A program made the position numbers and the translations under genes. A stretch of DNA of 61,736 bases, counting the filler, from Sandaracinaceae bacterium (GTDB lineage Bacteria; Myxococcota_A; Polyangia; Polyangiales; JADJQN01), in assembly GCA_947483975.1 (NCBI GenBank). It is 3 parts of 3 records of this genome, joined end to end, with 100 filler letters (N's around TTAATTAATTAA, not from the genome) between each part and the next. Parts side by side here need not be neighbours in the genome. Positions count along the whole stretch, not along the records: positions 1 to 20,923 come from CANKOL010000050.1; 2 more parts are not named here. One strand, 5' to 3'. This document shows, piece by piece, positions 1 through 61,736 of this stretch. The number at the start of each line of letters is the position of its first letter. Within the stretch, counting starts at the first letter, position 1. The notes beneath the pieces were generated by a model, which worked only from the letters and a program-made list of their open reading frames with translations, was not told the origin of the DNA and ran no database searches.

Positions 1-339
1 GAGGACGAGCAGCAGCTGCGGCCGGCGCGCCTTCACGGCGTTGAGCGCCGTCGCGCCGTCGTCGCCCGCGGGCGCCGGACCAGCGAGCGCGGCCAAGCGA
101 AGCGGGCTCGCCGTGCCGCGGATCGTCAGCACGCGCTCCGCGAGCGAGAGCGAGAGCCCGCCCGCCTGCCACTCGCGCGACGACGGCGGCTCGAGCCTCA
201 GGCACCGCACGAAGCCGTGTGGTCCGTTCACGCGCAGCTCGCTCGGCACCGAGCGTCCGCACGCGACCAGCAGCGTCAGGGCTGCGAGCGCGGGGACCAA
301 AGGGCGGGGGCGCGTCCGCCGCGCGTTCAGGCGATGCAT
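1..339 (-). CDS. Putative lipoprotein, runs off the window edge (3' part missing)
   Basis: Manual translation from ATG at 339: MHRLNARRTRPRPLVPALAALTLLVACGRSVPSEL..., with basic N-terminus, hydrophobic stretch and LVAC lipobox. Frame is open to position 1. TACGGT box 10 nt upstream. Confidence 0.6.
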   Translation of the reverse strand, partial: MHRLNARRTRPRPLVPALAALTLLVACGRSVPSELRVNGPHGFVRCLRLEPPSSREWQAGGLSLSLAERVLTIRGTASPLRLAALAGPAPAGDDGATALNAVKARRPQLLLVL

Positions 340-381
340 GGCGGCGCGCACCGTAGCAGAGCGGTCCTCGCTGTCCGAGCG

Positions 382-461
382 TCCGCGCGGAGCGCCGTCA
401 CAACATCCGCGCGGAGCGCCGTCACAACATCGGCGCGGAGCGCCGTCACAACATCGGCGCG
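382..461. repeat. 24-bp tandem repeat, about 3.3 copies, overlapping the cls stop codon
   Basis: Unit tc(c/g)gcgcggagcgccgtcacaaca at 382, 406 and 430, partial at 454. Confidence 0.9.
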
Positions 462-1885
462 CAGAGCCGGCCGACGCCCTCGATCACGCGCAGGCGCAGC
501 CCGCGCTCGTGCCAGCGCTCGAGCTCGACCTCCTCCGTCGCGGCGAGCTCGTCCTGGAAGATCGCCTCGAGGCGCGCGACGCTCGTGGCGTCGTAGAGCA
601 CCGCGACGAGCTCGAAATTGAGCCGAAAGCTGCGCACGTCGAAGTTCGCGCTGCCCACGGTCGCGAAGCGTCCGTCCACGACCATCGCCTTCGCGTGCAG
701 CATCCCGGGCAGGTACTCGTGGATGTGCACGCCCGCCTCGAGCAGCTCCTCGTAGAAGCTACGCCCCGCGTGGAACGTCACGCGATGGTTCGACTCGCGC
801 GGCAGCACGATCCGGACGTCGACTCCGCGCTGCGCTGCGGTCTGCAGCGCGACGAGGATGGCGCGGTCGGGCACGAAGTACGGCGTCGTGATCCAGACGC
901 GCTCGCGCGCTGACGCGATGGCCGCGAAGTAGAGCCGATGGATCGCCTCGATGGACGCGTCCGGCCCCGAGCCCACGACCTGCACGACCGCGCGGCCGCG
1001 CTCCGGGATCTGGGGAAAAAATGCCGGATTGACCGGGTCGTAGCGCGTGGCGAAGTACCAGTCCTCGCAGAAGAGCCGCTGCATGTGCGCGACCGCGGGG
1101 CCGTCGATGCGCAGGTGCACGTCGCTCCACGGCAGGAACATCTCCCCGATGTTGATGCCACCGACGAAGCCGGTCTCACCGTCGACGATCAGGAGCTTGC
1201 GATGGTTGCGCAGGTTCGCCGACCAAGCGCGGCGGATCGGATCGAGCGGGAAGAACTTCGCGACGCGCCCGCCGGCGACGATGATCGGCCGGAAGAAGCC
1301 GCGCACGTTGGCCGTGCGCGAGCCGAAGCCGTCGAGCAGGACGCGCACTCGCACGCCCCGCGCGCGCGCTCGGAGCAGCGCCTCGCGGAAGCTCAGGCCC
1401 ACGGCGTCGGGCTGAAAGATGTAGCTCTCGAGGTGAACGTGATCCCGCGCTGCGTCGATGGCGGCGAGCTCCGCGGCGTACGTCTCCTCGGCACCGAGGA
1501 GCACGCGCACGACGTTGCCCGCGGCGATCGATGGACAGCCCACCCGACACGCGAGGCGCATCACGTCGCGCTGCTCCGCCGGCTGGTCGGCCAGCAGCGT
1601 CTCGAGCGAATCGTCGCTTGGCGGGCGCGGCAGGGCGCTGACGCGCTGTCGAAGCTCCCAGTTGAGGGCGCGCTTGCCACGGATGGGGCGGCGCACGCGG
1701 TCCCGACCGAAGAACCAGAACAACAGCACGCCGACCGCCGGGAGGAACAGCAGCGTCATGATCCACGCGACCGTGCTCGCCGCCTCTTTGCGGCGGATCA
1801 GCACGAGCGGGATGAACGCGAACGACGTGAGGCTGACGAGCGTCGCGGTGATCTGAAGGGCAGTCGTCAGCTCGAGCTCGAACAT
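446..1885 (-). CDS. cls: Cardiolipin synthase (PLD superfamily)
   Basis: Two N-terminal TM helices and two HKD motifs (RNHRKLLIVDG, LHAKAMVVDG), plus GGINIG, GSANFDVRS and ITTPYF. Confidence 0.93.
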   Translation of the reverse strand: MFELELTTALQITATLVSLTSFAFIPLVLIRRKEAASTVAWIMTLLFLPAVGVLLFWFFGRDRVRRPIRGKRALNWELRQRVSALPRPPSDDSLETLLADQPAEQRDVMRLACRVGCPSIAAGNVVRVLLGAEETYAAELAAIDAARDHVHLESYIFQPDAVGLSFREALLRARARGVRVRVLLDGFGSRTANVRGFFRPIIVAGGRVAKFFPLDPIRRAWSANLRNHRKLLIVDGETGFVGGINIGEMFLPWSDVHLRIDGPAVAHMQRLFCEDWYFATRYDPVNPAFFPQIPERGRAVVQVVGSGPDASIEAIHRLYFAAIASARERVWITTPYFVPDRAILVALQTAAQRGVDVRIVLPRESNHRVTFHAGRSFYEELLEAGVHIHEYLPGMLHAKAMVVDGRFATVGSANFDVRSFRLNFELVAVLYDATSVARLEAIFQDELAATEEVELERWHERGLRLRVIEGVGRLCAPML

Positions 1886-1980
1886 CGTCGTGCGGTCCCC
1901 GCCGCAGGGTCGCGGAGTCGAGCCCCCCGCGCAAGGCAGCGCGTGCCGCGTCCTGCACGCAGTGATAGAAAGGACGCCGA

Positions 1981-2820
1981 ATGAGCGACTTCAAGCGGTT
2001 TCACGGCACGGACAGCTACCTGACCAGCGAGGCGCTCGAGTCCGCCGTCAACTGCGCGCTCGTCCTCGAGCGACCGCTGCTCGTCAAAGGCGAGCCCGGC
2101 ACGGGCAAGACGCTGCTCGCAGAGGCCATCGCCAAGGCGCTCGGCGCGCCATTGCTGCGCTGGCACGTGAAGTCGACGACGCGCGCGCAGGACGGACTCT
2201 ACGTCTACGACACCGTGCAGCGCCTCTACGACTCGCGCTTCAACGACGGCGACGTGAAGGATATCCGCCGCTACATCAAGCTCGGACCGCTCGGCGAGGC
2301 CATGGCCAGCCCGGAGCGCGTCGTGCTCTTGATCGACGAGGTCGACAAGGCCGACATCGAATTCCCGAACGATCTGCTGCACGAGCTGGATCGGATGCGC
2401 TTCATCATCGGCGAGACGGGCGACGAGATCGTCGCCAAGCAGCGCCCCGTCGTCATCATCACCAGCAACAACGAGAAGGAACTCCCCGACGCCTTCCTGC
2501 GGCGCTGCGTGTTTCACTTCATCGACTTCCCCGAGCCGGATCTGATGAAGCGCATCGTCGCGGTGCATCACCCGAAGCTCGACGAGGAGCTCGTCGATCA
2601 GTCCCTGACCGCGTTCTACGAGCTTCGCGAGATGAAGCGCCTTCGCAAGCGCCCGAGCACGAGCGAGCTGATCGACTGGATCGCGGTGCTGAAGGCGGCC
2701 GGCCTCAAGACCGTGAAGCTCGACAGCAATGTGCCGTTCCTCGGCGCCCTGCTGAAGAAGGAGCAGGACCTCGCTTCCCTCGCCGACCAGCTGTCGGGTG
2801 GGCGAAAGTACCGGAGCTGA
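1981..2820 (+). CDS. MoxR-family AAA+ ATPase (CoxD-like)
   Basis: Walker A GEPGTGKT, Walker B LLIDEVDKAD, FPNDLL, ITSNNEKELPDAFLRRC. SD-like AAGGA upstream. Confidence 0.92.
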   Translation: MSDFKRFHGTDSYLTSEALESAVNCALVLERPLLVKGEPGTGKTLLAEAIAKALGAPLLRWHVKSTTRAQDGLYVYDTVQRLYDSRFNDGDVKDIRRYIKLGPLGEAMASPERVVLLIDEVDKADIEFPNDLLHELDRMRFIIGETGDEIVAKQRPVVIITSNNEKELPDAFLRRCVFHFIDFPEPDLMKRIVAVHHPKLDEELVDQSLTAFYELREMKRLRKRPSTSELIDWIAVLKAAGLKTVKLDSNVPFLGALLKKEQDLASLADQLSGGRKYRS

Positions 2821-2825
2821 CCCCG

Positions 2826-3767
2826 ATGAACCGCACTTCCCTTCGCTCTTCATCGTTCGCGCTCGCTTGTCTCGCGCTCGCCGGGCTCTCGCAGGCCTGC
2901 GCCGCGGGCGAACCGTCGGTCCCGATGCGCTACGACGCGCACGTGCCGCCCTCGCCGGACGGCGGCTCGCGCGACCTCGGCGGCTCGGACCTCGGCGCGA
3001 CCGATCTCGGCAGCGCAGACCTCGGCGCGACCGATCTCGGCAGCGCAGACCTCGGCGCGAACGACCTCGGCAGCGCAGACCTCGGCAGCGCAGACCTCGG
3101 CAGCGCAGACCTCGGCAGCGCAGACCTCGGCCCGACGAGCGATGCGGGCCCGCTCGCCGGCTATCGGCACACGATCACCATCGACGGCGTCAACGACTTC
3201 GACGCGGCGCCCGAGCGCTTCGACACGACGACCGCAGGATATTCGCTCTACGTCAGCTGGGACGCGGACGCGCTCTACCTCGGCGCGAACGGTCCGGACA
3301 TCGCGTCGGGCGGCGCGACGAAGTGGCTGCTCTTCTACCTCGACACCAACGGTGCGGGCGCCGGGTCGAGCGTCGGCGTGACGTACAACACGCAGACTCC
3401 GGCGCTCCCGGCGGGCTTTTCGGCCGACTTCGTGTTCCGCTGGCGGGCGGACAACACCTTCCAGAGCCTGCAGCGCTGGGACGTCACGACGTCGACGTGG
3501 GTCGAGACGACCGTCGCGCCGACGACGTTCCAAGCGGGCACGTTCGTCGAGACGCGCCTCCCGCTGATCGAGCTCGGCGCACCGACGACCATCGGCATCG
3601 CCGCGCTCATGCTCAACGAAGCCGCGGGCGTCGAGTTCTCCTACTCGGGAATGCCGAGCGGGACGTTCGCGGACGGCTACCACGCGACCATTCCGATGAC
3701 GCGCTGGCTGTCGGCGAACCGAAGCCTCACCGCCAATCCGAACGACGCGAGTCGCCTGCGGCCCTGA
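2826..3767 (+). CDS. Secreted lipoprotein with DLGxx repeat linker and C-terminal DOMON/CBM9-like beta-sandwich
   Basis: ATG 5 nt after the MoxR stop. Signal ends in LSQAC, followed by 11 DLG pentapeptide units and then ITIDGVNDF...LYVSWDADALYLG, reminiscent of DOMON-like sugar-binding domains. Confidence 0.7.
   Translation: MNRTSLRSSSFALACLALAGLSQACAAGEPSVPMRYDAHVPPSPDGGSRDLGGSDLGATDLGSADLGATDLGSADLGANDLGSADLGSADLGSADLGSADLGPTSDAGPLAGYRHTITIDGVNDFDAAPERFDTTTAGYSLYVSWDADALYLGANGPDIASGGATKWLLFYLDTNGAGAGSSVGVTYNTQTPALPAGFSADFVFRWRADNTFQSLQRWDVTTSTWVETTVAPTTFQAGTFVETRLPLIELGAPTTIGIAALMLNEAAGVEFSYSGMPSGTFADGYHATIPMTRWLSANRSLTANPNDASRLRP
2973..3131 (+). repeat. 15-bp coding tandem repeat (DLGSA/DLGAT), about 10.6 copies
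   Basis: gacctcggcagcgca-type units read directly. Confidence 0.92.
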
Positions 3768-3775
3768 GGGCGCGC

Positions 3776-3805
3776 TTGTCCCGCGCGAGCGGCGCGTGGT
3801 AGCTT
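3776..3805 (+). promoter_or_regulatory. Putative sigma70 promoter for the radical SAM operon
   Basis: TTGTCC (3776-3781), 18-nt spacer, extended -10 TGG-TAGCTT (3797-3805). AGGAGG RBS at 3851-3856 precedes GTG 3861. Confidence 0.5.
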
Positions 3806-3860
3806 TGCCCTGTTTTTCAAGGCGAACGCTGCCGCGCTGGACGCGGCTCGAGGAGGCCTC

Positions 3861-4637
3861 GTGGACCGACGCTCGGATTCGCTGCTGCCAGACCTGAGGT
3901 CGCGCGTGTTGCGGTTCGGGGTCGAGTGGGGAGAGGCGACGGGAAGGCCGCTCGCGACCGCGCGCGATGGGCTCGACTTCCTGACGGCGATGAAGTCGCG
4001 CGACGACTTCTGGGACGCCCTCGCCGCGGACGGTCCGGGCGGCACACCGCTGCTCGACACGGCGGCTTTGCGCGAGGCGCTACCTGCCGACGCGCCTCCG
4101 CAGGAGACCGCGTCGGAGGATGTGCTGCGCTCCCTCGGCCTCGCGGAGGGCGAGGTCATCGCGGTGCTGACGGGCCTCGACGAACCACCCGGACTCGATG
4201 ACGCGATCCGCGCAGCGTTCGCCGAGAGCACCCCGCAGAAGGTCGCGCGCGCCCTCGAGCGCGTCCTCGACACCGACCGGAATGTCCTCGCGACCGAGCA
4301 ATACGTGCGCCGCCTGCCAGAGTCCGCGGGGGTCGGGCGCTCGCTCGGCGTGCTGATGGGCACCGCCGTCCTGCTCGTCGGCACCACGCTCGGCGCCTGC
4401 GTCGCGCGCTGCGGGGCCCCGCAGAGCGCGCCGACGCCGCGCACCTCGCAGCAGACGCCGACGACGCCGGAGACCGCTCCGAACCCGGGAGCAGGAGCAC
4501 AGTCGACGCCTGAGCCGACGCCCCCCGAGCCGGCTCCTCCAGAGCCCACGCCGCCCCCACGTCCCTATCCGCCGCCGGGCCCCGCGCCCGCCTACAAGGG
4601 CGTGAGCCCGCGTCGCCGAGGAGCGCTCCACCCATGA
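3861..4637 (+). CDS. Putative radical SAM substrate/precursor protein 1 (YKG-motif lipoprotein-like)
   Basis: Strong RBS. Paralogous to 4634..5428 over the N-terminal ~175 aa. Hydrophobic segment ends TLGAC, then a Pro/Thr-rich linker and C-terminal PAPAYKGVSPRRR. Confidence 0.75.
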   Translation: MDRRSDSLLPDLRSRVLRFGVEWGEATGRPLATARDGLDFLTAMKSRDDFWDALAADGPGGTPLLDTAALREALPADAPPQETASEDVLRSLGLAEGEVIAVLTGLDEPPGLDDAIRAAFAESTPQKVARALERVLDTDRNVLATEQYVRRLPESAGVGRSLGVLMGTAVLLVGTTLGACVARCGAPQSAPTPRTSQQTPTTPETAPNPGAGAQSTPEPTPPEPAPPEPTPPPRPYPPPGPAPAYKGVSPRRRGALHP

Positions 4638-5428
4638 ACACGTTCTCCGCTGTTCAGCTCGAACGCCTGAAAGTCCACGTTCTCCCGTTCGGTGCAGAGT
4701 GGACGAGCACGACGCGGCGACCGCTCGCCACCGTGCGCGACGGGCTCGACTTCCTCGCGTCGATGAGGGCGCGCGGAGACTTCTGGGCGGGCCTCGCGCC
4801 GACGAGCCCGGAGGACACCTATCCGCTCGATCTCGCGGCCCTGCGCGAGCTACTGCCGAGCGCGCCGCTCACCTCGGACGTCGCTGCAGAGGATTTCCTG
4901 CGCGCGCTGGGGCTCTCCGACAGCGAACTCAGCGAGCTCGTCACGGGCCTCGACGAGCCCAATTTCTTCGACCTCGCGATCCAAGCGGCCTTCGCGGAGA
5001 CGCGCCCGCAGAGCGTCGCGCGGGCGCTCGAGCGCATCCTGCAGACGAACGCGGACGTGCTCGCGACGCAGTGCTACGTCGGCCGCGTCGCGACCTCGCG
5101 CGGCCTGGTCCGCACCGTCGGCGCGATGATGGGAGTCGCCCTCTTGCTCGTCGGCACCGCGTGCCCTCCGCAGAGCAGCCAGCCGACGCCGCAGCCCACG
5201 CCAGGCCAGGGCTCGGCGACCTCGGGTGCATCCTCGACGCCGACGCCGACCCCACAGCCGCCGCCCGACCCCGCGTCCGGCGCGACGACGCTCACTCCCG
5301 TCGCGCCCACGCCGCCGACGCCCGCGCCTGCGAACCCGCCGGCGCAGCGACCGCACCCGCCCCCGAGTCCCGCCCCCCGCTACAAGGGCGTGAGCCCGCG
5401 ACGGCGGACCGCCGCGACGCCCACCTGA
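4634..5428 (+). CDS. Putative radical SAM substrate/precursor protein 2 (YKG-motif lipoprotein-like)
   Basis: ATGA overlap with the previous gene. Shares RPLATxRDGLDFL, DFW, TGLDEP and VARALER blocks. VGTAC, Pro-rich linker, C-terminal PAPRYKGVSPRRR. Confidence 0.75.
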   Translation: MNTFSAVQLERLKVHVLPFGAEWTSTTRRPLATVRDGLDFLASMRARGDFWAGLAPTSPEDTYPLDLAALRELLPSAPLTSDVAAEDFLRALGLSDSELSELVTGLDEPNFFDLAIQAAFAETRPQSVARALERILQTNADVLATQCYVGRVATSRGLVRTVGAMMGVALLLVGTACPPQSSQPTPQPTPGQGSATSGASSTPTPTPQPPPDPASGATTLTPVAPTPPTPAPANPPAQRPHPPPSPAPRYKGVSPRRRTAATPT

Positions 5429-5439
5429 GCGCGTCAGCG

Positions 5440-6627
5440 ATGGAACGACCTCCGCGCATGACGGCGTGCTCTCCAGGCCAGACGTCGTTCACCCGCCCGC
5501 TCGCACTGCGACACGTCGACCGCGCGCCGGAGCACTTCGTCTGGGAGCTGACGAACGCCTGCAACTTGAACTGCGTGCATTGCGAGAGCGAGTCTGGGCC
5601 TGCGCGCGAGTCGGAACTCTCGACGGAGGAGGCGCTCGCGCTCTGCGATGACCTCCTCGCGCTCGGCTGCAAGGTCGTCAATCTCTCGGGCGGTGAGCCA
5701 TTCCTGCGCCCGGATTGGCTGCAGATCTGCGAGCGCTTGGTCGCCCTCGGGCTCGAACCGATACTCGTGTCGAACCTCACCATCGCCAACGCGGAGCACT
5801 TCGACGCGCTCGCGCGCCTCGGCGTCGAGTGGATCGCGACGTCCGTCGATGGCCCGCCGGAGGTCCACGACCGAATTCGCCGCACCCGAGGTGAGCCGTT
5901 TTCGCCCTTCGCCCGCACGCACGCGACGATCCTCGACCTCAAGGCGCGCGGCTTCAGCGTCGCGGTCATCACGCACATCAACCTGTGGAACCTGCCGCAC
6001 CTCGACGAACTCGCGGATATCCTCGAGCGTCTCGGCGTCGATCTCTGGCAGTTGCAGATCGGGCAACCTTCGGGGCGACTCCGCGAGATCGCCGAGAGCT
6101 ACCTCATCTATCCCGGGCAAATGGAGGACATCTACGCCTTCATCCGGCGCACCCAGCAGACTCGCAAGCTGACACTCGACGTCTCGGACGATATCGGCTT
6201 CTTCGGCCCGGACGAGCTCGCCATACGCACTTTGCACGGTGAGGCGCGGTTCTTCGCCGGATGTCAGGCGGGCTTCCGCGCGCTCGCGATCACGAGCGAC
6301 GGAATGGTTCGCGGCTGCCCTTCCCTCGAGATCGACGTGGGCAGTGTGCGCGAGACCCCGATCGCCGATATCTGGGCCGACGAGAAGCGCTTCTGGTTCA
6401 ACCACTGGGACCCCACCAAGGTCGAGGGGAACTGCCGTCGCTGCTCGTTTCAGCGCCTCTGCCGGTGCGGCTGCAAGAGCCTCGCGCTGTCCACCACGGG
6501 CTCCCTTCACCGCAACATCTACTGTATCAATCAGCTCCAGAACCTCGACGGCGACCCAGACACGCGTGAGGTCGAGGGCGTGCCACTCTCCGCGCGAAAG
6601 CGCTCTTTGCCCCAAGTGACGGAGTAG
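5440..6627 (+). CDS. Radical SAM/SPASM peptide-modifying enzyme 1 (PlpX/splicease-like clade)
   Basis: VWELTNACNLNCVHC, SGGEP, SVDG, LWQLQI, DDIGFFGPDE. SPASM cysteines GCQAG..GCPS..CRRC..LCRCGC..YC. Start is ATG 5440, alternatively 5458. Confidence 0.88.
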   Translation: MERPPRMTACSPGQTSFTRPLALRHVDRAPEHFVWELTNACNLNCVHCESESGPARESELSTEEALALCDDLLALGCKVVNLSGGEPFLRPDWLQICERLVALGLEPILVSNLTIANAEHFDALARLGVEWIATSVDGPPEVHDRIRRTRGEPFSPFARTHATILDLKARGFSVAVITHINLWNLPHLDELADILERLGVDLWQLQIGQPSGRLREIAESYLIYPGQMEDIYAFIRRTQQTRKLTLDVSDDIGFFGPDELAIRTLHGEARFFAGCQAGFRALAITSDGMVRGCPSLEIDVGSVRETPIADIWADEKRFWFNHWDPTKVEGNCRRCSFQRLCRCGCKSLALSTTGSLHRNIYCINQLQNLDGDPDTREVEGVPLSARKRSLPQVTE

Positions 6628-6635
6628 CGACACCC

Positions 6636-7766
6636 ATGCATCCGCCCCCAACTCCCGAGTTCAGCCCAGAGTTCTGCGTGTGGGAGACGACCCTCGCCTG
6701 CAATCTATCCTGCCGACACTGCGGCTCCTCCGCCGGCAAGGCCCGCGCGAACGAGCTCGACACGGAGGAGGCGCTCGCGCTGATCGACGCGCTCGCGAAC
6801 CTCGGGACGCGCGAGATCACGTTCAGCGGAGGCGAATTCATCGTGCGCCCAGACTGGCGGCTCTTGCTCGCGCGAGCAAAGTCGCGCGGCGTCGCGAGCC
6901 TCCTCGTCTCGAACGGGCTCGCGCTCACGCGCGAGGTCGCCGACGAGCTCGCGCGGCAGGATGTCGGCAGCGTCTCGCTGAGCGTCGACGGGAGTCCCCC
7001 CGCACATGACCGGCTACGCCCCCTCCACAAGCTGCACGCGCTCGAGTTCTCCGGCCCGTGTGGCGCCGAAGGGCCTTCGAGCCACGAGCAGTTGAGGCAC
7101 GCGGCCGAGAACTTGCGCGCTGCGGGCGTGACGGTCTCCGCGATCACGCAGGTATCGAAGAACAACCTCGCCGAGCTCCCCGCGATCGAAGAGTTCCTCG
7201 TCGCCTCCGGCATCGACGGTTGGCAGATCCAGATGACGAACGCGATGGGGCGCGGCGCCCGCGGCGCCGGCGAACACGCCATTCAGATCCTCGAGCCAGC
7301 GGATCTGCCGACGCTCTACGCCCATGTGCGAAGGGTGCAGCGCGAGGGTCGAGTCCGCTGCCTCGCCGCGGATTGTCTGGGCTATTTTGCGCCCGACGAG
7401 CCTCTCCTGCGCAGCGTCGAGCGGCCGGGCGACAACTTCTGGCAGGGCTGCCAAGCGGGGATGCGCGTACTCGGCATCACGAGCGATGGTGGCATCAAGG
7501 GCTGTCTCTCGATGACGGACACCTTCCTCGAGGGCAACCTCCGCGAGCGCCCGCTCCACGAGATCTGGAATGACCGGAGCGCGTTCGCCTACAACCGTCG
7601 CTTCGACGAGGCGACCCTGACGGGCGGGTGCAGCGGTTGCGCGTTCGGCAAGCTCTGCCGCGCGGGCTGCCGCAGCTTCGCGGCGACGGCGCAAGACGGC
7701 GACATCTCGCGCTACGACCACTGCATTCGCCTGCAGGACGCGGCGACGACGTCCTCGCCGCAGTGA
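6636..7766 (+). CDS. Radical SAM/SPASM peptide-modifying enzyme 2 (PlpX/splicease-like clade)
   Basis: VWETTLACNLSCRHCGSSAG, SGGE, WQIQMTNAMGR, GYFAPDEPLLR, FWQGCQAG..LGITSDGGIKGCLS..GNLRERPL..CSGC..LCRAGC..HC. Confidence 0.9.
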   Translation: MHPPPTPEFSPEFCVWETTLACNLSCRHCGSSAGKARANELDTEEALALIDALANLGTREITFSGGEFIVRPDWRLLLARAKSRGVASLLVSNGLALTREVADELARQDVGSVSLSVDGSPPAHDRLRPLHKLHALEFSGPCGAEGPSSHEQLRHAAENLRAAGVTVSAITQVSKNNLAELPAIEEFLVASGIDGWQIQMTNAMGRGARGAGEHAIQILEPADLPTLYAHVRRVQREGRVRCLAADCLGYFAPDEPLLRSVERPGDNFWQGCQAGMRVLGITSDGGIKGCLSMTDTFLEGNLRERPLHEIWNDRSAFAYNRRFDEATLTGGCSGCAFGKLCRAGCRSFAATAQDGDISRYDHCIRLQDAATTSSPQ

Positions 7767-9019
7767 GGGTCCTCTTCCTCGTCGCCGACTCGCTCCGCGC
7801 GGACGCGCTCGGCTGCTACGGCTCCGACCTCCGCACGCCGACGGTCGATCAACTCGCCTCGGGCGGCGCGCGCTTCGAGACGGTCATCTCCTCGGCGCCG
7901 TGGACGCTGCCGTCCCTCGGCGCGATGCTGACGGGAGTCTGGTCCCATCGACTCGGGCTGATGAAGTGGGAGCAGCCCTGGCCGCGCGGAGTCCCGACGC
8001 TCTTCGACGCGTTTCGGCGCAAGGGAATCGAGACGGCGTCCTTCGTCTTCGAGCCAGACCATCTCTTCAGCGCGTGTCCGGAGGCCAGCGTCGCGGGCTC
8101 TTCGCAGGACACCGACGCGATGCTGGCGTGGTTTCGCGCGCGCCGACACGGCGACTACTTCGCCTTCGTCCACTACTGGTGGACTCATGTGCCTTATGTC
8201 CGGCGGAGGCTCGCGCTCGCGACCTGGAACCAGGTGTGCCGGCAGCTTCTCGCGCTTCTGTCGGCCCCCGATCCAGCGACGCGCCTCGCCAATCGCCTGC
8301 AAATTCAGGGGCTCTACGCGGTCGCCGTGCAGGAGTTCAGCGAGGTCTGGCTGCCTCCGCTCCTCGAAGCTGCGCGCGCCGACACCGTCGTGCTCGTCTC
8401 GGATCATGGGGAGTCTTGGGGAGAGCGCCTGTCGGCGACTGACACTCTCGACGATGTGTTCGACTTGCACGGCAATCACCTCCACGAGGAGGTGCTCCGA
8501 GTCCCGTGGATCCTGCATTCGCCGGGGCTCGTGCCCGCCGTGACCGTCAGCGGCTTGGCCCGGTCCGTCGACGTGCTGCCGACGCTGCTCGAGGTGCTCG
8601 CCCTCGACCATCCCTCGCTGCGCGCGCCCTCAGGGGCGTCTCACGCGCGCTCCGGACGCTCGCTCGCCGCCGCGCTCGGCACGGGGCAACTCGCTGGCGA
8701 ACACGTCGCGTTCTCGTCGCGCAACCACGACTTCCTCGACGCGCCGGCGTTGCCGAGCGAACCCAGCAGCGTGTACGCCGAGTTCGCGTGTCGGAGCCTC
8801 TACCGCAAGGTCCTCATGGACGTGCGCGGCGCGCACGCGCGAGAGTACGATCTGCGCGCAGATCCTGCCGAAACGAGCTCCATCCGGCTGCCGGATGACA
8901 GCCCCTCGGCGCTCGCTGCGGCGCTACGCAGCGAGCTTCCCCACGCGGTCGTCTCCCCGCACCACGCCGAGGACTCTGCCCGGATGGGACAGCGCCTGAA
9001 GGACCTCGGCTACCTCTGA
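7763..9019 (+). CDS. Sulfatase-like hydrolase/transferase (alkaline phosphatase superfamily, Thr at nucleophile position)
   Basis: GTGA overlap with rSAM2. LVADSLRAD, APWTLPS..MLTG, HYWWTHVPY, SDHGE, HG..LHEEVLRVP, C-terminal RLKDLGY. No signal peptide. Confidence 0.85.
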   Translation: MRVLFLVADSLRADALGCYGSDLRTPTVDQLASGGARFETVISSAPWTLPSLGAMLTGVWSHRLGLMKWEQPWPRGVPTLFDAFRRKGIETASFVFEPDHLFSACPEASVAGSSQDTDAMLAWFRARRHGDYFAFVHYWWTHVPYVRRRLALATWNQVCRQLLALLSAPDPATRLANRLQIQGLYAVAVQEFSEVWLPPLLEAARADTVVLVSDHGESWGERLSATDTLDDVFDLHGNHLHEEVLRVPWILHSPGLVPAVTVSGLARSVDVLPTLLEVLALDHPSLRAPSGASHARSGRSLAAALGTGQLAGEHVAFSSRNHDFLDAPALPSEPSSVYAEFACRSLYRKVLMDVRGAHAREYDLRADPAETSSIRLPDDSPSALAAALRSELPHAVVSPHHAEDSARMGQRLKDLGYL

Positions 9020-9145
9020 CGCGGCGCAGAGACACGCGCGTTCAACGGTGATGTCGGCGCGCTCGTTGACTTCAATTCAGCCCTCCGGCAGCCTCGCCAA
9101 CGGTTTCGGAAGTTCTCGCGTCCCGCGCCCATCACGAGCCACTCC

Positions 9146-10237
9146 ATGCCCGCCTCCGTCGACCTGCCGTCCCGCACCACGGTCATCGAACGCTTCAAAG
9201 GCCAGGGCGGACGCATCGCCGCGGTCCTGCCGATTCACTATCCGCGTGCGCTCTTTCGCGCGTTCGGGATGCTGCCGATCGAGGTCTGGGGCCCGCCCGG
9301 CGTCGACAAATCCACGGGCGACGCGCACCTGCAGGCGTACGCGTGCAGCACGGTGCGCGCGGGGCTCTCGTTCATCTTGAGCGGCGCCGGCGAGGTCGCC
9401 GACGCGATCCTCGTGCCGCACACCTGCGACTCACTGCAGGCGCTCGCGAGCGTGCTGCTCGACTTCACGAAGCCGCACCAGATGGTCCTCACGCTCTATG
9501 TTCCGAAGGCCGAGCGCGCGTCGGACCTCGAGTTTCTCGGCAAGGAGCTGCGGCGCGTGTTCGGACGGCTCGTCGAGCTGACGGGCCAGCGGCCGACCGA
9601 CGCGGAGCTGCACGCCGCGATGGACCGCGAGCAGCAGGCCGACGAGGTGCTCGCGCGACTCCTGAGCGAGCGCGGCAAGCTCGGCGTCGGCAACCGCGAG
9701 TTCTACGGGGTCGTGCGCAGTCGGGAGTACTTGCCGGCCGAGGAGTTCGCCTCGCTCGCGCGCGCCGCCCTCGACAAGTGGGCGGGAGCGCCGTTGCCGA
9801 AGCGCACGCCGATCCTCGCGACGGGAATCATGCCTGAGCCGATGGACGTGCTCGACGCCCTCGACGAGGCGGGCTTGTCCATCGTCGCGGACGACTTCGC
9901 GGGGAGCGGGCGGCGCCTCTACAAGGCGTCGACGGCGCGCGACCCGTTCGACCGAATGGCCAAGACGCTGCTCTCGGGCTCACCCGATCCGACGCGCGGC
10001 TGCGGCATACAGCCGCGCATCGATCACCTCGTCGACCTCGCGAAGCGCACGGGGGCGAGGGGGGCGCTCTTCTACGAGATCAAGTTCTGCGAGCCAGAGG
10101 CGTTCTACGTGCCGCTCGTCACGCGCGGGCTCCAAGCCGCGGGCGTTCCCTGCCTCGCGGTCGAGGTGGACATCACGGACCCGATGCCGGATCAGCTCGT
10201 CACCCGGATCGAAGCCTTCGCAGAGAGCCTCTCATGA
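9146..10237 (+). CDS. 2-hydroxyacyl-CoA dehydratase subunit (HgdB/FldC/BcrC family)
   Basis: HLQAYACS, PHTCDSLQ, IVADD, IKFCEPEAF, TRIEAFAE. Confidence 0.87.
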   Translation: MPASVDLPSRTTVIERFKGQGGRIAAVLPIHYPRALFRAFGMLPIEVWGPPGVDKSTGDAHLQAYACSTVRAGLSFILSGAGEVADAILVPHTCDSLQALASVLLDFTKPHQMVLTLYVPKAERASDLEFLGKELRRVFGRLVELTGQRPTDAELHAAMDREQQADEVLARLLSERGKLGVGNREFYGVVRSREYLPAEEFASLARAALDKWAGAPLPKRTPILATGIMPEPMDVLDALDEAGLSIVADDFAGSGRRLYKASTARDPFDRMAKTLLSGSPDPTRGCGIQPRIDHLVDLAKRTGARGALFYEIKFCEPEAFYVPLVTRGLQAAGVPCLAVEVDITDPMPDQLVTRIEAFAESLS

Positions 10238-11559
10238 GCATCCCCGGTCAGCTCGCCTATCAGCTCAACGTCAACGTCCTCGGCAAAGCCGCGCTCCGCG
10301 TTCAGCGCTGGCAGCTCGAGCGCAAGCTCTCGAAGCCCGGCACCTGGAAGCACGAGACGCTCAACGCGCCCATCGACACCGCCCCTTGGCTCAAGGAGCT
10401 GATCACCAAGCATTACCTGACTGGGCGCTACGCCAACGGCGCGCGCAAGGTCGCGTGGGTCACCTCGGGCGCGCCCGTCGAGTTCCTCAAGGCGCTCGAC
10501 TACTTCCTCATCTATCCCGAGAACCACGGGGCGGTGTGTGGGATTCGCAAGGTCGGCGAGGAGATGTGCACGCACGCCGAGGACTTCGGCTATTCGCGGG
10601 ATATCTGCTCGTACGCGCGGTGCGATATCGGCTCGGTGTTGTCGGGCAAGACGCCTGTCGGGCGCCTCCCGAAGCCGGACCTACTCCTCTGCTGCAACAA
10701 CATCTGTCAGACGGTCCTCTACTGGTATCAGGTGCTCGCGCATCACTTCGGCTGTCCGCTGATCGTCATCGACACTCCGTTCATCTACGACGAGGCGCGC
10801 GAGCACGACATCGCGTCGGTGAAGCGCCAGATCGAGGACGCGTTCCCCATCGCCGAGCGCGTCGCGGAGAGGACGATCGAGCCGAAGCGCCTCGAGGACG
10901 TGATGCTGCGCAGCCGCGACGCGGTGGACCTCTGGCTCAAGGTGCTGCAGACGGGGCGCAATCATCCCTCCCCGATCACCGCGTTCGACGAATTCATCCA
11001 CATGGCGCCCATCGTCGAGATGCGCGGAGAGTCCGCGACGGTCGACTACTACAGCGCGATGCTGAGCGCGCTCGAGCAGCGGGCGAAGGACGGCGTCGGC
11101 GCGCTGAAGCACGAGAAGAAGCGCATTCTCTGGGACAATTTGCCCATCTGGTACCGCATCCGGCCGCTCGGCGAGAAGCTCGCGGAGCATGGCGTCGCGA
11201 TGGTCGCGTCCACGTACACCAACGCTTGGGGCGAGCTCGCCGAGCTGATCAACGCGGACCATCCGATGGACTCGATGGCCAAGTGCTACCTCCATCCGAT
11301 CCTCAATCGGGGCACCGGGCACAAGCTCCAGACGATGCAGAAGATGCTCACCGAGTACGAGGCCGACGGGGTCATCTTGCACTCGGATCGCTCGTGCAAG
11401 CCGTACTCGATTGGGCAGATCGACCAGCGCAACGCGGTGTCGGACAAGCTCGGCAAACCCGCGCTGCTGCTCGAGGCCGATCACACCGACGGGCGCGCGT
11501 ATTCGGTCGAGCAGGCGGACACGCGCATCTCGGCGTTCCTCGAATTGCTCGGAGTCTGA
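10234..11559 (+). CDS. 2-hydroxyacyl-CoA dehydratase subunit (HgdA/FldB/BcrB family)
   Basis: ATGA overlap. YPENHGA, GYSRDICSYAR, PKPDLLLCCNNIC, DGVILHSDRSCK, EADHTD..TRISAFLE. Confidence 0.88.
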   Translation: MSIPGQLAYQLNVNVLGKAALRVQRWQLERKLSKPGTWKHETLNAPIDTAPWLKELITKHYLTGRYANGARKVAWVTSGAPVEFLKALDYFLIYPENHGAVCGIRKVGEEMCTHAEDFGYSRDICSYARCDIGSVLSGKTPVGRLPKPDLLLCCNNICQTVLYWYQVLAHHFGCPLIVIDTPFIYDEAREHDIASVKRQIEDAFPIAERVAERTIEPKRLEDVMLRSRDAVDLWLKVLQTGRNHPSPITAFDEFIHMAPIVEMRGESATVDYYSAMLSALEQRAKDGVGALKHEKKRILWDNLPIWYRIRPLGEKLAEHGVAMVASTYTNAWGELAELINADHPMDSMAKCYLHPILNRGTGHKLQTMQKMLTEYEADGVILHSDRSCKPYSIGQIDQRNAVSDKLGKPALLLEADHTDGRAYSVEQADTRISAFLELLGV

Positions 11560-12332
11560 TGATGGCGAACGTCGTCGCGCTGGGCTTCGACATCGGCTCT
11601 TCGACGGCCAAGCTCGTCGGCGTCACCGCGGACGGCAAGCTCGCGTTTCACCGCATCGAGCCGACGGAGCCGCGGATCGAGGATCAGGCGACGCGTATGC
11701 TCGCAGAGGCGCGGGCGGCGCTCGGCGGCGGCGCGCTCCCCGTCGTCGCGACGGGCTACGGGCGCAAGCTGATCCCAGGCGCCGACCGCGCGGTCACGGA
11801 GATCACCTGCCACGCGCGCGGCGTGTGGGAGGCGATGGGCACGCCGGGCACGCTCGTCGACGTCGGCGGGCAGGACAGCAAGGTCATCGTGGTCGGCGCC
11901 GAGGGTCGCGTCGCGAACTTCGCGATGAACGACAAGTGCGCCGCGGGCACCGGGCGCTTCCTCGAGGTGACGGCGGCGCGCCTGCGCATCCCGATCGACG
12001 AGATCGGCGCGGTGTCGCTCAGCACGAAGAAGAGCGTGCCCATCTCCAGCACCTGCACGGTCTTCGCGGAGTCAGAGATCATCTCGTTGCTCGCGCACGG
12101 CGAGCACGTCGAGAACATCCTGCACGGGCTGCATCGCTCGCTCGTCTCACGCCTCGTCGCGATGGTCCGCGGAGTGCAGCCGCGGGCGCCGTATATGCTG
12201 TCCGGCGGGGTGGCGCGAAACGGCGCGCTGCGGGCGTTCCTCGCGGAGAGCCTCGGCAGCGAGGTGCTCGTGCCCGCCGAGCCGCAATTGATGGGCGCGT
12301 ACGGCGCGGCGCTGCTGGTTCGCCACGGCTAG
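11559..12332 (+). CDS. ATP-dependent activase of 2-hydroxyacyl-CoA dehydratase (HgdC/BadFG family, ASKHA [4Fe-4S])
   Basis: TGATG coupling. DIGSSTAK, ATGYGR, EITCHARG, DVGGQDSK, MNDKCAAGTGRFLE, SSTCTVFAESE, GGVARN. Confidence 0.92.
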   Translation: MMANVVALGFDIGSSTAKLVGVTADGKLAFHRIEPTEPRIEDQATRMLAEARAALGGGALPVVATGYGRKLIPGADRAVTEITCHARGVWEAMGTPGTLVDVGGQDSKVIVVGAEGRVANFAMNDKCAAGTGRFLEVTAARLRIPIDEIGAVSLSTKKSVPISSTCTVFAESEIISLLAHGEHVENILHGLHRSLVSRLVAMVRGVQPRAPYMLSGGVARNGALRAFLAESLGSEVLVPAEPQLMGAYGAALLVRHG

Positions 12333-14449
12333 CGGATCAGGTCTTTGACCTTGGCGCGTAGCTGCGCGGCCGTGTACGGCTTCGGCAAGAAGCCGCTGAC
12401 CGCGCGCCCGGAGAATCGGTCCTTGAGCTCCAGCTCGGAGTAGCCGCTCGAGACGATCACGCGCACTTGCGGATCGAGGACTCGCAGCTCACGCAGGGCC
12501 GAGTCGCCGTCGAGCACAGGCATCGTGAGATCGAGCAGCACGAGCGCGATGCGCCTGGCGTGCATCGCGTAGAGATCGACCGCCTGCCGCCCGTCGCACG
12601 CGAGGAGCACCTCGTACCCAGCGTTTTCGAGGATCTTGCCCACGAACCTGCGTAGCGAAGGCTCGTCGTCGACGACGAGCACGACGCGCGTGTCCCCGTG
12701 CTCGATGGCCGGCGGTACGGAGGACACCGAAATGCGCTCGCGCGACGCGCGCGCGTCCCGCGGTTGCTCGACGGGCAACAGCAGGCGCACGCGGGTGCCC
12801 TGCCCCGGTGCGCTCGTGAAGCGGAGCGAGCCTCCGTGTGCGCGGGCGATGCCGAGCGACTCCGGGATACCGAGCCCGCGCCCCACGAACTTCGTCGAGA
12901 AGAACGGATCGAAGATTCGCGCGAGCGTCGCGGCGTCCATCCCTGGGCCATCGTCCTCGAGGTCGATGTAGAAGTACGTGCCGGGCTCGAGGGAGTCACC
13001 CGCGACGAACGGCTCGAGTTCCGCGCGGCCACACTCGACGACGCCCCAAGCGACGCGAACCTCGCCCGACTCGGCTGCGACGGCCTCTGCGGCGTTGGTC
13101 ATGAGGTTGCCGATCAGGCGCCGAAGCTGGTCGGGATCCGCGGCGATGGTCGAAGGCTCCGCGGCTGCGGACAACGCCGGGCTCGACACGAGCGTCACGC
13201 CCGTCGGGAAGGTCGTGGCGATGGAGGGAAGCGCGACCTGCATCAGCGTCGGGAGTGACACGCTCGAAGGGGCAAACAGGGACTTGCCGGAGACCGCGAG
13301 CATCTGCTGAGTCAGGCGCGCCGCGCGTCGTGCGGCGAGCACGATTTGTTCGAGATCCGCCTGCACGGGCGAGTTCGACTCGGTCGCCTCGCAGACGGTC
13401 TCGGCGTTGCCGAGGATGGTCGTCAGGAGGTTGTTGAAGTCGTGCGCGATGCCGCCGGCGAACATCCCGGCGCTCTCGAGGCGCTGCATTCGGTGCTCAC
13501 GTTCGATCGAGCGGAGGCGCTCCTGCTCGGCGCGCCGTCGCTGCGTGACGTCCTCGAAGGTGGAGAACGAGCCGAACGGCACCGCCTCGCCGGGGCGAAA
13601 CATCGGGACCGCGCTGGTCCGCAGCCAGACCACGTCGTCTCGGTCGGCGGTGTGCAACCCAAACACGACCTCGGGCACCTCCACTCCGGTGCTCTGCGCG
13701 ACGACGACGGGGAACTCGTCCGTCGGCAGCGGCGAGCCGTCCTCGCGCACGGCCCGCCAGCGCGGATCGAGCAGGCCCCGGTCCGCTAGCTCGTCGGGAG
13801 CCAGGCCGAGGATCTTCAGCGCGGCCGGGTTCGCGGAGGTGATCGTCCCGTCGCTGAGCGAGTAGACGACGCCTTGCGTCATGCGGTCGAAGAGCCCCCG
13901 AAAGCGGGCTTCGCTGGCCACGAGCGCCGCCTCGGCGCGCTTGCGGTCGACCATGTCCATCGTGAGCGAGAGGAGCTCCTCGAGGGCCTCGACGTCGTCT
14001 GAGTCGTAGTCCGTGGGCTTGTTCCCCACGCCGATGATCGCGGTGACGAGGTCGTCGCGCAGCATCGGCACGATCAGCTCGCGCGTGATCGTGGCGTGCC
14101 CCTCGGGCATCCCCCTGCGGTGCATCAGCGCCGCGTAGTCGTTGTGGATGACCGGCGCGCGCGCGTGAAACGCCTCCACCCAGACACCTGCGCGGTTGAT
14201 CGCGTAGTGCTGGTGCTTGCCCTCGGCGGTGCACATATGCCGGAGCGTGTTGGTGGACCAAGCCTGCAGCGTCAGGTTCTGCTGGTCCGGGTCGACGAAG
14301 TGGAAGAAGCCGATCAGGCTGCCGCTGAGCCGCTCGGCGGAGTCGAGCGTCTCCTGCAAGAGCTCGTCGAGCGTCCCGTGGAGCGCGACGCGAGAGAGCC
14401 TCACGCGCGCCTCGAGCAGCAAGCGCTGCTTCTGCCCGTCAGCCGGCAT
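12329..14449 (-). CDS. Cytoplasmic hybrid sensor histidine kinase (GAF-PAS-HisKA-HATPase-REC)
   Basis: GAF (PVIHNDY, GVGNK), PAS, H-box GGIAHDFNNLL, N/G boxes (DDGPGMD, FDPFFSTK, GRGLG), receiver (VVDDE, LLDLTMP, KPY). Start placed at ATG 14449. Confidence 0.92.
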   Translation of the reverse strand: MPADGQKQRLLLEARVRLSRVALHGTLDELLQETLDSAERLSGSLIGFFHFVDPDQQNLTLQAWSTNTLRHMCTAEGKHQHYAINRAGVWVEAFHARAPVIHNDYAALMHRRGMPEGHATITRELIVPMLRDDLVTAIIGVGNKPTDYDSDDVEALEELLSLTMDMVDRKRAEAALVASEARFRGLFDRMTQGVVYSLSDGTITSANPAALKILGLAPDELADRGLLDPRWRAVREDGSPLPTDEFPVVVAQSTGVEVPEVVFGLHTADRDDVVWLRTSAVPMFRPGEAVPFGSFSTFEDVTQRRRAEQERLRSIEREHRMQRLESAGMFAGGIAHDFNNLLTTILGNAETVCEATESNSPVQADLEQIVLAARRAARLTQQMLAVSGKSLFAPSSVSLPTLMQVALPSIATTFPTGVTLVSSPALSAAAEPSTIAADPDQLRRLIGNLMTNAAEAVAAESGEVRVAWGVVECGRAELEPFVAGDSLEPGTYFYIDLEDDGPGMDAATLARIFDPFFSTKFVGRGLGIPESLGIARAHGGSLRFTSAPGQGTRVRLLLPVEQPRDARASRERISVSSVPPAIEHGDTRVVLVVDDEPSLRRFVGKILENAGYEVLLACDGRQAVDLYAMHARRIALVLLDLTMPVLDGDSALRELRVLDPQVRVIVSSGYSELELKDRFSGRAVSGFLPKPYTAAQLRAKVKDLIR

Positions 14450-14583
14450 TTGCAAACTCGAGCATCCACACGACTGTAACCCGGCCGACGTATGGTGGCG
14501 AGATCTCAATGGGCGAGCCTCAGCCTCGCGCTGCCGCGTCGGCGCGCCCTGCGGTCGCCCCCTCTCCTGCTACGCTGATCGCG

Positions 14584-15783
14584 ATGTTCGTCCCGTTTCT
14601 ATACGAGCTGCGCAAGCGCAAGGTGCCGGTCGGCACGACGGAGGCCGTACAGCTCGCGCGCGCCCTGACGGCCGGCCTGCACGAGGCGTCGCTCGACGGT
14701 TTCTATCACGTCGCCCGCGCCGTCTTGATTCACTCGGAGGCGCACCTCGACGCGTTCGACGAGGCGTTTGGCGCGCACTTTCGCGGCGTCGAGAGCGCCG
14801 CGCTGAAGCTGCACGAGGAGCTGCTCGATTGGCTCCGCGACGCGCGCGAGAGCGGGCGCCCGCTCACCGAAGAAGAGGCGGCGCTGAGCCAGGCGCTCGA
14901 CCTCGAGGAGCTGCGCAGGCTCTTCGAGGAGCGCCTCCGCGAGCAGAAGGAGCGGCACGACGGCGGCAGCAAGTGGATCGGCACGGACGGCACCTCGCCG
15001 TTCGGTCACTCGGGGCGCGCGCACAACCCGGGCATTCGCGTCGGCGGTCCTGGCGGGGGACGCAGCGCCGTGCAGGTCGCGGACGCGCGCAAGTATCGCC
15101 CGTACCGCAACGATCTCTCGCTCGACGTCCGACAGATGCAGGTCGCGCTCCGCAAGCTGCGCGCGTTCGAGCGCGAGGGCGGCGAGGAGGAGCTCGACCT
15201 CGAGGGCACCATCGACGCGACCGCGAAGAACGCCGGTGAGCTCGACATCGTCACGCGCCCCCCGCGCCGCCCGAGCACGCGCGTGATCCTGCTGATGGAC
15301 GTCGGCGGCTCGATGGATCCGTACATCCACATCGTCTCGAGGCTCTTCAGCGCGGCCAGCAAAGCCTCGCATTTCAAGGATTTTCGCCCTTACTACTTTC
15401 ACAACTGCGTCTACGGCCGCGTCTATCGCACGGACCGCTTCGACGACCCGGTGCAGGTGAACGACCTGCTCGCCGAGTGCGGCAAGCACTACAAGCTGAT
15501 CGTCGTCGGCGACGCGCTGATGGCGCCCTACGAGCTGATGTCGCCGGGCGGCACGATCGATCCGTCGGAGGGCGAGCGCATGGAGGGGATTCGCTGGCTG
15601 CAGCGCCTCGCCGACCACTACGAGAAGCACGCGTGGCTCAACCCGGAGCCGCCGCAGTATTGGTCGGGCAACACGATCGAGTACGTGCGGCAGGTCTTTT
15701 CGATGTTCCCCCTGACGATCGAAGGGCTCGGCGAGGCGGTGACCCATCTGGTGCGCGGTCGCAGTTCGCGCCGCGCGGCTTGA
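14584..15783 (+). CDS. VWA domain-containing protein (CoxE-like), probable MoxR partner
   Basis: QKERHDGGSKWIGTDGTSPFGHSG, MIDAS-like MDVGGSMD, YFHNCVY, VGDALMAPYEL, WLNP. Start ATG 14584 follows TACGCT. Confidence 0.88.
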   Translation: MFVPFLYELRKRKVPVGTTEAVQLARALTAGLHEASLDGFYHVARAVLIHSEAHLDAFDEAFGAHFRGVESAALKLHEELLDWLRDARESGRPLTEEEAALSQALDLEELRRLFEERLREQKERHDGGSKWIGTDGTSPFGHSGRAHNPGIRVGGPGGGRSAVQVADARKYRPYRNDLSLDVRQMQVALRKLRAFEREGGEEELDLEGTIDATAKNAGELDIVTRPPRRPSTRVILLMDVGGSMDPYIHIVSRLFSAASKASHFKDFRPYYFHNCVYGRVYRTDRFDDPVQVNDLLAECGKHYKLIVVGDALMAPYELMSPGGTIDPSEGERMEGIRWLQRLADHYEKHAWLNPEPPQYWSGNTIEYVRQVFSMFPLTIEGLGEAVTHLVRGRSSRRAA

Positions 15784-15878
15784 GGGGCCGAGCGCCACCG
15801 AGGACGCCCCGCGCGCACGCCACCCCTCGCGTCGGCGCACGACGTCTCCGAGCGATCGCAGCTACAGTGCGCCCGCCG

Positions 15879-16871
15879 ATGATCACCGTACGAGACCTGG
15901 CCAAGCACTATCGCGTGCACGAGCGCGCGCCGGGCATGGCGAACGCGCTGCGCTCGCTGTTTCACCGCAAGTACAAGACCGTGCGCGCGGTCGACGGAGT
16001 GTCCTTCGAGATCGGCGCCGGGGAGCGCGTCGGCTTCCTCGGACCGAACGGCGCGGGCAAGACGACGACGCTGAAGGTGCTCTCCGGGCTCCTGCATCCG
16101 ACGGGCGGCGAGGTGCGCGTCGACGGGCACCTCCCCCAGACCCGCGAGCGGGCGTTCCTCGAGAAGATCACGCTCGTGATGGGCCAGAAGCAGCAGCTGA
16201 TCTGGGACCTGCCGCCAGCGGAGACGTTCGAGCTGAACCGCGCGATCTACGGGGTGTCGCCCGCGGACTTCCGGGAGACGATCAGCGAGCTCACGACGCT
16301 GCTCGAGCTCGAGGAGCTGGTGAAGAAGCCGACACGTGAGCTCTCGCTCGGCGAGCGCATGAAGTGCGAGCTCGCCGCCGCGCTCGTGCACCGACCGCGG
16401 GTGCTCTTCCTCGACGAGCCGACGATCGGGCTCGATGTGTCGATGCAGGTCGTCATCCGCGACTTCATCAAGCGCTACAACGAGCGCTGGAACGCGACGC
16501 TGATCTTGACCTCGCACTACATGGACGACGTCGCCGCGCTGTGTCCGCGCGTGATCGTCATCGACAAGGGCAAGCTCTCCTTCGACGGCAGCCTCACCGA
16601 TCTCGTACAGCGAATTCGCCCAGAAAAACGGGTCGTGCTGCGCTTCGACCGCGCCGTCAGCGCGAGCGAGGTGGAGATGTTCGGCAAGGTGGTCGAGCGC
16701 ACGGAGCTCTCGGCGACGCTGCAGGTCGCGCAGGACGCGGTGCGCGAGGCGGTCAGCGGCGCCCTCGCGAGGCTGCCCGTCGCCGACCTGACGGTCGAGA
16801 GCCCGCCGCTCGAAGAGGTGATGAGCGAGCTCTTCGCGCGGAGCCGCAGCGAGCGTGAGGCCTCAGCATGA
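15879..16871 (+). CDS. ABC-2 type exporter ATP-binding protein
   Basis: GPNGAGKTT, LSLGERMK, LFLDEPTIGLD, TSHYM. Confidence 0.92.
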   Translation: MITVRDLAKHYRVHERAPGMANALRSLFHRKYKTVRAVDGVSFEIGAGERVGFLGPNGAGKTTTLKVLSGLLHPTGGEVRVDGHLPQTRERAFLEKITLVMGQKQQLIWDLPPAETFELNRAIYGVSPADFRETISELTTLLELEELVKKPTRELSLGERMKCELAAALVHRPRVLFLDEPTIGLDVSMQVVIRDFIKRYNERWNATLILTSHYMDDVAALCPRVIVIDKGKLSFDGSLTDLVQRIRPEKRVVLRFDRAVSASEVEMFGKVVERTELSATLQVAQDAVREAVSGALARLPVADLTVESPPLEEVMSELFARSRSEREASA

Positions 16872-17686
16872 GCGTGTCTGCTTCGAGCCTGCCGCGGGCG
16901 CTGAGCGCGCTGCCGGCGATGGCGCGGGTCGGCTTCGCGGAGGCGGTCGCGTATCGCGCCGAGATGCTGATCTGGATCCTCTCGACCTCGATGCCGCTCG
17001 TGATGATGCCGCTCTGGCTCGCGGTGACGCGCGGCGGCCCGGTGCAGGGGATGAGCTCGTCGGACGTCGTCGCGTACTTCCTCGCGACGTTCATCGCGCG
17101 GCAGCTGACGAGCTGCTGGGTGTCTTGGCAGATCAACTGGGAGGTGCGGCAGGGCACGCTCGCGATGCGCCTGCTGCGGCCGATCCCGCCGATCTTCGCG
17201 TTCATGGTCGAGCACGTGACGGCGCTGCCGATTCGCCTCGTGATCGCGATGCCGCTGACGGTGACGCTCCTCGTCGTGCTCGCGGGCGACAAGCTGCCGC
17301 ACACGCTCGCGCTCTGGGCGCTGACGCTGTTGTCGCTCGCGGGCGCGTGGACGCTGACGTTCTTCGTGCAGGTCGCGATCGGCGCGCTCTCGCTCTTTCT
17401 GCAGAGCAGCATCCGCGTGATGGACGTCTGGTTCGCTGGCTACATGGTGTTCAGCGGCTACCTGATCCCGCTGCGGATGTTCCCGACGTGGGTGCGGGAG
17501 GTGATCGACTGGCTGCCGTTTCGCTATCAGATCGGCGTGCCGGTGGAGCTGATGACGAGCGCGCACGCCCTGCCCGAGGCGCTCGGCTTGGTCGCGCGGC
17601 AGTGGGGCTTCGCGCTGCTCGCGCTCGCCGTCGCCTGGCTCGTGTGGAGGCGCGGCGTCGCGCGCTTCTCGGCGTACGGAGGCTGA
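16868..17686 (+). CDS. ABC-2 family permease (DUF990-like)
   Basis: ATGA overlap. About 6 TM segments, EVRQGTLAMRLLRP, SGYLIP, LPF..PV. Confidence 0.87.
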   Translation: MSVSASSLPRALSALPAMARVGFAEAVAYRAEMLIWILSTSMPLVMMPLWLAVTRGGPVQGMSSSDVVAYFLATFIARQLTSCWVSWQINWEVRQGTLAMRLLRPIPPIFAFMVEHVTALPIRLVIAMPLTVTLLVVLAGDKLPHTLALWALTLLSLAGAWTLTFFVQVAIGALSLFLQSSIRVMDVWFAGYMVFSGYLIPLRMFPTWVREVIDWLPFRYQIGVPVELMTSAHALPEALGLVARQWGFALLALAVAWLVWRRGVARFSAYGG

Positions 17687-17687
17687 G

Positions 17688-18476
17688 TTGCGACGCTACG
17701 CGCGCCTCTTCGCTGTGCAAGTGCGCGCTTCGGCGCTCCTCGCGATGCAATACCGGGTCGACTTCGTCATCGACGGGATGCTCTCCGCGTTCAGCGCGGG
17801 CGTCGCGCTCATCCCGCTCTTCGTGGTGTTCACGCACCGCACGAGCATCGAGGGCTGGACGTTCGGCGAAGCGCTCGTCGTCACGGGGTGGTTCACGCTG
17901 CTGCAAGGCGTGCTCGAGGGCGCGATCAACCCGAGCCTGACGACCGTCGTCGATCACATCCGCAAGGGCACGCTCGACTTCGTGCTGCTCAAGCCCGCCG
18001 ACGCGCAGTTCATGGTCTCGACCGCGCGATTTCTGCCGTGGCGCGCGATGAGCATCGTGACCGCGCTGGGCATCTTCGTCCTGGCGTTCGTGCGCCTCGG
18101 GAGGCTGCCGTCCCTGACGGGCGTGCTGCTGTCGCTCGCGATGCTCGTCGCAGCGATCGCGCTGCTCTACTCGCTCTGGATCCTCACGGTGAGCGCGGCG
18201 TTCTACGTCGTGAAGATCGACAACCTGACGTTTCTCTTCGGCTCGATCTTCGACTTCGCGCGCTGGCCCTCGTCGCTCTTCCGTGGCGTCGTCGGCTTCG
18301 TCTTCACGTTCATCTTGCCGCTGGCGCTGATGACGACCTATCCGGCGGAGGCGCTCCTCGGTCGGCTGCGGCTCTCGACGTTCCTCGGCTCCATGGTCGC
18401 TGCGGTGGGCTTCGTCACCTTTGCCCGCCTGGTGTGGAAAAGCTCCATCAGGCGCTACACTTCAGCCTCGAGCTGA
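17688..18476 (+). CDS. ABC-2 family permease (DUF990-like)
   Basis: TTG start right after the previous stop. QYRVDF, IRKGTLDFVLLKP, FTFILP..TYPAEAL, C-terminal YTSASS. Confidence 0.87.
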   Translation: MRRYARLFAVQVRASALLAMQYRVDFVIDGMLSAFSAGVALIPLFVVFTHRTSIEGWTFGEALVVTGWFTLLQGVLEGAINPSLTTVVDHIRKGTLDFVLLKPADAQFMVSTARFLPWRAMSIVTALGIFVLAFVRLGRLPSLTGVLLSLAMLVAAIALLYSLWILTVSAAFYVVKIDNLTFLFGSIFDFARWPSSLFRGVVGFVFTFILPLALMTTYPAEALLGRLRLSTFLGSMVAAVGFVTFARLVWKSSIRRYTSASS

Positions 18477-18533
18477 CGTTCTCGTGCCCCATAAACTGGA
18501 CACGGCGCGCCGCGATATGCGATCGGAGAGGCG

Positions 18534-19301
18534 ATGAACGGCGGCACCCGGCCCACGGCATTCACGCTCGGCGACACCATCGCACGCGCTGCGCGCGCCG
18601 GGCACGAGGGGGATGTGCTGCTCCGCGACGAGGTGGGGCGCGTTCACCGCGTCACGCTGCGCGCGGGAAACGTCATCGCCGTGCGGCTCGCCGGGCGCTT
18701 CGACCCGCTCCTCGAGCAGCTCTATCGCAACGGCGCCGTCGACGAGGCGGGCGTCGTCGCGGTGCTCGAGGCGCTCGGGCGGTCGGAGCGGCGAGTCGGT
18801 GAGCTAGCGATCGCCATCGCCGGCGCGCGCCCCGAGGACGTTCGCGAGGCGCTCGCCGAGCAGTTGCACGCTCGGATTCAGGAGCTCTTCGTGGTGGCGG
18901 AGACCTCGGCGACGCCGAGCCTCGCGGCACGCGCCGTACTGCCGAGTGAAGGGGCTGGGGCGCTGCCTTGGCGCGAGGTCGTGCGCGGCACACTGCGCGG
19001 TCGGGACCTGCGGGCGGCACAGAGCACGTGGCAGCGCACCTGGCAGAGCGCGCAGCAAAGCAGCTGGCAAGGCGCGCAGCAAAGCAGCTGGCAAGGCGCG
19101 CGCGACGGCGAGCGACAGAGCACCTGGGACGGGGCCGCGCCGCGGGTCACCACGCACTCGATGCCGAGCAGCCGCGCGGAGCTGCGCCGCCTCGCGAAGC
19201 ACTGTCACCCCGACCTCACGCGGCATCTGCCGGCCGCCGAGCAGGCCGCTCGCGCCGCGCAGCTAGCGCGCGCAACAGCCGCTTTTCACGGCCTCTGCTA
19301 G
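18534..19301 (+). CDS. Hypothetical protein, DUF4388-like N-terminus and short J-domain-like HPD tail
   Basis: GDVLLRDEVGRVHRVTLRAG and RRVGELAI resemble myxobacterial DUF4388-type proteins. Q/S/W repeat linker. C-terminal LRRLAKHCHPD. Confidence 0.6.
   Translation: MNGGTRPTAFTLGDTIARAARAGHEGDVLLRDEVGRVHRVTLRAGNVIAVRLAGRFDPLLEQLYRNGAVDEAGVVAVLEALGRSERRVGELAIAIAGARPEDVREALAEQLHARIQELFVVAETSATPSLAARAVLPSEGAGALPWREVVRGTLRGRDLRAAQSTWQRTWQSAQQSSWQGAQQSSWQGARDGERQSTWDGAAPRVTTHSMPSSRAELRRLAKHCHPDLTRHLPAAEQAARAAQLARATAAFHGLC
19050..19100 (+). repeat. 24-bp coding tandem duplication (AQQSSWQG x2)
   Basis: gcgcagcaaagcagctggcaaggc twice, with degenerate flanking STW/RTW units. Confidence 0.8.
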
Positions 19302-19380
19302 GCCGCAGCGCCCTTGCGCCCCTCGGGGGCAGCGTGTAAGGAGCGGCAGCCTTTGGGCTTACGCCGGGGCTCATACGACC

Positions 19381-20667
19381 ATGTCGCAGCTCCAGGCCGT
19401 CAAGGGAATGAACGATGTGCTGCCCGACGAGATCGGGCGGTGGCGCAAGCTCGAAGAGCGCTTTCGCGAGGTGACGGGGCGCTACGGGTACCGCGAGGTG
19501 CGCACGCCCGTCGTCGAGCCGACGCAGCTCTTCGTGCGCTCGATCGGCGAGGCGACCGACGTCGTCGAGAAGGAGATGTACTCCTTCATCGACAAGGGCG
19601 ACGACTCGCTGACGCTGCGCCCCGAGGGCACCGCCGGCGCCGTGCGCGCGTACCTCGAGCACAGCGTCTACGGCAAAGAGCCCGTGACGAAGTGGATCTA
19701 CGTCGGGCCGATGTACCGCCGTGAGCGCCCCGCCAAGGGCCGCTATCGGCAGTTCTATCAGGCGGGCGCGGAGCTCTACGGGGATCCCGGGCCGTACGTC
19801 GACGCCGAGATGATCGACATGCTCGCGACGTTCCTGCGGGAGCTCGGCGTGCAGGACGTCGAGGTGCTGGTGAACTCGCTCGGCGGCATGGAGACGCGCG
19901 CGCGCTATCGCGATGCGCTCGTCGCGTACTTCACGCCGCACCGCGCGCAGCTCAGCGAGGACAGCCAGCGGCGCCTCGAGACGAACCCGCTGCGCATCCT
20001 CGACAGCAAGTCCGAGAGCGACAAGGCGCTCGCCAAGGACGCGCCGAGCATCCTCGACTTCCTCGGCGAGGACGACCGCGCGCACTTCGACGGGCTGCGT
20101 CGCACGCTCGACGCGCTCGGCACGGCGTACCGGGTCGAGCCGCGGCTGGTGCGCGGGCTCGACTACTACACGCGCACGCTGTTCGAGATTCAGGGGCACG
20201 GCGGCGGGCTCGGCGCACAGAGCACGATCTGCGGCGGGGGTCGCTACGACAACCTCGTGCAGCAGCTCGGCGGGCCGCAGACGCCCGCCATCGGCTTCGC
20301 GTTCGGCATCGAGCGCATCTTGCTCGCGGGAGGCACGGAAGCGCCTGCGCCGCGCTGTGATGTGCTCGTCGTCGCGGCGTCGAGCGCGGAGCTCGGCGAG
20401 GCTGTGCTCGTCGCGCGCGATCTGCGAGCGCGCGGGCTGATCGTGGAGGCGGACCTCCGAGGGCAGTCGATGAAGAACCAGCTGCGGCGTGCGGACAAGC
20501 TCGGGGCGCGGCTCGCCGTGTTGATCGGTGGGGCGGAGCTCGAGCGCGGCGTCGCGCAGCTGAAGGACCTCGCGTCGCGGACGCAGCACGAGGTGCCCCG
20601 CGCGGAGCTGACCGAGCGGATCGTCGCGCTCCTCGCGAGCCCGGCGACGGGAGACGCCGCTCGATGA
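19381..20667 (+). CDS. hisS: Histidine--tRNA ligase
   Basis: VKGMND, KEMYSF, LRPEGTAG, YRRERPAKGRYRQFYQ, LVRGLDYY, GGGRYD, GFAFGIER, anticodon-binding C-terminal domain. Confidence 0.97.
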   Translation: MSQLQAVKGMNDVLPDEIGRWRKLEERFREVTGRYGYREVRTPVVEPTQLFVRSIGEATDVVEKEMYSFIDKGDDSLTLRPEGTAGAVRAYLEHSVYGKEPVTKWIYVGPMYRRERPAKGRYRQFYQAGAELYGDPGPYVDAEMIDMLATFLRELGVQDVEVLVNSLGGMETRARYRDALVAYFTPHRAQLSEDSQRRLETNPLRILDSKSESDKALAKDAPSILDFLGEDDRAHFDGLRRTLDALGTAYRVEPRLVRGLDYYTRTLFEIQGHGGGLGAQSTICGGGRYDNLVQQLGGPQTPAIGFAFGIERILLAGGTEAPAPRCDVLVVAASSAELGEAVLVARDLRARGLIVEADLRGQSMKNQLRRADKLGARLAVLIGGAELERGVAQLKDLASRTQHEVPRAELTERIVALLASPATGDAAR

Positions 20668-20923
20668 CGCGCAAGACGTGCTTCGCGCTGGGGCTGCTCC
20701 TCGCCCTCGCGCTCACTGGGCGAGCGCGCCCGCTCGCTGCACAGGATGTCCGCCCTGAAGGCGGCGACGTCGCAGCGGACGACGAGACTGGCGCTGACGC
20801 GGAGCCCGCCGAGGGCGCTGACGCGGAGCCCGCCGAGGGCGCTGACGCGGAGCCCGCCGAGGGCGCTGACGCGGAGCCCGCCGAGGGCGCTGACGCGGAG
20901 CCCGCCGAGGGCGCTGACGCGGA
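20664..20923 (+). CDS. Secreted protein with acidic repeats, truncated by assembly gap
   Basis: ATGA overlap with hisS. Signal peptide MTRKTCFALGLLLALALTGRARPLAA, then GADAEPAE repeats running into the Ns. Confidence 0.65.
20790..20923 (+). repeat. 24-bp perfect tandem repeat, at least 5.5 copies, ending at contig break
   Basis: ggcgctgacgcggagcccgccgag units. This repeat likely caused the assembly break. Confidence 0.93.
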
Positions 20924-21023
20924 NNNNNNNNNNNNNNNNNNNNNNNNNNNNNNNNNNNNNNNNNNNNTTAATTAATTAANNNNNNNNNNNNNNNNNNNNN
21001 NNNNNNNNNNNNNNNNNNNNNNN
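20924..21023. other. Artificial contig spacer
   Basis: 44 N + TTAATTAATTAA (stops in all six frames) + 44 N. Confidence 0.97.
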
Positions 21024-21520
21024 ATGCCCCGGAAGTCCATCAGCGAATAGAGCTCTTTGATCGTCGGCAGGCGCCAATCGCTGAACCCGCCATAGGCCAT
21101 CGCGTTCACCGTCGCGACCCACGCCTGCGCGTCCGGGACGGTCTTCTTGTCGGCGGTGGTCGGGGGCGCGAGCGTCGTATTGGGGCCGCGCATCCACGTC
21201 AGCCCAGTGACGTTATCGAGCACTGTCTGCGAGTCCGCGCTCAGCGTGTAGCTCGGCCGGAGCCCGTCAAATTGGGCGTCTTGGCCATAGAAGGCCGCGC
21301 CTGCGGCGGGCGCCGCGAGCTCCATCACGGTGTCGTAACAAGCGGTCTGCGCCGTGTCGACGATCGGATAGCTGCGGGTGACGGCGCCCCCGTCGACCTC
21401 AGGAGTGCCTGAGTCGAGAGTGGCAGTCTTGCTCGTGCCGCAGCCCGACGAGAGTGGGAGTGACAGCGCGAGCACGACGAGGAACGACAGGAGGAGCGGA
21501 GTGGGACGAGCGAGACGCAT
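21024..21520 (-). CDS. DUF1566 (Lcl C-terminal-like) lipoprotein, 3' truncated by gap
   Basis: Lipobox SSGC. YPIVDTAQTACYD, FYGQDAQ, TVLDNVTGLTW, YGGFSDWRLPTIKELYSL. Confidence 0.8.
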
Positions 21521-21611
21521 GAGGGGAGTCTCCGGGGGAAAGCAGCCACGAGTGTAGCCCCTCGGACGCCCCTCAGCGTCAGCTCACGGCGCCGTCCGCG
21601 CCGCGCGCTCG

Positions 21612-22253
21612 TCAGCCGAAGCGCAGCACCTTGTACGCGTGCGCCCAGTCGTTGCGCTGAAAGCCCGGCGCGCACCAGAGCTGACAGAGCGGCTCGAGGG
21701 CGCGCGCGCCCGCCGCCTTGCCGAGGTCCTCGCTGCTCCAGCCGAACTGCGTGAGGATCGCGACGACCGCCGCCTTCGCGTCGGCGTCGTTGCCGCAGAT
21801 GAACATCGCGGGCGGGCCGCCGGGGAACTGCGGGTCGACCATGAAGCCGCTCCCGACGCTGTTCCACGCCTTGATGAAGCGCGCGGCGGGGTGCGCCGCC
21901 TGCAGGCGCTCCATCAGCGAGTCGTTCGGCCCCGTGAAGTAGCGGAGGATGCCGTCGTCCGGCGGCTCATCGGCGATCGGGTTCGTCGTGTCGATCACGA
22001 TCTTGCCGTCGAGCCCCGCGCCCGCGAGCGCGGCCGCGTCCATCGCCGCCGTGCCCTTGACCGCGAGCACGACGACCTCGCCGAACGCCGCGACCTCCGC
22101 GAAGCTGCCCGCCGCGATCCCCTCCGCGACGACGTCCGCGACCTTGCTCGCGTCGCGCGTCCCGATGCGGACCTCGTAGCCCTTCGCGGCGAACCCGCGC
22201 GCGAGCACCTTCGCGACCGTCCCCGAACCAAGCACACCGACACGCTTCGTCAT
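21612..22253 (-). CDS. NADP oxidoreductase, F420-dependent NADP reductase-like dinucleotide-binding enzyme
   Basis: Rossmann GVLGSG, IGTRD, VIDTTNP, IKAWNSVG, MFICGNDADAK, ARALEPL. GGAGG RBS. Confidence 0.88.
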   Translation of the reverse strand: MTKRVGVLGSGTVAKVLARGFAAKGYEVRIGTRDASKVADVVAEGIAAGSFAEVAAFGEVVVLAVKGTAAMDAAALAGAGLDGKIVIDTTNPIADEPPDDGILRYFTGPNDSLMERLQAAHPAARFIKAWNSVGSGFMVDPQFPGGPPAMFICGNDADAKAAVVAILTQFGWSSEDLGKAAGARALEPLCQLWCAPGFQRNDWAHAYKVLRFG

Positions 22254-22394
22254 GAATCGCCTCCCCAGCTGAGTGGACCGCGAACCTAAGACCAAGCCCG
22301 CGCTTTGCCCAGAGGCGTCACGCGATCGACGCTGTTTTCGGCAGCCTCAGACTGCGCAGGGGATCACGCGAGGCGCGCACGCGTAGGATGCGGC

Positions 22395-22877
22395 GTGGAC
22401 TCCGAAGACATCCCGTTCGGGCTGCGCCGCTACTGGCTCGCGCTCGCGCTGTTCGGCGGCGGTGGCGCGGGCTTCATCGCGTGGAGCCGCACCGTCACCG
22501 AGCCGATGTTCCTGTTTCCGTTCGGGCGCCTCGACGCCGACAGCGCGAGCATGGTGCTGCTCGCGATCGGCGCGGGCTCGCTCGTGTACACCTGCGCGCT
22601 CGTCTACCTGCGCTTCGCCAAGCGCCCCGTCGTCGCGCTTCGAGCGGACTCGGTCACCGTCCCGCTCGGTGAGTTTGCGAGGACGAGCGTCACGCTCCGC
22701 GCGGGCGACGTGCTCAGCGTCCGCCAAGAGGGCCCGCGCGCGGGAGGCTGGCGGAGCTGCCACATCCGACACCGCGGCGGCGAGCTCCTCGTGCGCTCGA
22801 GCGCGCTCCCGAACGACGAGGCGTACTTCCGAGTTTGTGAGCGGCTGACTGCGCTCATGCGCCGCGGGGGCGAGTAG
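22395..22877 (+). CDS. Hypothetical membrane protein (2 TM plus small beta domain)
   Basis: Two hydrophobic helices and GC3-rich codons. GTG start inferred, with TAGGAT 5 nt upstream. Confidence 0.6.
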   Translation: MDSEDIPFGLRRYWLALALFGGGGAGFIAWSRTVTEPMFLFPFGRLDADSASMVLLAIGAGSLVYTCALVYLRFAKRPVVALRADSVTVPLGEFARTSVTLRAGDVLSVRQEGPRAGGWRSCHIRHRGGELLVRSSALPNDEAYFRVCERLTALMRRGGE

Positions 22878-23358
22878 CGCGGCACGCCCTCGCGCCGCGG
22901 CCACTCAGCTCACGCGTCAGCAGTACGTCGCGTGGAGGACGAGGCTCTTCTCGGAGGCCAGGATCTTCTCGGCGACGCGCGCCTTGAGCAGCGTCGGAGG
23001 TGCGGAGTCCTCTGCCGCCGAGGTCGCCACGCGCTCCGCGTCTCCCGTCGGCGAGCCGTCCTCGTCGACGCCGCGCTCGCCGAGGTAGAGCGACGCGATC
23101 GACCAGCCCGCGGGCGTCACGAAGGTGCCAGTGGACGGGTATTCCTCGTCCTCGTCCTCGCTCGACGGGGACGCGAGCCTCCGAGGGAAGGGGCCGCGAA
23201 GCGGCGGCGGAGCATAGTACCCGCGGGGCGGGAAATGCTTCCCTGAACAGCGGCCCACGAAGCCCGCGCGCGAGGCGCTGCAATCCTGGGCGAGCGCCGA
23301 GCTGAGGCGCGCTATCGTTCGCTCGCCGCCCCGTGCGCCCAACTCGGAGGAATCGCCG

Positions 23359-23667
23359 ATGAAGAACACCCGTCGCTGCCCCAAGTGCCAGTGCGATCGC
23401 ATCCTCTACATCGCCACCGTCGCGGACCGCTATGGCGAGCACCTGAATCAGGACGCGTCTGTGCCGATGAAGATCGCGCACTACAGCAAGTCGATGGGCA
23501 AGGTGCTCGGCCTCGCGCTGACCACGACGGAGCGCGCGGGCGAGCTCGAGGCGGGCGTGTGCCCGGCGTGCGGCTACACCGAGCTCTACACGAAGAACCC
23601 GCACGACATCATCGTCGACGGCGTGAACGTGCGTGAGCTCGTCGCGGACGAGCCCGCCAAGCCGTGA
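23359..23667 (+). CDS. Small zinc-ribbon protein
   Basis: GGAGG RBS. CPKC...CPACGYTELY. Confidence 0.8.
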   Translation: MKNTRRCPKCQCDRILYIATVADRYGEHLNQDASVPMKIAHYSKSMGKVLGLALTTTERAGELEAGVCPACGYTELYTKNPHDIIVDGVNVRELVADEPAKP

Positions 23668-23690
23668 CGCTCCTCGCCGCGAGTCGCTGA

Positions 23691-24356
23691 ATGACGCTCA
23701 TGCTGCCACGCCTCGAAGCGCGTGAGCTCTCGGTTGGCTTCGGCGCGCGGCTCGTGCTCGAGCGCGTGACTTTCACGCTCGGCGCGCGAGAGATCGCGTT
23801 GATCGAGGGCCCCTCGGGCGGCGGAAAGAGCACGTTTCTGCGCGCGCTCGCGACGCTGCAGGCGCGCTCGAGCGGCGAGCTGCTGCTCGACGGACACCCG
23901 GAGTCTGGCTTCGCGCCGGCGCGATATCGGGCGCTCGTCGCCTATGTGCCGCAGCTCCCGGTGATGTTCGCGGGGAGCGTCGCCGACAACGTGCGCGCGG
24001 GGCCGAGGCTGCGCGGAGTCCAGCTCTCCGACGCGCAGGTCAGCGACCTGCTGCGGCGCGCGGCGCTCGACGACTCGCTCTCGACGCGCCCCGCGCGAGA
24101 GCTCTCGGGCGGCGAGAAGCAGCGCGTCGCCATCGCGCGCGCGCTCGCGAATCAGCCGCAGGTGGTGCTCTTCGACGAGCCGACCTCCGCGCTCGATCCG
24201 TCCGCGAGCGCAGACATCCTGACGCTGGTGCGCGCGTGCGCCGAGGGCGGCTGCGGCGTCGTCGTCGTCACGCACTCGCACGAGCAAGCGCTCACGCTGG
24301 GCGGCGCGCGCTACACCTGCGCGGGCGGGCGCGTCGAGCGGACGGTGAGCGCGTGA
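23691..24356 (+). CDS. ABC transporter ATP-binding protein (FetA/YbbL-like)
   Basis: GPSGGGKST, YVPQLP, LSGGEKQR, LFDEPTSALD, VTH. Confidence 0.88.
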   Translation: MTLMLPRLEARELSVGFGARLVLERVTFTLGAREIALIEGPSGGGKSTFLRALATLQARSSGELLLDGHPESGFAPARYRALVAYVPQLPVMFAGSVADNVRAGPRLRGVQLSDAQVSDLLRRAALDDSLSTRPARELSGGEKQRVAIARALANQPQVVLFDEPTSALDPSASADILTLVRACAEGGCGVVVVTHSHEQALTLGGARYTCAGGRVERTVSA

Positions 24357-25183
24357 GCTACGTGGACATCCCGCCTTGGCGGCTGCTGATCGTGTTCGCG
24401 CTCGTGCTCGTCACGTCGCTGTTCGTGTCGAGGCGCGCGGGGCTCGGGCTCGAGCGGAGCCTCGTCGTCGGCGTCGTGCGGGCCGCCGCGCAGCTGCTCG
24501 CGGTGGGCTATCTGCTCGTCGCGCTCTTCGCGCATGAGCGCCCTGAGTGGGTGCTGCTGATGCTCAGCGTCATGCTCGCCGTCGCCGCCGCGACGAGCGC
24601 GCACCGCGTCGAGAGCGGCCCGCCTACGAGGGTGATGGCGCCGCGCACCCTCCTCGCTATCGTCGCCGGCTCAGCCGTCGCGCTCGTGCCCGTGTTCGCC
24701 TTCGTCGTCGCGCCGACCCCTTGGTACGAGGCGCGCTATCTGATCCCGATCAGCGGCATGATCGTCGCCAACGCGATGAACGTCGTCGCCCTCGTCAACG
24801 AGCGATTGTTCGCGACCGCCAAGGCGGACAGCGCCGAGATCGAACAGTGGCTCGCCCTCGGCGCGACTCCCAAGCAAGCCCTCGCGCGCCCCGTGCGAGA
24901 TGCGCTGCGCGGGTCGCTGATCCCCACGATCAATGGCCTGCTGACCGTAGGCTTGGTGTCCCTGCCCGGCATGATGACCGGCCAGATCGTCAGCGGCACC
25001 GCGCCCGAGCACGCGATTCGCTATCAGCTCGTCATCATGTATCAGCTCGTCATCGTCGCCGCGGTGTCGGGCGCGACGGCAGCATTTCTGGCGCGGCGTG
25101 TGCTGTTTACGCCGCGAGAGCAGCTGCGCACGGACTTGGCGCAACTCCCACGCTCACGCGCGAAGCCACGCGCGCAGCGCTGA
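24353..25183 (+). CDS. fetB: ABC transporter permease, UPF0014/FetB family
   Basis: GTGA overlap. RAAAQLLAVGY, RYLIPISGMIVANAMN, LALGAT, GLVSLPGMMTGQI..G..P..AIRYQ. Confidence 0.85.
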   Translation: MSYVDIPPWRLLIVFALVLVTSLFVSRRAGLGLERSLVVGVVRAAAQLLAVGYLLVALFAHERPEWVLLMLSVMLAVAAATSAHRVESGPPTRVMAPRTLLAIVAGSAVALVPVFAFVVAPTPWYEARYLIPISGMIVANAMNVVALVNERLFATAKADSAEIEQWLALGATPKQALARPVRDALRGSLIPTINGLLTVGLVSLPGMMTGQIVSGTAPEHAIRYQLVIMYQLVIVAAVSGATAAFLARRVLFTPREQLRTDLAQLPRSRAKPRAQR

Positions 25184-25231
25184 CTCCCACGCTCGCGCAG
25201 ACTCCCACACTCGCCGCGCAGACTCCGCGAC

Positions 25232-26665
25232 TCAGCCCGCGCGACGCCGCCGAATGACCAGCACGGCGAGCCCCGCGAAGAGGCCGAAGAGCGCGCCATT
25301 TCCGCTGTGCGCGCCGGCCGCGCGACAGCCGCAGTCGCCGGACACGGCGACGACGTGCCTCAGCCCCGCGTCGTCCGTCGCGACCATCGCGTCGTCGATC
25401 GGCCCGCCGTCGCGCATCGGCGGCACGCCCGAGTCGACGCCCGGCAGCACCTCGATCACGCCCTCGATGTTCTCGTCCGCGGGGCCGCCCTGCCCCGGGT
25501 CGCTGAACCACACGGCGCCGTCCTCCACGAGGCCGAAGTGCTCGTGATAGAGGCCGGGCGCGGTGTCCGGCGGCACGGACCAGGTCCACGAGAACCTGTG
25601 GCTGCCGCCGGGCGCGACGGTCAGCCCGGGAGTCAGCCCCGCGGGGCGATTCGGCGCGAGCCAGTCGCCGCCCGCGAACGGGTCGGCGTGATCGCGCGGC
25701 ACCGTCGTCGCGAGGCGCGTGTGATCGTCCCACGTCGCCGTGCCGCTGTTGCGCAGCTCGATCCACGCGGTCGCCGCCTCGCCCGCGCGGATCTGCACGG
25801 TGCCCGCGCTCGAGAGCGGGAACGACTGCGTCACGTACGCCGCGCCGTAGAACGGGGTCGGCGTCGCGCCGCCCGAGGCGAACGCGCGCAGGTCCGCGAG
25901 CGTGCCATTCCAGCGGTTGCGATCGACGTCGGCGCCCGACTCGATGCCGGGCACGACGCCCCCGACGCAGCCTGAGCAGGTGCCGTCCGAATATTGCCAG
26001 AACTGCCAGTCGCTCCAGCCGGTCGGCACCGTCACGCAGCCGGAGGTGTAGCCCGAGACCCAGAGCGCGTTGCCGGGGAAGGACGCCGTGCCGCCGAGGT
26101 AGCTGCCGCCGTCCCAGAACCACGCGCCCGTATAGATCATGGGCGTCTTGCCGGTCGACGCCTCGACGCGCGCGAGCAGGTCCGTGAGGATCGAGTTGCT
26201 GTCTGCCGGCGTCACGCAGCCCACGCCGCCGACCGCGCAGGTGTGGCCCGGCGTCGAGAACGGGCACATGCACTCGACGTCGATGGTGACGGGCAAGTCC
26301 CCGTCGCCGAGCACGCCGACCGCGTCCGCGATGGCCGCCGCTTGGGTCGCCGCGCTGACCGTCGGCCGGAAGTAGAGGTACGCGCCGCGGATCATCCCGG
26401 CGGCCTGAATTCCAGGCCAATTCGCCGCAAAATTCGGATCGGTGTAGGTCCCGTCGCCGAGGCGCGCGATGGCGAACTCGCGCCCCGAGGCGTGCACGGC
26501 GGCCCAGTCGATGGCCCCTTGGAACGACGCGACGTCGAGGCCCTCGACGACGGTCGTGTGGCACATCGTCAGCTCCTCGGCCGTCGCGCCGAAGTCGAGC
26601 TCATCTTGGGCGCAGGACGCGGTCGTCAGCGCGAGGAGGATGAGCCCGAGCGAGGTCGTCTTCAT
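25232..26665 (-). CDS. GH25 lysozyme/muramidase with Ig-like (NBR1-like) domain and MYXO-CTERM
   Basis: GLDVASFQGAIDW, GMIRGAYLYFRP, IDVE, PMIYT, LWVSGY, WQFWQYS, DVDRNRWNG. LRNSGTATW Ig-like domain. C-terminal GCRAAG..LFGLFAGLAVLVIRRRR. N-terminal TASC lipobox. Confidence 0.88.
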   Translation of the reverse strand: MKTTSLGLILLALTTASCAQDELDFGATAEELTMCHTTVVEGLDVASFQGAIDWAAVHASGREFAIARLGDGTYTDPNFAANWPGIQAAGMIRGAYLYFRPTVSAATQAAAIADAVGVLGDGDLPVTIDVECMCPFSTPGHTCAVGGVGCVTPADSNSILTDLLARVEASTGKTPMIYTGAWFWDGGSYLGGTASFPGNALWVSGYTSGCVTVPTGWSDWQFWQYSDGTCSGCVGGVVPGIESGADVDRNRWNGTLADLRAFASGGATPTPFYGAAYVTQSFPLSSAGTVQIRAGEAATAWIELRNSGTATWDDHTRLATTVPRDHADPFAGGDWLAPNRPAGLTPGLTVAPGGSHRFSWTWSVPPDTAPGLYHEHFGLVEDGAVWFSDPGQGGPADENIEGVIEVLPGVDSGVPPMRDGGPIDDAMVATDDAGLRHVVAVSGDCGCRAAGAHSGNGALFGLFAGLAVLVIRRRRAG

Positions 26666-26716
26666 GGGCCGGACCCTATCGCGTTGCCGCCCTCACGGGG
26701 AGAGTGGATTCGCGCG

Positions 26717-28939
26717 TCAGGGGCTGGCGACGGGGACGCCGAGCGCGTCGAACATGAACGACCAGGCGTCGGTGGACTCGTCGATCTGCTCGCTCAGCGC
26801 CGTGCCGATGCCGTGCCCGCTCGTGCTGCTCGTGCGCAGCAAGATGGGCGTGCCCGCCGTGTTCGCGGCTTGGAGGCGCGCCGTCATCTTGCGCGAGTGC
26901 CAGGGCTCGACGCGCGGGTCGTTCGCGCCCGTGAGAAACAGCGTCGCCGGGTACGCCGTCGCCGCGACGTGGTGATACGGCGAGTACGCGTAGAGCGCGG
27001 CGAACTGCGCGGGGTCCTGCACGGTGCCGAACTCGGTGACGTTGAACGCGCCGTTGGGCGATAGCTCGACGCGCAACATATCGTAGATGCCGACGTAGGA
27101 GACGACGGCGTGCGCGAGCGTCGGGTGCTGCGTGAGCGTCGCGCCCATCAGCAAACCGCCGTTGCTGCCGCCCATGATGCCGAGGCGCTCGGGGGAGGTG
27201 TAGTGGTTCGCGACGAGGTACTCGAGCGCCGCCGCGAAGTCGTCGAAGACGTTCTGCTTGTGCGTGAGCGCGCCCTGCTCGTGCCACGCCTCGCCGTACT
27301 CCGCGCCGCCGCGCAGGTTGGTGTCCACCGAGATCACGCCGTGCTCTGCGAGGAGCGCGCCCGTCGACCAGAAGCCCGGCTCGATGTTCACGCCGTAGCC
27401 GCCGTAGCCGAACACGACGCAGGGGTGCGTGCCGTCGAGCGCGGCGCCAGGCGGGAGCACGATGTTGAGGGGCACGCGCGTGCCGTCGCGCGAGGTCGCG
27501 AATTCGCGGCGCACCGTCCAGCCGCTGCTGTCGATGTTGGTCGAGTCGGCGAGCGCCGTGCGGCGCGTCTCGTGGCTCGCGGCGGCGAAGCGGTACCAGG
27601 CGCCGGGCGCGGTGTAAGAGTTGCGCCAGAAGAGCAGGTCGTCGCCGGTCGTCGGCGTGAGCGCGCCGACAGAGGACACGGGCGCTTGCTCGGGCGCGGG
27701 CTTCGCGCGACCGTCGAGCCCGAACACGCGAATCTCGCTCGGCCCGCCGAGCTGATAGGTGAGGTAGAGGCTCGTCGCGGTCACGCGCACGGACGAGTCG
27801 CCGAGGAACGTCGAGACGATGGCGTCGGCGCCCTCGGGCACGAGGGTCGTCGCGTGCGCGAGGCGCAGGTCTGCCGCGCGCAGGCGCAGCACCTTGCCGC
27901 GCGGGGCGTCCTTGCGAGACACGACGTAGAGGTCGCCGCGCGGCCCGAGCGCGCCGAGCACGACGTCGTCGGCGAAGGTCGTCACCTGCGTCCAGCGCCC
28001 GTTGGTCGGGCGCAGATAGAGCGCGAACTCGCCGCCGTCGCCGTTGGCCACCGTCGCGAGCAGGCGCCCCGTCGCGTCGTCCATGTCGAGGCGGATCTCG
28101 GCGATGCGCGGGAAGTCGCGGCCGAGCTCGTAGCGGTCCGCGGTCACCGGCGTGCCGAGCGCGTGGAAGTAGATCTGCAGGAAGAAATTCTCGTCGTCCG
28201 CGGGGCGCTCGCCCGCGCGCGGATAGCGCGTGTAGTAGAGGCCCGCGCCGTCGGGCGCCCAGGCGACGTCGCCCGCGCCTGTGCCGCCGTTGACGTGCTC
28301 GATCACGTCGGGACGCTGCGCGCCCGTCGCCGTGTCGAAGACGTGCAAGTCGCCGCGCTCCGAGCCGCCGCGCGAGAGCGACACCGCGATGAGCGAGCCA
28401 TCGGGCGAGGGCTCGAACCAGTCGATGCTGGTGCCGCCCGCGGCGTCGAGCGCGGACGGATCGATGATGACGCGCGCCGCGTCGGGCGCCTCGACGTCGT
28501 CGAGCACGACGACGAAGGGCTGCTCGCGCGGCGGCTGCGACTCGAGCGCGAACACGCGCGTGCCGCGCACCTGCAGCGAGCCGAAGTGCCGCTGCTGCGC
28601 GCCGAGGAGCTGCTGGAGGCGCGCCCGGAGCGGACCGCGATTCGGCAGCGCGTCGAGGCGGCTCCGCGTGTGCGCGTTCTCGGCGTCGCTCCACGCCTGC
28701 ACTGCGGGATCGGCGGGACTCTCGAGCCACTCGTAGGGGTCGACGACGTCCACGCCCTGATAGGTGTGCGTGACGGGGCGCTGCGCGGCGACGGGCGCAG
28801 CCGCGACGGCGGGCGCTACGGCGACGTCCGGCGTGACCGCGGGAGTGACCGAGGCGGGCGCGCTGAGCGGCGCGGGCGCCGTGTGCGTGCACGCGGCGAG
28901 GGCGAGCGCGACGAGAATCGAGGAATACCTGGCGTTCAT
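26717..28939 (-). CDS. Prolyl oligopeptidase (S9A), lipoprotein
   Basis: LAAC lipobox. VVDPYEWLE, GYGGY, NLRGGAEYGEAWH, GGSNGG, NDPRV, GHG. Confidence 0.94.
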   Translation of the reverse strand: MNARYSSILVALALAACTHTAPAPLSAPASVTPAVTPDVAVAPAVAAAPVAAQRPVTHTYQGVDVVDPYEWLESPADPAVQAWSDAENAHTRSRLDALPNRGPLRARLQQLLGAQQRHFGSLQVRGTRVFALESQPPREQPFVVVLDDVEAPDAARVIIDPSALDAAGGTSIDWFEPSPDGSLIAVSLSRGGSERGDLHVFDTATGAQRPDVIEHVNGGTGAGDVAWAPDGAGLYYTRYPRAGERPADDENFFLQIYFHALGTPVTADRYELGRDFPRIAEIRLDMDDATGRLLATVANGDGGEFALYLRPTNGRWTQVTTFADDVVLGALGPRGDLYVVSRKDAPRGKVLRLRAADLRLAHATTLVPEGADAIVSTFLGDSSVRVTATSLYLTYQLGGPSEIRVFGLDGRAKPAPEQAPVSSVGALTPTTGDDLLFWRNSYTAPGAWYRFAAASHETRRTALADSTNIDSSGWTVRREFATSRDGTRVPLNIVLPPGAALDGTHPCVVFGYGGYGVNIEPGFWSTGALLAEHGVISVDTNLRGGAEYGEAWHEQGALTHKQNVFDDFAAALEYLVANHYTSPERLGIMGGSNGGLLMGATLTQHPTLAHAVVSYVGIYDMLRVELSPNGAFNVTEFGTVQDPAQFAALYAYSPYHHVAATAYPATLFLTGANDPRVEPWHSRKMTARLQAANTAGTPILLRTSSTSGHGIGTALSEQIDESTDAWSFMFDALGVPVASP

Positions 28940-29727
28940 GGCGTGCGCGCTCCCCTGTGAGATGGACCCGTTTCAGCAGGCAATGTCTGACTCGTCAAGC
29001 TACCCGTGGCGTGCGCCTCGAGCAGACGCTCTGCGGCGCGCTGCGCCCCGCCGAGGATCGGGCGGCCGTGGCCGGCGAGGAGGTTCTCGTAGCGCGGCGA
29101 GGCCGCGTGCAAGCGCCGCAGCGAAGCGAGCGCCTGCGCGTAGTCGACGGAATAGTCGGCGTGCGGGAGCGTCATTCGCTGCAGGAGCGTCAGCGGCGGC
29201 ACGGCGGCGAGGAGCGCGTCGCCCGAGAGCAGGCTCGAGGTGCCCGCGTGCCGATAGAGCACGGAGCCCTCGGTGTGCCCGGGCGCGTGAAAGACCTCGA
29301 GGCTGCCGACCGCGTCGCCGTCATCGAGCGCGCGGTCGACGGGGACGCGCGTGCGGGTGCGGTTCTCGATCGCGGCGAACATCCGCTCGAGGCGCGCGCC
29401 GCTCTGCGCGACGAGCGGCGGCGGAGGCGTCATCCCCTCGAGCACGGCGGCGTCGGCGCGGTGCGCGAAGATCCGCAGGCCGTGCACGCGGCGCAGATAC
29501 TCGGCGTTGCCGGCGTGATCGGAGTGCCGATGCGTCAGCAGCACGCCGTCGAGATCGCGCGGGAAGAGGCCCGTCGCGCGCAGGCCCGCGAGCAGCATCG
29601 GGCGCTCGAGCGCGTGCCCGGTGTCGATCAGCCAGCGGTCGCCCGGACCGCCGTCGAGCACGAAGACGTTCGAGACGACGAGACCCCGGAGCCGATGGAG
29701 CGGACCGACGACGCGGCGAGAGCGCAC
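28936..29727 (-). CDS. MBL-fold metallo-hydrolase
   Basis: SNVFVL, LIDTG, THRHSDHAG, APGHTEG, SGDAL, LAGHG. ATGA-coupled to the oligopeptidase. Start is GTG 29727 or 29745. Confidence 0.87.
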   Translation of the reverse strand: MRSRRVVGPLHRLRGLVVSNVFVLDGGPGDRWLIDTGHALERPMLLAGLRATGLFPRDLDGVLLTHRHSDHAGNAEYLRRVHGLRIFAHRADAAVLEGMTPPPPLVAQSGARLERMFAAIENRTRTRVPVDRALDDGDAVGSLEVFHAPGHTEGSVLYRHAGTSSLLSGDALLAAVPPLTLLQRMTLPHADYSVDYAQALASLRRLHAASPRYENLLAGHGRPILGGAQRAAERLLEAHATGSLTSQTLPAETGPSHRGARTP

Positions 29728-29826
29728 GGACCGTATGCTGCCCACGTCTACAGGGCCGAGCGCAAGCGGCGCGGACGGTGCCTTGTCGTCGCGCGGACCG
29801 CGCGGCCCGTGATAGCCTGCTGCACC

Positions 29827-31701
29827 GTGACCTCGACTGAGCCTTCCTCGCTTCCGCGCGCGCTCGCGCGTCCGCTCTCCATCGTGTTCGCAGCCGCGCT
29901 GACGCTCGCGCTCGGTGCCTGCGCGAGCGCCCCGGAGGCGCCCGTCGACGTCGGCGTGCAGCTCGCTTGGCTCGATCAGCCGGCGGGCACGCTGCCCGAC
30001 AGCATCACGTCGATCTCCATCCGCGTGTTCAGCGGCGACGAAGACACCGAGGGCCTCGAGGCCGAGTACACGGTCTCCAACCTGCCGGACGACAACGGTG
30101 ATGGGCGCCCGGATCGCGCGCTCAAGGGCCTCGCGACGGGCGTGCCGATCCGCATCGCGCTCGTCGGCCTCGACGCCGCGCGCGCCTCGCTCTACGTGGG
30201 TCGCGTCGGCCCGATCGTGCTCGAGGCGGGTCAGCGTCGCTTCGTGGACGTGCAGATGTACCCGGTGGGCACCTCGACGGCGACGCCCGACACCACGCTG
30301 ACCGGGCGCTTTCTGCACACCGCGACGACGCTCCCCGATGGGCGCGTGCTGATCGCGGGCGGCTTCTCGTCGATCACGCGCCTCGCGACCTGCCCGTCGC
30401 CGTTCTTGGCGACCGACCACTGCTTCTCGGCGACCGGGTCGCGCGACGCATACCTCTTCTCCCCGACGAGCGGGCGCTTCTTCCACGTCGTCGATCGCCT
30501 GCTCGAGGCCCGCGGCGGGCACACCGCGACGCTGCTCCCCGGCGGGCGAGTGCTGCTCGCGGGCGGCGCGACCGAGGCGCTCGTCGTGTTCTCGCCGATC
30601 GGCGATCCGACGGCCCCGCGCGGCTGGATGCCCGGCGTCTACCCGCAGGACGTGATGGGCACGGCGACCGCGCACGCGACCTTCGAGATCTTCGACCCCG
30701 AGCGCAACGCCGAGACGAGCGACCCCGAGCGCAACGGCGACGACGGGCGCGGCGGCTTCGTCGGCGCGGCGGACGCTCCGGCGGTCCCCGGGCGCCTCAA
30801 CGGGCCGCGCTTTCTGCAGGCCGCGGCCGCGGTGCCCGAGACGAACCTCGTGCTCCTCGCGGGCGGCGCTAGCCTCGAGGCGAGCGGCACGTACGAGATC
30901 TACGACGATCGGCGCCCCGGCGGCTACGGCGTCTACCCGAACGTCGGCGCGCACCTGCGCACGCCGCGCTCCGTGCCGAGCGCGCTCGGCGTCGGCACCG
31001 GCGCGACGGCGAAGGTCTGGATCGTCGGCGGCACCTTCGCGGCGTCGAACGAAGACCTCGCGGAGATCTGGTCGCAGCCGACCGCGACCGCGCCCAACGG
31101 CACGCTCGTCCCGGCGACGTCGACGGGCTTCCCCGCGTCCGATGGTGCGTCGACCGATCCGCGCCCCGAGTTCTCGACGCTGCGCCCCGCGCTCGCGGCG
31201 GTCGGCACCGGGCGCAGCCATCTGCTCTCGGTCGGCTGGCTCGGTGCGCTCTGCGCCGAGGGCACGACGACCCCGGTGTTCGCGGGCTCGACCGGCGGCG
31301 TCGAGGAGCTCTGCGCGAACGGCGCGCCCGACCGCAGCTTCACGACCCGCGTCTCGGGCGCAGGCGTCACCCAAGCCACGGCCGTCGGCGCGCCGCACGC
31401 GCTCGGCTCGAGCGCGCAGCTCGACGACGGCTCGTTCGTCGTGACGGGCGGCGTCAGCAACCTCGTGATGACGGCGCAGTCCGCGATCGACCGCTACACC
31501 GGCAACGTGATGGCCGACCGCGCCGTGCGCCAGACCGGCAGCACCGTGACGCTGCACGCGCAGCGCGCCTTCCACGCGAGCGCGGCGCTCGTCGGGCACG
31601 GCGTGCTCAGCACGGGCGGCGTCGTGTTCACGCCGGACACGACGGGCGCGATGCTCGTCGCCACGCCGGTGGCCGAGGTCCTCTACCTGGCGCCGCTGTG
31701 A
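29827..31701 (+). CDS. Kelch/galactose-oxidase-type beta-propeller lipoprotein
   Basis: LGAC lipobox. RFLHTATTLPDGRVLIAGG, ARGGHTATLLPGGRVLLAGG, RAFHASA..VLSTGG repeats. Confidence 0.83.
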   Translation: MTSTEPSSLPRALARPLSIVFAAALTLALGACASAPEAPVDVGVQLAWLDQPAGTLPDSITSISIRVFSGDEDTEGLEAEYTVSNLPDDNGDGRPDRALKGLATGVPIRIALVGLDAARASLYVGRVGPIVLEAGQRRFVDVQMYPVGTSTATPDTTLTGRFLHTATTLPDGRVLIAGGFSSITRLATCPSPFLATDHCFSATGSRDAYLFSPTSGRFFHVVDRLLEARGGHTATLLPGGRVLLAGGATEALVVFSPIGDPTAPRGWMPGVYPQDVMGTATAHATFEIFDPERNAETSDPERNGDDGRGGFVGAADAPAVPGRLNGPRFLQAAAAVPETNLVLLAGGASLEASGTYEIYDDRRPGGYGVYPNVGAHLRTPRSVPSALGVGTGATAKVWIVGGTFAASNEDLAEIWSQPTATAPNGTLVPATSTGFPASDGASTDPRPEFSTLRPALAAVGTGRSHLLSVGWLGALCAEGTTTPVFAGSTGGVEELCANGAPDRSFTTRVSGAGVTQATAVGAPHALGSSAQLDDGSFVVTGGVSNLVMTAQSAIDRYTGNVMADRAVRQTGSTVTLHAQRAFHASAALVGHGVLSTGGVVFTPDTTGAMLVATPVAEVLYLAPL

Positions 31702-31744
31702 CGCGCGGCGGCTTCTCGCGCGCGAGAAGCTGGCTGCCTCTGCG

Positions 31745-33070
31745 GTGAGCGCGCTCGCGCCCGCGCGACGCCTCGGGACGACGACCGCTGCGCTCGCGGT
31801 CGTCGCGAGCATGGTCGGGACGGGCGTCTTCACGACGACCGGGATGCTCGTGCGCGACGTCGGCTCTGCAGGCGCCGTGCTCGTCGCCTGGGCGCTCTAT
31901 GGCGTCGTCGCGCTCGCCGGCGCGCTCTGCTACGCGGAGCTCGCGGCGGCCCTCCCGCTGAACGGCGGCGAGTACGCGCTCCTCGCGCGCATCTATCACC
32001 CGGCGGTCGGCTTCGCGGCGGGCGCGGTGTCGCTCGTCGTCGGCTTTGCCGCGCCGGTCGCCGCGTGCGCGCTCGCGTTCGGCGACTACGCGCACGCGGT
32101 CTTCCCGCAGGCGCCCGCGCGCCCGCTCGCGTTTCTGCTCGTCGTCGGCGCGAGCGCGCTGCACGGCGTGCACGTCGAGCACGGCGCGCGCGCGCAGAAC
32201 CTCGTCACCGCGCTGAAGCTCGCCCTCGTCGCGGCGTTCGTCGCCTTCGGCGCGGTCGCGCTCCTCCGCGGCGGCGCGCCCGGCCTGCACGAAGCGGCGC
32301 GCGTGCCCCTCGCGGCGGCGCTCGTCTCGCCGCCCTTCGCGGCAGGGCTCGTGCTGATCTCGTTCGCCTACAGCGGCTGGAACGCCGCCTCGTACATCGC
32401 GGGCGAGCTACGCGATCCCGGCCGCACCGTGCCCCGCGCCATCGCGCTCGGCACCGGGGTCGTGACGGTGCTCTACGTCGGGCTCAACGCGGTGTTCCTC
32501 GCCGCCGTCCCCGCGTCGCGCCTCTCGGGCGTCGTCGAGGTCGGGCACGTCGCGGCGACCGCGCTCTTCGGCCCGCGCGCTGGCGCCGCCGTGTCGCTGC
32601 TGATCGCCGCGGGCCTGGTCTCGACGGTCGGCGCGCTGATCATGACGGGCGCCCGCGCGAGCGAGGCGATGGGGCGCGATCACCCCCGCCTCGCGCTCCT
32701 CGCCCGGCGCACGAAGCACGGCGCGCCGCTGGTGTCGGTCGCGCTCCAAGCGGGGCTCGCGGGCGCCCTCGTGCTCGGCGCGACCTTCGACGCGCTCCTG
32801 GTGTGGACGGGCCTGACGCTGACGCTCGCCGCAGCGCTGACCGTCGCCGGCCTCGTCGTGCTCCGGGTGCGCGAGCCAAGCCTCGAGCGCCCGTATCGCG
32901 TGCACGCGTACCCGCTCGCGCCCGCGGTCTTCCTCGCGTTCTCGGCGTGGTCCGTGGTCGCGTCGCTGCTCGAGCAACCGCTGATCGCGCTCGCGAGCGC
33001 AGCGACCATCGCCGCCGCGCTCGCCCTCTACGCCGCCGTCCGCGCGGGAGGCGTCAGAACTGCGCCATGA
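31745..33070 (+). CDS. APC-family amino acid permease
   Basis: MVGTGVF, GALCYAELAA..P..GGEY, FAYSGWN, GELRDPGRTVPRA, RPYRV..YP. About 12 TM segments. Confidence 0.92.
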   Translation: MSALAPARRLGTTTAALAVVASMVGTGVFTTTGMLVRDVGSAGAVLVAWALYGVVALAGALCYAELAAALPLNGGEYALLARIYHPAVGFAAGAVSLVVGFAAPVAACALAFGDYAHAVFPQAPARPLAFLLVVGASALHGVHVEHGARAQNLVTALKLALVAAFVAFGAVALLRGGAPGLHEAARVPLAAALVSPPFAAGLVLISFAYSGWNAASYIAGELRDPGRTVPRAIALGTGVVTVLYVGLNAVFLAAVPASRLSGVVEVGHVAATALFGPRAGAAVSLLIAAGLVSTVGALIMTGARASEAMGRDHPRLALLARRTKHGAPLVSVALQAGLAGALVLGATFDALLVWTGLTLTLAAALTVAGLVVLRVREPSLERPYRVHAYPLAPAVFLAFSAWSVVASLLEQPLIALASAATIAAALALYAAVRAGGVRTAP

Positions 33071-34460
33071 TCGTCGCCGAGAGGTCGAACGTCAGCGCGC
33101 TCTCGAGCCGGAAGCGCCGCCCCGGCAGGTCGATCGTCTCGCGGTAATTCGGGTTGATGATCCCGGTCGCGCAGGTGCCGATGCGCGGGTCGCCCTCCGA
33201 AGGGCTGAAGTTCGGATTGCACGCGTCCGCGAAGCTGAGCAGGTGCGCCGTCGTGTACGCGAGGCCCATCGCGAAGCCGAACTTCACGTAGCGCGCGGCC
33301 TGCATCTCGACGCCGATGTGCCCGCCGATCTGCGCGTGCGGCGCGGTGTCGGTCAGGCCGTAGAAGTAGCCCTTGCGCATCGCCGGATCGGCCGGGTCGC
33401 AGGCGACGTCCCCGCGCTCGCAGACTGGGTCCGTCAGGCCGGTGTTCGCCGAGGTGCCGAGCGCGTCGAAGAGCGGTGACCAGCTGCGGCCCTCGGAGAA
33501 GTACGCGAAGGTGCCGCGGAGATCGAGCGTGAAGCGCTGGTGCCGCGCGCGCTGCTCCCACGGGATGATCGCGAGCCCGACGGTCGCCTCGGCCTGCAGC
33601 GGCGGGATGGTGTCGACGACGCCCTCGAGGTTGCCCGAGGGCACGAAGAAGCGATCGCTCGCCGCCGGCCACTCGATCTGGAACGCGAGGCTGGTGTACG
33701 GCTCGAGGTAGCGATAGCGGTGCGAGCCGCGCGTCTCGAGGCGCAGCGCGTTGGTGCCGCGCGAGATGCCGCCGTCACCCTCGAAGTAACCTGGCGCGCC
33801 GTCCTGGCCGTAGGTCGCGCGGCAGTTGCCGTTGCCGACGGGGTCGACCGCCGACTTGCTGCACGCGCGGAGCGGCGCGCCGACGGCGAGGCGCCCCTCG
33901 ACCATCAGCACCCACGTCGGCAGCCAGCGCGTGCGCTGCTGGTTGGTGATCGACCACGCGAGCCCGACGTTGACGGTGTCGACGCCCGAGCGCGTCGGCG
34001 ACACGAACGGCACCGCGAGCTCGTCCTGGGGCACGCCCGCCGTCAGCCCGCGCAGGGAGCGGTCATCGCTGAGCACGAGCGGCAGGCGCGCGTAGACCAT
34101 CAGGTCGTGATAGAGGCCGGCGTCGAGGCCGAGCACGAGCTTGTTCGTCAGCGAGCGCGAGTCCGCGACGTCGACGTAGCGGGGCGCGCCTGGCAGATCC
34201 GCCGGCGCGCCAGTCGCGTCCACCGGCGGCGCTTCCCGCTGGATCGTCCCCTGCGTCGCCGCGCGCTCGAACGTCAGGCTCAGGTTCAGGTCGAACGGGT
34301 CCTCGTCGTCGAACGCGTCGGCGACGTCCGTGTACGTCGTCGGCTCGTTGAGGAGCACGAGCGGCGGATCGTCCGCGCGGGCGGGCGACGCCACGGCGAG
34401 GAGCCCGAGGCCGACGAGCAGAGGCGCGCCGAGCGCGACGCGAAGAGAGCGGTTCAGCAT
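33054..34460 (-). CDS. Hypothetical secreted protein, probable outer-membrane beta-barrel
   Basis: Sec signal ending ARA-D, alternating amphipathic strands, C-terminal LSATIMAQF with terminal Phe, three Cys-pair loops. Confidence 0.65.
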   Translation of the reverse strand: MLNRSLRVALGAPLLVGLGLLAVASPARADDPPLVLLNEPTTYTDVADAFDDEDPFDLNLSLTFERAATQGTIQREAPPVDATGAPADLPGAPRYVDVADSRSLTNKLVLGLDAGLYHDLMVYARLPLVLSDDRSLRGLTAGVPQDELAVPFVSPTRSGVDTVNVGLAWSITNQQRTRWLPTWVLMVEGRLAVGAPLRACSKSAVDPVGNGNCRATYGQDGAPGYFEGDGGISRGTNALRLETRGSHRYRYLEPYTSLAFQIEWPAASDRFFVPSGNLEGVVDTIPPLQAEATVGLAIIPWEQRARHQRFTLDLRGTFAYFSEGRSWSPLFDALGTSANTGLTDPVCERGDVACDPADPAMRKGYFYGLTDTAPHAQIGGHIGVEMQAARYVKFGFAMGLAYTTAHLLSFADACNPNFSPSEGDPRIGTCATGIINPNYRETIDLPGRRFRLESALTFDLSATIMAQF

Positions 34461-34547
34461 GCTGGCGCGAGGATAGGTCGCGGCCGTCCGCGGGGTCAAC
34501 AAGGGCTTGCGAGGCGGTCAACGGCCGCCCGGGCGCGCCCCGGCGCC

Positions 34548-35840
34548 TCAGGCGTCCTCGGGGACCTCGGCGAAGAGCTCTTCGTGCACGTCCTTGACGG
34601 CGTCCTTCTCGCGCTCCTTGCCGAGCTCGCTCGAGGTCTTGCGCAGCCGCTCGGTGAGCACGCCGAGGAAGCTCCAGAGCAGCTTCACGGCGACGTCGTG
34701 GTCCTTCCGCACGATGTCGAAGAAGTCGCGCCGCCGCAGCACGAGCAGCTTGCTCGGCTCGTCGGCGCTGACGCTCGCGGAGCGCGACGCCTTGTCGACG
34801 AGCGCCATCTCGCCGAAGTGCTGCCCCACCGAGAGGAGCGTGATCAGCGTGTCGCCGGTGTGCACCCGCACCTGCCCGGTGAGCACGAGGAAGAGCTCGT
34901 CGCCGTCCTGTCCCTCGGCGACGACCTCGTCGCCCGCCTCGTAGCTGCGCACCTCGGTGATGTTCACCACGCGCACGAGCTCTTGGTACGTGAGGAAGCG
35001 GAAGAGCGGCATCTTGTGCAGCAGCTCCATCTTCAGGTTCACGTCGCGCGCGAACTTGTCGACGCCCGCCTCGGGGTCCTGGATGCGGACCACGATGACG
35101 GTGATGTTGTCCTTGCCGCCGCGCTCGTTCGCGACGTCGATCAGCCGCTGCGGGAACTCGTCCTCCGGCAGCTCGTCGGCGAGCTTCGCGTACTCGGCGT
35201 CCTCGAAGTAGCCGTGCAGCCCGTCGGAGCAGAGCAAGAAGCGATCGCCCGCGAGCACGTCGAAGTCGAGCGTGTCCGCCTCGACGCTCTCGTAGACGCC
35301 GACGGCGCGCGTCACGGCGTTCTTGTACTGGACCTTCTCGATCTGCTCCTTGGTCAGGCGCCCGCGCTTGAGCAGCTCGTTGATCAGCGAGTGATCCTCG
35401 CTGAGCTGATGCACCGAGCCCTGCCGCAGCAGATAGCAGCGCGAGTCGCCGACGTGCGCGATGAAGCCGCGCGAGCCGATCACGAGCAGCGCCGTCAGCG
35501 TCGTGCCCATGCCGCGCTTGGTCTCGTCGCGCTGCGCCTCCGCGTGGATCGCGGAGCACGCCTCCTGCACGGCGCCCTCGAGCAGGCGCAGCACGTCCTT
35601 GCGAGAGACGCTGCCCGTGCCCTTCTCGTAGTCGTCGAGCATATCCCGCGCGCGCGCGACCGAGTCGCGGAACGAGCGCACGGCCATCGCGCTCGCGACC
35701 TCGCCGGCCGCGTGCCCGCCCATGCCGTCGGCGACGACGTACAGGTTGAGCTTCTTGTCGACGAGGAAGCTGTCCTCGTTGCCATCACGCACGCGACCGA
35801 CATCGGTCACGGGCCAGAAACGAAGGCCGTCGGTCGTCAT
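34548..35840 (-). CDS. PP2C-type Ser/Thr phosphatase (Stp1/IreP-like) fused to cyclic nucleotide-binding domain
   Basis: TDVGRVRDGNED, VADGMGGH, MGTT, HVGDSR, CSDGL, GGKDNIT. C-terminal GQHFGEMALVDKASRSASV. Confidence 0.92.
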   Translation of the reverse strand: MTTDGLRFWPVTDVGRVRDGNEDSFLVDKKLNLYVVADGMGGHAAGEVASAMAVRSFRDSVARARDMLDDYEKGTGSVSRKDVLRLLEGAVQEACSAIHAEAQRDETKRGMGTTLTALLVIGSRGFIAHVGDSRCYLLRQGSVHQLSEDHSLINELLKRGRLTKEQIEKVQYKNAVTRAVGVYESVEADTLDFDVLAGDRFLLCSDGLHGYFEDAEYAKLADELPEDEFPQRLIDVANERGGKDNITVIVVRIQDPEAGVDKFARDVNLKMELLHKMPLFRFLTYQELVRVVNITEVRSYEAGDEVVAEGQDGDELFLVLTGQVRVHTGDTLITLLSVGQHFGEMALVDKASRSASVSADEPSKLLVLRRRDFFDIVRKDHDVAVKLLWSFLGVLTERLRKTSSELGKEREKDAVKDVHEELFAEVPEDA

Positions 35841-36000
35841 GGGATCTCGTCGCTCCCCGGCAGGTCGGAGCAGCCCTCGTACTACGCGGAGAACGGGCCC
35901 GTCAACGCGCGGCCGGAGCCGGGCATGGGCGGGCTATTGTGGTCGGCCGACTCCGAGCGTAACTTGCGGCCCTTCTCGGCAGCCCCGGAGCAGACCCCTC

Positions 36001-37164
36001 ATGACGTATTCCATTCGACTCCTCTGTGCGGCGGCGCTCTGCGCGACGCTCGGCACGGCGTGCAGCACCTCGAAGACCGCCCCGACGACCGACATGGGCA
36101 CGGGCATCACCTTCGACGCCGGCCCCGACCTCGGCGTGATGGATCTCGGCCCGGACTTCGGCGGCTTGCCGCCGGTCGGGGAGATCGGCGCGTCCTGCGA
36201 GATCGACACCGACTGCGCCGCGGGCGGGATGTGCATCCCGGCGTCGGACTTCCCCGGCGGCTACTGCACGCTCGACTGCGCCATGACCGACTGCCCGACG
36301 GGCGCGATCTGCACGCCGGTCGGCGGCGGCTCGACCTACTGCCTCGACGAGTGCGACCCGGCGGCGGCGACGCGCTCGTGCCGCGCCGGCTACGGCTGCG
36401 CGGCGACGATGGTCGGCTCGGTGTGCGTGCCTGGCTGCACGGACGACACCGACTGCACCGGCGGCACGCTCTGCGACACGACCGGCGGCAACGGCGGGCA
36501 GTGCTACACGCCGGGCGCCAACGTCGGCGACCCCTGCACCGACGACTCGCTCTGCCCCGCGGGCGCGTTCTGCTTCGCCGAGGCGTTCTCCGGCTGGCCC
36601 GCCGGGATGTGCGTCGTGATGGGCTGCGACGCGGCCGCCGGCACCGGCTGCCCCGACGGGGCGACCTGCCTGCCGCGCGGGCGCATGGCCATCTGCGTCA
36701 GCTCCTGCGCGATGGATAGCGACTGCCGCGCCGGCTACCACTGCGCCGACAACACCGCGCTCGCGGGCACGAAGGCGTGCGTGCCGATCCTCCCGCCCGC
36801 CGACATCGGCCAGCCGTGCTCGGCCGCAGGCGGCGTCAGCTGCGCCGGCGGCAGCTGCCTCCGCGAGGCCTCCACGGGCTACCCCGGCTCCTACTGCGCG
36901 CAGAACGGCTGCACGCTCGGCGCCGTCGGCTCGGGCTGCCCCGGCGACACGCTCTGCGTCGCCGACGGCGCGACGAACCGCTGCCTCGACGCCTGCACGG
37001 CCGAAGCCGACTGCCGCGATGGCTACGCCTGCACGCAGGCCGACCCCGCCGACCCGGCCGCTGGCAGCTACTGCAAGCCCGCGTGCACCCTCGACGCGCA
37101 GTGCGTGAACACGGGCGCGACCTGCATCACCGCCACCGGCCTCTGCACGCCGCCCCCTCCGTGA
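36001..37164 (+). CDS. Cys-rich repeat lipoprotein
   Basis: GTAC lipobox, DMG/DAG/DLG linker, three related G.IG..C....C..G..C.....P.G.C modules each with CRxGYxC. Confidence 0.8.
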   Translation: MTYSIRLLCAAALCATLGTACSTSKTAPTTDMGTGITFDAGPDLGVMDLGPDFGGLPPVGEIGASCEIDTDCAAGGMCIPASDFPGGYCTLDCAMTDCPTGAICTPVGGGSTYCLDECDPAAATRSCRAGYGCAATMVGSVCVPGCTDDTDCTGGTLCDTTGGNGGQCYTPGANVGDPCTDDSLCPAGAFCFAEAFSGWPAGMCVVMGCDAAAGTGCPDGATCLPRGRMAICVSSCAMDSDCRAGYHCADNTALAGTKACVPILPPADIGQPCSAAGGVSCAGGSCLREASTGYPGSYCAQNGCTLGAVGSGCPGDTLCVADGATNRCLDACTAEADCRDGYACTQADPADPAAGSYCKPACTLDAQCVNTGATCITATGLCTPPPP

Positions 37165-37236
37165 CCGGGCGCGCGGCGCGCTGAACGGCTCGCCGCGCAC
37201 CTAGGTCTCACGGACGTTCCGGAGTTCATTCTGCCG

Positions 37237-37464
37237 ATGTCGTCCGTGGTCCTCTCTCGCCTGCTCCTCGACGTCGAGACCCTCGAGCCCGAGGAGCGCG
37301 AGGTGCTGCGCGCGAAGCTCGAGCTGCTCGCGAGCGACGCTCAGCTCGACTCGGCGCAGCGCGATGAGCTGCAGCGCCGAGCTCGCAGTCTGCAAGACGG
37401 CACCGCCGTGCTGCACGACCACGACGACGTGCGCCGCGACTTTCTGCGCCTGCTCGAGCGCTGA
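37237..37464 (+). CDS. Putative addiction-module antitoxin component
   Basis: 75 aa, pattern LEPEERE..L....AQRDELQRR...LQDG..V.HDHDDVRR resembles the small antitoxins encoded upstream of RelE/ParE toxins. Confidence 0.55.
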   Translation: MSSVVLSRLLLDVETLEPEEREVLRAKLELLASDAQLDSAQRDELQRRARSLQDGTAVLHDHDDVRRDFLRLLER

Positions 37465-37552
37465 TGCTGGGCGCGCGGTGGCTCGACGAGGCACGCACCG
37501 AGGCGCTCGAGGCCGCGCGCCAGTACGCGGAGCTCGACCCGAACAGAACGCC
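37464..37552 (+). pseudogene. Truncated RelE/ParE-type toxin (N-terminal ~28 codons only)
   Basis: TGATG coupling to the antitoxin. MLGARWLDEARTEALEAARQYAELDP resembles a ParE N-terminus, then the frame runs into the antisense of the PaaI gene. Confidence 0.45.
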
Positions 37553-38008
37553 TCAGCTCTTGACGGTGACGGCCTCGCCGCCTAGCTCGGCGCCCGGCTC
37601 GAGGCAGAGCAGCCGCACTCGCCCCGTCGCGACGACGCGGCCCTCGGCGTCGACGACCGTGCCCTGCCAGACCTGCGTGCGGCGCCCGCGCGTCACCGGG
37701 GTCGCCGTCGCGCGCAGCGTGCCTGAGCGCACCGCGCGGATGAATGAGGTGTTGTTCTCGAGCCCGACGATGGACTGCCCGCGCGCGCCCGCCGAGAGCG
37801 CAGCGCCCGTCGACGCGAGCGCCTCGATCACGCCCGCGTGCACGCCCCCGTGGACGATGCCGTACGGCTGATGGTGCACGCCGCCGATCTCCAGCTCGGC
37901 GACGACCTCATCCTCCGTCGCGCGCACGAAGCGCAGCCCCATCGCGGCGTTCCAGCCGCCACGATGGGCGTTCAACATCTCTGCGAAGTCCTTGGGCGCG
38001 TCTGACAT
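37553..38008 (-). CDS. PaaI-family hotdog thioesterase
   Basis: HHQPYGIVHGGVHAGVIE, VGLENNTSFIRAV, GRRTQVW. Confidence 0.92.
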   Translation of the reverse strand: MSDAPKDFAEMLNAHRGGWNAAMGLRFVRATEDEVVAELEIGGVHHQPYGIVHGGVHAGVIEALASTGAALSAGARGQSIVGLENNTSFIRAVRSGTLRATATPVTRGRRTQVWQGTVVDAEGRVVATGRVRLLCLEPGAELGGEAVTVKS

Positions 38009-38049
38009 CGCGCGAGTCTAGCGCGCGGTCGTCGGAGCGCCCGGCAGCC

Positions 38050-38979
38050 TCAGCGCGCCGCTTCTTCTTCGCTCGCGAAGTGCACGAGCGAGCGGAACGC
38101 GGAGTAGCGCGCCGCGATCTCGCCGCGCTCGACGGCCGCGAGGCGGTCGGTGCCGATGCCCTCGACGCAGAAGCTCGCGAGCGCGCTCCCGTAGACGACG
38201 GCGCGCCGCAGCGTGCCGTTGTGCAGGTCGTCCTGCGAGACGAGGTAGCCGAGCATCCCGCCCGCGAAGGTGTCGCCCGCGCCCGTCGGATCGACGACGT
38301 CGCCCGTCGGATAGGCGGGCGCGCTGAAGATCTTGTCGCCCTCGAAGAGGACCGCGCCGTGCTCGCCCTTCTTGATGACGATGATGCGCGGACCGAGCGC
38401 CATCAGCGCGCGCGCGGCGTTGACGAGGTTGTTCACGCCCGAGAGCTGCCTCGCCTCCTCGTCGTTGACGACGAGCAGGTCGACCTCGGCGAGCGTCTTG
38501 ACGAGCGCGGCGCGCTCCCCGCCGATCCAGAAGTTCATCGTGTCCGCGACGACGAGCTTCGGCTTGACCACCTGGCGCAACACCTCGAGCTGAAGCGCCG
38601 GGTGGATGTTGCCGAGCAGCACATACGGGGTGTCGCGGAACGCCTGCGGGATCTTCGGGTTGAAGCTCGCGAAGACGTTGAGGTCGGTGCGCAGGCTGGT
38701 GCGCGAGGAGAGGTCCTCGGAGTAGCGCCCCTCCCAATGGAAGGTGTCGCCGCTGTTGTCGACCTCGAGCCCACCGGTGTCGACGCCGTGGTCGCGGAAG
38801 CGCTGGATCGCCGACTCCGGGTAGTCCCGCCCGACGACGCCGACGAGGCGCACCGGGGCGAAGTGCGACGCGGCGAGCGAGGCGTACGTGGCGGAGCCGC
38901 CGAGGACCTTCTCGAACGAGCCCGAGGGCATGTGGAGCGTATCGAACGCGACCGAACCGACGACGAGCATGGACGACAT
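38050..38979 (-). CDS. PfkB-family sugar/nucleoside kinase
   Basis: VVGSVAFD, LGGSATY, LGNIHP, DTMNFWI, NDEEA, KKGEHG, DPTGAGDTFAGG. Confidence 0.92.
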   Translation of the reverse strand: MSSMLVVGSVAFDTLHMPSGSFEKVLGGSATYASLAASHFAPVRLVGVVGRDYPESAIQRFRDHGVDTGGLEVDNSGDTFHWEGRYSEDLSSRTSLRTDLNVFASFNPKIPQAFRDTPYVLLGNIHPALQLEVLRQVVKPKLVVADTMNFWIGGERAALVKTLAEVDLLVVNDEEARQLSGVNNLVNAARALMALGPRIIVIKKGEHGAVLFEGDKIFSAPAYPTGDVVDPTGAGDTFAGGMLGYLVSQDDLHNGTLRRAVVYGSALASFCVEGIGTDRLAAVERGEIAARYSAFRSLVHFASEEEAAR

Positions 38980-38993
38980 CGAGCGAGCTCCTC

Positions 38994-39851
38994 TCAGAGA
39001 TACCGGGCGGCGAGCGGGGCGAGCTTGAGGCGGGCTTCGGGGCTGATGTGCTCGCGGTTCGTGAGGAACGCGTACTGCAGCGCGGAGCTCGCGGGGCTCG
39101 CCGCGGGATCGGGCAGGAACTTCGTCAGCGCGCTCAGGATCCCCTGCGCCTTCTTGACGTTCGCGTGGAGCACGGCGACGACCGCGTCGACGGTGACGTC
39201 GGCCTCGCTCTGATGCCAGCAGTCGTAGTCGGTCGCCAGCGCGACGGTCGCGTACGGAAGCTCCGCCTCGCGGGCGAGCTTCGCCTCGGGGAGCCCCGTC
39301 ATGCCGATGACGTCCACGCCCCAGCCGCGGTAGAGGTTCGACTCCGCGCGGGTCGAGAATTGCGGCCCTTCCATGCAGACGTAGGTGCCGCCGTCGTGCA
39401 CGCGCACGCCCGTCTCGACCGCCGCGCGATGGAGCGCCTGCCGCAGCGCCGCGTCTACCGGGTCGCCGAAGGACACGTGCGCGACGACGCCGATGTCCTC
39501 GAAGTACGTCGAGGCGCGGTTGCGCGTGCGGTCGATGAACTGATCGACGAGCACCACGTCCCCGGGGTGGATCGTCTCCTTCATGGAGCCGACGGCGGAG
39601 ACGGAGACGAGCTGCTCGGCGCCGAGCTGCTTCAGCGCGAGGACGTTCGCGCGGTAGTTGATCTGGTGCGGCGGGAGGTGATGCTGCCGGCCGTGGCGCG
39701 GCAAGAACAGGAGCCGCACGCCCTCGAGCACGCCCTCGACGACGACGTCCGAAGGGTCGCCGTAGGTGGTCGTCACGCGGTGCTCGCGCACGTCGCTGAG
39801 CCCGTCCATCCGATAGAGCCCGCTGCCACCGATCACGCCGAGCGTTCGCAC
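38994..39851 (-). CDS. mtnP: S-methyl-5'-thioadenosine phosphorylase
   Basis: GVIGGSG, LPRHGRQH, INYRAN, SAVGS, EGPQFSTRAES, IGMT..PEAKLAREAE, ATDYDCW. GAGGAG RBS before GTG 39851. Confidence 0.94.
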   Translation of the reverse strand: MRTLGVIGGSGLYRMDGLSDVREHRVTTTYGDPSDVVVEGVLEGVRLLFLPRHGRQHHLPPHQINYRANVLALKQLGAEQLVSVSAVGSMKETIHPGDVVLVDQFIDRTRNRASTYFEDIGVVAHVSFGDPVDAALRQALHRAAVETGVRVHDGGTYVCMEGPQFSTRAESNLYRGWGVDVIGMTGLPEAKLAREAELPYATVALATDYDCWHQSEADVTVDAVVAVLHANVKKAQGILSALTKFLPDPAASPASSALQYAFLTNREHISPEARLKLAPLAARYL

Positions 39852-39890
39852 ATCGATCTCCTCGAAAAAACGGGCCGACCCTAACACGCA

Positions 39891-39916
39891 CGAAAGCCCC
39901 CGTCGACGACGGGGGC
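39891..39916 (-). terminator. Putative intrinsic terminator hairpin
   Basis: 9-bp stem gcccccgtc/gacgggggc (39896-39916). Followed by TTTCG on the minus strand, downstream of the gene ending at 39951. Confidence 0.6.
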
Positions 39917-39950
39917 CTCGGGTTTTTGCGTGGTTCTTCGCGCGCTCAGC

Positions 39951-41453
39951 TCAGGGCGTGCAGGTCCCCGTGAACTGATCGTAGTTGCACGACCACGCGG
40001 GGCCGAAGGGCACCTCGCTGAAGATGTCGGGCGCGCGCGCGACGATCGTGCCGAGCGGGTAGACGTTGCAGTCGACGCCGCAGGTGCCGTTGAAGAAGAC
40101 GACGTCCGCGACGTACCAGTTGTCGTTCTCCGGACCGCCGCCGAAGCCGCCCGCCGAGTTGAGCGTCACGAACGGGTCGGTCCCGAACGAGCCGCGCAGC
40201 GCGCCGCCGCAGTAGATGCTGACCGTCGGATGCGTCGCGGGGGAGCCCGCGTAGTAGTTGACCATCACGCGGTACGGCATCCCGAGGATCGGCTGGTCGA
40301 CGTTGATGTTCTCCGGCGCGCAGAAGGCGTCGAGGTCGGGGTTCGTCTCCGCGCCGTTGCACGCGCCGTCGGTGCCGTTGGTGTCGACGTCGAGGCGCGG
40401 GTTGCGGCAGTAGCCGAGCGAGCTCCACTGCGCGCCGCCGCCGTGCGGCGCCGTGCCGCAGATGCCGGCGACGTCGGTCGAGTTGGCGTGGTCGGGCCAG
40501 GAGATCGCCGAGGAGCTGTCGGGCTGGCAGTTGCCGTAGTAGCAGTCGTCCGGGCCGTTCCACGCGGTGTCGCCGCCATTCGCGGTCCAGCGGTGCAGGT
40601 GCAGGTCCATGTCCACGCCGCCCGCGGTGTCGAGCATCGTGTCCCAGTTGAGCTCGACGCGAAGACCCGAGCCCTGGACGTAGATGGTCCACGCGCAGCC
40701 GGCCGCGGTGCCCTCGTCGGTCGTCATCTGCACGCTGACGCGGTACGCGCCCGAGGCGGTGAAGTAGATCGACGTGTCCTTGGCGTTCGGATCCGTCGGC
40801 GCGGGGCAGAGCGCCGCGGGGACCGAGGGCGGGCACTCGACGGCCCAGCGCCAGTTGGTGCCGACGCCCGTGTAGACGCGCCCGCCGCGCAGCGGGAACG
40901 CGGCGAGCGGGGGCGCGGACTCGCTGCTCGGGCAGGTGACCGCGGACGAGCAGCCCGGGAGCGCCTCGTCGGTGATGTTGTTGCAGTCGTTGTCCGCGCC
41001 GTCGCAGGCCTCGGCCGTCGGCAGGACGTCGCCGAGGCAGTCGCTCCACTGCAGGAACTCGGTGCAGGTCTCGATGCCGTCCGCGCAGACGCCGATGTTG
41101 CGGCGATCGGGCGGGCCCGCGAAGCAGGGGCGCGTGACGCCGATGGCGGAGCACATGCAGCCCTCGTCGACGGTGCCGTTGCAGTTGTCGTCGAGGCCGT
41201 TGCCCTCGCCGGTGTCGCCGCAAAGCTCGGTCGGACCGCAGCTCGGGACGCAGACGTTGACCGGGCCGCCGAAGTCGACGGAGCCGTCCACCGGGCGCGG
41301 GGCGCCGTCGTAGACGCCGCCATCGCGGGAGCCGGTGCCCGGCCGCGAGCCGCGCGTCGAGCAGGCGACGAGGGAGGTGAGGGAGAGCAACACGACGAGC
41401 GAGAGAAGCGAAGGAGAGCGACTGTGCATCGGAGGCACCCTTGGCCGCGACAT
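39951..41453 (-). CDS. Cys-rich lipoprotein with putative metal-binding repeats and C-terminal YfaP/DUF2135-like domain
   Basis: LVAC lipobox. GLDDNCNGTVDEG and EACDGADNDCN repeats. LRVELNWD..DMDLHL..NPRLDVD..PENIN. Start is 41453 or 41429. Confidence 0.78.
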   Translation of the reverse strand: MSRPRVPPMHSRSPSLLSLVVLLSLTSLVACSTRGSRPGTGSRDGGVYDGAPRPVDGSVDFGGPVNVCVPSCGPTELCGDTGEGNGLDDNCNGTVDEGCMCSAIGVTRPCFAGPPDRRNIGVCADGIETCTEFLQWSDCLGDVLPTAEACDGADNDCNNITDEALPGCSSAVTCPSSESAPPLAAFPLRGGRVYTGVGTNWRWAVECPPSVPAALCPAPTDPNAKDTSIYFTASGAYRVSVQMTTDEGTAAGCAWTIYVQGSGLRVELNWDTMLDTAGGVDMDLHLHRWTANGGDTAWNGPDDCYYGNCQPDSSSAISWPDHANSTDVAGICGTAPHGGGAQWSSLGYCRNPRLDVDTNGTDGACNGAETNPDLDAFCAPENINVDQPILGMPYRVMVNYYAGSPATHPTVSIYCGGALRGSFGTDPFVTLNSAGGFGGGPENDNWYVADVVFFNGTCGVDCNVYPLGTIVARAPDIFSEVPFGPAWSCNYDQFTGTCTP

Positions 41454-41624
41454 CGGCGGCGCTTGCAGACTGTGCGATGGAGACTGACGGAGCGGGGCGC
41501 GGCGAGCGTGCGACGCTCGAGCGACCGTCCCCGAGTGTGTCACAGCGGCGCGGCGCGCGTCGAGTGGTTGGCGGGCGACGGCGCGACCGGGGAGGCGCGG
41601 CGCGGCCGGGGCGGTGAGCGGCGA

Positions 41625-41724
41625 NNNNNNNNNNNNNNNNNNNNNNNNNNNNNNNNNNNNNNNNNNNNTTAATTAATTAANNNNNNNNNNNNNNNNNNNN
41701 NNNNNNNNNNNNNNNNNNNNNNNN
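41625..41724. other. Artificial contig spacer
   Basis: 44 N + TTAATTAATTAA + 44 N. Confidence 0.97.
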
Positions 41725-43003
41725 CACCGCCACCGCCACCGCCGCCCGTACCCGCCGTCGAGTTCGTCGGGCAAGCCGAGCCCGACGCGTCGCCGCCTCG
41801 TCCGCCGGCACCCGTGTAGCCCGCCGCGCCGCCCGCGCCCGCGTGATACGGCGCGCCGCCGCCGTAAAAATCCCCGCCCGCTCCGCCGCTGAAGCACGTG
41901 CCTCCCGCGCCGCTGCCGCCGGTGCCGCCCGTCGCGCTCGTCGTCCCCGAGCCGCCTGACGCGATGAGCGTGCCGTTGAAGCTCGACGCGCCGCCGCTCG
42001 TACCTGAGGTGCCCGCAGCGCCGACGATGACGCTGATCGACGTGCCCGGGACCACGGAGATGTTGTTCAGATAGCAGAGCCCGCCGCCGCCCCCGCCGCC
42101 AATGTTGCCGTAGCCGCTGCTGCCGGCACCGCCGCCGCCGACGACGACGACGCTGACCTGCGTCACCCCCGCGGGGACCGTGAACGTGTTCGAGCCGACG
42201 GTCGTGAAGGTCGCCTCTCCGGAGGGCGCCGCACAGCCCTCGTCCACCACCCCGTTGCAGTTGTCGTCGAGGCTGTTGCAGACCTCCGCTGAGGGGCTCC
42301 CGGCGATCGCGTTGCACGCCGTCGTCGCGCCCGAGCAGGCGACGTTCCCCGTGCGCAGGCACGCGCCGACTCCCGCGCTGCACGCCGCACCGGTCGACTG
42401 ACAGACGCCCGCGCAGTTCGATTGGCCAGCCGCGCAGACGCAGGACCCCGCGCCGTCGCACATGCCCCCGACGACGCTCGCGCACGCCGTGCCGAAGACG
42501 CTGCTGCCCGCGAGGTTACACACCGACGCGCCCGAGGCGCACGCGGTCAGGCCGGTGCGGCACTCGGTCGTCGGCGTGCACGCTGCCGACGCGATGTTGT
42601 CGACGATGCCATCGCAGTTGTCGTCGAGGCCATTGCACGTCTCCGTCCTCGAGACACAACCGCCGTCGACCCGACCGCCATCGACCCGACCGCCGTCCGT
42701 GGCCATCCCGAGGTCGACCCGGCCCAGGTCAGCCCCGCCGCCATCCGCGGTGCCGAGATCGCCCGCTCCGCCATCGACGCTGCCGAGGTCGCCCCCTCCG
42801 CCATCGACGCTGCCGAGGTCGACCGCTCCGCCATCGACGCTGCCGAGGTCGATGGGGCCGAGGTCGAGCCCGCCGCCGTCGCTGTCCCCGAGGTCGAGTC
42901 CACCCCCATCGGAGTGGCTCGGGCGACGTACGCCCCCGCTGGCACAGGCCGAGAGCATGACGACGAGAACCGAGGTGAGCACGAGCACGGAGCGAAAGCG
43001 CAT
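41725..43003 (-). CDS. Lipoprotein with DLG/DGG linker, Cys-rich putative metal-binding repeats and glycine-rich domain, 3' truncated by gap
   Basis: LSAC lipobox. ETCNGLDDNCDG and EVCNSLDDNCNG. FTVPAGVTQVSVVVVGGGGAG glycine-rich domain. Confidence 0.8.
42660..42912 (-). repeat. Imperfect 15/30-bp coding repeats (DLGSVDGGxx)
   Basis: ccgccatcgacgctgccgaggtcg-type units read directly. Confidence 0.75.
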
Positions 43004-43169
43004 GAAAATCTCCACAAAGAGCCAGGAGGCAGCGAGTCAGCGGACGAGCGCCAGCCTAGCATCCCGGCGGCTCGAATTTGCCCCCCAACCCTGCCCCAAG
43101 GCGGCGAACTTCCGCGCGCGCACGACGACGCCGAGCGCGCCCCGCCAAGGCGGAGCGCACCCCCGCCAG

Positions 43170-43613
43170 CTACACGCCGAGCTTCTTCGCGACCTCGACC
43201 ACGACGCCCGTGTTCGCCAGGTGCGCGACCTGCGAGAGGAGGAACTCACGCACGGACTGCTCGAGGTCCTCGAGCTCCCCGCCGCTCACTCCGAGCGCCG
43301 CCGCGTACGCGCCGACGAGCGCCTTCTCGCCGCTGCCGTACTTCCCGTCGGCATAGCCCATGAGGAGGCACGACTTCACGAAGAGCTTGGCGGCCTCGCC
43401 CTTGAACGCGCCCGCGACCACCTCTGGCTCGACCGGCGGGGCCGACTCCGTCAGGCGCGCGCTCGGGTCGGCGACCGCGTCGCCGTAGAACCCCTTGATC
43501 AGCGCGAGCTCGCGCTCATGCACGCCGCCTTCACACTGCGCCACGGCCAGCATCGCGCGCGCGAGCAGCTGCGCCTGTACTTCGTCCAGCTCTACTTCGG
43601 CGAAAAACTCCAT
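43170..43613 (-). CDS. TerB-like (tellurite-resistance fold) protein
   Basis: Two-fold motif AVAQCEGGVHERELALI / LMGYADGKYGSGEKALV..AAALGVS. AAGGAG RBS. Confidence 0.7.
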   Translation of the reverse strand: MEFFAEVELDEVQAQLLARAMLAVAQCEGGVHERELALIKGFYGDAVADPSARLTESAPPVEPEVVAGAFKGEAAKLFVKSCLLMGYADGKYGSGEKALVGAYAAALGVSGGELEDLEQSVREFLLSQVAHLANTGVVVEVAKKLGV

Positions 43614-43641
43614 CGCGGGGCTCCTTCTGTTCGGTGGTCGT

Positions 43642-45456
43642 CTAACGTCGATTACCGACGGTGCTCTTGAGCACCATCATTCGATGTTGCAGCTCGTCTG
43701 CGCTCATCTCTGCGTACTTCTTGGGGAGCATGCGCCGATTCGATGCCTCGAATACCGCGAGCAGCTCCATGTACTCGAGCATCTCGACGTCCCTGCTAGG
43801 CAGATAGTCGTGAATGGCATTCACCATCTGCTCGCTGCCGACGATCTCTCCTTGGGCGTAGTCGTTGGCGAGCAGCGCCACCGCCTCGAGCTCAGCGTTC
43901 GAGTAGCCGACCAGCTTCGCGCTCGTCGTCTCGCGATCCCGCGGAAACTCGACCGTCGTCTGGATACGGTTCTTCTTGAACTGCGCCACCAACACGGCCT
44001 CGACCGCCTCCGGCTCTTGCGGATAGAGGAACGGGATCTTCCGGTCGAGTCGCCCCGCGCGCTTGATGTCCACGTCGAGCTTGTCGGGGCGATTCGTCAT
44101 CAAGATGAAGAGCACCCGCCCGCGATTGCGGGTGTCGCTCATGAACTCCTTGATTCGCCCGATCACGCGCGAGCCAGTGCCGCCATCCCCGTCGCCGTCC
44201 CCGTTGCCGAACGCGCGGTCACCCTCGTCGATGATCAGGATGACCTGCCCGATCGCCTGAACGACCGTCAGAATTCGCTCGAGGTTCCCCTCGGTCGCGC
44301 CGACCCACTTGCTCCGAAAATTCTTGAATTTGATGGCCGTCAGGCCCGTCTCGTTCGCAAACGCCTCGGCGACGTACGTCTTGCCCGTGCCCATCGGGCC
44401 CGTGAAGAGCAGCCCCATCGGGCAGCGCGCCGTGCGCCCCTCGCGGATGTGCCCCGCGATGGCGAGGAGCTCGTCCTTCACCTCGTCGATGCCGCCGACG
44501 ACCGAGAAGTCGTGGGACGACTCCACGAATTCGATCAGCCCAAAACACTCGCGCTCGATGATCTCCCGCTTGCGCTTGAAGATCAGGCGCAGGATCTCGT
44601 CGCGCCCGTCGTCGACGGCCGCCGTCGAGCGCTCCGGGGCCACGAGCGCGCGAATCTCGTCTTGGCTCATGCCCTTCGTGAGGTCCGCGAGCTTGGCCGC
44701 CCGCTCCTTCGCGTTCGGCGCCCCCCCAAGCAGGCCGACGATGAAGCTCTCGCGCTCCGCCGGGTCGACGGTCCCGCCCGTCGCGGGCTCGAGGATCGCC
44801 TTGATCTGCACGCCCTTGAGGCCGGCGGTCGCCGTCGTGAGCTTCTCCTGCCACTGCGCGTCGAACTTCGGCACGAGCTTCTCGATGAGGCGCTTGCGCT
44901 CCGCCGCGTTCGGCATCTCGATCTTCACCGCGGCCATGCGCGGGTTCGACACGAGCTTCGGATTCAACTCCGAGAGATTCTCTGCGATCAAGATGACGAC
45001 GTTGTCGCTCCGCTCGAGCATCGACGACATCGACCAACGATGCAGCGCAATGACGCTCTGTCGGTCTGCGTCCGACGAGAAGTTGGCGTCGCCCGCGGGG
45101 ACGATCATCTCGGCATATTCGAGGATCACGGCGACTCGGTCCCGCGTGAGCAGCACCTGCTCGAGCGCTGGCAGCACCTTCTCCGCGCCCTTTTGGAGCA
45201 GTAGCTCGTCGAGGCCGGCGACGTCGGTCTTGCGCTTGGCGAAGCGCACTCCGCTCGACAGGTTGTACTGCAGGATCAGGTCCTTGCTCGGCGCGAGCAG
45301 CACCCGCCCGAGAAACTCGCTGACTCCGTAGAACTCGCCGTCGTAGAGCACGAGATCGTGCACGTTCCCGTGCAACACGAACTGCGAGGCCTCGCCCTGA
45401 ACGTAGCGGCGTCGAAGCTCTTCGGCCCAAGCGGGGAGGGTCTGAACAGTCGTCAT
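43642..45456 (-). CDS. Classical-clade AAA+ ATPase (SpoVK/Ycf46/Vps4-like) with degenerate N-terminal ATPase-like domain
   Basis: [13 protein letters not shown], pore loop [35 protein letters not shown]-terminal [21 protein letters not shown] coupling upstream. Confidence 0.9.
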
Positions 45457-46253
45457 GCGGGCTCCAGTAGAACTTCCGTTTCGCGCGCGGTCGTGCGCAC
45501 GGCCTCGACTCCGTCGATCAACTCATCGAGCTGTCCGCCGAACTCGCCAGGCGAGCGCATCGTCACGATCTGATCGGCGAGCAGGCGAAAGGTGTTCTCG
45601 ATCAGCTCGAGCTGCCCATGCGCCTGCGAGAACGACTGCCGAAGCTCCGCGAGCATCGCCTTGCGCTTCTGCAGCACTGCGAGGTTCTTCTGCGCGAGGC
45701 CCCGGTCCTCCGGGGTGCCCTTCGTGACGATATCGGTATAGCGGCGCATCTCCGCCTCGAGGTCGGCGAGATCGGAGTTCTGCAAATAGGCTTGATAGCG
45801 ATAGGTCGACAGCAGGAGGTCGGCAAACGAGCGCCTGAGTTGGTCGAGCTTGCGGAGCTCGCCGTGCAGCATATCGCTCGCCAGGGCGCGATTCTCTCCA
45901 CAGAGGCGCAGAATCTCCTCGTGCTTGGCCTCGAGCGCGCGGACTCGGTCGGCGTCCGCCTCCGGCAGCGCGGCGAGCGTACGGTCTCGTTCCTCGGTCG
46001 CCGCTGCCGCGAGCTTCTCCGCGTGCACCTTGTCGAACACGACCTTACGCAGCACCCGCGAGTCCGGAGCGAAGACCATCCACAACACCTCCGCGCCCGC
46101 GCCGGCCACGGCGAGCCACCAGTTCTGCGTGAGCAGCGCGGTCGTCGCTACGCCACCCATCAACGTGTAGTTGTAGATGTTGTGAAACGCGTAGCTGAAG
46201 TACGGAACGCGCTCCTTGTCGCCCTTGTTGGCCTCGTCCGCCATCGGGCTCAC
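45453..46253 (-). CDS. Hypothetical membrane-anchored coiled-coil protein
   Basis: Two N-terminal hydrophobic segments, then long heptad-rich helices (QLELIENTFRLLADQIVTM). GTGA overlap with the ABC ATPase, alternative ATG 46244. Confidence 0.75.
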   Translation of the reverse strand: MSPMADEANKGDKERVPYFSYAFHNIYNYTLMGGVATTALLTQNWWLAVAGAGAEVLWMVFAPDSRVLRKVVFDKVHAEKLAAAATEERDRTLAALPEADADRVRALEAKHEEILRLCGENRALASDMLHGELRKLDQLRRSFADLLLSTYRYQAYLQNSDLADLEAEMRRYTDIVTKGTPEDRGLAQKNLAVLQKRKAMLAELRQSFSQAHGQLELIENTFRLLADQIVTMRSPGEFGGQLDELIDGVEAVRTTARETEVLLEPA

Positions 46254-47077
46254 CCCACTCGCACACTCGACAGCTCTCCGTGCAGGAGTTCCATCAAGTG
46301 ACTCTCTACCTCGCGGAACTGCGGCGTCTGCTTGAGCTTGATGCTCCGGTCGGCGAAGATCGGCACGTCCACTCGCTCGCGAATTTGCGCAGGGCGCGAC
46401 GAGAGCACGTAGACGGTATCCGCGAGATACACCGCCTCCGAGACGTCGTGCGTGACGAAGAGGATCGTGTTGTCCGCGACGCGCGAGATGTCGAGGAGCC
46501 GGCTCTGCATATCCCAGCGAGTCTGCGGATCGAGCGCACCGAACGGCTCATCCATCAAGATCAGGCGCGGGCGGTTCACGATGGTGCGCGCGATCGCGAC
46601 GCGCTGCTTCATGCCGCCCGATAGCTCCTTTGGATAGCGCTTGCCGAAGTCCGCGAGACCGACCTGTTTCAGCGCCTCTTTCGCGCGCGTCTCGCGCTCG
46701 TCCTTCGGCACGCCGGCGAGGCGCATCCCGTACTCGACGTTCCCTTGGACCGTGAGCCAGGCGAACGACGTGTACGTCTGAAAGACCATCGCGCGGTCGC
46801 CGCTCGTGCCCTCCACGACCTTGCCGTCGTTGAGGACGCGGCCCTTGGTCGGGAGGTGCAGCCCCGCGACGCACTTCAGCACGGTGGACTTACCGCAGCC
46901 CGACGGACCGAGGAACACCACGATCTCGCCCACGCCGGGCTTGTCCTCGATGCGAAGGCTCATGTCGCGCACGGCCTCCACGCTGTCGCCGCTGCGCGTC
47001 GTGTAGGTGACCGAGACGTGGTCGAGCTCGAGCTTGGGGACGTTGGGAGAGCTCGTAGGAACGGTGGTCTCAGGCAT
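46250..47077 (-). CDS. ABC transporter ATP-binding protein (TauB/SsuB/NrtD-like)
   Basis: GPSGCGKST, MVFQ, LSGGMKQR, LMDEPFGALD, FVTHD. Confidence 0.93.
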   Translation of the reverse strand: MPETTVPTSSPNVPKLELDHVSVTYTTRSGDSVEAVRDMSLRIEDKPGVGEIVVFLGPSGCGKSTVLKCVAGLHLPTKGRVLNDGKVVEGTSGDRAMVFQTYTSFAWLTVQGNVEYGMRLAGVPKDERETRAKEALKQVGLADFGKRYPKELSGGMKQRVAIARTIVNRPRLILMDEPFGALDPQTRWDMQSRLLDISRVADNTILFVTHDVSEAVYLADTVYVLSSRPAQIRERVDVPIFADRSIKLKQTPQFREVESHLMELLHGELSSVRVG

Positions 47078-47861
47078 CGCCCGTCTCCCGCCAGCGAAAG
47101 AGGATCGCGTTGACGCCCCGCAGGAGCACGTCCGTGAGGAGGCCGACGCCGCCGATCACGAAGAGTCCAGCGAAGCTCCACGCGGGCTTGCTGTGCGAAT
47201 ACGCCAGCTGAATCAGATAGCCGAGCGAGGTGCCTGGGTTGATCGCCTCCGCGAGGATCACGTACGTCCAGGCGATGGCGTTCATCACGCGGAACGACTC
47301 GAAGATCTCAGGCATCGCCGCGGGGATGAGGACCGTGCGAATGACCGCCCAGCGCGAGGCGCCGAGCGTCAGCGCGGTGTCGACGTACTCCTGAGGTACG
47401 GCGCGGATGGCAGTGACGACGACGGGCAGGAGATAGACGAACACGCCGACGAAGAGGAACGCGATCTTCTCCCCCTCATCGATGCCGAACCACACGATGA
47501 GAAGGGGAATGAACGCCGAGATCGGCATGAAGCGCGCGGGCGCGAACACCGGATCGAAGAAGCGATTCACCGGCTCGAACGCGCCCATCAAGATCCCGAG
47601 CGGCAGCGCGACTCCTGCCGCGAGGCCGAACGCGATCGAGATGCGGCGCGTCGAGGTCGCGACCGCCTCGAGCAGATGCTTCTCGAAGATCAGCTGCAGC
47701 AGCCCGCGGATGACCTCGGTCGGCGACGGCAGAAAGCTCGGGCTGACCACGCCGCCGTAGCTCAGCGCACACCACGCCCCGAGCAGCAGCGTTGGGGCCG
47801 CGAGGGCAAACCACGGGCGCCAGGCCCGGGACATGGGTGCTCTGAGGGCGAACATGCTCAT
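47070..47861 (-). CDS. ABC transporter permease (TauC/SsuC-like)
   Basis: FLPSP, RFMPISAFIPLLIVWFG, EAA-loop-like TALTLGASRW, AWTYVILAE. Confidence 0.92.
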   Translation of the reverse strand: MSMFALRAPMSRAWRPWFALAAPTLLLGAWCALSYGGVVSPSFLPSPTEVIRGLLQLIFEKHLLEAVATSTRRISIAFGLAAGVALPLGILMGAFEPVNRFFDPVFAPARFMPISAFIPLLIVWFGIDEGEKIAFLFVGVFVYLLPVVVTAIRAVPQEYVDTALTLGASRWAVIRTVLIPAAMPEIFESFRVMNAIAWTYVILAEAINPGTSLGYLIQLAYSHSKPAWSFAGLFVIGGVGLLTDVLLRGVNAILFRWRETGDA

Positions 47862-47873
47862 GGTCTGTTCGGC

Positions 47874-49550
47874 TCAGGGAGCCGCGAGGACGACTCGGAT
47901 ATCGGTCCGACGGTTCAGCTGCCGACCGGCCTCGGTCGCGTTCGGCGCGACCGGGTTGTCGGGGCCGTGGCCGACCGTCTGCAGCCGCTCGCGCGGGATG
48001 GAGAACGTGGTCACGAGGTAGTCCCGCACGGCGTCCGCGCGCTGCTGCGAGAGCTCCACGTTGGCCGTGCGTGCGCCCGTCGCGTCGGTGTTTCCCTCGA
48101 CGCGCAGGTAGGTGCCGCCGAACGACACCATCGTCTCGCCGAGCGAGTCGAGGACGAAGAACGACCCCGGCATGATCTCGGCCGAGTTCGGCGTGAAGTT
48201 GATGGACAGCGTCTTGTTGAGAATCGGCACATCGTCGCGGCTCGGCGCGCGCGCGGGCACTGCCGCTTCGACGACGCGCTGGGCCGCGTAGCGACTCGCG
48301 GTCGCCGCGACGAAGCGCGGCTCGAACGTGTCATGCGCGTTCACCGCGCGGCTCACGACGCCCTTGCGGCGCCAGATGCGGAACGCCGTCTCGAACAGCG
48401 TCTCGTAGTGCGCGTGCCCGCCGGTCAAGCCGAAGAACTGCGCGTTGTCCGCGAACGGCGTGAGCTTGAGGCCGGAGAGCATCCCGCTGATGGTGTCGGC
48501 GTCGAGGTTCAGCGAGCGCGCGATGACGGCATTCGAGCCCGCCGGGTCGGTGCGCATGTACTCGATTCCCTCGAACCAGCCCGCGACGAACGCGGCCATG
48601 GTCGCCGGGGACGAGTCGATGATGTCCTGACGCGCGACGAGGCAGTCAGCGATGACGTTGGTCGCGGCCGTGGTCGAGACGAGCACGTGCGCCTCGTCGC
48701 CGCGGGCCGCGACGGCGGACGAGAGGTCCGGCTCCCAGGTGACGGCGGCATCCACGCGACCCGCGGTGAACATCGCCGCCGCAGCGGGCGCGTCCTGCGT
48801 GATCACGAGATCGTGCTCGATCTGCGCCTTCTGCGCGGTCGTCAGGCCGCTCTGGGAGAGCAAGTAGAGCAAGAGCCAGTGCGAGGGGGTGAACTCGGTC
48901 GTCGCGACGCGCTTGCCAGCGAGGTCCTCGACGCTGTGGATCGCTCGCGTCGCCACGATGCCGTCGCCGCCGCGCGACCAGTCCTGCATGATGATCGCGC
49001 GCCCGCGCACGGAACCCTCGGCGAGCACGGACGCCTCACGCGCCCACGAGTCGACGGTGTCCCACATCACGTCGATCTGGCCCGCCTGGAACGCCGCGAA
49101 CTTCGCCGCCGGGTCGTCGATGATCCGGAACTCGACGTCGAGCTGGTAGTTGCGCTTGTAGATGGACTGCACCTGTCCGAGCGTGAGTCCGAGGTTCGCG
49201 ACGACGCCGGGTGCATGGCCCGCCCAGGTGTTGATGCCGACGCGGAGCGGGCGATTCAGGCGCGCTCCGGTGATCGGCGCCGCGGGCACGCCGGTCACAG
49301 CGGCATTGCGAGCAGGGTCGGCGGGCGAGTTCCGCAGAGCCTCGAAGTCCGACGCCGCAACTCCCGTCGAAGGCGGAGCGGCGACGCCGCCATCGGACCC
49401 GACGGCGGTCCGAACAGCAGCATCATCCCGACACTTGTCGGGATTGGACCAGCATTTGACGCTGCTCCCGAAATAGGTCCAGCCAGTCACGCCGACGACG
49501 GCGACGACGACCAGCGCAATAAAACCCTTGGCGAACGGCGTGAGCTTCAT
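47874..49550 (-). CDS. Membrane-anchored NMT1/SsuA-type substrate-binding domain fused to OmpA-like peptidoglycan-binding domain
   Basis: N-terminal TM. NTWAGH, DWSRGGDGIVA, VDAAVTWEP, VIAD. C-terminal INF..NSA, RVEGNTDATG..NVELSQQRADAV..YL, G.GP.NP, NRRTD. Confidence 0.88.
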   Translation of the reverse strand: MKLTPFAKGFIALVVVAVVGVTGWTYFGSSVKCWSNPDKCRDDAAVRTAVGSDGGVAAPPSTGVAASDFEALRNSPADPARNAAVTGVPAAPITGARLNRPLRVGINTWAGHAPGVVANLGLTLGQVQSIYKRNYQLDVEFRIIDDPAAKFAAFQAGQIDVMWDTVDSWAREASVLAEGSVRGRAIIMQDWSRGGDGIVATRAIHSVEDLAGKRVATTEFTPSHWLLLYLLSQSGLTTAQKAQIEHDLVITQDAPAAAAMFTAGRVDAAVTWEPDLSSAVAARGDEAHVLVSTTAATNVIADCLVARQDIIDSSPATMAAFVAGWFEGIEYMRTDPAGSNAVIARSLNLDADTISGMLSGLKLTPFADNAQFFGLTGGHAHYETLFETAFRIWRRKGVVSRAVNAHDTFEPRFVAATASRYAAQRVVEAAVPARAPSRDDVPILNKTLSINFTPNSAEIMPGSFFVLDSLGETMVSFGGTYLRVEGNTDATGARTANVELSQQRADAVRDYLVTTFSIPRERLQTVGHGPDNPVAPNATEAGRQLNRRTDIRVVLAAP

Positions 49551-49586
49551 CTGTCCCAGTCCCTTTCTGACCTGAGGTCAGAGGCG

Positions 49587-50291
49587 TCACATCGTCTTTT
49601 GAGTCTTCTTGGCGGCCATCGCGGCCTTGAGGCGGTCGAGCTCCTGCCGAGCGCCGACCTCGCCGGTCTTCTCTCGAAGCGCCGCGAGGCGTGTGTCGAG
49701 CGAGGTCTCTTTGAGCTCTTGGTTGAGGTTCGCCTCCGCGACGACCGTCTGGATGTGCTGGCGCACGTTGTCGAGCGCCTTCACCTCGGCATCCACCGAC
49801 AGACCATCGAGCTGCTCGTTGATGCGGATCTTCGCCTGAGCGGACTGCATCTTCGCGAGCATGGTGTCCTTCTCGGCCTTGAGGCGCCTGATCTCGGCCT
49901 CGACCTGAAGGAGCGACGCCTTCGCGGAGTCCGCATCTTTGACCGACGACTCTGCATCTGCGCGAAGCTCAGCCAGGCTCGCCTCGAGCTGCTGCTTCTT
50001 CTGCACGAGCACGATCGCGAGGTCGTCCTGCCCGCCCTCGATGGCGACGGAGAGCTCCGCGCTCACCTGCGCCAGCTCCTTGTTCTGCTGGGCGAGCCGC
50101 GTCTGAATCTCGTCCCGGCGACGAATGATCCCGGCTGTCGCCTTCTTCAGCCCCGCATAGCGGCCGACGAGCGCGTTGATGGCATTCTCGTAGGCAATCT
50201 CCGGATGCTCCTTCTCGAGGTCGCTGATCCAGAGGCTGACGAAGCCGCTCCAAAGATTCCGCAGACGTGCAAACACACCTGAACCTGCCAT
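49587..50291 (-). CDS. pspA: PspA/IM30 (ESCRT-III-like) family protein
   Basis: N-terminal amphipathic helix GVFARLRNLWSG, E.E.PE turn, long coiled coil with GQDDLA hairpin, A.AK.RINE, C-terminal ELDRLKA. Confidence 0.8.
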   Translation of the reverse strand: MAGSGVFARLRNLWSGFVSLWISDLEKEHPEIAYENAINALVGRYAGLKKATAGIIRRRDEIQTRLAQQNKELAQVSAELSVAIEGGQDDLAIVLVQKKQQLEASLAELRADAESSVKDADSAKASLLQVEAEIRRLKAEKDTMLAKMQSAQAKIRINEQLDGLSVDAEVKALDNVRQHIQTVVAEANLNQELKETSLDTRLAALREKTGEVGARQELDRLKAAMAAKKTQKTM

Positions 50292-50321
50292 GACCCCATC
50301 CTTTCGGGACGCGCTCTCGCG

Positions 50322-50990
50322 CTATCCGGGTTCGTGAAGCTTCGGCGAGTCGCGCACGACCTTTGCGACGGCCTCTTGGCCGAAGAACTCCAAGACTTGC
50401 TGCACGCCGAGCTTCTCGTTGTTGACGGCGGACATTCGGGTCTGCTGCTCGCGAACGGCCTGCTCCATGATCCCGCGGACCTCGCCGATCTCCTGCTCGA
50501 GCTGCGCGATGCGCTGCGTGCTCTCACCGAGGAGCTTCTGCGTGTCGGCTTGGCCCGCGCGAACGTGGGACTCGAGCGCTTCGATGGAGGCGACGCCGGC
50601 TTCGATGATCTTCTCGGTGGGCACGCCGAAGGCGCGCAGAGACGCTTCGACGATCTGCTTCTTCGTCGCAGCCGGAGTGTCGACCGGCAGCGAGCGCAGC
50701 AGGTCCCGCGCCTTCGAAACCCGGTCGCGCTCTTCCGCATCGACGCCGGCGGACTCGTAGACGGCGAGGAAGTCGAGCGCGCCACCGACGAACGGCGGGA
50801 GCGGCTGCGAAGGGGACGCGGGCGTGAGACCGACGGGCGCGCCAGGTGCCGCCGTCTCGTCCGCGTATTTCGCGATGAGCGCGTCGGCCCCGACGGCCGC
50901 GGCGGGCTCGTTTTCCGTGGCTTCTCCCTCGCCTTCCTTGACGACGAACCAGCCAAGGACGGTGCTCCCCCACTTCTTCTTGGTGCTCAC
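50322..50990 (-). CDS. Hypothetical protein (short aromatic N-terminal motif, disordered linker, coiled-coil C-terminus)
   Basis: KKKWGSTVLGWFVV, then LLRSLP..TP..TKKQIVEASL.AFG and heptad helices. First gene of the pspA operon, with TAGTGT 8 nt upstream. Confidence 0.75.
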   Translation of the reverse strand: MSTKKKWGSTVLGWFVVKEGEGEATENEPAAAVGADALIAKYADETAAPGAPVGLTPASPSQPLPPFVGGALDFLAVYESAGVDAEERDRVSKARDLLRSLPVDTPAATKKQIVEASLRAFGVPTEKIIEAGVASIEALESHVRAGQADTQKLLGESTQRIAQLEQEIGEVRGIMEQAVREQQTRMSAVNNEKLGVQQVLEFFGQEAVAKVVRDSPKLHEPG

Positions 50991-51128
50991 GGGGGCGGAC
51001 ACTATCACGCGTTCCCGCGCGCAAGAAACATGAACAGCCGACTCCTCGGCGCGAGTTCGCGTGCCGAAGTCGCCGTGGCCGCCGCTCCTTCCTTTCCCCG
51101 AGCGGCGCTTCCAGCGTACGCTGCGCCC

Positions 51129-51488
51129 GTGATTCAGAAGACGCTCGGCTACTTCGGACCAGGCCTCGTCGTGCGCGGCAAGCTCACCGGCGAAGGCGAT
51201 TTGACGATCGACGGGCGGTTCGAGGGCGGCCTCGAGCTCACCGGGGACGTGCACATCGGAGAGCACTCCGTCGTCAACGCGCCAGTGCGCGCCGGTGCTC
51301 TGACCGTCAGCGGCGACGTCAAAGGCGACGTCGTCGCGGCGGGGGCCGTCGCCGTGCGCGACGGGGGACGCATCGTCGGCGATGTGCGCGCGCAGCGCGT
51401 GTCCATCGACGACGGCGGCGCGCTCCACGGCGGCGTGGAAATGGACTTCGAGCTCCCCGACGGGCTAGAGGGGCTGCTGACGCCATGA
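51129..51488 (+). CDS. Bactofilin (polymer-forming cytoskeletal protein)
   Basis: GPGLVVRGKLTGEGDLTIDGRFEG..VSGDVKGDV..GDVRAQRVSIDDGG.L.G.VEM. Confidence 0.9.
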   Translation: MIQKTLGYFGPGLVVRGKLTGEGDLTIDGRFEGGLELTGDVHIGEHSVVNAPVRAGALTVSGDVKGDVVAAGAVAVRDGGRIVGDVRAQRVSIDDGGALHGGVEMDFELPDGLEGLLTP

Positions 51489-52075
51489 ACAGACCCTCCG
51501 TATTGCCCGATGGCATGAAGCTCGTCGGTGACGTCGAGGGCGAGGGCGACCTCGCCGTGCTCGGCACCATCGAGGGCGATGTCCGCATCGACGGCGCGCT
51601 CGTCGTCGAGGCGAGCGGCGTTCTCAAGGGCCACGCGCACGCGCGCTCGCTGATCGTGCGCGGAGTGCTCGTCGGTGACGGCAGCGCCGTCGACACCGTC
51701 CGCGTCGAACCCGGCGCTCGCATGGTCGGCGACGCCCGCGCGCCGCGCGTCAGCATCATCGACGGCGCGCTCTTTCGTGGGCGCGTCGAGATGAGCGGCG
51801 ATGCGCCGCCGCGGGTCGTGCGCTCGACTCCGCGCCGCCGCTCGACCGCGGGCGAGATCGCGGCGCCGTCTTCGGCAGGCGCGCTCACCTCGCCGGGTTC
51901 GCTCGCCGGTGTGACCTCGCCTGGCGCTCACACGACGCTGCCAGGCTTCGCGCCCGCCGCGCCGATCGAACCGCCTCCCCCCGTGGTCGTCGTCGCCGCG
52001 CCGGTGCGTCGCGGTCCCCCCAACCCGAGCCTGCCCGCGCTTCGGCGCACCGAGGCTCGGCGCACGGAGCATTGA
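51485..52075 (+). CDS. Bactofilin with Pro-rich, basic C-terminal tail (BacP-like architecture)
   Basis: ATGA overlap. GDVEGEGDLAVLGTIEG..GDARAPRVSIIDGALFRGRVEM, plus an ~90-aa disordered tail. Confidence 0.88.
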   Translation: MNRPSVLPDGMKLVGDVEGEGDLAVLGTIEGDVRIDGALVVEASGVLKGHAHARSLIVRGVLVGDGSAVDTVRVEPGARMVGDARAPRVSIIDGALFRGRVEMSGDAPPRVVRSTPRRRSTAGEIAAPSSAGALTSPGSLAGVTSPGAHTTLPGFAPAAPIEPPPPVVVVAAPVRRGPPNPSLPALRRTEARRTEH

Positions 52076-52636
52076 GTGCCTGAGCCCGTCGTCGCCCGCC
52101 TGCTGGAATTGCTCACGAAGCACAGCTTCGCCCGTCGGCCGGTGACCCTCGCCTCCGGCCGTGAGAGCGACTTCTTCATCGACTGCAAGCAGACCGTGCT
52201 GCTCGCCGAAGGGCACGCGCTCGTCGGGGCCCGGATGCTCGCTGCGCTCGCTTCGTTCAGCGAGGCGCCCGTCGCCGTCGCCGGTGTGGAGCTCGGGGGC
52301 TGTCCGCTCGCGTCGGCCGTCGCGCTCGTCTCCTTTCAGCGAGGTCGTGGGCTCGACGCGATCTACGTGCGCAAGGACGCGAAGGATCACGGGAGCAAGC
52401 GGTTGCTCGAGGGGGATGCGCATCTCCCCGCCGGCGCGCCCGTCGTCGTGCTCGAAGACGTGATCACGACGGGCGGCTCGACGCTGAAAGCCGTCGAGAA
52501 ATTGCGCGCGCGCGGCCTCAAGGTCGTCGGCGTCGTCGCGCTCGTCGATCGCCTCGAGGGCGGGAGCGACGCCATCGAGGCCGCCGGCTTGCCGCTGGTC
52601 TCCGTGTTCACGCGCAACGACTTCATCCCGCCGTGA
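52076..52636 (+). CDS. pyrE: Orotate phosphoribosyltransferase
   Basis: TLASGRESDFFIDCK, VRKDAKDHG, PRPP motif VVLEDVITTGGST, LVDRLEGG. Confidence 0.95.
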   Translation: MPEPVVARLLELLTKHSFARRPVTLASGRESDFFIDCKQTVLLAEGHALVGARMLAALASFSEAPVAVAGVELGGCPLASAVALVSFQRGRGLDAIYVRKDAKDHGSKRLLEGDAHLPAGAPVVVLEDVITTGGSTLKAVEKLRARGLKVVGVVALVDRLEGGSDAIEAAGLPLVSVFTRNDFIPP

Positions 52637-53331
52637 TGCGCGCCTCAGCCGTCAGCGTCCTCGTGCGTGCGCTCGTCGTCGCGGCGACTCTCGCGGGCAC
52701 GTTGGTGGGTACGTCCGCGTGTGGCGGCACGGCGGTGCTCTCGATGCGCCCGGCGCCCCGCGCCTTCACGCCGGAGGACTACGACCGCCTCTACGCGGCG
52801 TGGACGCGCGACGAGAACGGCTTCGAGCTCTCGAAGCTCCAGGACACGCTCCACGTCAGCGCCACGTTTCAGTCTTGGGAGCATCGTTGGGCGTACATCG
52901 TCCGCTACGCGAGCGACTACAGCCTCGACACCGCCGAGCGGACCGAGCTCCTGCGTGCCTCGCTCGCCGACGCGGAGACGACGCACCGCTTCTTCGTGAC
53001 GATCGCGGGCCACGACTGGCGCGAGAGCGACCTGACGAGCGAGCGCGCTGCGTGGCGGGTCGTGCTCGTCGACGACCGGGGCGCGACCATCGCTCCGACG
53101 GAGCTCGTCCGGGTCCCACGGCCCGGCGCCAATGAGCGCGGCTACTATCACATCACGCCGTTTCGCCAGGCTTTCCGCCTCGCGTTCCCAGCGCGTCGCC
53201 CGGACGGTTCGTCCACGATCGCGCCCGACGCGCACCGGATTACCCTGCGTTTTACGGGCCCCGAGGGCACGGTGGACCTGGTCTGGGAGCTGGAGCCGAC
53301 CGAGCCAGCGCCGCGCGTGATCGGCCGTTGA
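52633..53331 (+). CDS. Hypothetical lipoprotein
   Basis: Overlaps the pyrE stop. Signal with TSAC lipobox and a globular remainder. Confidence 0.7.
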   Translation: MMRASAVSVLVRALVVAATLAGTLVGTSACGGTAVLSMRPAPRAFTPEDYDRLYAAWTRDENGFELSKLQDTLHVSATFQSWEHRWAYIVRYASDYSLDTAERTELLRASLADAETTHRFFVTIAGHDWRESDLTSERAAWRVVLVDDRGATIAPTELVRVPRPGANERGYYHITPFRQAFRLAFPARRPDGSSTIAPDAHRITLRFTGPEGTVDLVWELEPTEPAPRVIGR

Positions 53332-53467
53332 CACCGGTTCGCGCTCGCTGCAAGCTCTGCCCCGAAAGTCGGCCAAATGCCCGTTCCGCCAGGGGAATCT
53401 TCCGCCGCGGAGGGGGGCGAACGGACCCGGAGGCAGCGCGATGCGTCAAGCAGGGCAGCGGCAGATC

Positions 53468-55201
53468 ATGAGCAAAGTCGTGTATGGCGTCGTCCTCAGC
53501 GCGCTGGTGAGCACCGCGATGCTCGCTCTGGCTGCCTGTCACGCCGACGAGAACGATCCGGTGGGCCTCGCCAAGGAGCTCACGGACCCCGTCCGGCGCG
53601 AGCACTCGACGAGCAACCTCACTCGTATCTACACGAAGGTTCTCGCCGACAAGAACGGCAACCGGCAGGACCCGGCGGTGAAGGAGATCACCGACCAGAT
53701 CATTCAGCCGCTGATCGACATCTACATCGGGCACCCCGAGGACAATCAGACGCGCACCGCGGTGCTCAGTCTACTGCGCGAGATGCGCGATCCGCGCTCG
53801 CTGCCCGCTCTGAAGGAAGCGCTGAAGTGGCGCGCCGAGGTCAGCGAGGAGCAGGCGATCAGCGCCGCTCAGACCATCCAGCAGACGCCCTTCACCGACG
53901 ACAAGAAGCCGGAGCTCGTCGCCGCGCTCGCTGACGCGCTCACGAGCGTTCAGGATGCGCGCCCCGTCGACAACCGGATGCGCATCGAGTTCATCCGCGC
54001 GCTCGGCAACATGCAGCATCCCTCCGCGACCGACGCGCTCGTCGCCGTCGCGACGCGGCAGAGCGAGAGCCAGAACTTCCTCATCAACATCCTCGCCTTC
54101 GAGCAGGTCGCGAAGATCCACGCGGACACGTCGGTGCCCGCGCTCCTCAAGGGCCTCTACCTCTTCGACACCAAGGCGCCGCAGCGCCGCTCGAACGACG
54201 TCGCCGCGCTCGGCCTCGTCGGCGTCGGCCGCGCGGCCCTCGCCCCGCTCCTCGAGGTGCTCGCCGGCCGCAACGCCGACGCGAACGCCATCGCGACGCA
54301 ATACCTCGCGGCGGTTCACGCTGCGAACCCGACGGCCGCCGACATGATGAGCGTTCAGATGATCACGGCCGCGGACGCGACCTACACGCTCGGTGAGCTC
54401 GGGATGCCCGAGGCGATCGAGCCGCTCATCGCGGAGACCGCCGTCGTCGACGAGGCGAACCCGGCGACGCAGGCGATCAGCGGCGCGCGGCGCCTCGGCG
54501 GCGCCATCGGGCTCGCGCGCATCCACCACGCAGAGGCGGACACCGTGCGCATCCGGACGGCGATCCGCTCGGTCTACGACAAGGCCGACAAGCAGACGCG
54601 CATGCAGGTGCTCCGCGCCATGCAGCACCTGATGGATCCGGGCGTCCAGCCGTTCCTCCTCGACACGGCGAAGGCGCCGGAAGAAGAGCTTCCGGACATC
54701 CGCGTCATCGCGCTCAACGCGTTCTCGATGTTCGCCAACGCGGCCGAGGCGGCGCAGGCCCAGGCGCTGATCGCGGCGGAGCCCGGCGCGGACGCGGGCG
54801 GGGACGAGGATGCCCCCGCGGGCCTCAAGGAGCAGTTCACCACGCAGAACGCGAAGGCGCTCGCCGTGGCGGTGGAGTGCAACGAGAACCTCGCCTGCTA
54901 CATCGGCAAGCTGGCCGACCGCGACGCGATGGTCGCGCGCAAGGCCGCCTACATGATCGCGCGCTACGGCCGCGGGAATCCCGCTGCCATCGCCGCGCTG
55001 ATCGCCAAGCTCGCGACCAACGACGCGACCGTGCGCGGCGACGTGTTCTACGCGCTCGATCAGGTCGCCGACGCGGGCAGCGCGGCTGCGGTCGCTCGCA
55101 TCGAGGAGCTTCAGCGCGTCGAAGAGGGGCGCGCGAGCTGGAACCAGATCAAGACGCTCGCGCTCGCGACGGCGGCGCGCCTGCGTCACCGCGCGCCTTG
55201 A
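53468..55201 (+). CDS. HEAT-repeat lipoprotein
   Basis: LAAC lipobox and repeated helical units (DPRSLPAL, IRALG, AIEPLI, VARKAAY, VRGDVFYAL). Confidence 0.8.
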   Translation: MSKVVYGVVLSALVSTAMLALAACHADENDPVGLAKELTDPVRREHSTSNLTRIYTKVLADKNGNRQDPAVKEITDQIIQPLIDIYIGHPEDNQTRTAVLSLLREMRDPRSLPALKEALKWRAEVSEEQAISAAQTIQQTPFTDDKKPELVAALADALTSVQDARPVDNRMRIEFIRALGNMQHPSATDALVAVATRQSESQNFLINILAFEQVAKIHADTSVPALLKGLYLFDTKAPQRRSNDVAALGLVGVGRAALAPLLEVLAGRNADANAIATQYLAAVHAANPTAADMMSVQMITAADATYTLGELGMPEAIEPLIAETAVVDEANPATQAISGARRLGGAIGLARIHHAEADTVRIRTAIRSVYDKADKQTRMQVLRAMQHLMDPGVQPFLLDTAKAPEEELPDIRVIALNAFSMFANAAEAAQAQALIAAEPGADAGGDEDAPAGLKEQFTTQNAKALAVAVECNENLACYIGKLADRDAMVARKAAYMIARYGRGNPAAIAALIAKLATNDATVRGDVFYALDQVADAGSAAAVARIEELQRVEEGRASWNQIKTLALATAARLRHRAP

Positions 55202-55229
55202 GCCCGCGCGGCACATCAGCGCTTCCGAC

Positions 55230-57155
<1,926 letters not shown>

Positions 57156-57206
57156 GCGGGCCCGGCGTCGGCGGGCCTGCTGTCGGCGGGCCTGCTGTCG
57201 GCGGGC
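57156..57206. repeat. 15-bp intergenic tandem repeat, about 3 copies, between convergent genes
   Basis: gcgggcctgctgtcg units, first copy degenerate. Confidence 0.75.
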
Positions 57207-57212
57207 GCTGCG

Positions 57213-58097
57213 TCAGCGGTCGCGGCGCTTCTTGCCGCGTCCGCGCATGCCTTCACGGATCAGCGTCGGATCGCGCGGCTCTTTGGCGCTCGCGTCGAGC
57301 GCCGTCGCGGCGGCGGTGCGCTCGAGCTTGCGCTCGCCGCGCGTGCGGAGGCGGGCGACGATCTCTTCGAGCGCGCGGCGCACGTCGGCGTGCCGCGACG
57401 TCGAGGCGCGGAGGGCGAGCCACTCGGCGACCTGGCGCGACGAGGTCGCGGCTGCGGTGACCGTGCGGGGCAGGGCTTCGAGGAGGCGGCGGCGTCCTGG
57501 GTCGCGCTCCTTGGCGCGCGGGGCGTCCTCGAGCGTGGCGGTCGCCGCGTCGATGGCCGCGACGAGCGCCTCCTCGTCGTGCGTCGCGTCGAGCACGCGC
57601 TTGTCGGCGATGGCGCCGAGGGCGACGGAGCCGCGCGAGAACGAGCTGCACCAGGGGACCAGCGCGTTCACGAAGGCGTCTACGCCGCCTGGAAAGTGCG
57701 GCGCGGCCCCGGCGAGCGCGTCCTCGACGGCGCGCCGGACGACGGAGCGCTCGTCCTCGCCGAGCTCGCCGAGGGTCTCGAGGATGCGCGCGGCGACGCG
57801 CGGGTCGGGACCGAACTTCGCCGCGTGGGCGTAGGCCGCGACCATCGGGAGAAAGACGAACGGCGTGCCGTCGTCCGCGTCGAGCGTGGCGAACTCGCGG
57901 ATGAGCGAGTCCGCGCGGCGCCCGGCGGCAGCGAGCGCGGCGCCTGCGGCCGCGGCGAGCTCGAGGTTCGGGCGAGGGCCGGGGAGGTGGCTGCTGCGCG
58001 CGAGGACCGCGGAGAGCTCACTGTGGTTGCCGGAGGCGAGCGCCCGGTCGAGGGTGGCGCGGAGGGCTTCGCTACGAATCTGTGTCACGGCGCGCAT
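57213..58097 (-). CDS. Hypothetical alpha-helical protein
   Basis: GC3-biased ORF. SHLPGPRPNLELA near the N-terminus and basic C-terminus RDPT..REGMRGRGKKRR. Confidence 0.7.
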   Translation of the reverse strand: MRAVTQIRSEALRATLDRALASGNHSELSAVLARSSHLPGPRPNLELAAAAGAALAAAGRRADSLIREFATLDADDGTPFVFLPMVAAYAHAAKFGPDPRVAARILETLGELGEDERSVVRRAVEDALAGAAPHFPGGVDAFVNALVPWCSSFSRGSVALGAIADKRVLDATHDEEALVAAIDAATATLEDAPRAKERDPGRRRLLEALPRTVTAAATSSRQVAEWLALRASTSRHADVRRALEEIVARLRTRGERKLERTAAATALDASAKEPRDPTLIREGMRGRGKKRRDR

Positions 58098-58114
58098 CGT
58101 GTACCATGAGTGTC

Positions 58115-58306
58115 ATGTCGGTGCGCGTCCTCGCTGTGCTCGCGCTCGCCACCGCGCCGTGGCTGATGGCCACGTCATGCGGCAACCACGCCGAGCGCAA
58201 GCCCGTCGGCTACCCCTGCGCGCGCGACCGAGACTGCGAGCGCGACCTGCTCTGCGTGGGCGGCACCTGCCGCGCCCAGCCGAGCGACGGCGCCGTGAGC
58301 GATTGA
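58115..58306 (+). CDS. Small Cys-rich lipoprotein
   Basis: Signal with ATSC lipobox. GYPCARDRDCERDLLCVGGTC module. TACCAT 7 nt upstream. Confidence 0.65.
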   Translation: MSVRVLAVLALATAPWLMATSCGNHAERKPVGYPCARDRDCERDLLCVGGTCRAQPSDGAVSD

Positions 58307-58338
58307 TTTCGGCGTCGTTGCGCTACACTCGCGCATCC

Positions 58339-58521
58339 ATGTCCCGGACGCTCCGAGATGGCGCTGGCGCGCTCCTGGTGCTCGCGTCACTCGTGACGCT
58401 CTTCCGCACCGTGGTGGAGCTGCGGGGGCACGACTACCTCGCCGCGATCCTCCTCTGCGTGATGGGCCTCGCGCTCGTCCGCGGCGGCGTGGAGCTGCTG
58501 CGACCGACGGTTGGAGAGTGA
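58339..58521 (+). CDS. Small two-TM membrane protein
   Basis: MSRTLRDGAGALLVLASLVTLF..DYLAAILLCVMGLALVRGGVELLRP. TACACT 9 nt upstream. Confidence 0.65.
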   Translation: MSRTLRDGAGALLVLASLVTLFRTVVELRGHDYLAAILLCVMGLALVRGGVELLRPTVGE

Positions 58522-58522
58522 C

Positions 58523-59497
58523 GTGCGGCGCGCCTCCTTCCGCTGGGTGATCTTGCTGTGGTTGACCGTCGGCGCTTGCGGCACGGAGCCGCGCGAGCGT
58601 CAGCCGCCGCGGCGAGACGAGCAGCGCGCTCATCCGCGCGAGATCGCTGGCTCGCCCGACGACCCGACGGTGCTCGCGACGGCCGTGGGTACGACCATCA
58701 CCGTCGGGGAGGTCGTCGCCCTCGCGCGCGAGGCCGAGCTGACGCCGCGCGGGGCGCTCGACCGGCTGATCGGGGAGGCGCTGCTCGCGAAGGAGGCTGA
58801 GCGGCGCGGCTACGGCGCACGTCCGGAGGTCGCGGCCGCCGCGCAGCGGGCGGCGGTGCGCGCGTGGCTCACGGCGGAGGTGGAGCGCGCGGTACCGGAG
58901 TCGAGCGTCACCGAGCAAGAGGTCGCGACGACCTATCAGGCGCAGCGCGCGCGGTTCTCGCGGCCGGAGGCGCGCACGGCTGTGCACGTGTTGCTGCCGC
59001 TCGCGCCGGACGCCGACGAGGCCCGCGTCGCCGCCGCGCATCGGCTCACGGCGCGCGTCGTCGCCGAGCTCCAGGCTGTCGGCCCGGAGGCCGTCCTCGC
59101 GCGCTACTCGGCGGATCCGCTGGGCGTCTCCGGCGCGTTCCACGTCACCGCTGAGCGCGTGCCGGAGCTCGTCCGGGGGGGCGCGTTCGACCCAGCGTTT
59201 CTCGAGGCCGTGTTCGCGCTGTCGGCGCCCGGGGTGGTGCCCGCGCCCGTGCGCACGCAGTTCGGCTGGCACGCGATCGCCCTCACCGAGATTCGCCCCG
59301 ACGCCAGCCTGCCGCTCGAGCGCGCGCACGCCCTCGTCCGGCAGGAGCTGCTCGCGGAGCGGCGCGGGGCGCTGCTCGATTCGCTCCTCGCGCGCATCGC
59401 AGCTCGGACTCCGACGCTCGCCGACCGGCGGCTCGCCGCGCGCCTCGAGGCCGTTCCGCAGGAAGACACCGCAGCGCCCCCGCCCGGGGCTCCGTGA
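58523..59497 (+). CDS. Parvulin-type peptidyl-prolyl isomerase (PrsA/SurA-like) lipoprotein
   Basis: VGAC lipobox, LDRLI..ALL..EA..RG, HVLL, FDPAFLEAVFAL, PVRTQFGWHAI. Confidence 0.85.
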   Translation: MRRASFRWVILLWLTVGACGTEPRERQPPRRDEQRAHPREIAGSPDDPTVLATAVGTTITVGEVVALAREAELTPRGALDRLIGEALLAKEAERRGYGARPEVAAAAQRAAVRAWLTAEVERAVPESSVTEQEVATTYQAQRARFSRPEARTAVHVLLPLAPDADEARVAAAHRLTARVVAELQAVGPEAVLARYSADPLGVSGAFHVTAERVPELVRGGAFDPAFLEAVFALSAPGVVPAPVRTQFGWHAIALTEIRPDASLPLERAHALVRQELLAERRGALLDSLLARIAARTPTLADRRLAARLEAVPQEDTAAPPPGAP

Positions 59498-60189
59498 GCC
59501 CGTCCGGCGCGCGCGACGGCTCGAACTCCGGCATGCTGCCGATCGAGACCGAGGCCGAGCGGGACTTCGACCAGAGCGCGTTCACGCCGATCCTCCGCCG
59601 TATCCTGCGCCTCACCCCCGCGGTGCTCGGCGCCGCGTTCGTGGACTTCGACGGCGAGTGCATCGACTACTGCTCCGCCGTCGATCCCTTCGAGACCAAG
59701 GTCGCGGGCGCGCACATGCAGATGGTCTACGCCGACCTCGCGCCCCGCTTCGTTGGGCTCGGCTGGGGGGCGCCGGACCTGCTGCACTTGGCCGCGGACC
59801 GGCGCGAGCTGCTCGTCGCGCGCGTGAGCTCGGAGTACACGCTCGTCGTCGTCGTGACGGCGGGGGCGGTCATCCGCGCCGTGCTCGATGGGCTCGACCG
59901 CGCCGTGCGAGACCTCCGCGTCGAGGCGGGGCTGCCGCCCGTCTACGCGCGCGGCCAAGACCCCACGGCGCTCGAGGTCGCGGTCCGCAAGGCGAAGGGC
60001 TGGCCGTACGCCCCGAGCTCCTACGTGCAGCAGGGCGCGCGCACGGAGATCGCGGCGGTGCTCGGGCGCTGGCTCGAAGGCGGGGACGTCACGGGCGGTG
60101 ACCTCGTCTGCTTCCGCGTGCGCACGAAGAAGGGCGAGGAGCTGACGCTCGCCCACGACGCCGAGGCGAACCGCTGGTCCCTGCGCTGA
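59494..60189 (+). CDS. Roadblock/LC7 (MglB-like) domain protein with extra C-terminal beta domain
   Basis: FTPILRRIL..PAVLGAAFVDFDGECIDY..VSSEYTLVVV..LRVEAG. C-terminal IAAVLGRW..FRVRT..GEELTLAHD..NRW. Confidence 0.72.
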   Translation: MSPSGARDGSNSGMLPIETEAERDFDQSAFTPILRRILRLTPAVLGAAFVDFDGECIDYCSAVDPFETKVAGAHMQMVYADLAPRFVGLGWGAPDLLHLAADRRELLVARVSSEYTLVVVVTAGAVIRAVLDGLDRAVRDLRVEAGLPPVYARGQDPTALEVAVRKAKGWPYAPSSYVQQGARTEIAAVLGRWLEGGDVTGGDLVCFRVRTKKGEELTLAHDAEANRWSLR

Positions 60190-60246
60190 GCGGGGCCGAG
60201 CGAACGCATTTGCCGTGCGGGAGGGCGCGGGGTAGCATCGCGCGCC

Positions 60247-61506
60247 GTGAGCCGAAAGTGTGCGATCTGCGGGACGAGCTTCCCTGATTCCGTTGCGTTC
60301 TGCGGCAACGACGGGAATCTCACCATTCAGGAGCTAGGGCCAGGCGCGACCGACGCTCGGCTCGGCGCTGCCGTCGGCGAGTACGTCGTCGTCGCGCAGA
60401 TCGCGGACGGCGCGATGGGGCGCGTCTACGAAGGAAGGCACGCCAAGACCAAGCAGCGCGTCGCCATCAAGATCCTCCACCCCGACGTCGCGCAAGACGC
60501 GGTCGCGGTCGAGCGCTTCAAGCGCGAGGCGGACACCGCCCGTGAGCTCGAGCACCCGAACGTCGTCAAGATCATCGACTTCGGTCAGACCGAGGACGGC
60601 TCGCATTTCATGACGATGGAGTACCTCGAGGGCGAGGAGCTCGGGCACCTCGTCCGGCGGGACGGCGCGATGGCCCAGGCGCGCATCGTGCGGATCATCT
60701 CGCAGCTCGCCGTCGCGCTCGACCACGCGCACTCGTTCGGCGTGATCCACCGCGACCTCAAGCCGGACAACGTCTTCCTCGTGCAGAGCGACGCGGGCGA
60801 CATCGTGCGCATCCTCGACTTCGGGAGCGTGAAGCTGCAGGTCGAGACGGGCGCGAAGCTCACCGCCTTCGGCACGACGCTCGGCAGCCCGTATTACATG
60901 TCGCCCGAGCAGGCGATGGGGAAGCAGGACGTCGACTCGCGCACCGACGTCTTTGCGTGCACCGCCATCCTCTACGAGATGCTGACGGGCAAGATCGCCT
61001 TCGAGGGGCCGAACGTCGCGCAGATCTTGATGAAGATCATGAACGAGCAGCCGACCGGCCCGAGCTTGCTCGGCAAGGGTGTGCCGGCGGGGCTCGACGA
61101 CGTCATCGACAAGGGGCTGCGCAAGGACAAGAGCCGGCGCTATGGCTCGGTGGGCGCGCTCGCGGACGGCGCGGTGCGCGCGTTCGGCTTGAGCGGCGCC
61201 TCCGTGGACTGGGCGAAGAAGCCCCAGGTCGAGATCGCCGCGGCGCTCGGCGCGACGACGCCCCCGCCGCCGAGGCCGTTCGGCGTCGAGAGCCTCCCGC
61301 CGCCGCCGAAGACCGGCACGGCGACGGCGCGCATCCCGATGGCTGGCCGCGTGCCGCAGCCCGCGTCGATGACCAGCAACGAGGACGACGGACTCGCCTC
61401 GCCGAAGAAGGGGCTCAGCCCCCTCGCGATGGTCGGGCTGGCCGTCGGCGTCCTCATGGTGCTCGGCGTGCTCGGCTCGGTCGCCGCGTTCTTCGCGCTG
61501 CGCTGA
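60247..61506 (+). CDS. Ser/Thr protein kinase with N-terminal Cys motif and C-terminal TM anchor
   Basis: CAIC..FC, GAMGRVY, VAIK, HRDLKPDN, DFG, YMSPEQ, C-terminal hydrophobic helix. Confidence 0.95.
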   Translation: MSRKCAICGTSFPDSVAFCGNDGNLTIQELGPGATDARLGAAVGEYVVVAQIADGAMGRVYEGRHAKTKQRVAIKILHPDVAQDAVAVERFKREADTARELEHPNVVKIIDFGQTEDGSHFMTMEYLEGEELGHLVRRDGAMAQARIVRIISQLAVALDHAHSFGVIHRDLKPDNVFLVQSDAGDIVRILDFGSVKLQVETGAKLTAFGTTLGSPYYMSPEQAMGKQDVDSRTDVFACTAILYEMLTGKIAFEGPNVAQILMKIMNEQPTGPSLLGKGVPAGLDDVIDKGLRKDKSRRYGSVGALADGAVRAFGLSGASVDWAKKPQVEIAAALGATTPPPPRPFGVESLPPPPKTGTATARIPMAGRVPQPASMTSNEDDGLASPKKGLSPLAMVGLAVGVLMVLGVLGSVAAFFALR

Positions 61507-61567
61507 GTTGTCCCCCCGCGGAGCTGTCCGCGCTGCCAGCGTTGACCTGCGCTGCGCGCGCTGCCGC

Positions 61568-61736
61568 TCACTCGATGGCGGCGAAGGCGCTGCCGCGTAG
61601 CTCGAGCAGATGCGTCGCGCGACGCGGCTCCCGCGCGGTCGTGAAGCCGCCGACGGCGCTCGCGGTGTCGGCCGTCACGCCCGCGAGCCGCGCGGCGAGG
61701 GCAGGGCGGGTGCGCGAGCCGCCGTCGACCGCGCTG
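61568..61736 (-). CDS. C-terminal fragment of a CDS entering from beyond the window
   Basis: Open GC3-rich frame ending ...GGFTTAREPRRATHLLELRGSAFAAIE* at TGA 61570-61568. Confidence 0.5.
   Translation of the reverse strand, partial: SAVDGGSRTRPALAARLAGVTADTASAVGGFTTAREPRRATHLLELRGSAFAAIE

Follow-up and report, generated by a model that had tools for sequence, protein, structure and literature searches.

Crosslinks are the product of many radical SAM (rSAM)/SPASM enzymes, anaerobic sulfatase-maturing enzymes (anSMEs) are rSAM/SPASM enzymes encoded beside sulfatases, and in the mycofactocin (MftA/MftC) and PQQ (PqqA/PqqE) systems the Tyr on which an rSAM/SPASM enzyme works lies close to the C-terminal end of a ribosomally made precursor. 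In spliceotide systems (PlpX, PcpX, RhaX, RcsX; TIGR04103) the rSAM/SPASM gene directly follows that of a precursor with a leader-type N-terminal region and an X-Y-G core, in which Tyr and Gly are invariant and the residue before Tyr varies; to our knowledge these systems have one rSAM, not two, and we know of no sulfatase-fold partner. A single rSAM is also found with the ~60-aa GDL peptides, which carry YG near the N-terminus (TIGR03913, 'GDL motif peptide-associated radical SAM/SPASM maturase'). Splicease action is reported at XYG (PMC11414181, PMC11626197, PMC9811515), and activation of the enzyme by a small Y protein or leader helix has been described (PMC11414181).

Here we describe an operon in a window of 61,736 nucleotides (the whole stretch of DNA analysed, joined from three parts of the Sandaracinaceae bacterium assembly GCA_947483975.1) that rather likely encodes an rSAM protein-maturation system of a kind not found described. 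In this rare and unannotated bacterial system, the probable target of two rSAMs is an invariant Tyr-Lys-Gly in the tails of lipoprotein-like proteins, which makes the operon a promising starting point for finding new protein chemistry. As in spliceotide systems, an rSAM/SPASM gene directly follows the precursor genes, core Tyr and Gly are invariant, the Tyr is preceded by a variable residue (A, R, V, I, L, S, P or C), and the N-terminal region is of leader type. In contrast with them, the core is Y-[K/R]-G, there are always two paralogous rSAMs and neither a Y protein nor an RRE gene, the precursors (180 to 400 aa) contain a lipobox in their interior, and most loci also encode a sulfatase-fold partner.

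Organisation of the locus

Positions 3861-9019 hold five tightly packed plus-strand genes, coding for two paralogous candidate precursors, two rSAM/SPASM enzymes and a sulfatase-fold enzyme. A Shine-Dalgarno-like GAGGAGG (3850-3856, plus strand), read directly from the sequence, lies 4 nt upstream of the GTG start of preA (258 aa, 3861-4637), which overlaps preB (264 aa, 4634-5428) in an ATGA; after gaps of 11 and 8 nt, respectively, follow the genes of the first (395 aa, 5440-6627) and second (376 aa, 6636-7766) rSAM/SPASM enzymes, the latter overlapping the sulfatase-fold gene (418 aa, 7763-9019) in a GTGA. This packing, overlaps and gaps included, is as described in the first-pass annotation of this DNA, whose domain calls are likewise reproduced, with Radical_SAM and SPASM above the Pfam cut-offs in both enzymes and Sulfatase (PF00884) in the fifth protein. 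The promoter that it placed upstream came from visual reading only, and a simple sigma-70 and terminator scan of 3600-9300 returned 0 sites.

preA (tail AYKGVSPRRRGALHP) and preB (tail RYKGVSPRRRTAATPT) are ~51% identical. Both end in YKGVSPRRR as had been claimed (...PRPYPPPGPAPAYKGVSPRRRGALHP and ...QRPHPPPSPAPRYKGVSPRRRTAATPT), with the Tyr codons at 4593 and 5381 confirmed; the proposed modification site is Y245-K-G-V-S-P250 in preA (4593-4610), and its counterpart in preB is Y250-K-G-V-S-P255 (5381-5398). The preA product consists of a helical N-terminal domain, a hydrophobic stretch with a lipobox-like Cys180, a Pro-rich linker and the YKG tail, and has no family match in Pfam or NCBIfam. 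Its AF2 model gives pLDDT >90 for the N-terminal domain, a helix at residues 158-184 and a disordered tail.

Conservation of the YKG motif

preA belongs to an 18-cluster family and is included in alignment A1, where YKGVSP, preB's copy among them, is invariant in 19/19 members. Among the best 80 loci holding rSAM relatives, 13 have a tandem rSAM pair, and each of the 13 pairs is immediately preceded by a frame terminating in Y[KR]G[VI] (12 YKG, one YRG), even though tblastn with preA or preB detects only the precursors of L023 and L029 among them. The presence of YKG-motif neighbours beside homologues of the enzymes, set beforehand as a test, is thus borne out, and with it the earlier proposal that a C-terminal YKG motif is the focus of an rSAM system lacking annotation. 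Elsewhere in 86 loci, searched in all six frames, the motif occurs near a frame end only in one spurious 41-aa frame. Judged from these comparisons, the invariance of YKGVSP and the recurrence of a C-terminal Y[KR]G[VI] in precursors beyond the reach of tblastn indicate conservation in excess of chance.

The order pre-pre-rSAM-rSAM-sulfatase repeats in metagenome loci L015 to L019, and the pair of A-type and B-type precursors in L015, L016, L017 and L018. Y[KR]G is C-terminal in 34/34 and 51/51 precursors, i.e., in all 85 examined, none of which has a name from Pfam, NCBIfam or its source. Homology of the two precursor families is suggested by context, shared motifs and a profile match of modest strength (probability 49%, E 1.7e-4), in which the matched domain lies before the hydrophobic stretch in one family and after it in the other. 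The precursors of L023 and L029 end ...SLTACYKGVTPE(L/A), so that the Pro-rich linker is dispensable. Sister precursors ending ...WDDDDH or DDDDH adjoin rSAMs that form their own subgroups within the 'first' clade, and the enzymes thus follow core type.

The YKG proteins could instead be membrane-anchored partners or scaffolds that tether or regulate the rSAMs, with a tail that serves in binding and a real substrate to be sought elsewhere; their length is large for RiPP precursors, the N-terminal domain of preA is well folded in its model, and the Y-protein or leader-helix activation mentioned above offers a precedent. We regard this as improbable: one to three copies per locus and the duplicated core of L030 are typical of substrates, the proteins diverge freely apart from the lipobox and the motif at their very C-terminus, and no other conserved candidate substrate gene was found in the surveyed loci. 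The YKG tail of the precursors would be the site of modification.

Placement of the radical SAM enzymes

Pfam assigns Radical_SAM and SPASM domains to the first (78.5 and 38.9 bits) and second (72.5 and 27.4 bits) enzymes. The CX3CX2C motif, encoded at 5560-5583 and 6699-6722, respectively, is kept together with seven SPASM cysteines (3+7) in 17/17 sequences of the 'first' clade (YKG_first) and 18/18 of the 'second' (YKG_second), and both enzymes look catalytically complete.

For each enzyme the named model with the highest score is TIGR04103 and the next TIGR03913, both outscoring the cofactor families. TIGR04103 scores 189.1 bits (first) and 230 bits (second) against a cut-off of 725, and TIGR03913 179.5 and 202.7 bits against 591.75. 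Weaker matches of both enzymes are to mycofactocin, PqqE, WgkB and sactipeptide maturase models, with TIGR03962 at 122.5 and 110.8 bits (cut-off 265) and PqqE at 76.3 and 74 bits (cut-off 381.35), both models scoring below cut-off.

In a quick LG+G4 tree search without outgroup, the 'first' clade (17 rows; SH-aLRT 99) and the 'second' (94) join at 96, and the joined clades are sister to one containing TIGR03913 members and TIGR04103-like enzymes; first and second rSAMs thus appear to be two old paralogous clades. Nested within the 'second' clade are five archaeal rSAMs that have no YKG protein beside them. True TIGR03913 members (25 of 95 rSAMs scanned) fall in the sister clade, and the small peptides adjoining its enzymes carry x-Y-G. 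The GDL peptides examined have no lipobox, unlike YKG precursors. Membership in PlpX (TIGR04103) or TIGR03913 is ruled out by the scores below cut-off and the sister-clade position; the placement near PlpX proposed earlier therefore stands as proximity and falls as family membership. The motifs listed at that stage are present in approximate form (DIGFFGPDE and GCQAGFRALAITSDGMVRGCPS in the first rSAM, CLGYFAPDE and GCQAGMRVLGITSDGGIKGCLS in the second), but they are common to the whole wider clade and therefore not specific.

Possible chemistry at the core tyrosine

In the proposed scheme, preA and preB would be substrates in which an N-terminal helical recognition ('leader') domain is followed by a hydrophobic stretch that ends in a lipobox-like Cys, then by a spacer and a Y-[K/R]-G-[V/I] core. 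The two rSAM/SPASM enzymes would act on the Tyr-centred core in the cytoplasm, possibly through a splicease-like radical reaction at Tyr and a further radical step by the second enzyme. A splicing-like reaction is favoured because the nearest enzyme relatives are XYG-linked or splicease-like, and it is our best guess for the chemistry, although a tentative one. The X-Y-G splice motif itself is absent, a Lys standing between Tyr and Gly, and no YG occurs anywhere in preA or preB.

The same system could act on the same substrate by non-splicing chemistry, through a crosslink or another Tyr-centred modification, which we consider rather unlikely. Examples would be a C-C or C-O bond joining the Tyr ring to a nearby side chain, an oxidation or beta-hydroxylation, an epimerisation, and the building of a quinone-like cofactor on a peptide, as in PQQ and mycofactocin. 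The frequency of crosslinking among rSAM/SPASM enzymes and the lower-scoring matches listed above are in keeping with such products, and two rSAMs suggest two radical steps. Yet the top named models belong to XYG-linked families rather than to crosslinking or cofactor-making enzymes, and, in contrast with mycofactocin and PQQ, YKG loci lack RRE, peptidase or other pathway genes and their precursors are far larger and predicted to be membrane-directed. Many broad-family cores have a Cys ~5 residues upstream of Tyr (e.g., ...LCMAPAYKGVSFPD) that could give a thioether, but this Cys is absent from the preA/preB family and from L021, L027, L030 and L033. Natural YRG (L061, P0200, P0202, P0203) and YLG (L105) cores fit poorly with a bond through the epsilon-amine of Lys, which weakens the Tyr/Lys crosslink considered in the first-pass annotation, and closing a ring across two neighbouring residues would introduce strain.

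The sulfatase-fold enzyme

The fifth protein matches PF00884 at 81.6 bits, and its AF2 model (pLDDT 83.7) finds its best fold matches among S1 sulfatases (9fo1, E 1.3e-20). Alignment with solved sulfatases puts Thr48 (7904-7906; motif PWTLPSL) at the Cys/Ser formylglycine position, a substitution that the first-pass annotation did not note. PWT[LV]P is found in 13/13 orthologues, Thr replacing Cys/Ser, and the Arg of C/S-x-P-x-R is replaced by Leu, Met or Val in 13/13, while D9, T48 and D214-H215 are invariant in the 12 aligned. The gene directly follows that of the second rSAM in 14/17 loci, and none lies within ~5 kb downstream in L027, L030 and L061, which have a precursor and both rSAMs. 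The sulfatase-like enzyme noted earlier thus has the fold ascribed to it, but from this distribution it is accessory.

The S1-sulfatase fold and the adjoining rSAM/SPASM gene resemble anSME and sulfatase pairs, and one or both rSAMs might be maturases of this enzyme, with the YKG proteins as unrelated neighbours. This is highly improbable given the Thr in place of an oxidisable Cys/Ser, the loss of the signature Arg and the three loci that dispense with the gene; moreover, the 25 best NCBIfam matches listed for each rSAM include no anSME model, the best matches not being anSME-like, and in 13/13 loci the YKG motif accompanies the rSAM pair. In the scheme favoured here, the enzyme, which lacks a signal peptide, would act after the rSAMs, in the cytoplasm and with Thr as nucleophile, adding or removing a sulfo or phospho group as optional tailoring.

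Lipobox-like cysteine and predicted export

The hydrophobic stretches end in VLLVGTTLGAC (Cys180; 4332-4400) in preA and GVALLLVGTAC (Cys177; 5096-5164) in preB, a feature absent from the first-pass annotation. The preA stretch, with a hydropathy maximum (19-aa) of 2.03 centred on residue 173, matches the PROSITE-type lipobox pattern, and this pattern closes the hydropathy peak in 33/34 and 48/51 precursors (81/85 combined) and in 15/15 of a further set, compared with 0.295 occurrences per 1000 residues in control frames from this genome. In A1 the Cys is close to invariant, the exception being P0018; in A3 it is invariant, and Gly/Ser/Asp-rich tethers follow it.

Bacterial lipoprotein precursors (Lgt/LspA) similarly have a hydrophobic h-region, then [LVI..][AGS..][AGS]-C and Gly/Ser/Asp- or Pro-rich tethers, but their signal lies within the first ~35 residues, whereas here it stands behind a folded domain, the Cys being 89 to 202 residues from the N-terminus, and so breaks the positional rule of lipoprotein signal peptides. 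Export and lipidation of the tail are plausible, at somewhat less than an even chance: once the cytoplasmic steps are complete, the hydrophobic stretch would serve as an internal signal-anchor and the tail would be exported, after which lipidation of the Cys by Lgt and cleavage before it by LspA would remove the leader and leave the modified tail membrane-anchored. In the sister rSAM clade, the peptides of L084 and L100 consist of a short leader, a lipobox and VYGGPPIP.

A five-gene operon with two paralogous candidate substrates

The operon lies on contig C50, which occupies window positions 1-20923 only (the MAG is 81% complete, in 524 contigs); the window joins three contigs through N runs at 20924-21023 and 41625-41724, and sequence past 20923 is not contiguous with the operon. 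All five genes are encoded on the plus strand, in a region of 68-73% G+C. The candidate substrate gene preA (3861-4637), with a GTG start and GAGGAGG at 3850-3856, overlaps its paralogue preB (4634-5428) by ATGA; a first radical SAM (rSAM) gene (5440-6627) follows after an 11-nt gap and a second (6636-7766) after a gap of 8 nt, itself overlapped through GTGA by a sulfatase-fold gene (7763-9019). The tight packing described in the first-pass annotation, with its overlaps and 11- and 8-nt gaps, can be read directly from the sequence, as can the core Tyr codons at 4593 (preA) and 5381 (preB). The promoter claimed upstream of the operon is left unconfirmed: a simple scan of 3600-9300 gave neither sigma-70-like promoters nor intrinsic terminators. 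Rfam at gathering thresholds gave no match in 1-20923.

Upstream of the operon are genes for an AAA ATPase, MoxR-like by reading (1981-2820, plus strand), and for a secreted or lipoprotein-like protein with DLGSADLG repeats (about 2909-3767, plus strand). Directly downstream are two HGD-D family genes, 2-hydroxyacyl-CoA dehydratase-like (9146-10237 and 10234-11559, plus strand), followed by a BcrAD/BadFG activator ATPase (11565-12332, plus strand) and a hybrid PAS histidine kinase/receiver (12329-13999, minus strand). The dehydratase genes, the MoxR ATPase and the histidine kinases were considered as members of the system and rejected, not being conserved in related loci; similar histidine kinases near loci L023 and L026 look generic for the phylum. 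Near-identical operon DNA (3776-9019; at least half of sampled words) occurs in lake-water metagenome runs of studies P3 and P4, and also in runs of studies P1 and P2, which may be its source; no RNA dataset is among those listed as matching.

The precursors share an invariant Y-K-G core

Neither preA nor preB matches any Pfam or NCBIfam model, and the relatives of preB amount to 18 protein clusters among 5.8 billion, none of them named and none with a Pfam domain. In an alignment of 19 sequences of this narrow family, Y245-K-G-V-S-P250 (preA numbering) is invariant and the Pro-rich linker is freely variable, and the linker is preceded by a hydrophobic stretch whose last residue, a Cys, is nearly invariant. 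The dipeptide YG, part of the XYG motif of spliceotide systems, occurs nowhere in either preA or preB. AlphaFold2 predicts for preA an all-helical N-terminal domain (pLDDT >90), a long helix at 158-184 and a disordered tail. For the fold of the N-terminal domain, Foldseek returned nothing at E <= 0.001 and the top Z in a wide structural search was 6.1, a level within the helical background, by which a known fold is neither shown nor excluded; the ESM Atlas gave no usable match for preB.

Strong matches to the narrow family are restricted to the genome studied here and one other (G337) among 401 sampled genomes of the phylum, and a genome of the same genus with 94% completeness has none. The gene order of the operon is repeated in six metagenome loci, with one or two precursors. 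The precursors of G337 and L023 end in ...SLTACYKGVTPE(A/L), the Cys of the stretch standing directly before the motif with no linker, and the compact variants of L023 and L029 end in ...SLTAC-YKGVTPE-L/A. A 584-aa open frame in G337 was considered as a precursor–rSAM fusion and rejected, being two genes in one frame with a stop between.

The core tracks the enzyme pair

A contig scan of species genomes with the precursor alignment gave no match; the comparative loci come from a scan of 185,579 species genomes with the rSAM alignment, from which the best 80 were taken. A tandem rSAM pair like that of the window is present in 13 of these 80, and a sulfatase-fold gene (39-51% identity) stands right after the pair in eleven. 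By tblastn with preA or preB a precursor is detected in only 2/13 tandem loci, and the frame just 5' of the first rSAM ends in the core in all 13: twelve carry YKG (for example IYKGVSFPAR, VYKGVAFPE, LYKGISFPRG and RYKGVTF) and one carries YRG (PYRGVTLPKR). Two core copies are present in L030, and two precursor genes each in L033 and L038. When every frame of 86 loci was searched, Y[KR]G[VI] at most 30 residues from a stop was found at precursor positions only, plus one spurious 41-aa frame. The first-pass annotation had proposed modification at a C-terminal YKG motif and named a lack of YKG-motif neighbours as evidence against it; homologues of the enzymes have such neighbours at every tandem-rSAM locus. 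The motif follows the enzyme pair through divergence that erased almost everything else.

A profile of the diverged precursors from tandem-rSAM loci (the broad family) retrieved 51 more clusters, all with the C-terminal core (commonest form VYKGVSFP), and matches 8/401 genomes of the phylum sample. The family is thus a small one, with 18 + 51 clusters out of 5.8 billion and a presence in about 10/401 sampled genomes of the phylum, and each of its members is annotated as 'hypothetical'. Broad-family precursors have a well-defined ATG and a conserved N-terminal domain of ~110 aa, followed by a hydrophobic stretch with an invariant Cys, a Gly/Ser/Asp-rich spacer, a second small domain (LF..TP.EIA..LE.M) and the core.

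Other cores occur on the same scaffold: the precursor of L105 ends in PLYLGVRFD, and acidic ends (...WDDDDH or ...DDDDH) are found in nine further relatives. Some of the acidic-tailed precursors adjoin rSAMs that form their own subgroups within the clade of first enzymes (one long-branch join being flagged). The enzymes have thus diversified along with the C-terminal core, which would be expected of a core that serves as substrate.

Several loci depart from the common layout. In L101-L104 and L106-L108, the same N-terminal domain and lipobox are followed by acidic tails (...TPWDDDDH, ...CDDWDDH, ...DDDDTGH), which look like a second unexplained core type on the YKG scaffold; the acidic-tailed precursors of L103, L106 and L108 adjoin rSAMs of the first clade, and those of L103 and L108 are also near a sulfatase-fold gene. 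L109 (G385:C63:15000-26000) is an expanded system of three tandem precursors, one ending in PLYKGAAFRP, three rSAMs (two of the first type and one of the second) and a sulfatase-fold gene. L024 and L046, from Thermoplasmatales MAGs, carry two to three tandem rSAM/SPASM genes inside the clade of second enzymes, and a search of their frames for a C-terminal Y[KR]G[VI] gave none.

The two enzymes form clades of their own

Both enzymes had been annotated as rSAM/SPASM proteins, and Pfam scores above the gathering cut-offs bear this out: 78.5 (first) and 72.5 bits (second) for Radical_SAM (PF04055, cut-off 29.5), and 38.9 and 27.4 bits for SPASM (PF13186, cut-off 21.5). All ten Cys (CX3CX2C and seven SPASM Cys) are kept in 17/17 first-clade and 18/18 second-clade enzymes, and on this basis both rSAMs are probably active.

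Both also rank TIGR04103, the model of PlpX-type spliceases, first among NCBIfam models and TIGR03913 (GDL motif peptide-associated maturase) second, ahead of heme, mycofactocin and PQQ families. Membership of the PlpX family, suggested earlier from shared motifs, is not upheld: the first and second rSAM score 189.1 and 230 bits against a TIGR04103 cut-off of 725. They likewise fall below the cut-offs of TIGR03913 (179.5 and 202.7 bits; 591.75), mycofactocin TIGR03962 (122.5 and 110.8; 265) and PQQ TIGR02109 (76.3 and 74; 381.35). Among the best 75 of 150 listed representatives of the second rSAM, none reaches the TIGR04103 or TIGR03913 cut-off; the 95 rSAMs of the fetched loci include 25 true TIGR03913 members and four TIGR04103-like proteins at 582-611 bits, none at 725, and no YKG-linked rSAM from other loci reaches even E 1e-110 with TIGR04103.

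A maximum-likelihood tree (70 rows, quick search, LG+G4, midpoint root), built without any experimentally characterised splicease, places the first enzymes in one clade (17 rows, SH-aLRT 99) and the second enzymes in another (18 rows, SH-aLRT 94), the latter enclosing five Thermoplasmatales sequences. The two clades join at SH-aLRT 96, and the rSAM duplication took place before the system spread. Next to this joint clade stands its sister clade (SH-aLRT 96), containing TIGR03913 members, TIGR04103-like proteins and other single rSAMs.

Members of the sister clade are accompanied by peptides with X-Y-G. The small 'GDL' peptides adjoining TIGR03913 genes begin with ...KPYGVAI, ...LYGGAM or ...PMYGVAI, and two precursors (L084:4751-5062 and L100:935-1534), which combine a short leader, a lipobox (..LMGC or ..TMGC) and the x-Y-G core VYGGPPIP, adjoin TIGR04103-like rSAMs (582-611 bits). 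In L034, L039, L055, L073, L080 and L098, several tandem GDL peptides lie upstream of TIGR03913 genes, each starting with x-Y-G followed by ..SGDL.KMK, a layout consistent with splicing near the N-terminus.

Proposed chemistry at the core

We class the system as one of rSAM/SPASM maturation of ribosomal precursors, with unusual features, and its best-supported model, which we consider fairly probable, is a substrate–enzyme system whose site is the Tyr-centred C-terminal core. For the reaction itself, splicing-like chemistry is the leading reading, if a tentative and somewhat unlikely one. YKG cores resemble those of spliceotides in their invariant Tyr and Gly and in the variable residue before Tyr, but they differ by the Lys or Arg that separates Tyr from Gly, by a pair of enzymes where spliceotides have one, and by a separate clade, and because of these three differences we do not regard the YKG system as a member of the spliceotide family. 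That another Tyr-centred reaction takes the place of splicing appears unlikely as an alternative; one such candidate, the Tyr to Lys-Nε crosslink raised in the first-pass annotation, is disfavoured by the natural YRG and YLG cores. On the boldest reading, part of the distinctly improbable lipopeptide proposal below, the two rSAMs would carry out a new Tyr-centred backbone reaction at Y-K-G: splicing in a variant form, with an extra residue allowed between Tyr and Gly and a ketoamide warhead as its product.

rSAM/SPASM maturases are a main source of new peptide chemistry, and spliceases, which serve protein engineering, are the only route to ribosomal beta-amino-acid ketoamides that we know of. 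The YKG system has clear bounds and lends itself to testing: an invariant core of six residues, a pair of enzymes and a single tailoring enzyme that is optional. A splicing variant would widen the sequence rules of splicing chemistry, and any other reaction would be new chemistry at Tyr.

Searches of the literature, family models and source names gave no description of the YKG motif or of the precursor family, a prior listing among splicease types being possible; Scott et al., in Chem in 2022, reportedly classified such types. Literature queries for YKG with radical SAM returned E. coli ykg gene names only, and those for YKGVSFP, YKGVSP, YKGVS and YKGVT unrelated papers only.

A sulfatase fold with Thr in place of the formylglycine residue

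The fifth protein was described earlier as sulfatase-like, in agreement with its score of 81.6 bits for PF00884 (Sulfatase, cut-off 25). It has no signal peptide, and its predicted model (pLDDT 83.7, pTM 0.89) matches S1 sulfatases, choline sulfatases and phosphonate monoester hydrolases best, the top Foldseek matches being S1 sulfatases (9fo1, E 1.3e-20, TM 0.63/0.58). The C/S-x-P-x-R formylglycine signature is absent from 13/13 orthologues, which have Thr at the position, have lost the Arg and read PWT[LV]P[SA][LMV]; the metal ligands D9 and D214-H215 are invariant in 12/12 aligned orthologues. Such a Thr-for-formylglycine S1 sulfatase fold represents an unexplored enzyme type.

The gene lies 3' of the second rSAM in 14/17 loci with enough downstream sequence, being missing from L027, L030 and L061, and five loci add a second cytoplasmic alkaline-phosphatase-superfamily gene (PF01663). 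In L062 (1015-3483) the sulfatase-fold enzyme is fused in frame to a PAPS-type sulfotransferase domain, and in L017 a Sulfotransfer_3 gene (7298-8002, minus strand) stands beside it; a homologue of the latter, 71% identical, is encoded on another contig of the genome studied here (C3:1793-2353), with no YKG gene nearby. Judged from these sequences, the enzyme and its partner genes point to sulfo or phospho tailoring. The notion that the rSAMs exist to mature a sulfatase is disfavoured by the Thr and lost Arg, the absence of the gene from three loci and the partner genes.

An internal lipobox and possible export of the tail

The PROSITE PS51257-type lipobox reads {DERK}(6)-[LIVMFWSTAG](2)-LIVMFYSTAGCQ-[AGS]-C, and its rule places the lipoprotein Cys within about the first 35 residues, behind a short positively charged n-region. 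This pattern stands at the end of the hydropathy maximum in 33/34 (including preA Cys180 and preB Cys177), 48/51 and 15/15 precursors, the three misses among the 51 being fragments of 130-201 aa, as compared with 0.295 occurrences per 1000 residues in control frames of the same genome; since the sequences are related, these counts reflect conservation and not independent recurrence. The position differs from that of the rule, the Cys lying 89-202 residues from the N-terminus. An internal translation start before the lipobox was rejected, neither preA nor preB having a start codon with an SD-like sequence there. In a profile-profile comparison, narrow-family positions 82-138, before the stretch, align with the second domain of the broad family, after it (probability 49%, E 1.7e-4), which is modest evidence that one module may have come to stand on either side of the hydrophobic stretch in the two families.

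A conserved lipobox inside the precursors hints that radical maturation in the cytoplasm is linked to lipoprotein export. The precursor would be kept cytoplasmic by its folded N-terminal leader during rSAM action; an internal signal-anchor would then bring about export of the tail, and lipidation of the Cys and cleavage in front of it would fall to Lgt and LspA. We rate export of the tail followed by Lgt/LspA processing, as read from the sequence, as quite possible, if short of an even chance; the obvious alternative is that the stretch serves as a plain uncleaved membrane anchor. The fuller proposal, that YKG proteins are ribosomal, rSAM-modified lipoproteins or lipopeptides for which the general lipoprotein machinery acts as 'leader peptidase', seems distinctly improbable. 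On that proposal, the compact variants of L023 and L029 would yield a lipidated peptide of nine residues, and the leader-plus-lipobox scaffold with its other cores (...WDDDDH) would be a general delivery platform for rSAM-modified surface peptides, to be compared with Nif11 and NHLP leaders.

In the literature we found no described link between cytoplasmic radical maturation and lipoprotein export, and no mention of the lipobox in the 20 papers listed for it with radical SAM or SPASM; lipobox-type precursors may already be listed among splicease types. One locus has components of lipoprotein-sorting type beside the system, a single case that is possibly coincidental: in L030 (5998-9883, minus strand), a low-G+C Coatesbacteria locus with clean ORFs, the YKG operon is convergent with Exo_endo_phos, LolA_like and MacB/FtsX permease genes.

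Follow-up and report, generated by a model that had tools for sequence, protein, structure and literature searches.

The locus studied here raises the question of what two large paralogous proteins, each carrying an internal lipoprotein-type signal and the tip YKGVSP, do beside two radical SAM (rSAM) enzymes and a sulfatase-like gene. The window, that is, the whole stretch of DNA analyzed, consisted of 61,736 nucleotides from Sandaracinaceae bacterium (GCA_947483975.1), filler included. On balance, the comparisons below favor the reading that these proteins, A1 and A2, are protein-sized substrates of the paired rSAM enzymes, which would represent a divergent branch of the splicease-type systems. 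The features were located in the window as follows.

3861..4637, + strand: precursor A1, 258 aa (ORF with a GTG start, GAGGAGG 4 nt upstream)
3861..4337, + strand: A1 N-domain, D1 (about residues 1-80) and D2 (about residues 81-152), predicted all-helical, no known family
4338..4400, + strand: A1 internal lipoprotein-type signal, residues 160-180, Arg160 and 19 uncharged residues, ending in LGAC (Cys180)
4401..4592, + strand: A1 linker rich in Pro and Thr, 64 aa, which relatives can lack
4593..4610, + strand: A1 tip YKGVSP, putative modification site from the tip alignment, followed by a clade-specific basic tail
4634..5428, + strand: precursor A2, 264 aa (ORF, start overlapping the A1 stop, ATGA)
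4634..5110, + strand: A2 N-domain (D1 and D2), from alignment, AlphaFold2 model and fold searches
5111..5164, + strand: A2 internal signal, residues 160-177, Arg160 and 16 uncharged residues, ending in GTAC (Cys177)
5165..5380, + strand: A2 Pro-rich linker, 72 aa, 6 nt shorter (in frame) in a related strain
5381..5398, + strand: A2 tip YKGVSP, from the tip alignment
5440..6627, + strand: rSAM1, radical SAM and SPASM domains (PF04055, PF13186); start not fixed, placed here at the first ATG (5440) that follows the A2 stop
6636..7766, + strand: rSAM2, radical SAM and SPASM domains (PF04055, PF13186), 36-37% identical to rSAM1
7763..9019, + strand: sulfatase-like (alkaline-phosphatase superfamily) enzyme, PF00884, no signal peptide, start overlapping the rSAM2 stop

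A1 and A2 shared 55% identity, with the same residue at 85 of the 160 positions of the N-domain and at 11 of the 12 of the tip. Neither precursor matched a Pfam or NCBIfam family over the cut-off. The order of parts described in a first-pass annotation (N-domain, Arg with a hydrophobic segment and Cys, Pro-rich linker, YKGVSP tip) was present in both ORFs, and the N-terminal part, put there at about 155 residues, measured 159 aa in each. Contigs from three lake or freshwater runs (three studies) spanned 30, 30, and 29 of 30 bins; because independent runs covered the region, its DNA is not an assembly artefact. The comparison of read contigs was restricted to supported differences, and within the two genes it listed a single indel, the in-frame loss of 6 nt from the A2 linker. 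Searches for a sigma-70 promoter and for an intrinsic terminator gave no candidate. In one metatranscriptome, three 151-nt contigs fell on the region, which is not evidence of transcription.

The cassette was tightly packed in the order precursor(s), rSAM1, rSAM2, and sulfatase-like gene. A precursor lay directly 5' of rSAM1 in 10/10 other loci extending past it (L004, L005, L006, L008, L009, L012, and L048-L051; L007 ends too early), among which L004 and L005 were near-identical and L049 and L050 came from one genus. The sulfatase-like gene followed rSAM2 in 7/7 other loci reaching it. When 301 genomes of the phylum were compared, the top four rSAM2 matches other than self were tandem rSAM pairs with the same sulfatase-like gene, in the same four genomes that gave the four best sulfatase matches, and all four genomes encoded YKG precursors. 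Two protein searches for window-type relatives returned 18 and 15 matches. The window-type profile was found in 1 of 400 other genomes of the phylum, in 0 of 400 genomes of the order, and in 2 of 154 genomes from the order that includes G337, namely G337 and G782. The YKG cassette is rare in the genomes searched, not absent. A weak 32-residue match from the single-protein scan of the genome collection (L010) was rejected, as no cassette gene lay nearby. For the 2-hydroxyacyl-CoA dehydratase genes that lie downstream, tblastn gave no match in any of the other cassette loci tested.

The sulfatase-like enzyme carried W-T-x-P-S in 12/12 copies listed, at the place where sulfatases typically have C-x-P-x-R (C/S-x-P-x-R for formylglycine-dependent ones), and it did not fit the formylglycine type. 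Its motifs were retained across all cassette copies read. A sulfation pathway was also considered, with an opposite-strand sulfotransferase gene in L006 and divergent cysD/cysN-like genes (recognized by eye) in L048; it was set aside because such genes occurred in only two of seven long loci.

Both rSAM1 and rSAM2 matched PF04055 and PF13186 over the cut-off and retained the rSAM and SPASM cysteines. The best NCBIfam model was TIGR04103, with 189 bits for rSAM1 and 230 bits for rSAM2 (cut-off 725), and TIGR03913 gave 180 and 203 bits (cut-off 592). Under TIGR04103, the YKG enzymes ranged from 189 to 275 bits, and a YG-type myxobacterial enzyme reached 515 bits. Phylogenetic trees were constructed by FastTree (73 sequences) and IQ-TREE (36 of these, with distant outgroups); the characterized PlpX and RhaX were represented by annotated family members encoded on plasmids. 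The Nif11-, GDL-, and zinc-ribbon-type enzymes grouped in a clade (support 1.0 and 100) that left out rSAM1 and rSAM2 in either tree. Several stretches conserved in the canonical clade, among them GGEAYL, PGNN, and an RERL extension at the C-terminus, were also missing from rSAM1 and rSAM2. In the FastTree phylogeny, rSAM1 and rSAM2 together with the His-type pairs were monophyletic (0.957), which was not recovered by IQ-TREE (deep supports 47-68); because the two trees disagreed, monophyly is not claimed. Judged by profiles and trees, rSAM1 and rSAM2 are distant relatives of the spliceases, outside the canonical clade.

At the tip, Y, K, and G were invariant in 42/42 tip-bearing sequences. 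The other 9 of the 51 strings examined were five siblings ending in His, two fragments, a variant with CKG, and a truncated construct. Position +3 was V or I, position +5 was P or F, Pro stood at -2 in 28 sequences, and position -1 was variable. RRR directly followed YKGVSP in A1 and A2, and SPRRR had been suggested as a trimming site. Arg followed the tip in 15 of the 42 sequences and 6 of the 42 stopped right there, so SPRRR is a clade-specific feature and not a general trimming site. The Cys-to-Tyr stretches of A1 (64 aa) and A2 (72 aa) contained 38% Pro. In the window-type relatives, the Cys-to-Tyr distance was 0-86 residues, the Pro content was 16-44% among the 22 linkers of at least 30 aa, and the precursors P0010, P0011, and that of L012 (compact, 181 aa) had LTAC immediately before YKG, with zero linker. 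Because distance and Pro content vary in this way, the linker is a variable tether, and the earlier picture of a rigid stalk as a defining part was abandoned.

A second group of precursors was permuted, with the order D1, signal, invariant GC (15/15), D2, and a tip of YKG[IV][SA]F. Profile comparison of the permuted with the window-type group gave 75% (E 2.6e-5). By halves, hhalign gave 36% for D1 against D1 and 62% (E 7.5e-5) for D2 against D2, and the crossed controls gave 2-4%. Homology of D2 between the two groups therefore has moderate support from these profile alignments. Because D2 comes after the Cys in the permuted group, the assignment of the N-domain to the cytoplasm is not fixed. 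If the match of D2 is right, half of the N-domain can stand on either side of the signal; the hydrophobic segment would then be a separable targeting unit, and any docking of D2 would precede export. Five further permuted proteins lacked YKG and had an acidic tail and a C-terminal His. The three with known context all lay beside related enzyme pairs. Since these siblings share the leader and end in His, the enzyme branch is not tied to Tyr.

As to the chemistry at the tip, the single most likely reaction, though less likely than not, would be splicease-type tyramine excision at X-Tyr by one of the enzymes. The P-x-Y context of the tip mirrors the YG precursors and the PlpA3 splice tag, given as P-x-Y-G-hydrophobic-P in the retrieved passages of PMC10533398; this likeness favors tyramine excision at a site where Lys replaces Gly. 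The strongest rival is another radical reaction at Tyr-Lys-Gly, such as a cross-link of Tyr with Lys or the backbone, side-chain cleavage, or removal of Lys, with the same cassette and the same envelope fate. It applies to the chemistry alone and partly coincides with the explanation preferred here, and its probability falls somewhat short of even. Such a reaction would fit the Lys that always stands between Tyr and Gly, the retention of two enzymes even with a single precursor (L012, L048-L051), the position of the enzymes outside the canonical clade, the sibling systems that end in His, and the extra enzyme with a putative Thr nucleophile that is present throughout. Against it, the splicease models still gave the best profile matches and the P-x-Y context agrees with splice sites. 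Moreover, a YG-type relative (L052) had YA and YR for YG, which means that the +1 position can vary.

The fate of the modified protein depends on the internal segment. A basic residue, an uncharged hydrophobic stretch, a small residue, and a Cys were all present in A1 and A2, and A1 had a second Cys at 184. The signal is not N-terminal, as it starts only at residue 160, after an open domain that is conserved, and no alternative start before the Arg was evident. The Kyte-Doolittle (KD) maxima in the A1/A2 copies (17-residue window) were 1.91 and 1.95, which is moderate, not strong. A signal pattern was defined as R/K, 12-24 uncharged hydrophobic residues, and [GAS]C, ignoring positions -3 and -2. 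Of the 11,120 internal Cys in a crudely filtered set of 3,016 ORFs from the genome, 80 (0.72%) fitted it; this is an upper bound because some of these are true N-terminal lipoproteins with over-long ORFs. As at most 0.72% of the internal Cys fit, the pattern in A1 and A2 is not due to chance. It was present in 28 of 35 window-type (A1/A2-like) sequences (27 found by script and P0011 added by eye) and 15/15 permuted ones, all of which are kin and not independent. It was kept in 22/23 close and in just 6/12 of the most distant window-type sequences.

The strict lipobox, [LVI][ASTVI][GAS]C, was fitted by 9/35 window-type and 1/15 permuted sequences, and by neither A1 (LGAC) nor A2 (GTAC). The host genome had two lspA matches (PF01252) over the cut-off and six lgt-like matches (TIGR00544), with a best E of 4e-29 and none over the cut-off. 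A1 and A2 are lipoprotein-like, yet they lack the strict lipobox and the N-terminal position. Conservation of the Cys had been named as one point on which the first-pass reading would turn, and the outcome was divided: the Cys at the segment end was missing in 5/35 sequences, and a hydrophobic segment (KD at least 1.58) was kept in 34/35 distinct ones. Among the Cys-less homologues, one had an A-x-A-like site closing the segment and P0012 had a long TM helix (KD 3.2). Membrane targeting is thus backed by the comparison, through the retained segment and a host with lspA and lgt-like genes, and lipidation of all members is not. The precursors probably end up modified and anchored in the cell envelope.

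Alternatively, the segment could be an uncleaved N-in/C-out inner-membrane anchor with an optional, unlipidated Cys. The missing Cys in 5/35 sequences, the strong TM helix of P0012, the few strict lipoboxes, and the Gly at -3 in A2 agree with this reading. It is nonetheless unlikely, because the frequency of the segment-end Cys with G/A/S at -1 (28/35 and 15/15) far exceeds the background and the unrelated zinc-ribbon YG precursors place their Cys alike.

The AlphaFold2 model of A2 residues 1-186 was all-helical (pLDDT 83.7), and W51, R71, A119, F120, A129, L132, and E133 (A2 numbering) were invariant in the N-domain among 32 aligned sequences. The first-pass annotation regarded this domain as a leader or docking module, a role that a known unrelated fold would have contradicted; no such fold was matched in Pfam, NCBIfam, Foldseek, or VIA-align. 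Foldseek of the model against the PDB gave no match at E<=0.001. The best VIA-align hit had a Z of 3.8 (rmsd 2.4, 58 aligned) and was not above noise. The Nif11, NHLP, and PqqD/RRE leader folds gave neither a profile match over the cut-off nor a fold match above noise, which does not exclude membership of a family. The model of a permuted precursor (pLDDT 64) was closest to a designed helical protein (Z 6.9, rmsd 2.8, 63 aligned). In the ESM Atlas, two queries gave no usable feature match and structural rows with TM <0.4. Weak Pfam matches to RuvA_C (E 0.01), NNH2, MlaC, and TetR_C_20 were dismissed as helical noise. The N-domain was found only beside one rSAM branch, and the canonical YG enzymes carry zinc-ribbon or Nif11 leaders. 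That the leader type tracks the enzyme branch is the main evidence for a docking role, and the N-domain may dock to or activate the rSAM pair.

The same models bear on a further reading, in which the hydrophobic helix is the last helix of a folded leader and a general protease frees a soluble, diffusible core. The helix is only moderately hydrophobic and was modeled together with the N-domain (pLDDT 64-84), and the core of the short forms would have only 7-9 residues. Against this, the permuted group has the helix in another position with respect to D2, and there it was modeled at pLDDT 31-57 and followed by a disordered stretch; hydrophobicity persists in Cys-less versions; and no conserved peptidase or exporter gene was present in the flanks of the loci read by eye. 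This makes release of a soluble core distinctly improbable. Finally, it is very unlikely that A1 and A2 are activators or membrane scaffolds of enzymes acting on a small molecule or another protein: the large folded domain, the lack of YKG in the His-ended relatives, and the sulfatase-like enzyme as a possible hint at a small-molecule pathway fit that idea, but an invariant terminal motif on a variable linker resembles known splice sites and therefore looks like a substrate, and the loci read held no other conserved candidate substrate.

If A1 and A2 are substrates, the following mechanism may be proposed. The helical N-domain would fold in the cytoplasm, bind or activate the rSAM pair, and retain the precursor there long enough for modification. 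The enzymes would then act on Tyr-Lys-Gly, a target suggested by its conservation; the second enzyme and the sulfatase-like protein could have as their target the invariant Lys or the product formed first. Subsequently, the internal segment would engage the general Sec machinery. In proteins with the Cys, Lgt would lipidate it and LspA would remove the N-domain; the Cys-less relatives would remain membrane anchors or be cut by signal peptidase I. Co-translational insertion of a signal 160 residues in would export the tip before the enzymes reach it, which argues against this mechanism. Also against it, YKG does not fit XYG, the enzymes score 189-275 bits compared with 515 bits, and A1 and A2 lack the strict lipobox. 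By analogy only, the envelope would present the modified tip on a tether whose length is free to vary. There the tip might trap proteases as an electrophile, a function for which the tested spliceotides give a model in the retrieved parts of PMC9811515 and PMC10849128.

A bolder version, which we consider rather doubtful, is that the paired enzymes form a splicease-adjacent branch with an unreported backbone chemistry at Tyr-Lys-Gly, and at the C-terminal His in the siblings, that the Thr-nucleophile enzyme finishes the product, and that the signal follows a folded leader which delays export. Processing of the short forms by Lgt and LspA would then give a ribosomal lipopeptide of about nine residues, with the lipidated Cys beside the modified Tyr. 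A Tyr-Lys-Gly system with two enzymes would offer either more sites for protein labelling and ketoamide installation or a new radical reaction. The cassette is small (four genes) and directly testable, and might serve as a model in which cytoplasmic Fe-S enzymes modify a protein that is exported and anchored only afterwards. If membrane-anchored, the product would be missed in extracts.

In the literature searched, no description of YKG, of lysine or arginine excision, or of a lipoprotein splicease was found; Scott et al. 2022 (Chem 8:2659), reportedly a survey of 27 splicease-substrate pairs, and its supplements were outside the search and may cover such systems. The TIGR04133/TIGR04134 systems (rSAM_w_lipo) likewise pair an rSAM/SPASM enzyme with a lipoprotein. 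By comparison, rSAM1 and rSAM2 scored 121 and 146 bits (cut-off 425), and the precursors matched no NCBIfam model. Bufferins, as described in the retrieved part of PMC11626156, are large RiPP precursors that undergo modification in the cytoplasm before Sec exports them, with no transporter dedicated to them, as proposed for A1 and A2. According to the same part of that source, they differ by an N-terminal signal, MNIO enzymes, Cys chemistry, and a soluble periplasmic product.

Zinc-ribbon lipoprotein-type YG precursors were found beside splicease-like enzymes in L035, L036, L037, L044, L058, and L059, and on contig C131 of this genome, and in three of them a Cys stood directly before YG. None matched a named family, and many other screened splicease-like loci had no such precursor within short flanks. 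These systems share with A1 and A2 a leader, an Arg with a hydrophobic segment, a Cys, a low-complexity linker (even zero), and a Tyr motif. They differ in a knob leader of about 45 aa (CxxC..CPFC), an often repeated YG, and a single canonical enzyme (515 bits, TIGR04103). Because these widespread YG-type systems of the phylum, and of this genome, have the same order of parts, the architecture of A1 and A2 alone is less surprising than first thought. Of the first-pass interpretation, the leader or docking role and the membrane targeting gained support from comparison, and the rigid stalk, SPRRR trimming, universal lipidation, and unusual architecture did not.

Among spliceotide systems, the retrieved passages of PMC11414181, PMC11626197, PMC11002830, PMC9811515, PMC10849128, and PMC10533398 cover PlpX/PlpY/PlpA (type I, TIGR04103/IPR026482), the two-component RhaX/RhaA, RcsX, and RasX. 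The splice site is given as XYG in the parts seen of these papers; a leader helix activates the splicease in RhaA and PlpY (PMC11414181), and native products are said to remain unknown (PMC9811515). Like these systems, the YKG cassette has rSAM and SPASM domains with TIGR04103 and TIGR03913 as best profiles, an adjacent leader-bearing precursor, and a Tyr in P-x-Y context, and, as in the two-component systems, no separate Y/RRE gene was seen. Unlike them, it has Y-K-G in place of X-Y-G, two enzymes of a non-canonical clade with scores below the cut-off, a 159-aa leader without known family, an internal signal, and a linked sulfatase-like gene. The cassette is not to be filed as a spliceotide system, because YG is absent from A1 and A2 and the family scores fell short, and it may work in the manner of the two-component spliceases, on a substrate that is exported. 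Distinctive of these sequences are the invariant Tyr-Lys-Gly, the two non-canonical enzymes, the putative new leader domain, and the always-linked sulfatase-like enzyme with its predicted Thr nucleophile.

The window contains N runs at 20924-21023 and 41625-41724; only 1-20923 is contig C50, and the remainder is therefore not genomic context of the cassette (precursors, rSAM1, rSAM2 and a sulfatase-like gene). The first gene below lies directly upstream of precursor A1, and no counterpart was found when other cassette loci were tested; the dehydratase genes showed no linkage to the cassette elsewhere.
Window 2816-3767, +, probable lipoprotein, pentapeptide-like repeats at nt about 2990-3130
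Window 9146-12332, +, genes for the alpha and beta subunits of 2-hydroxyacyl-CoA dehydratase and for the activator

Neighbours of YKG cassettes at other loci were as follows.
L006:7298-8002, -, sulfotransferase (PF13469), 3' of the cassette
L006:8001-8798, +, third precursor, 3' of the same cassette
L048:4553-6624, +, genes that by eye resemble cysD/cysN, oriented divergently to the L048 cassette

Sibling proteins with the D1-signal-D2 order (D1 and D2, halves of the helical N-domain) lacked YKG; at the C-terminus they had an acidic tail and a final His (TGH, AGH or DDH).
L056:5374-6048
L056:7179-7808
L074:1238-1990
Proteins P0070 and P0071
All three siblings of known context adjoined paired rSAMs of the YKG-enzyme branch, with a sulfatase-like gene nearby; the chemistry of this sibling cassette may be His-directed. 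Neither precursor profile detected a precursor at the related rSAM pairs of L057:3689-7403 and L054:4377-6571, one of which has a sulfatase-like gene between its two enzymes.

Splicease-related rSAMs in frames of 560-765 aa formed a well-supported clade (L025, L032, L033, L034, L042, L045, L046 and L060). No small precursor was found near them, and they may be enzyme-substrate fusions.

The genome also carries, outside the window, a YG-type system on contig C131, whose precursor has YG immediately after Cys.
C131, about 3480-3770, +, zinc-ribbon, lipoprotein-type precursor
C131, 2170-3396, -, canonical splicease-like rSAM, divergent from this precursor
Contig C451 encodes a second canonical splicease-like rSAM, with no precursor seen beside it up to the contig end. 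Elsewhere, a lipoprotein-type precursor adjoining a splicease-like enzyme (L052:1410-1799) carries YA and YR at positions where its relative L028 carries YG.
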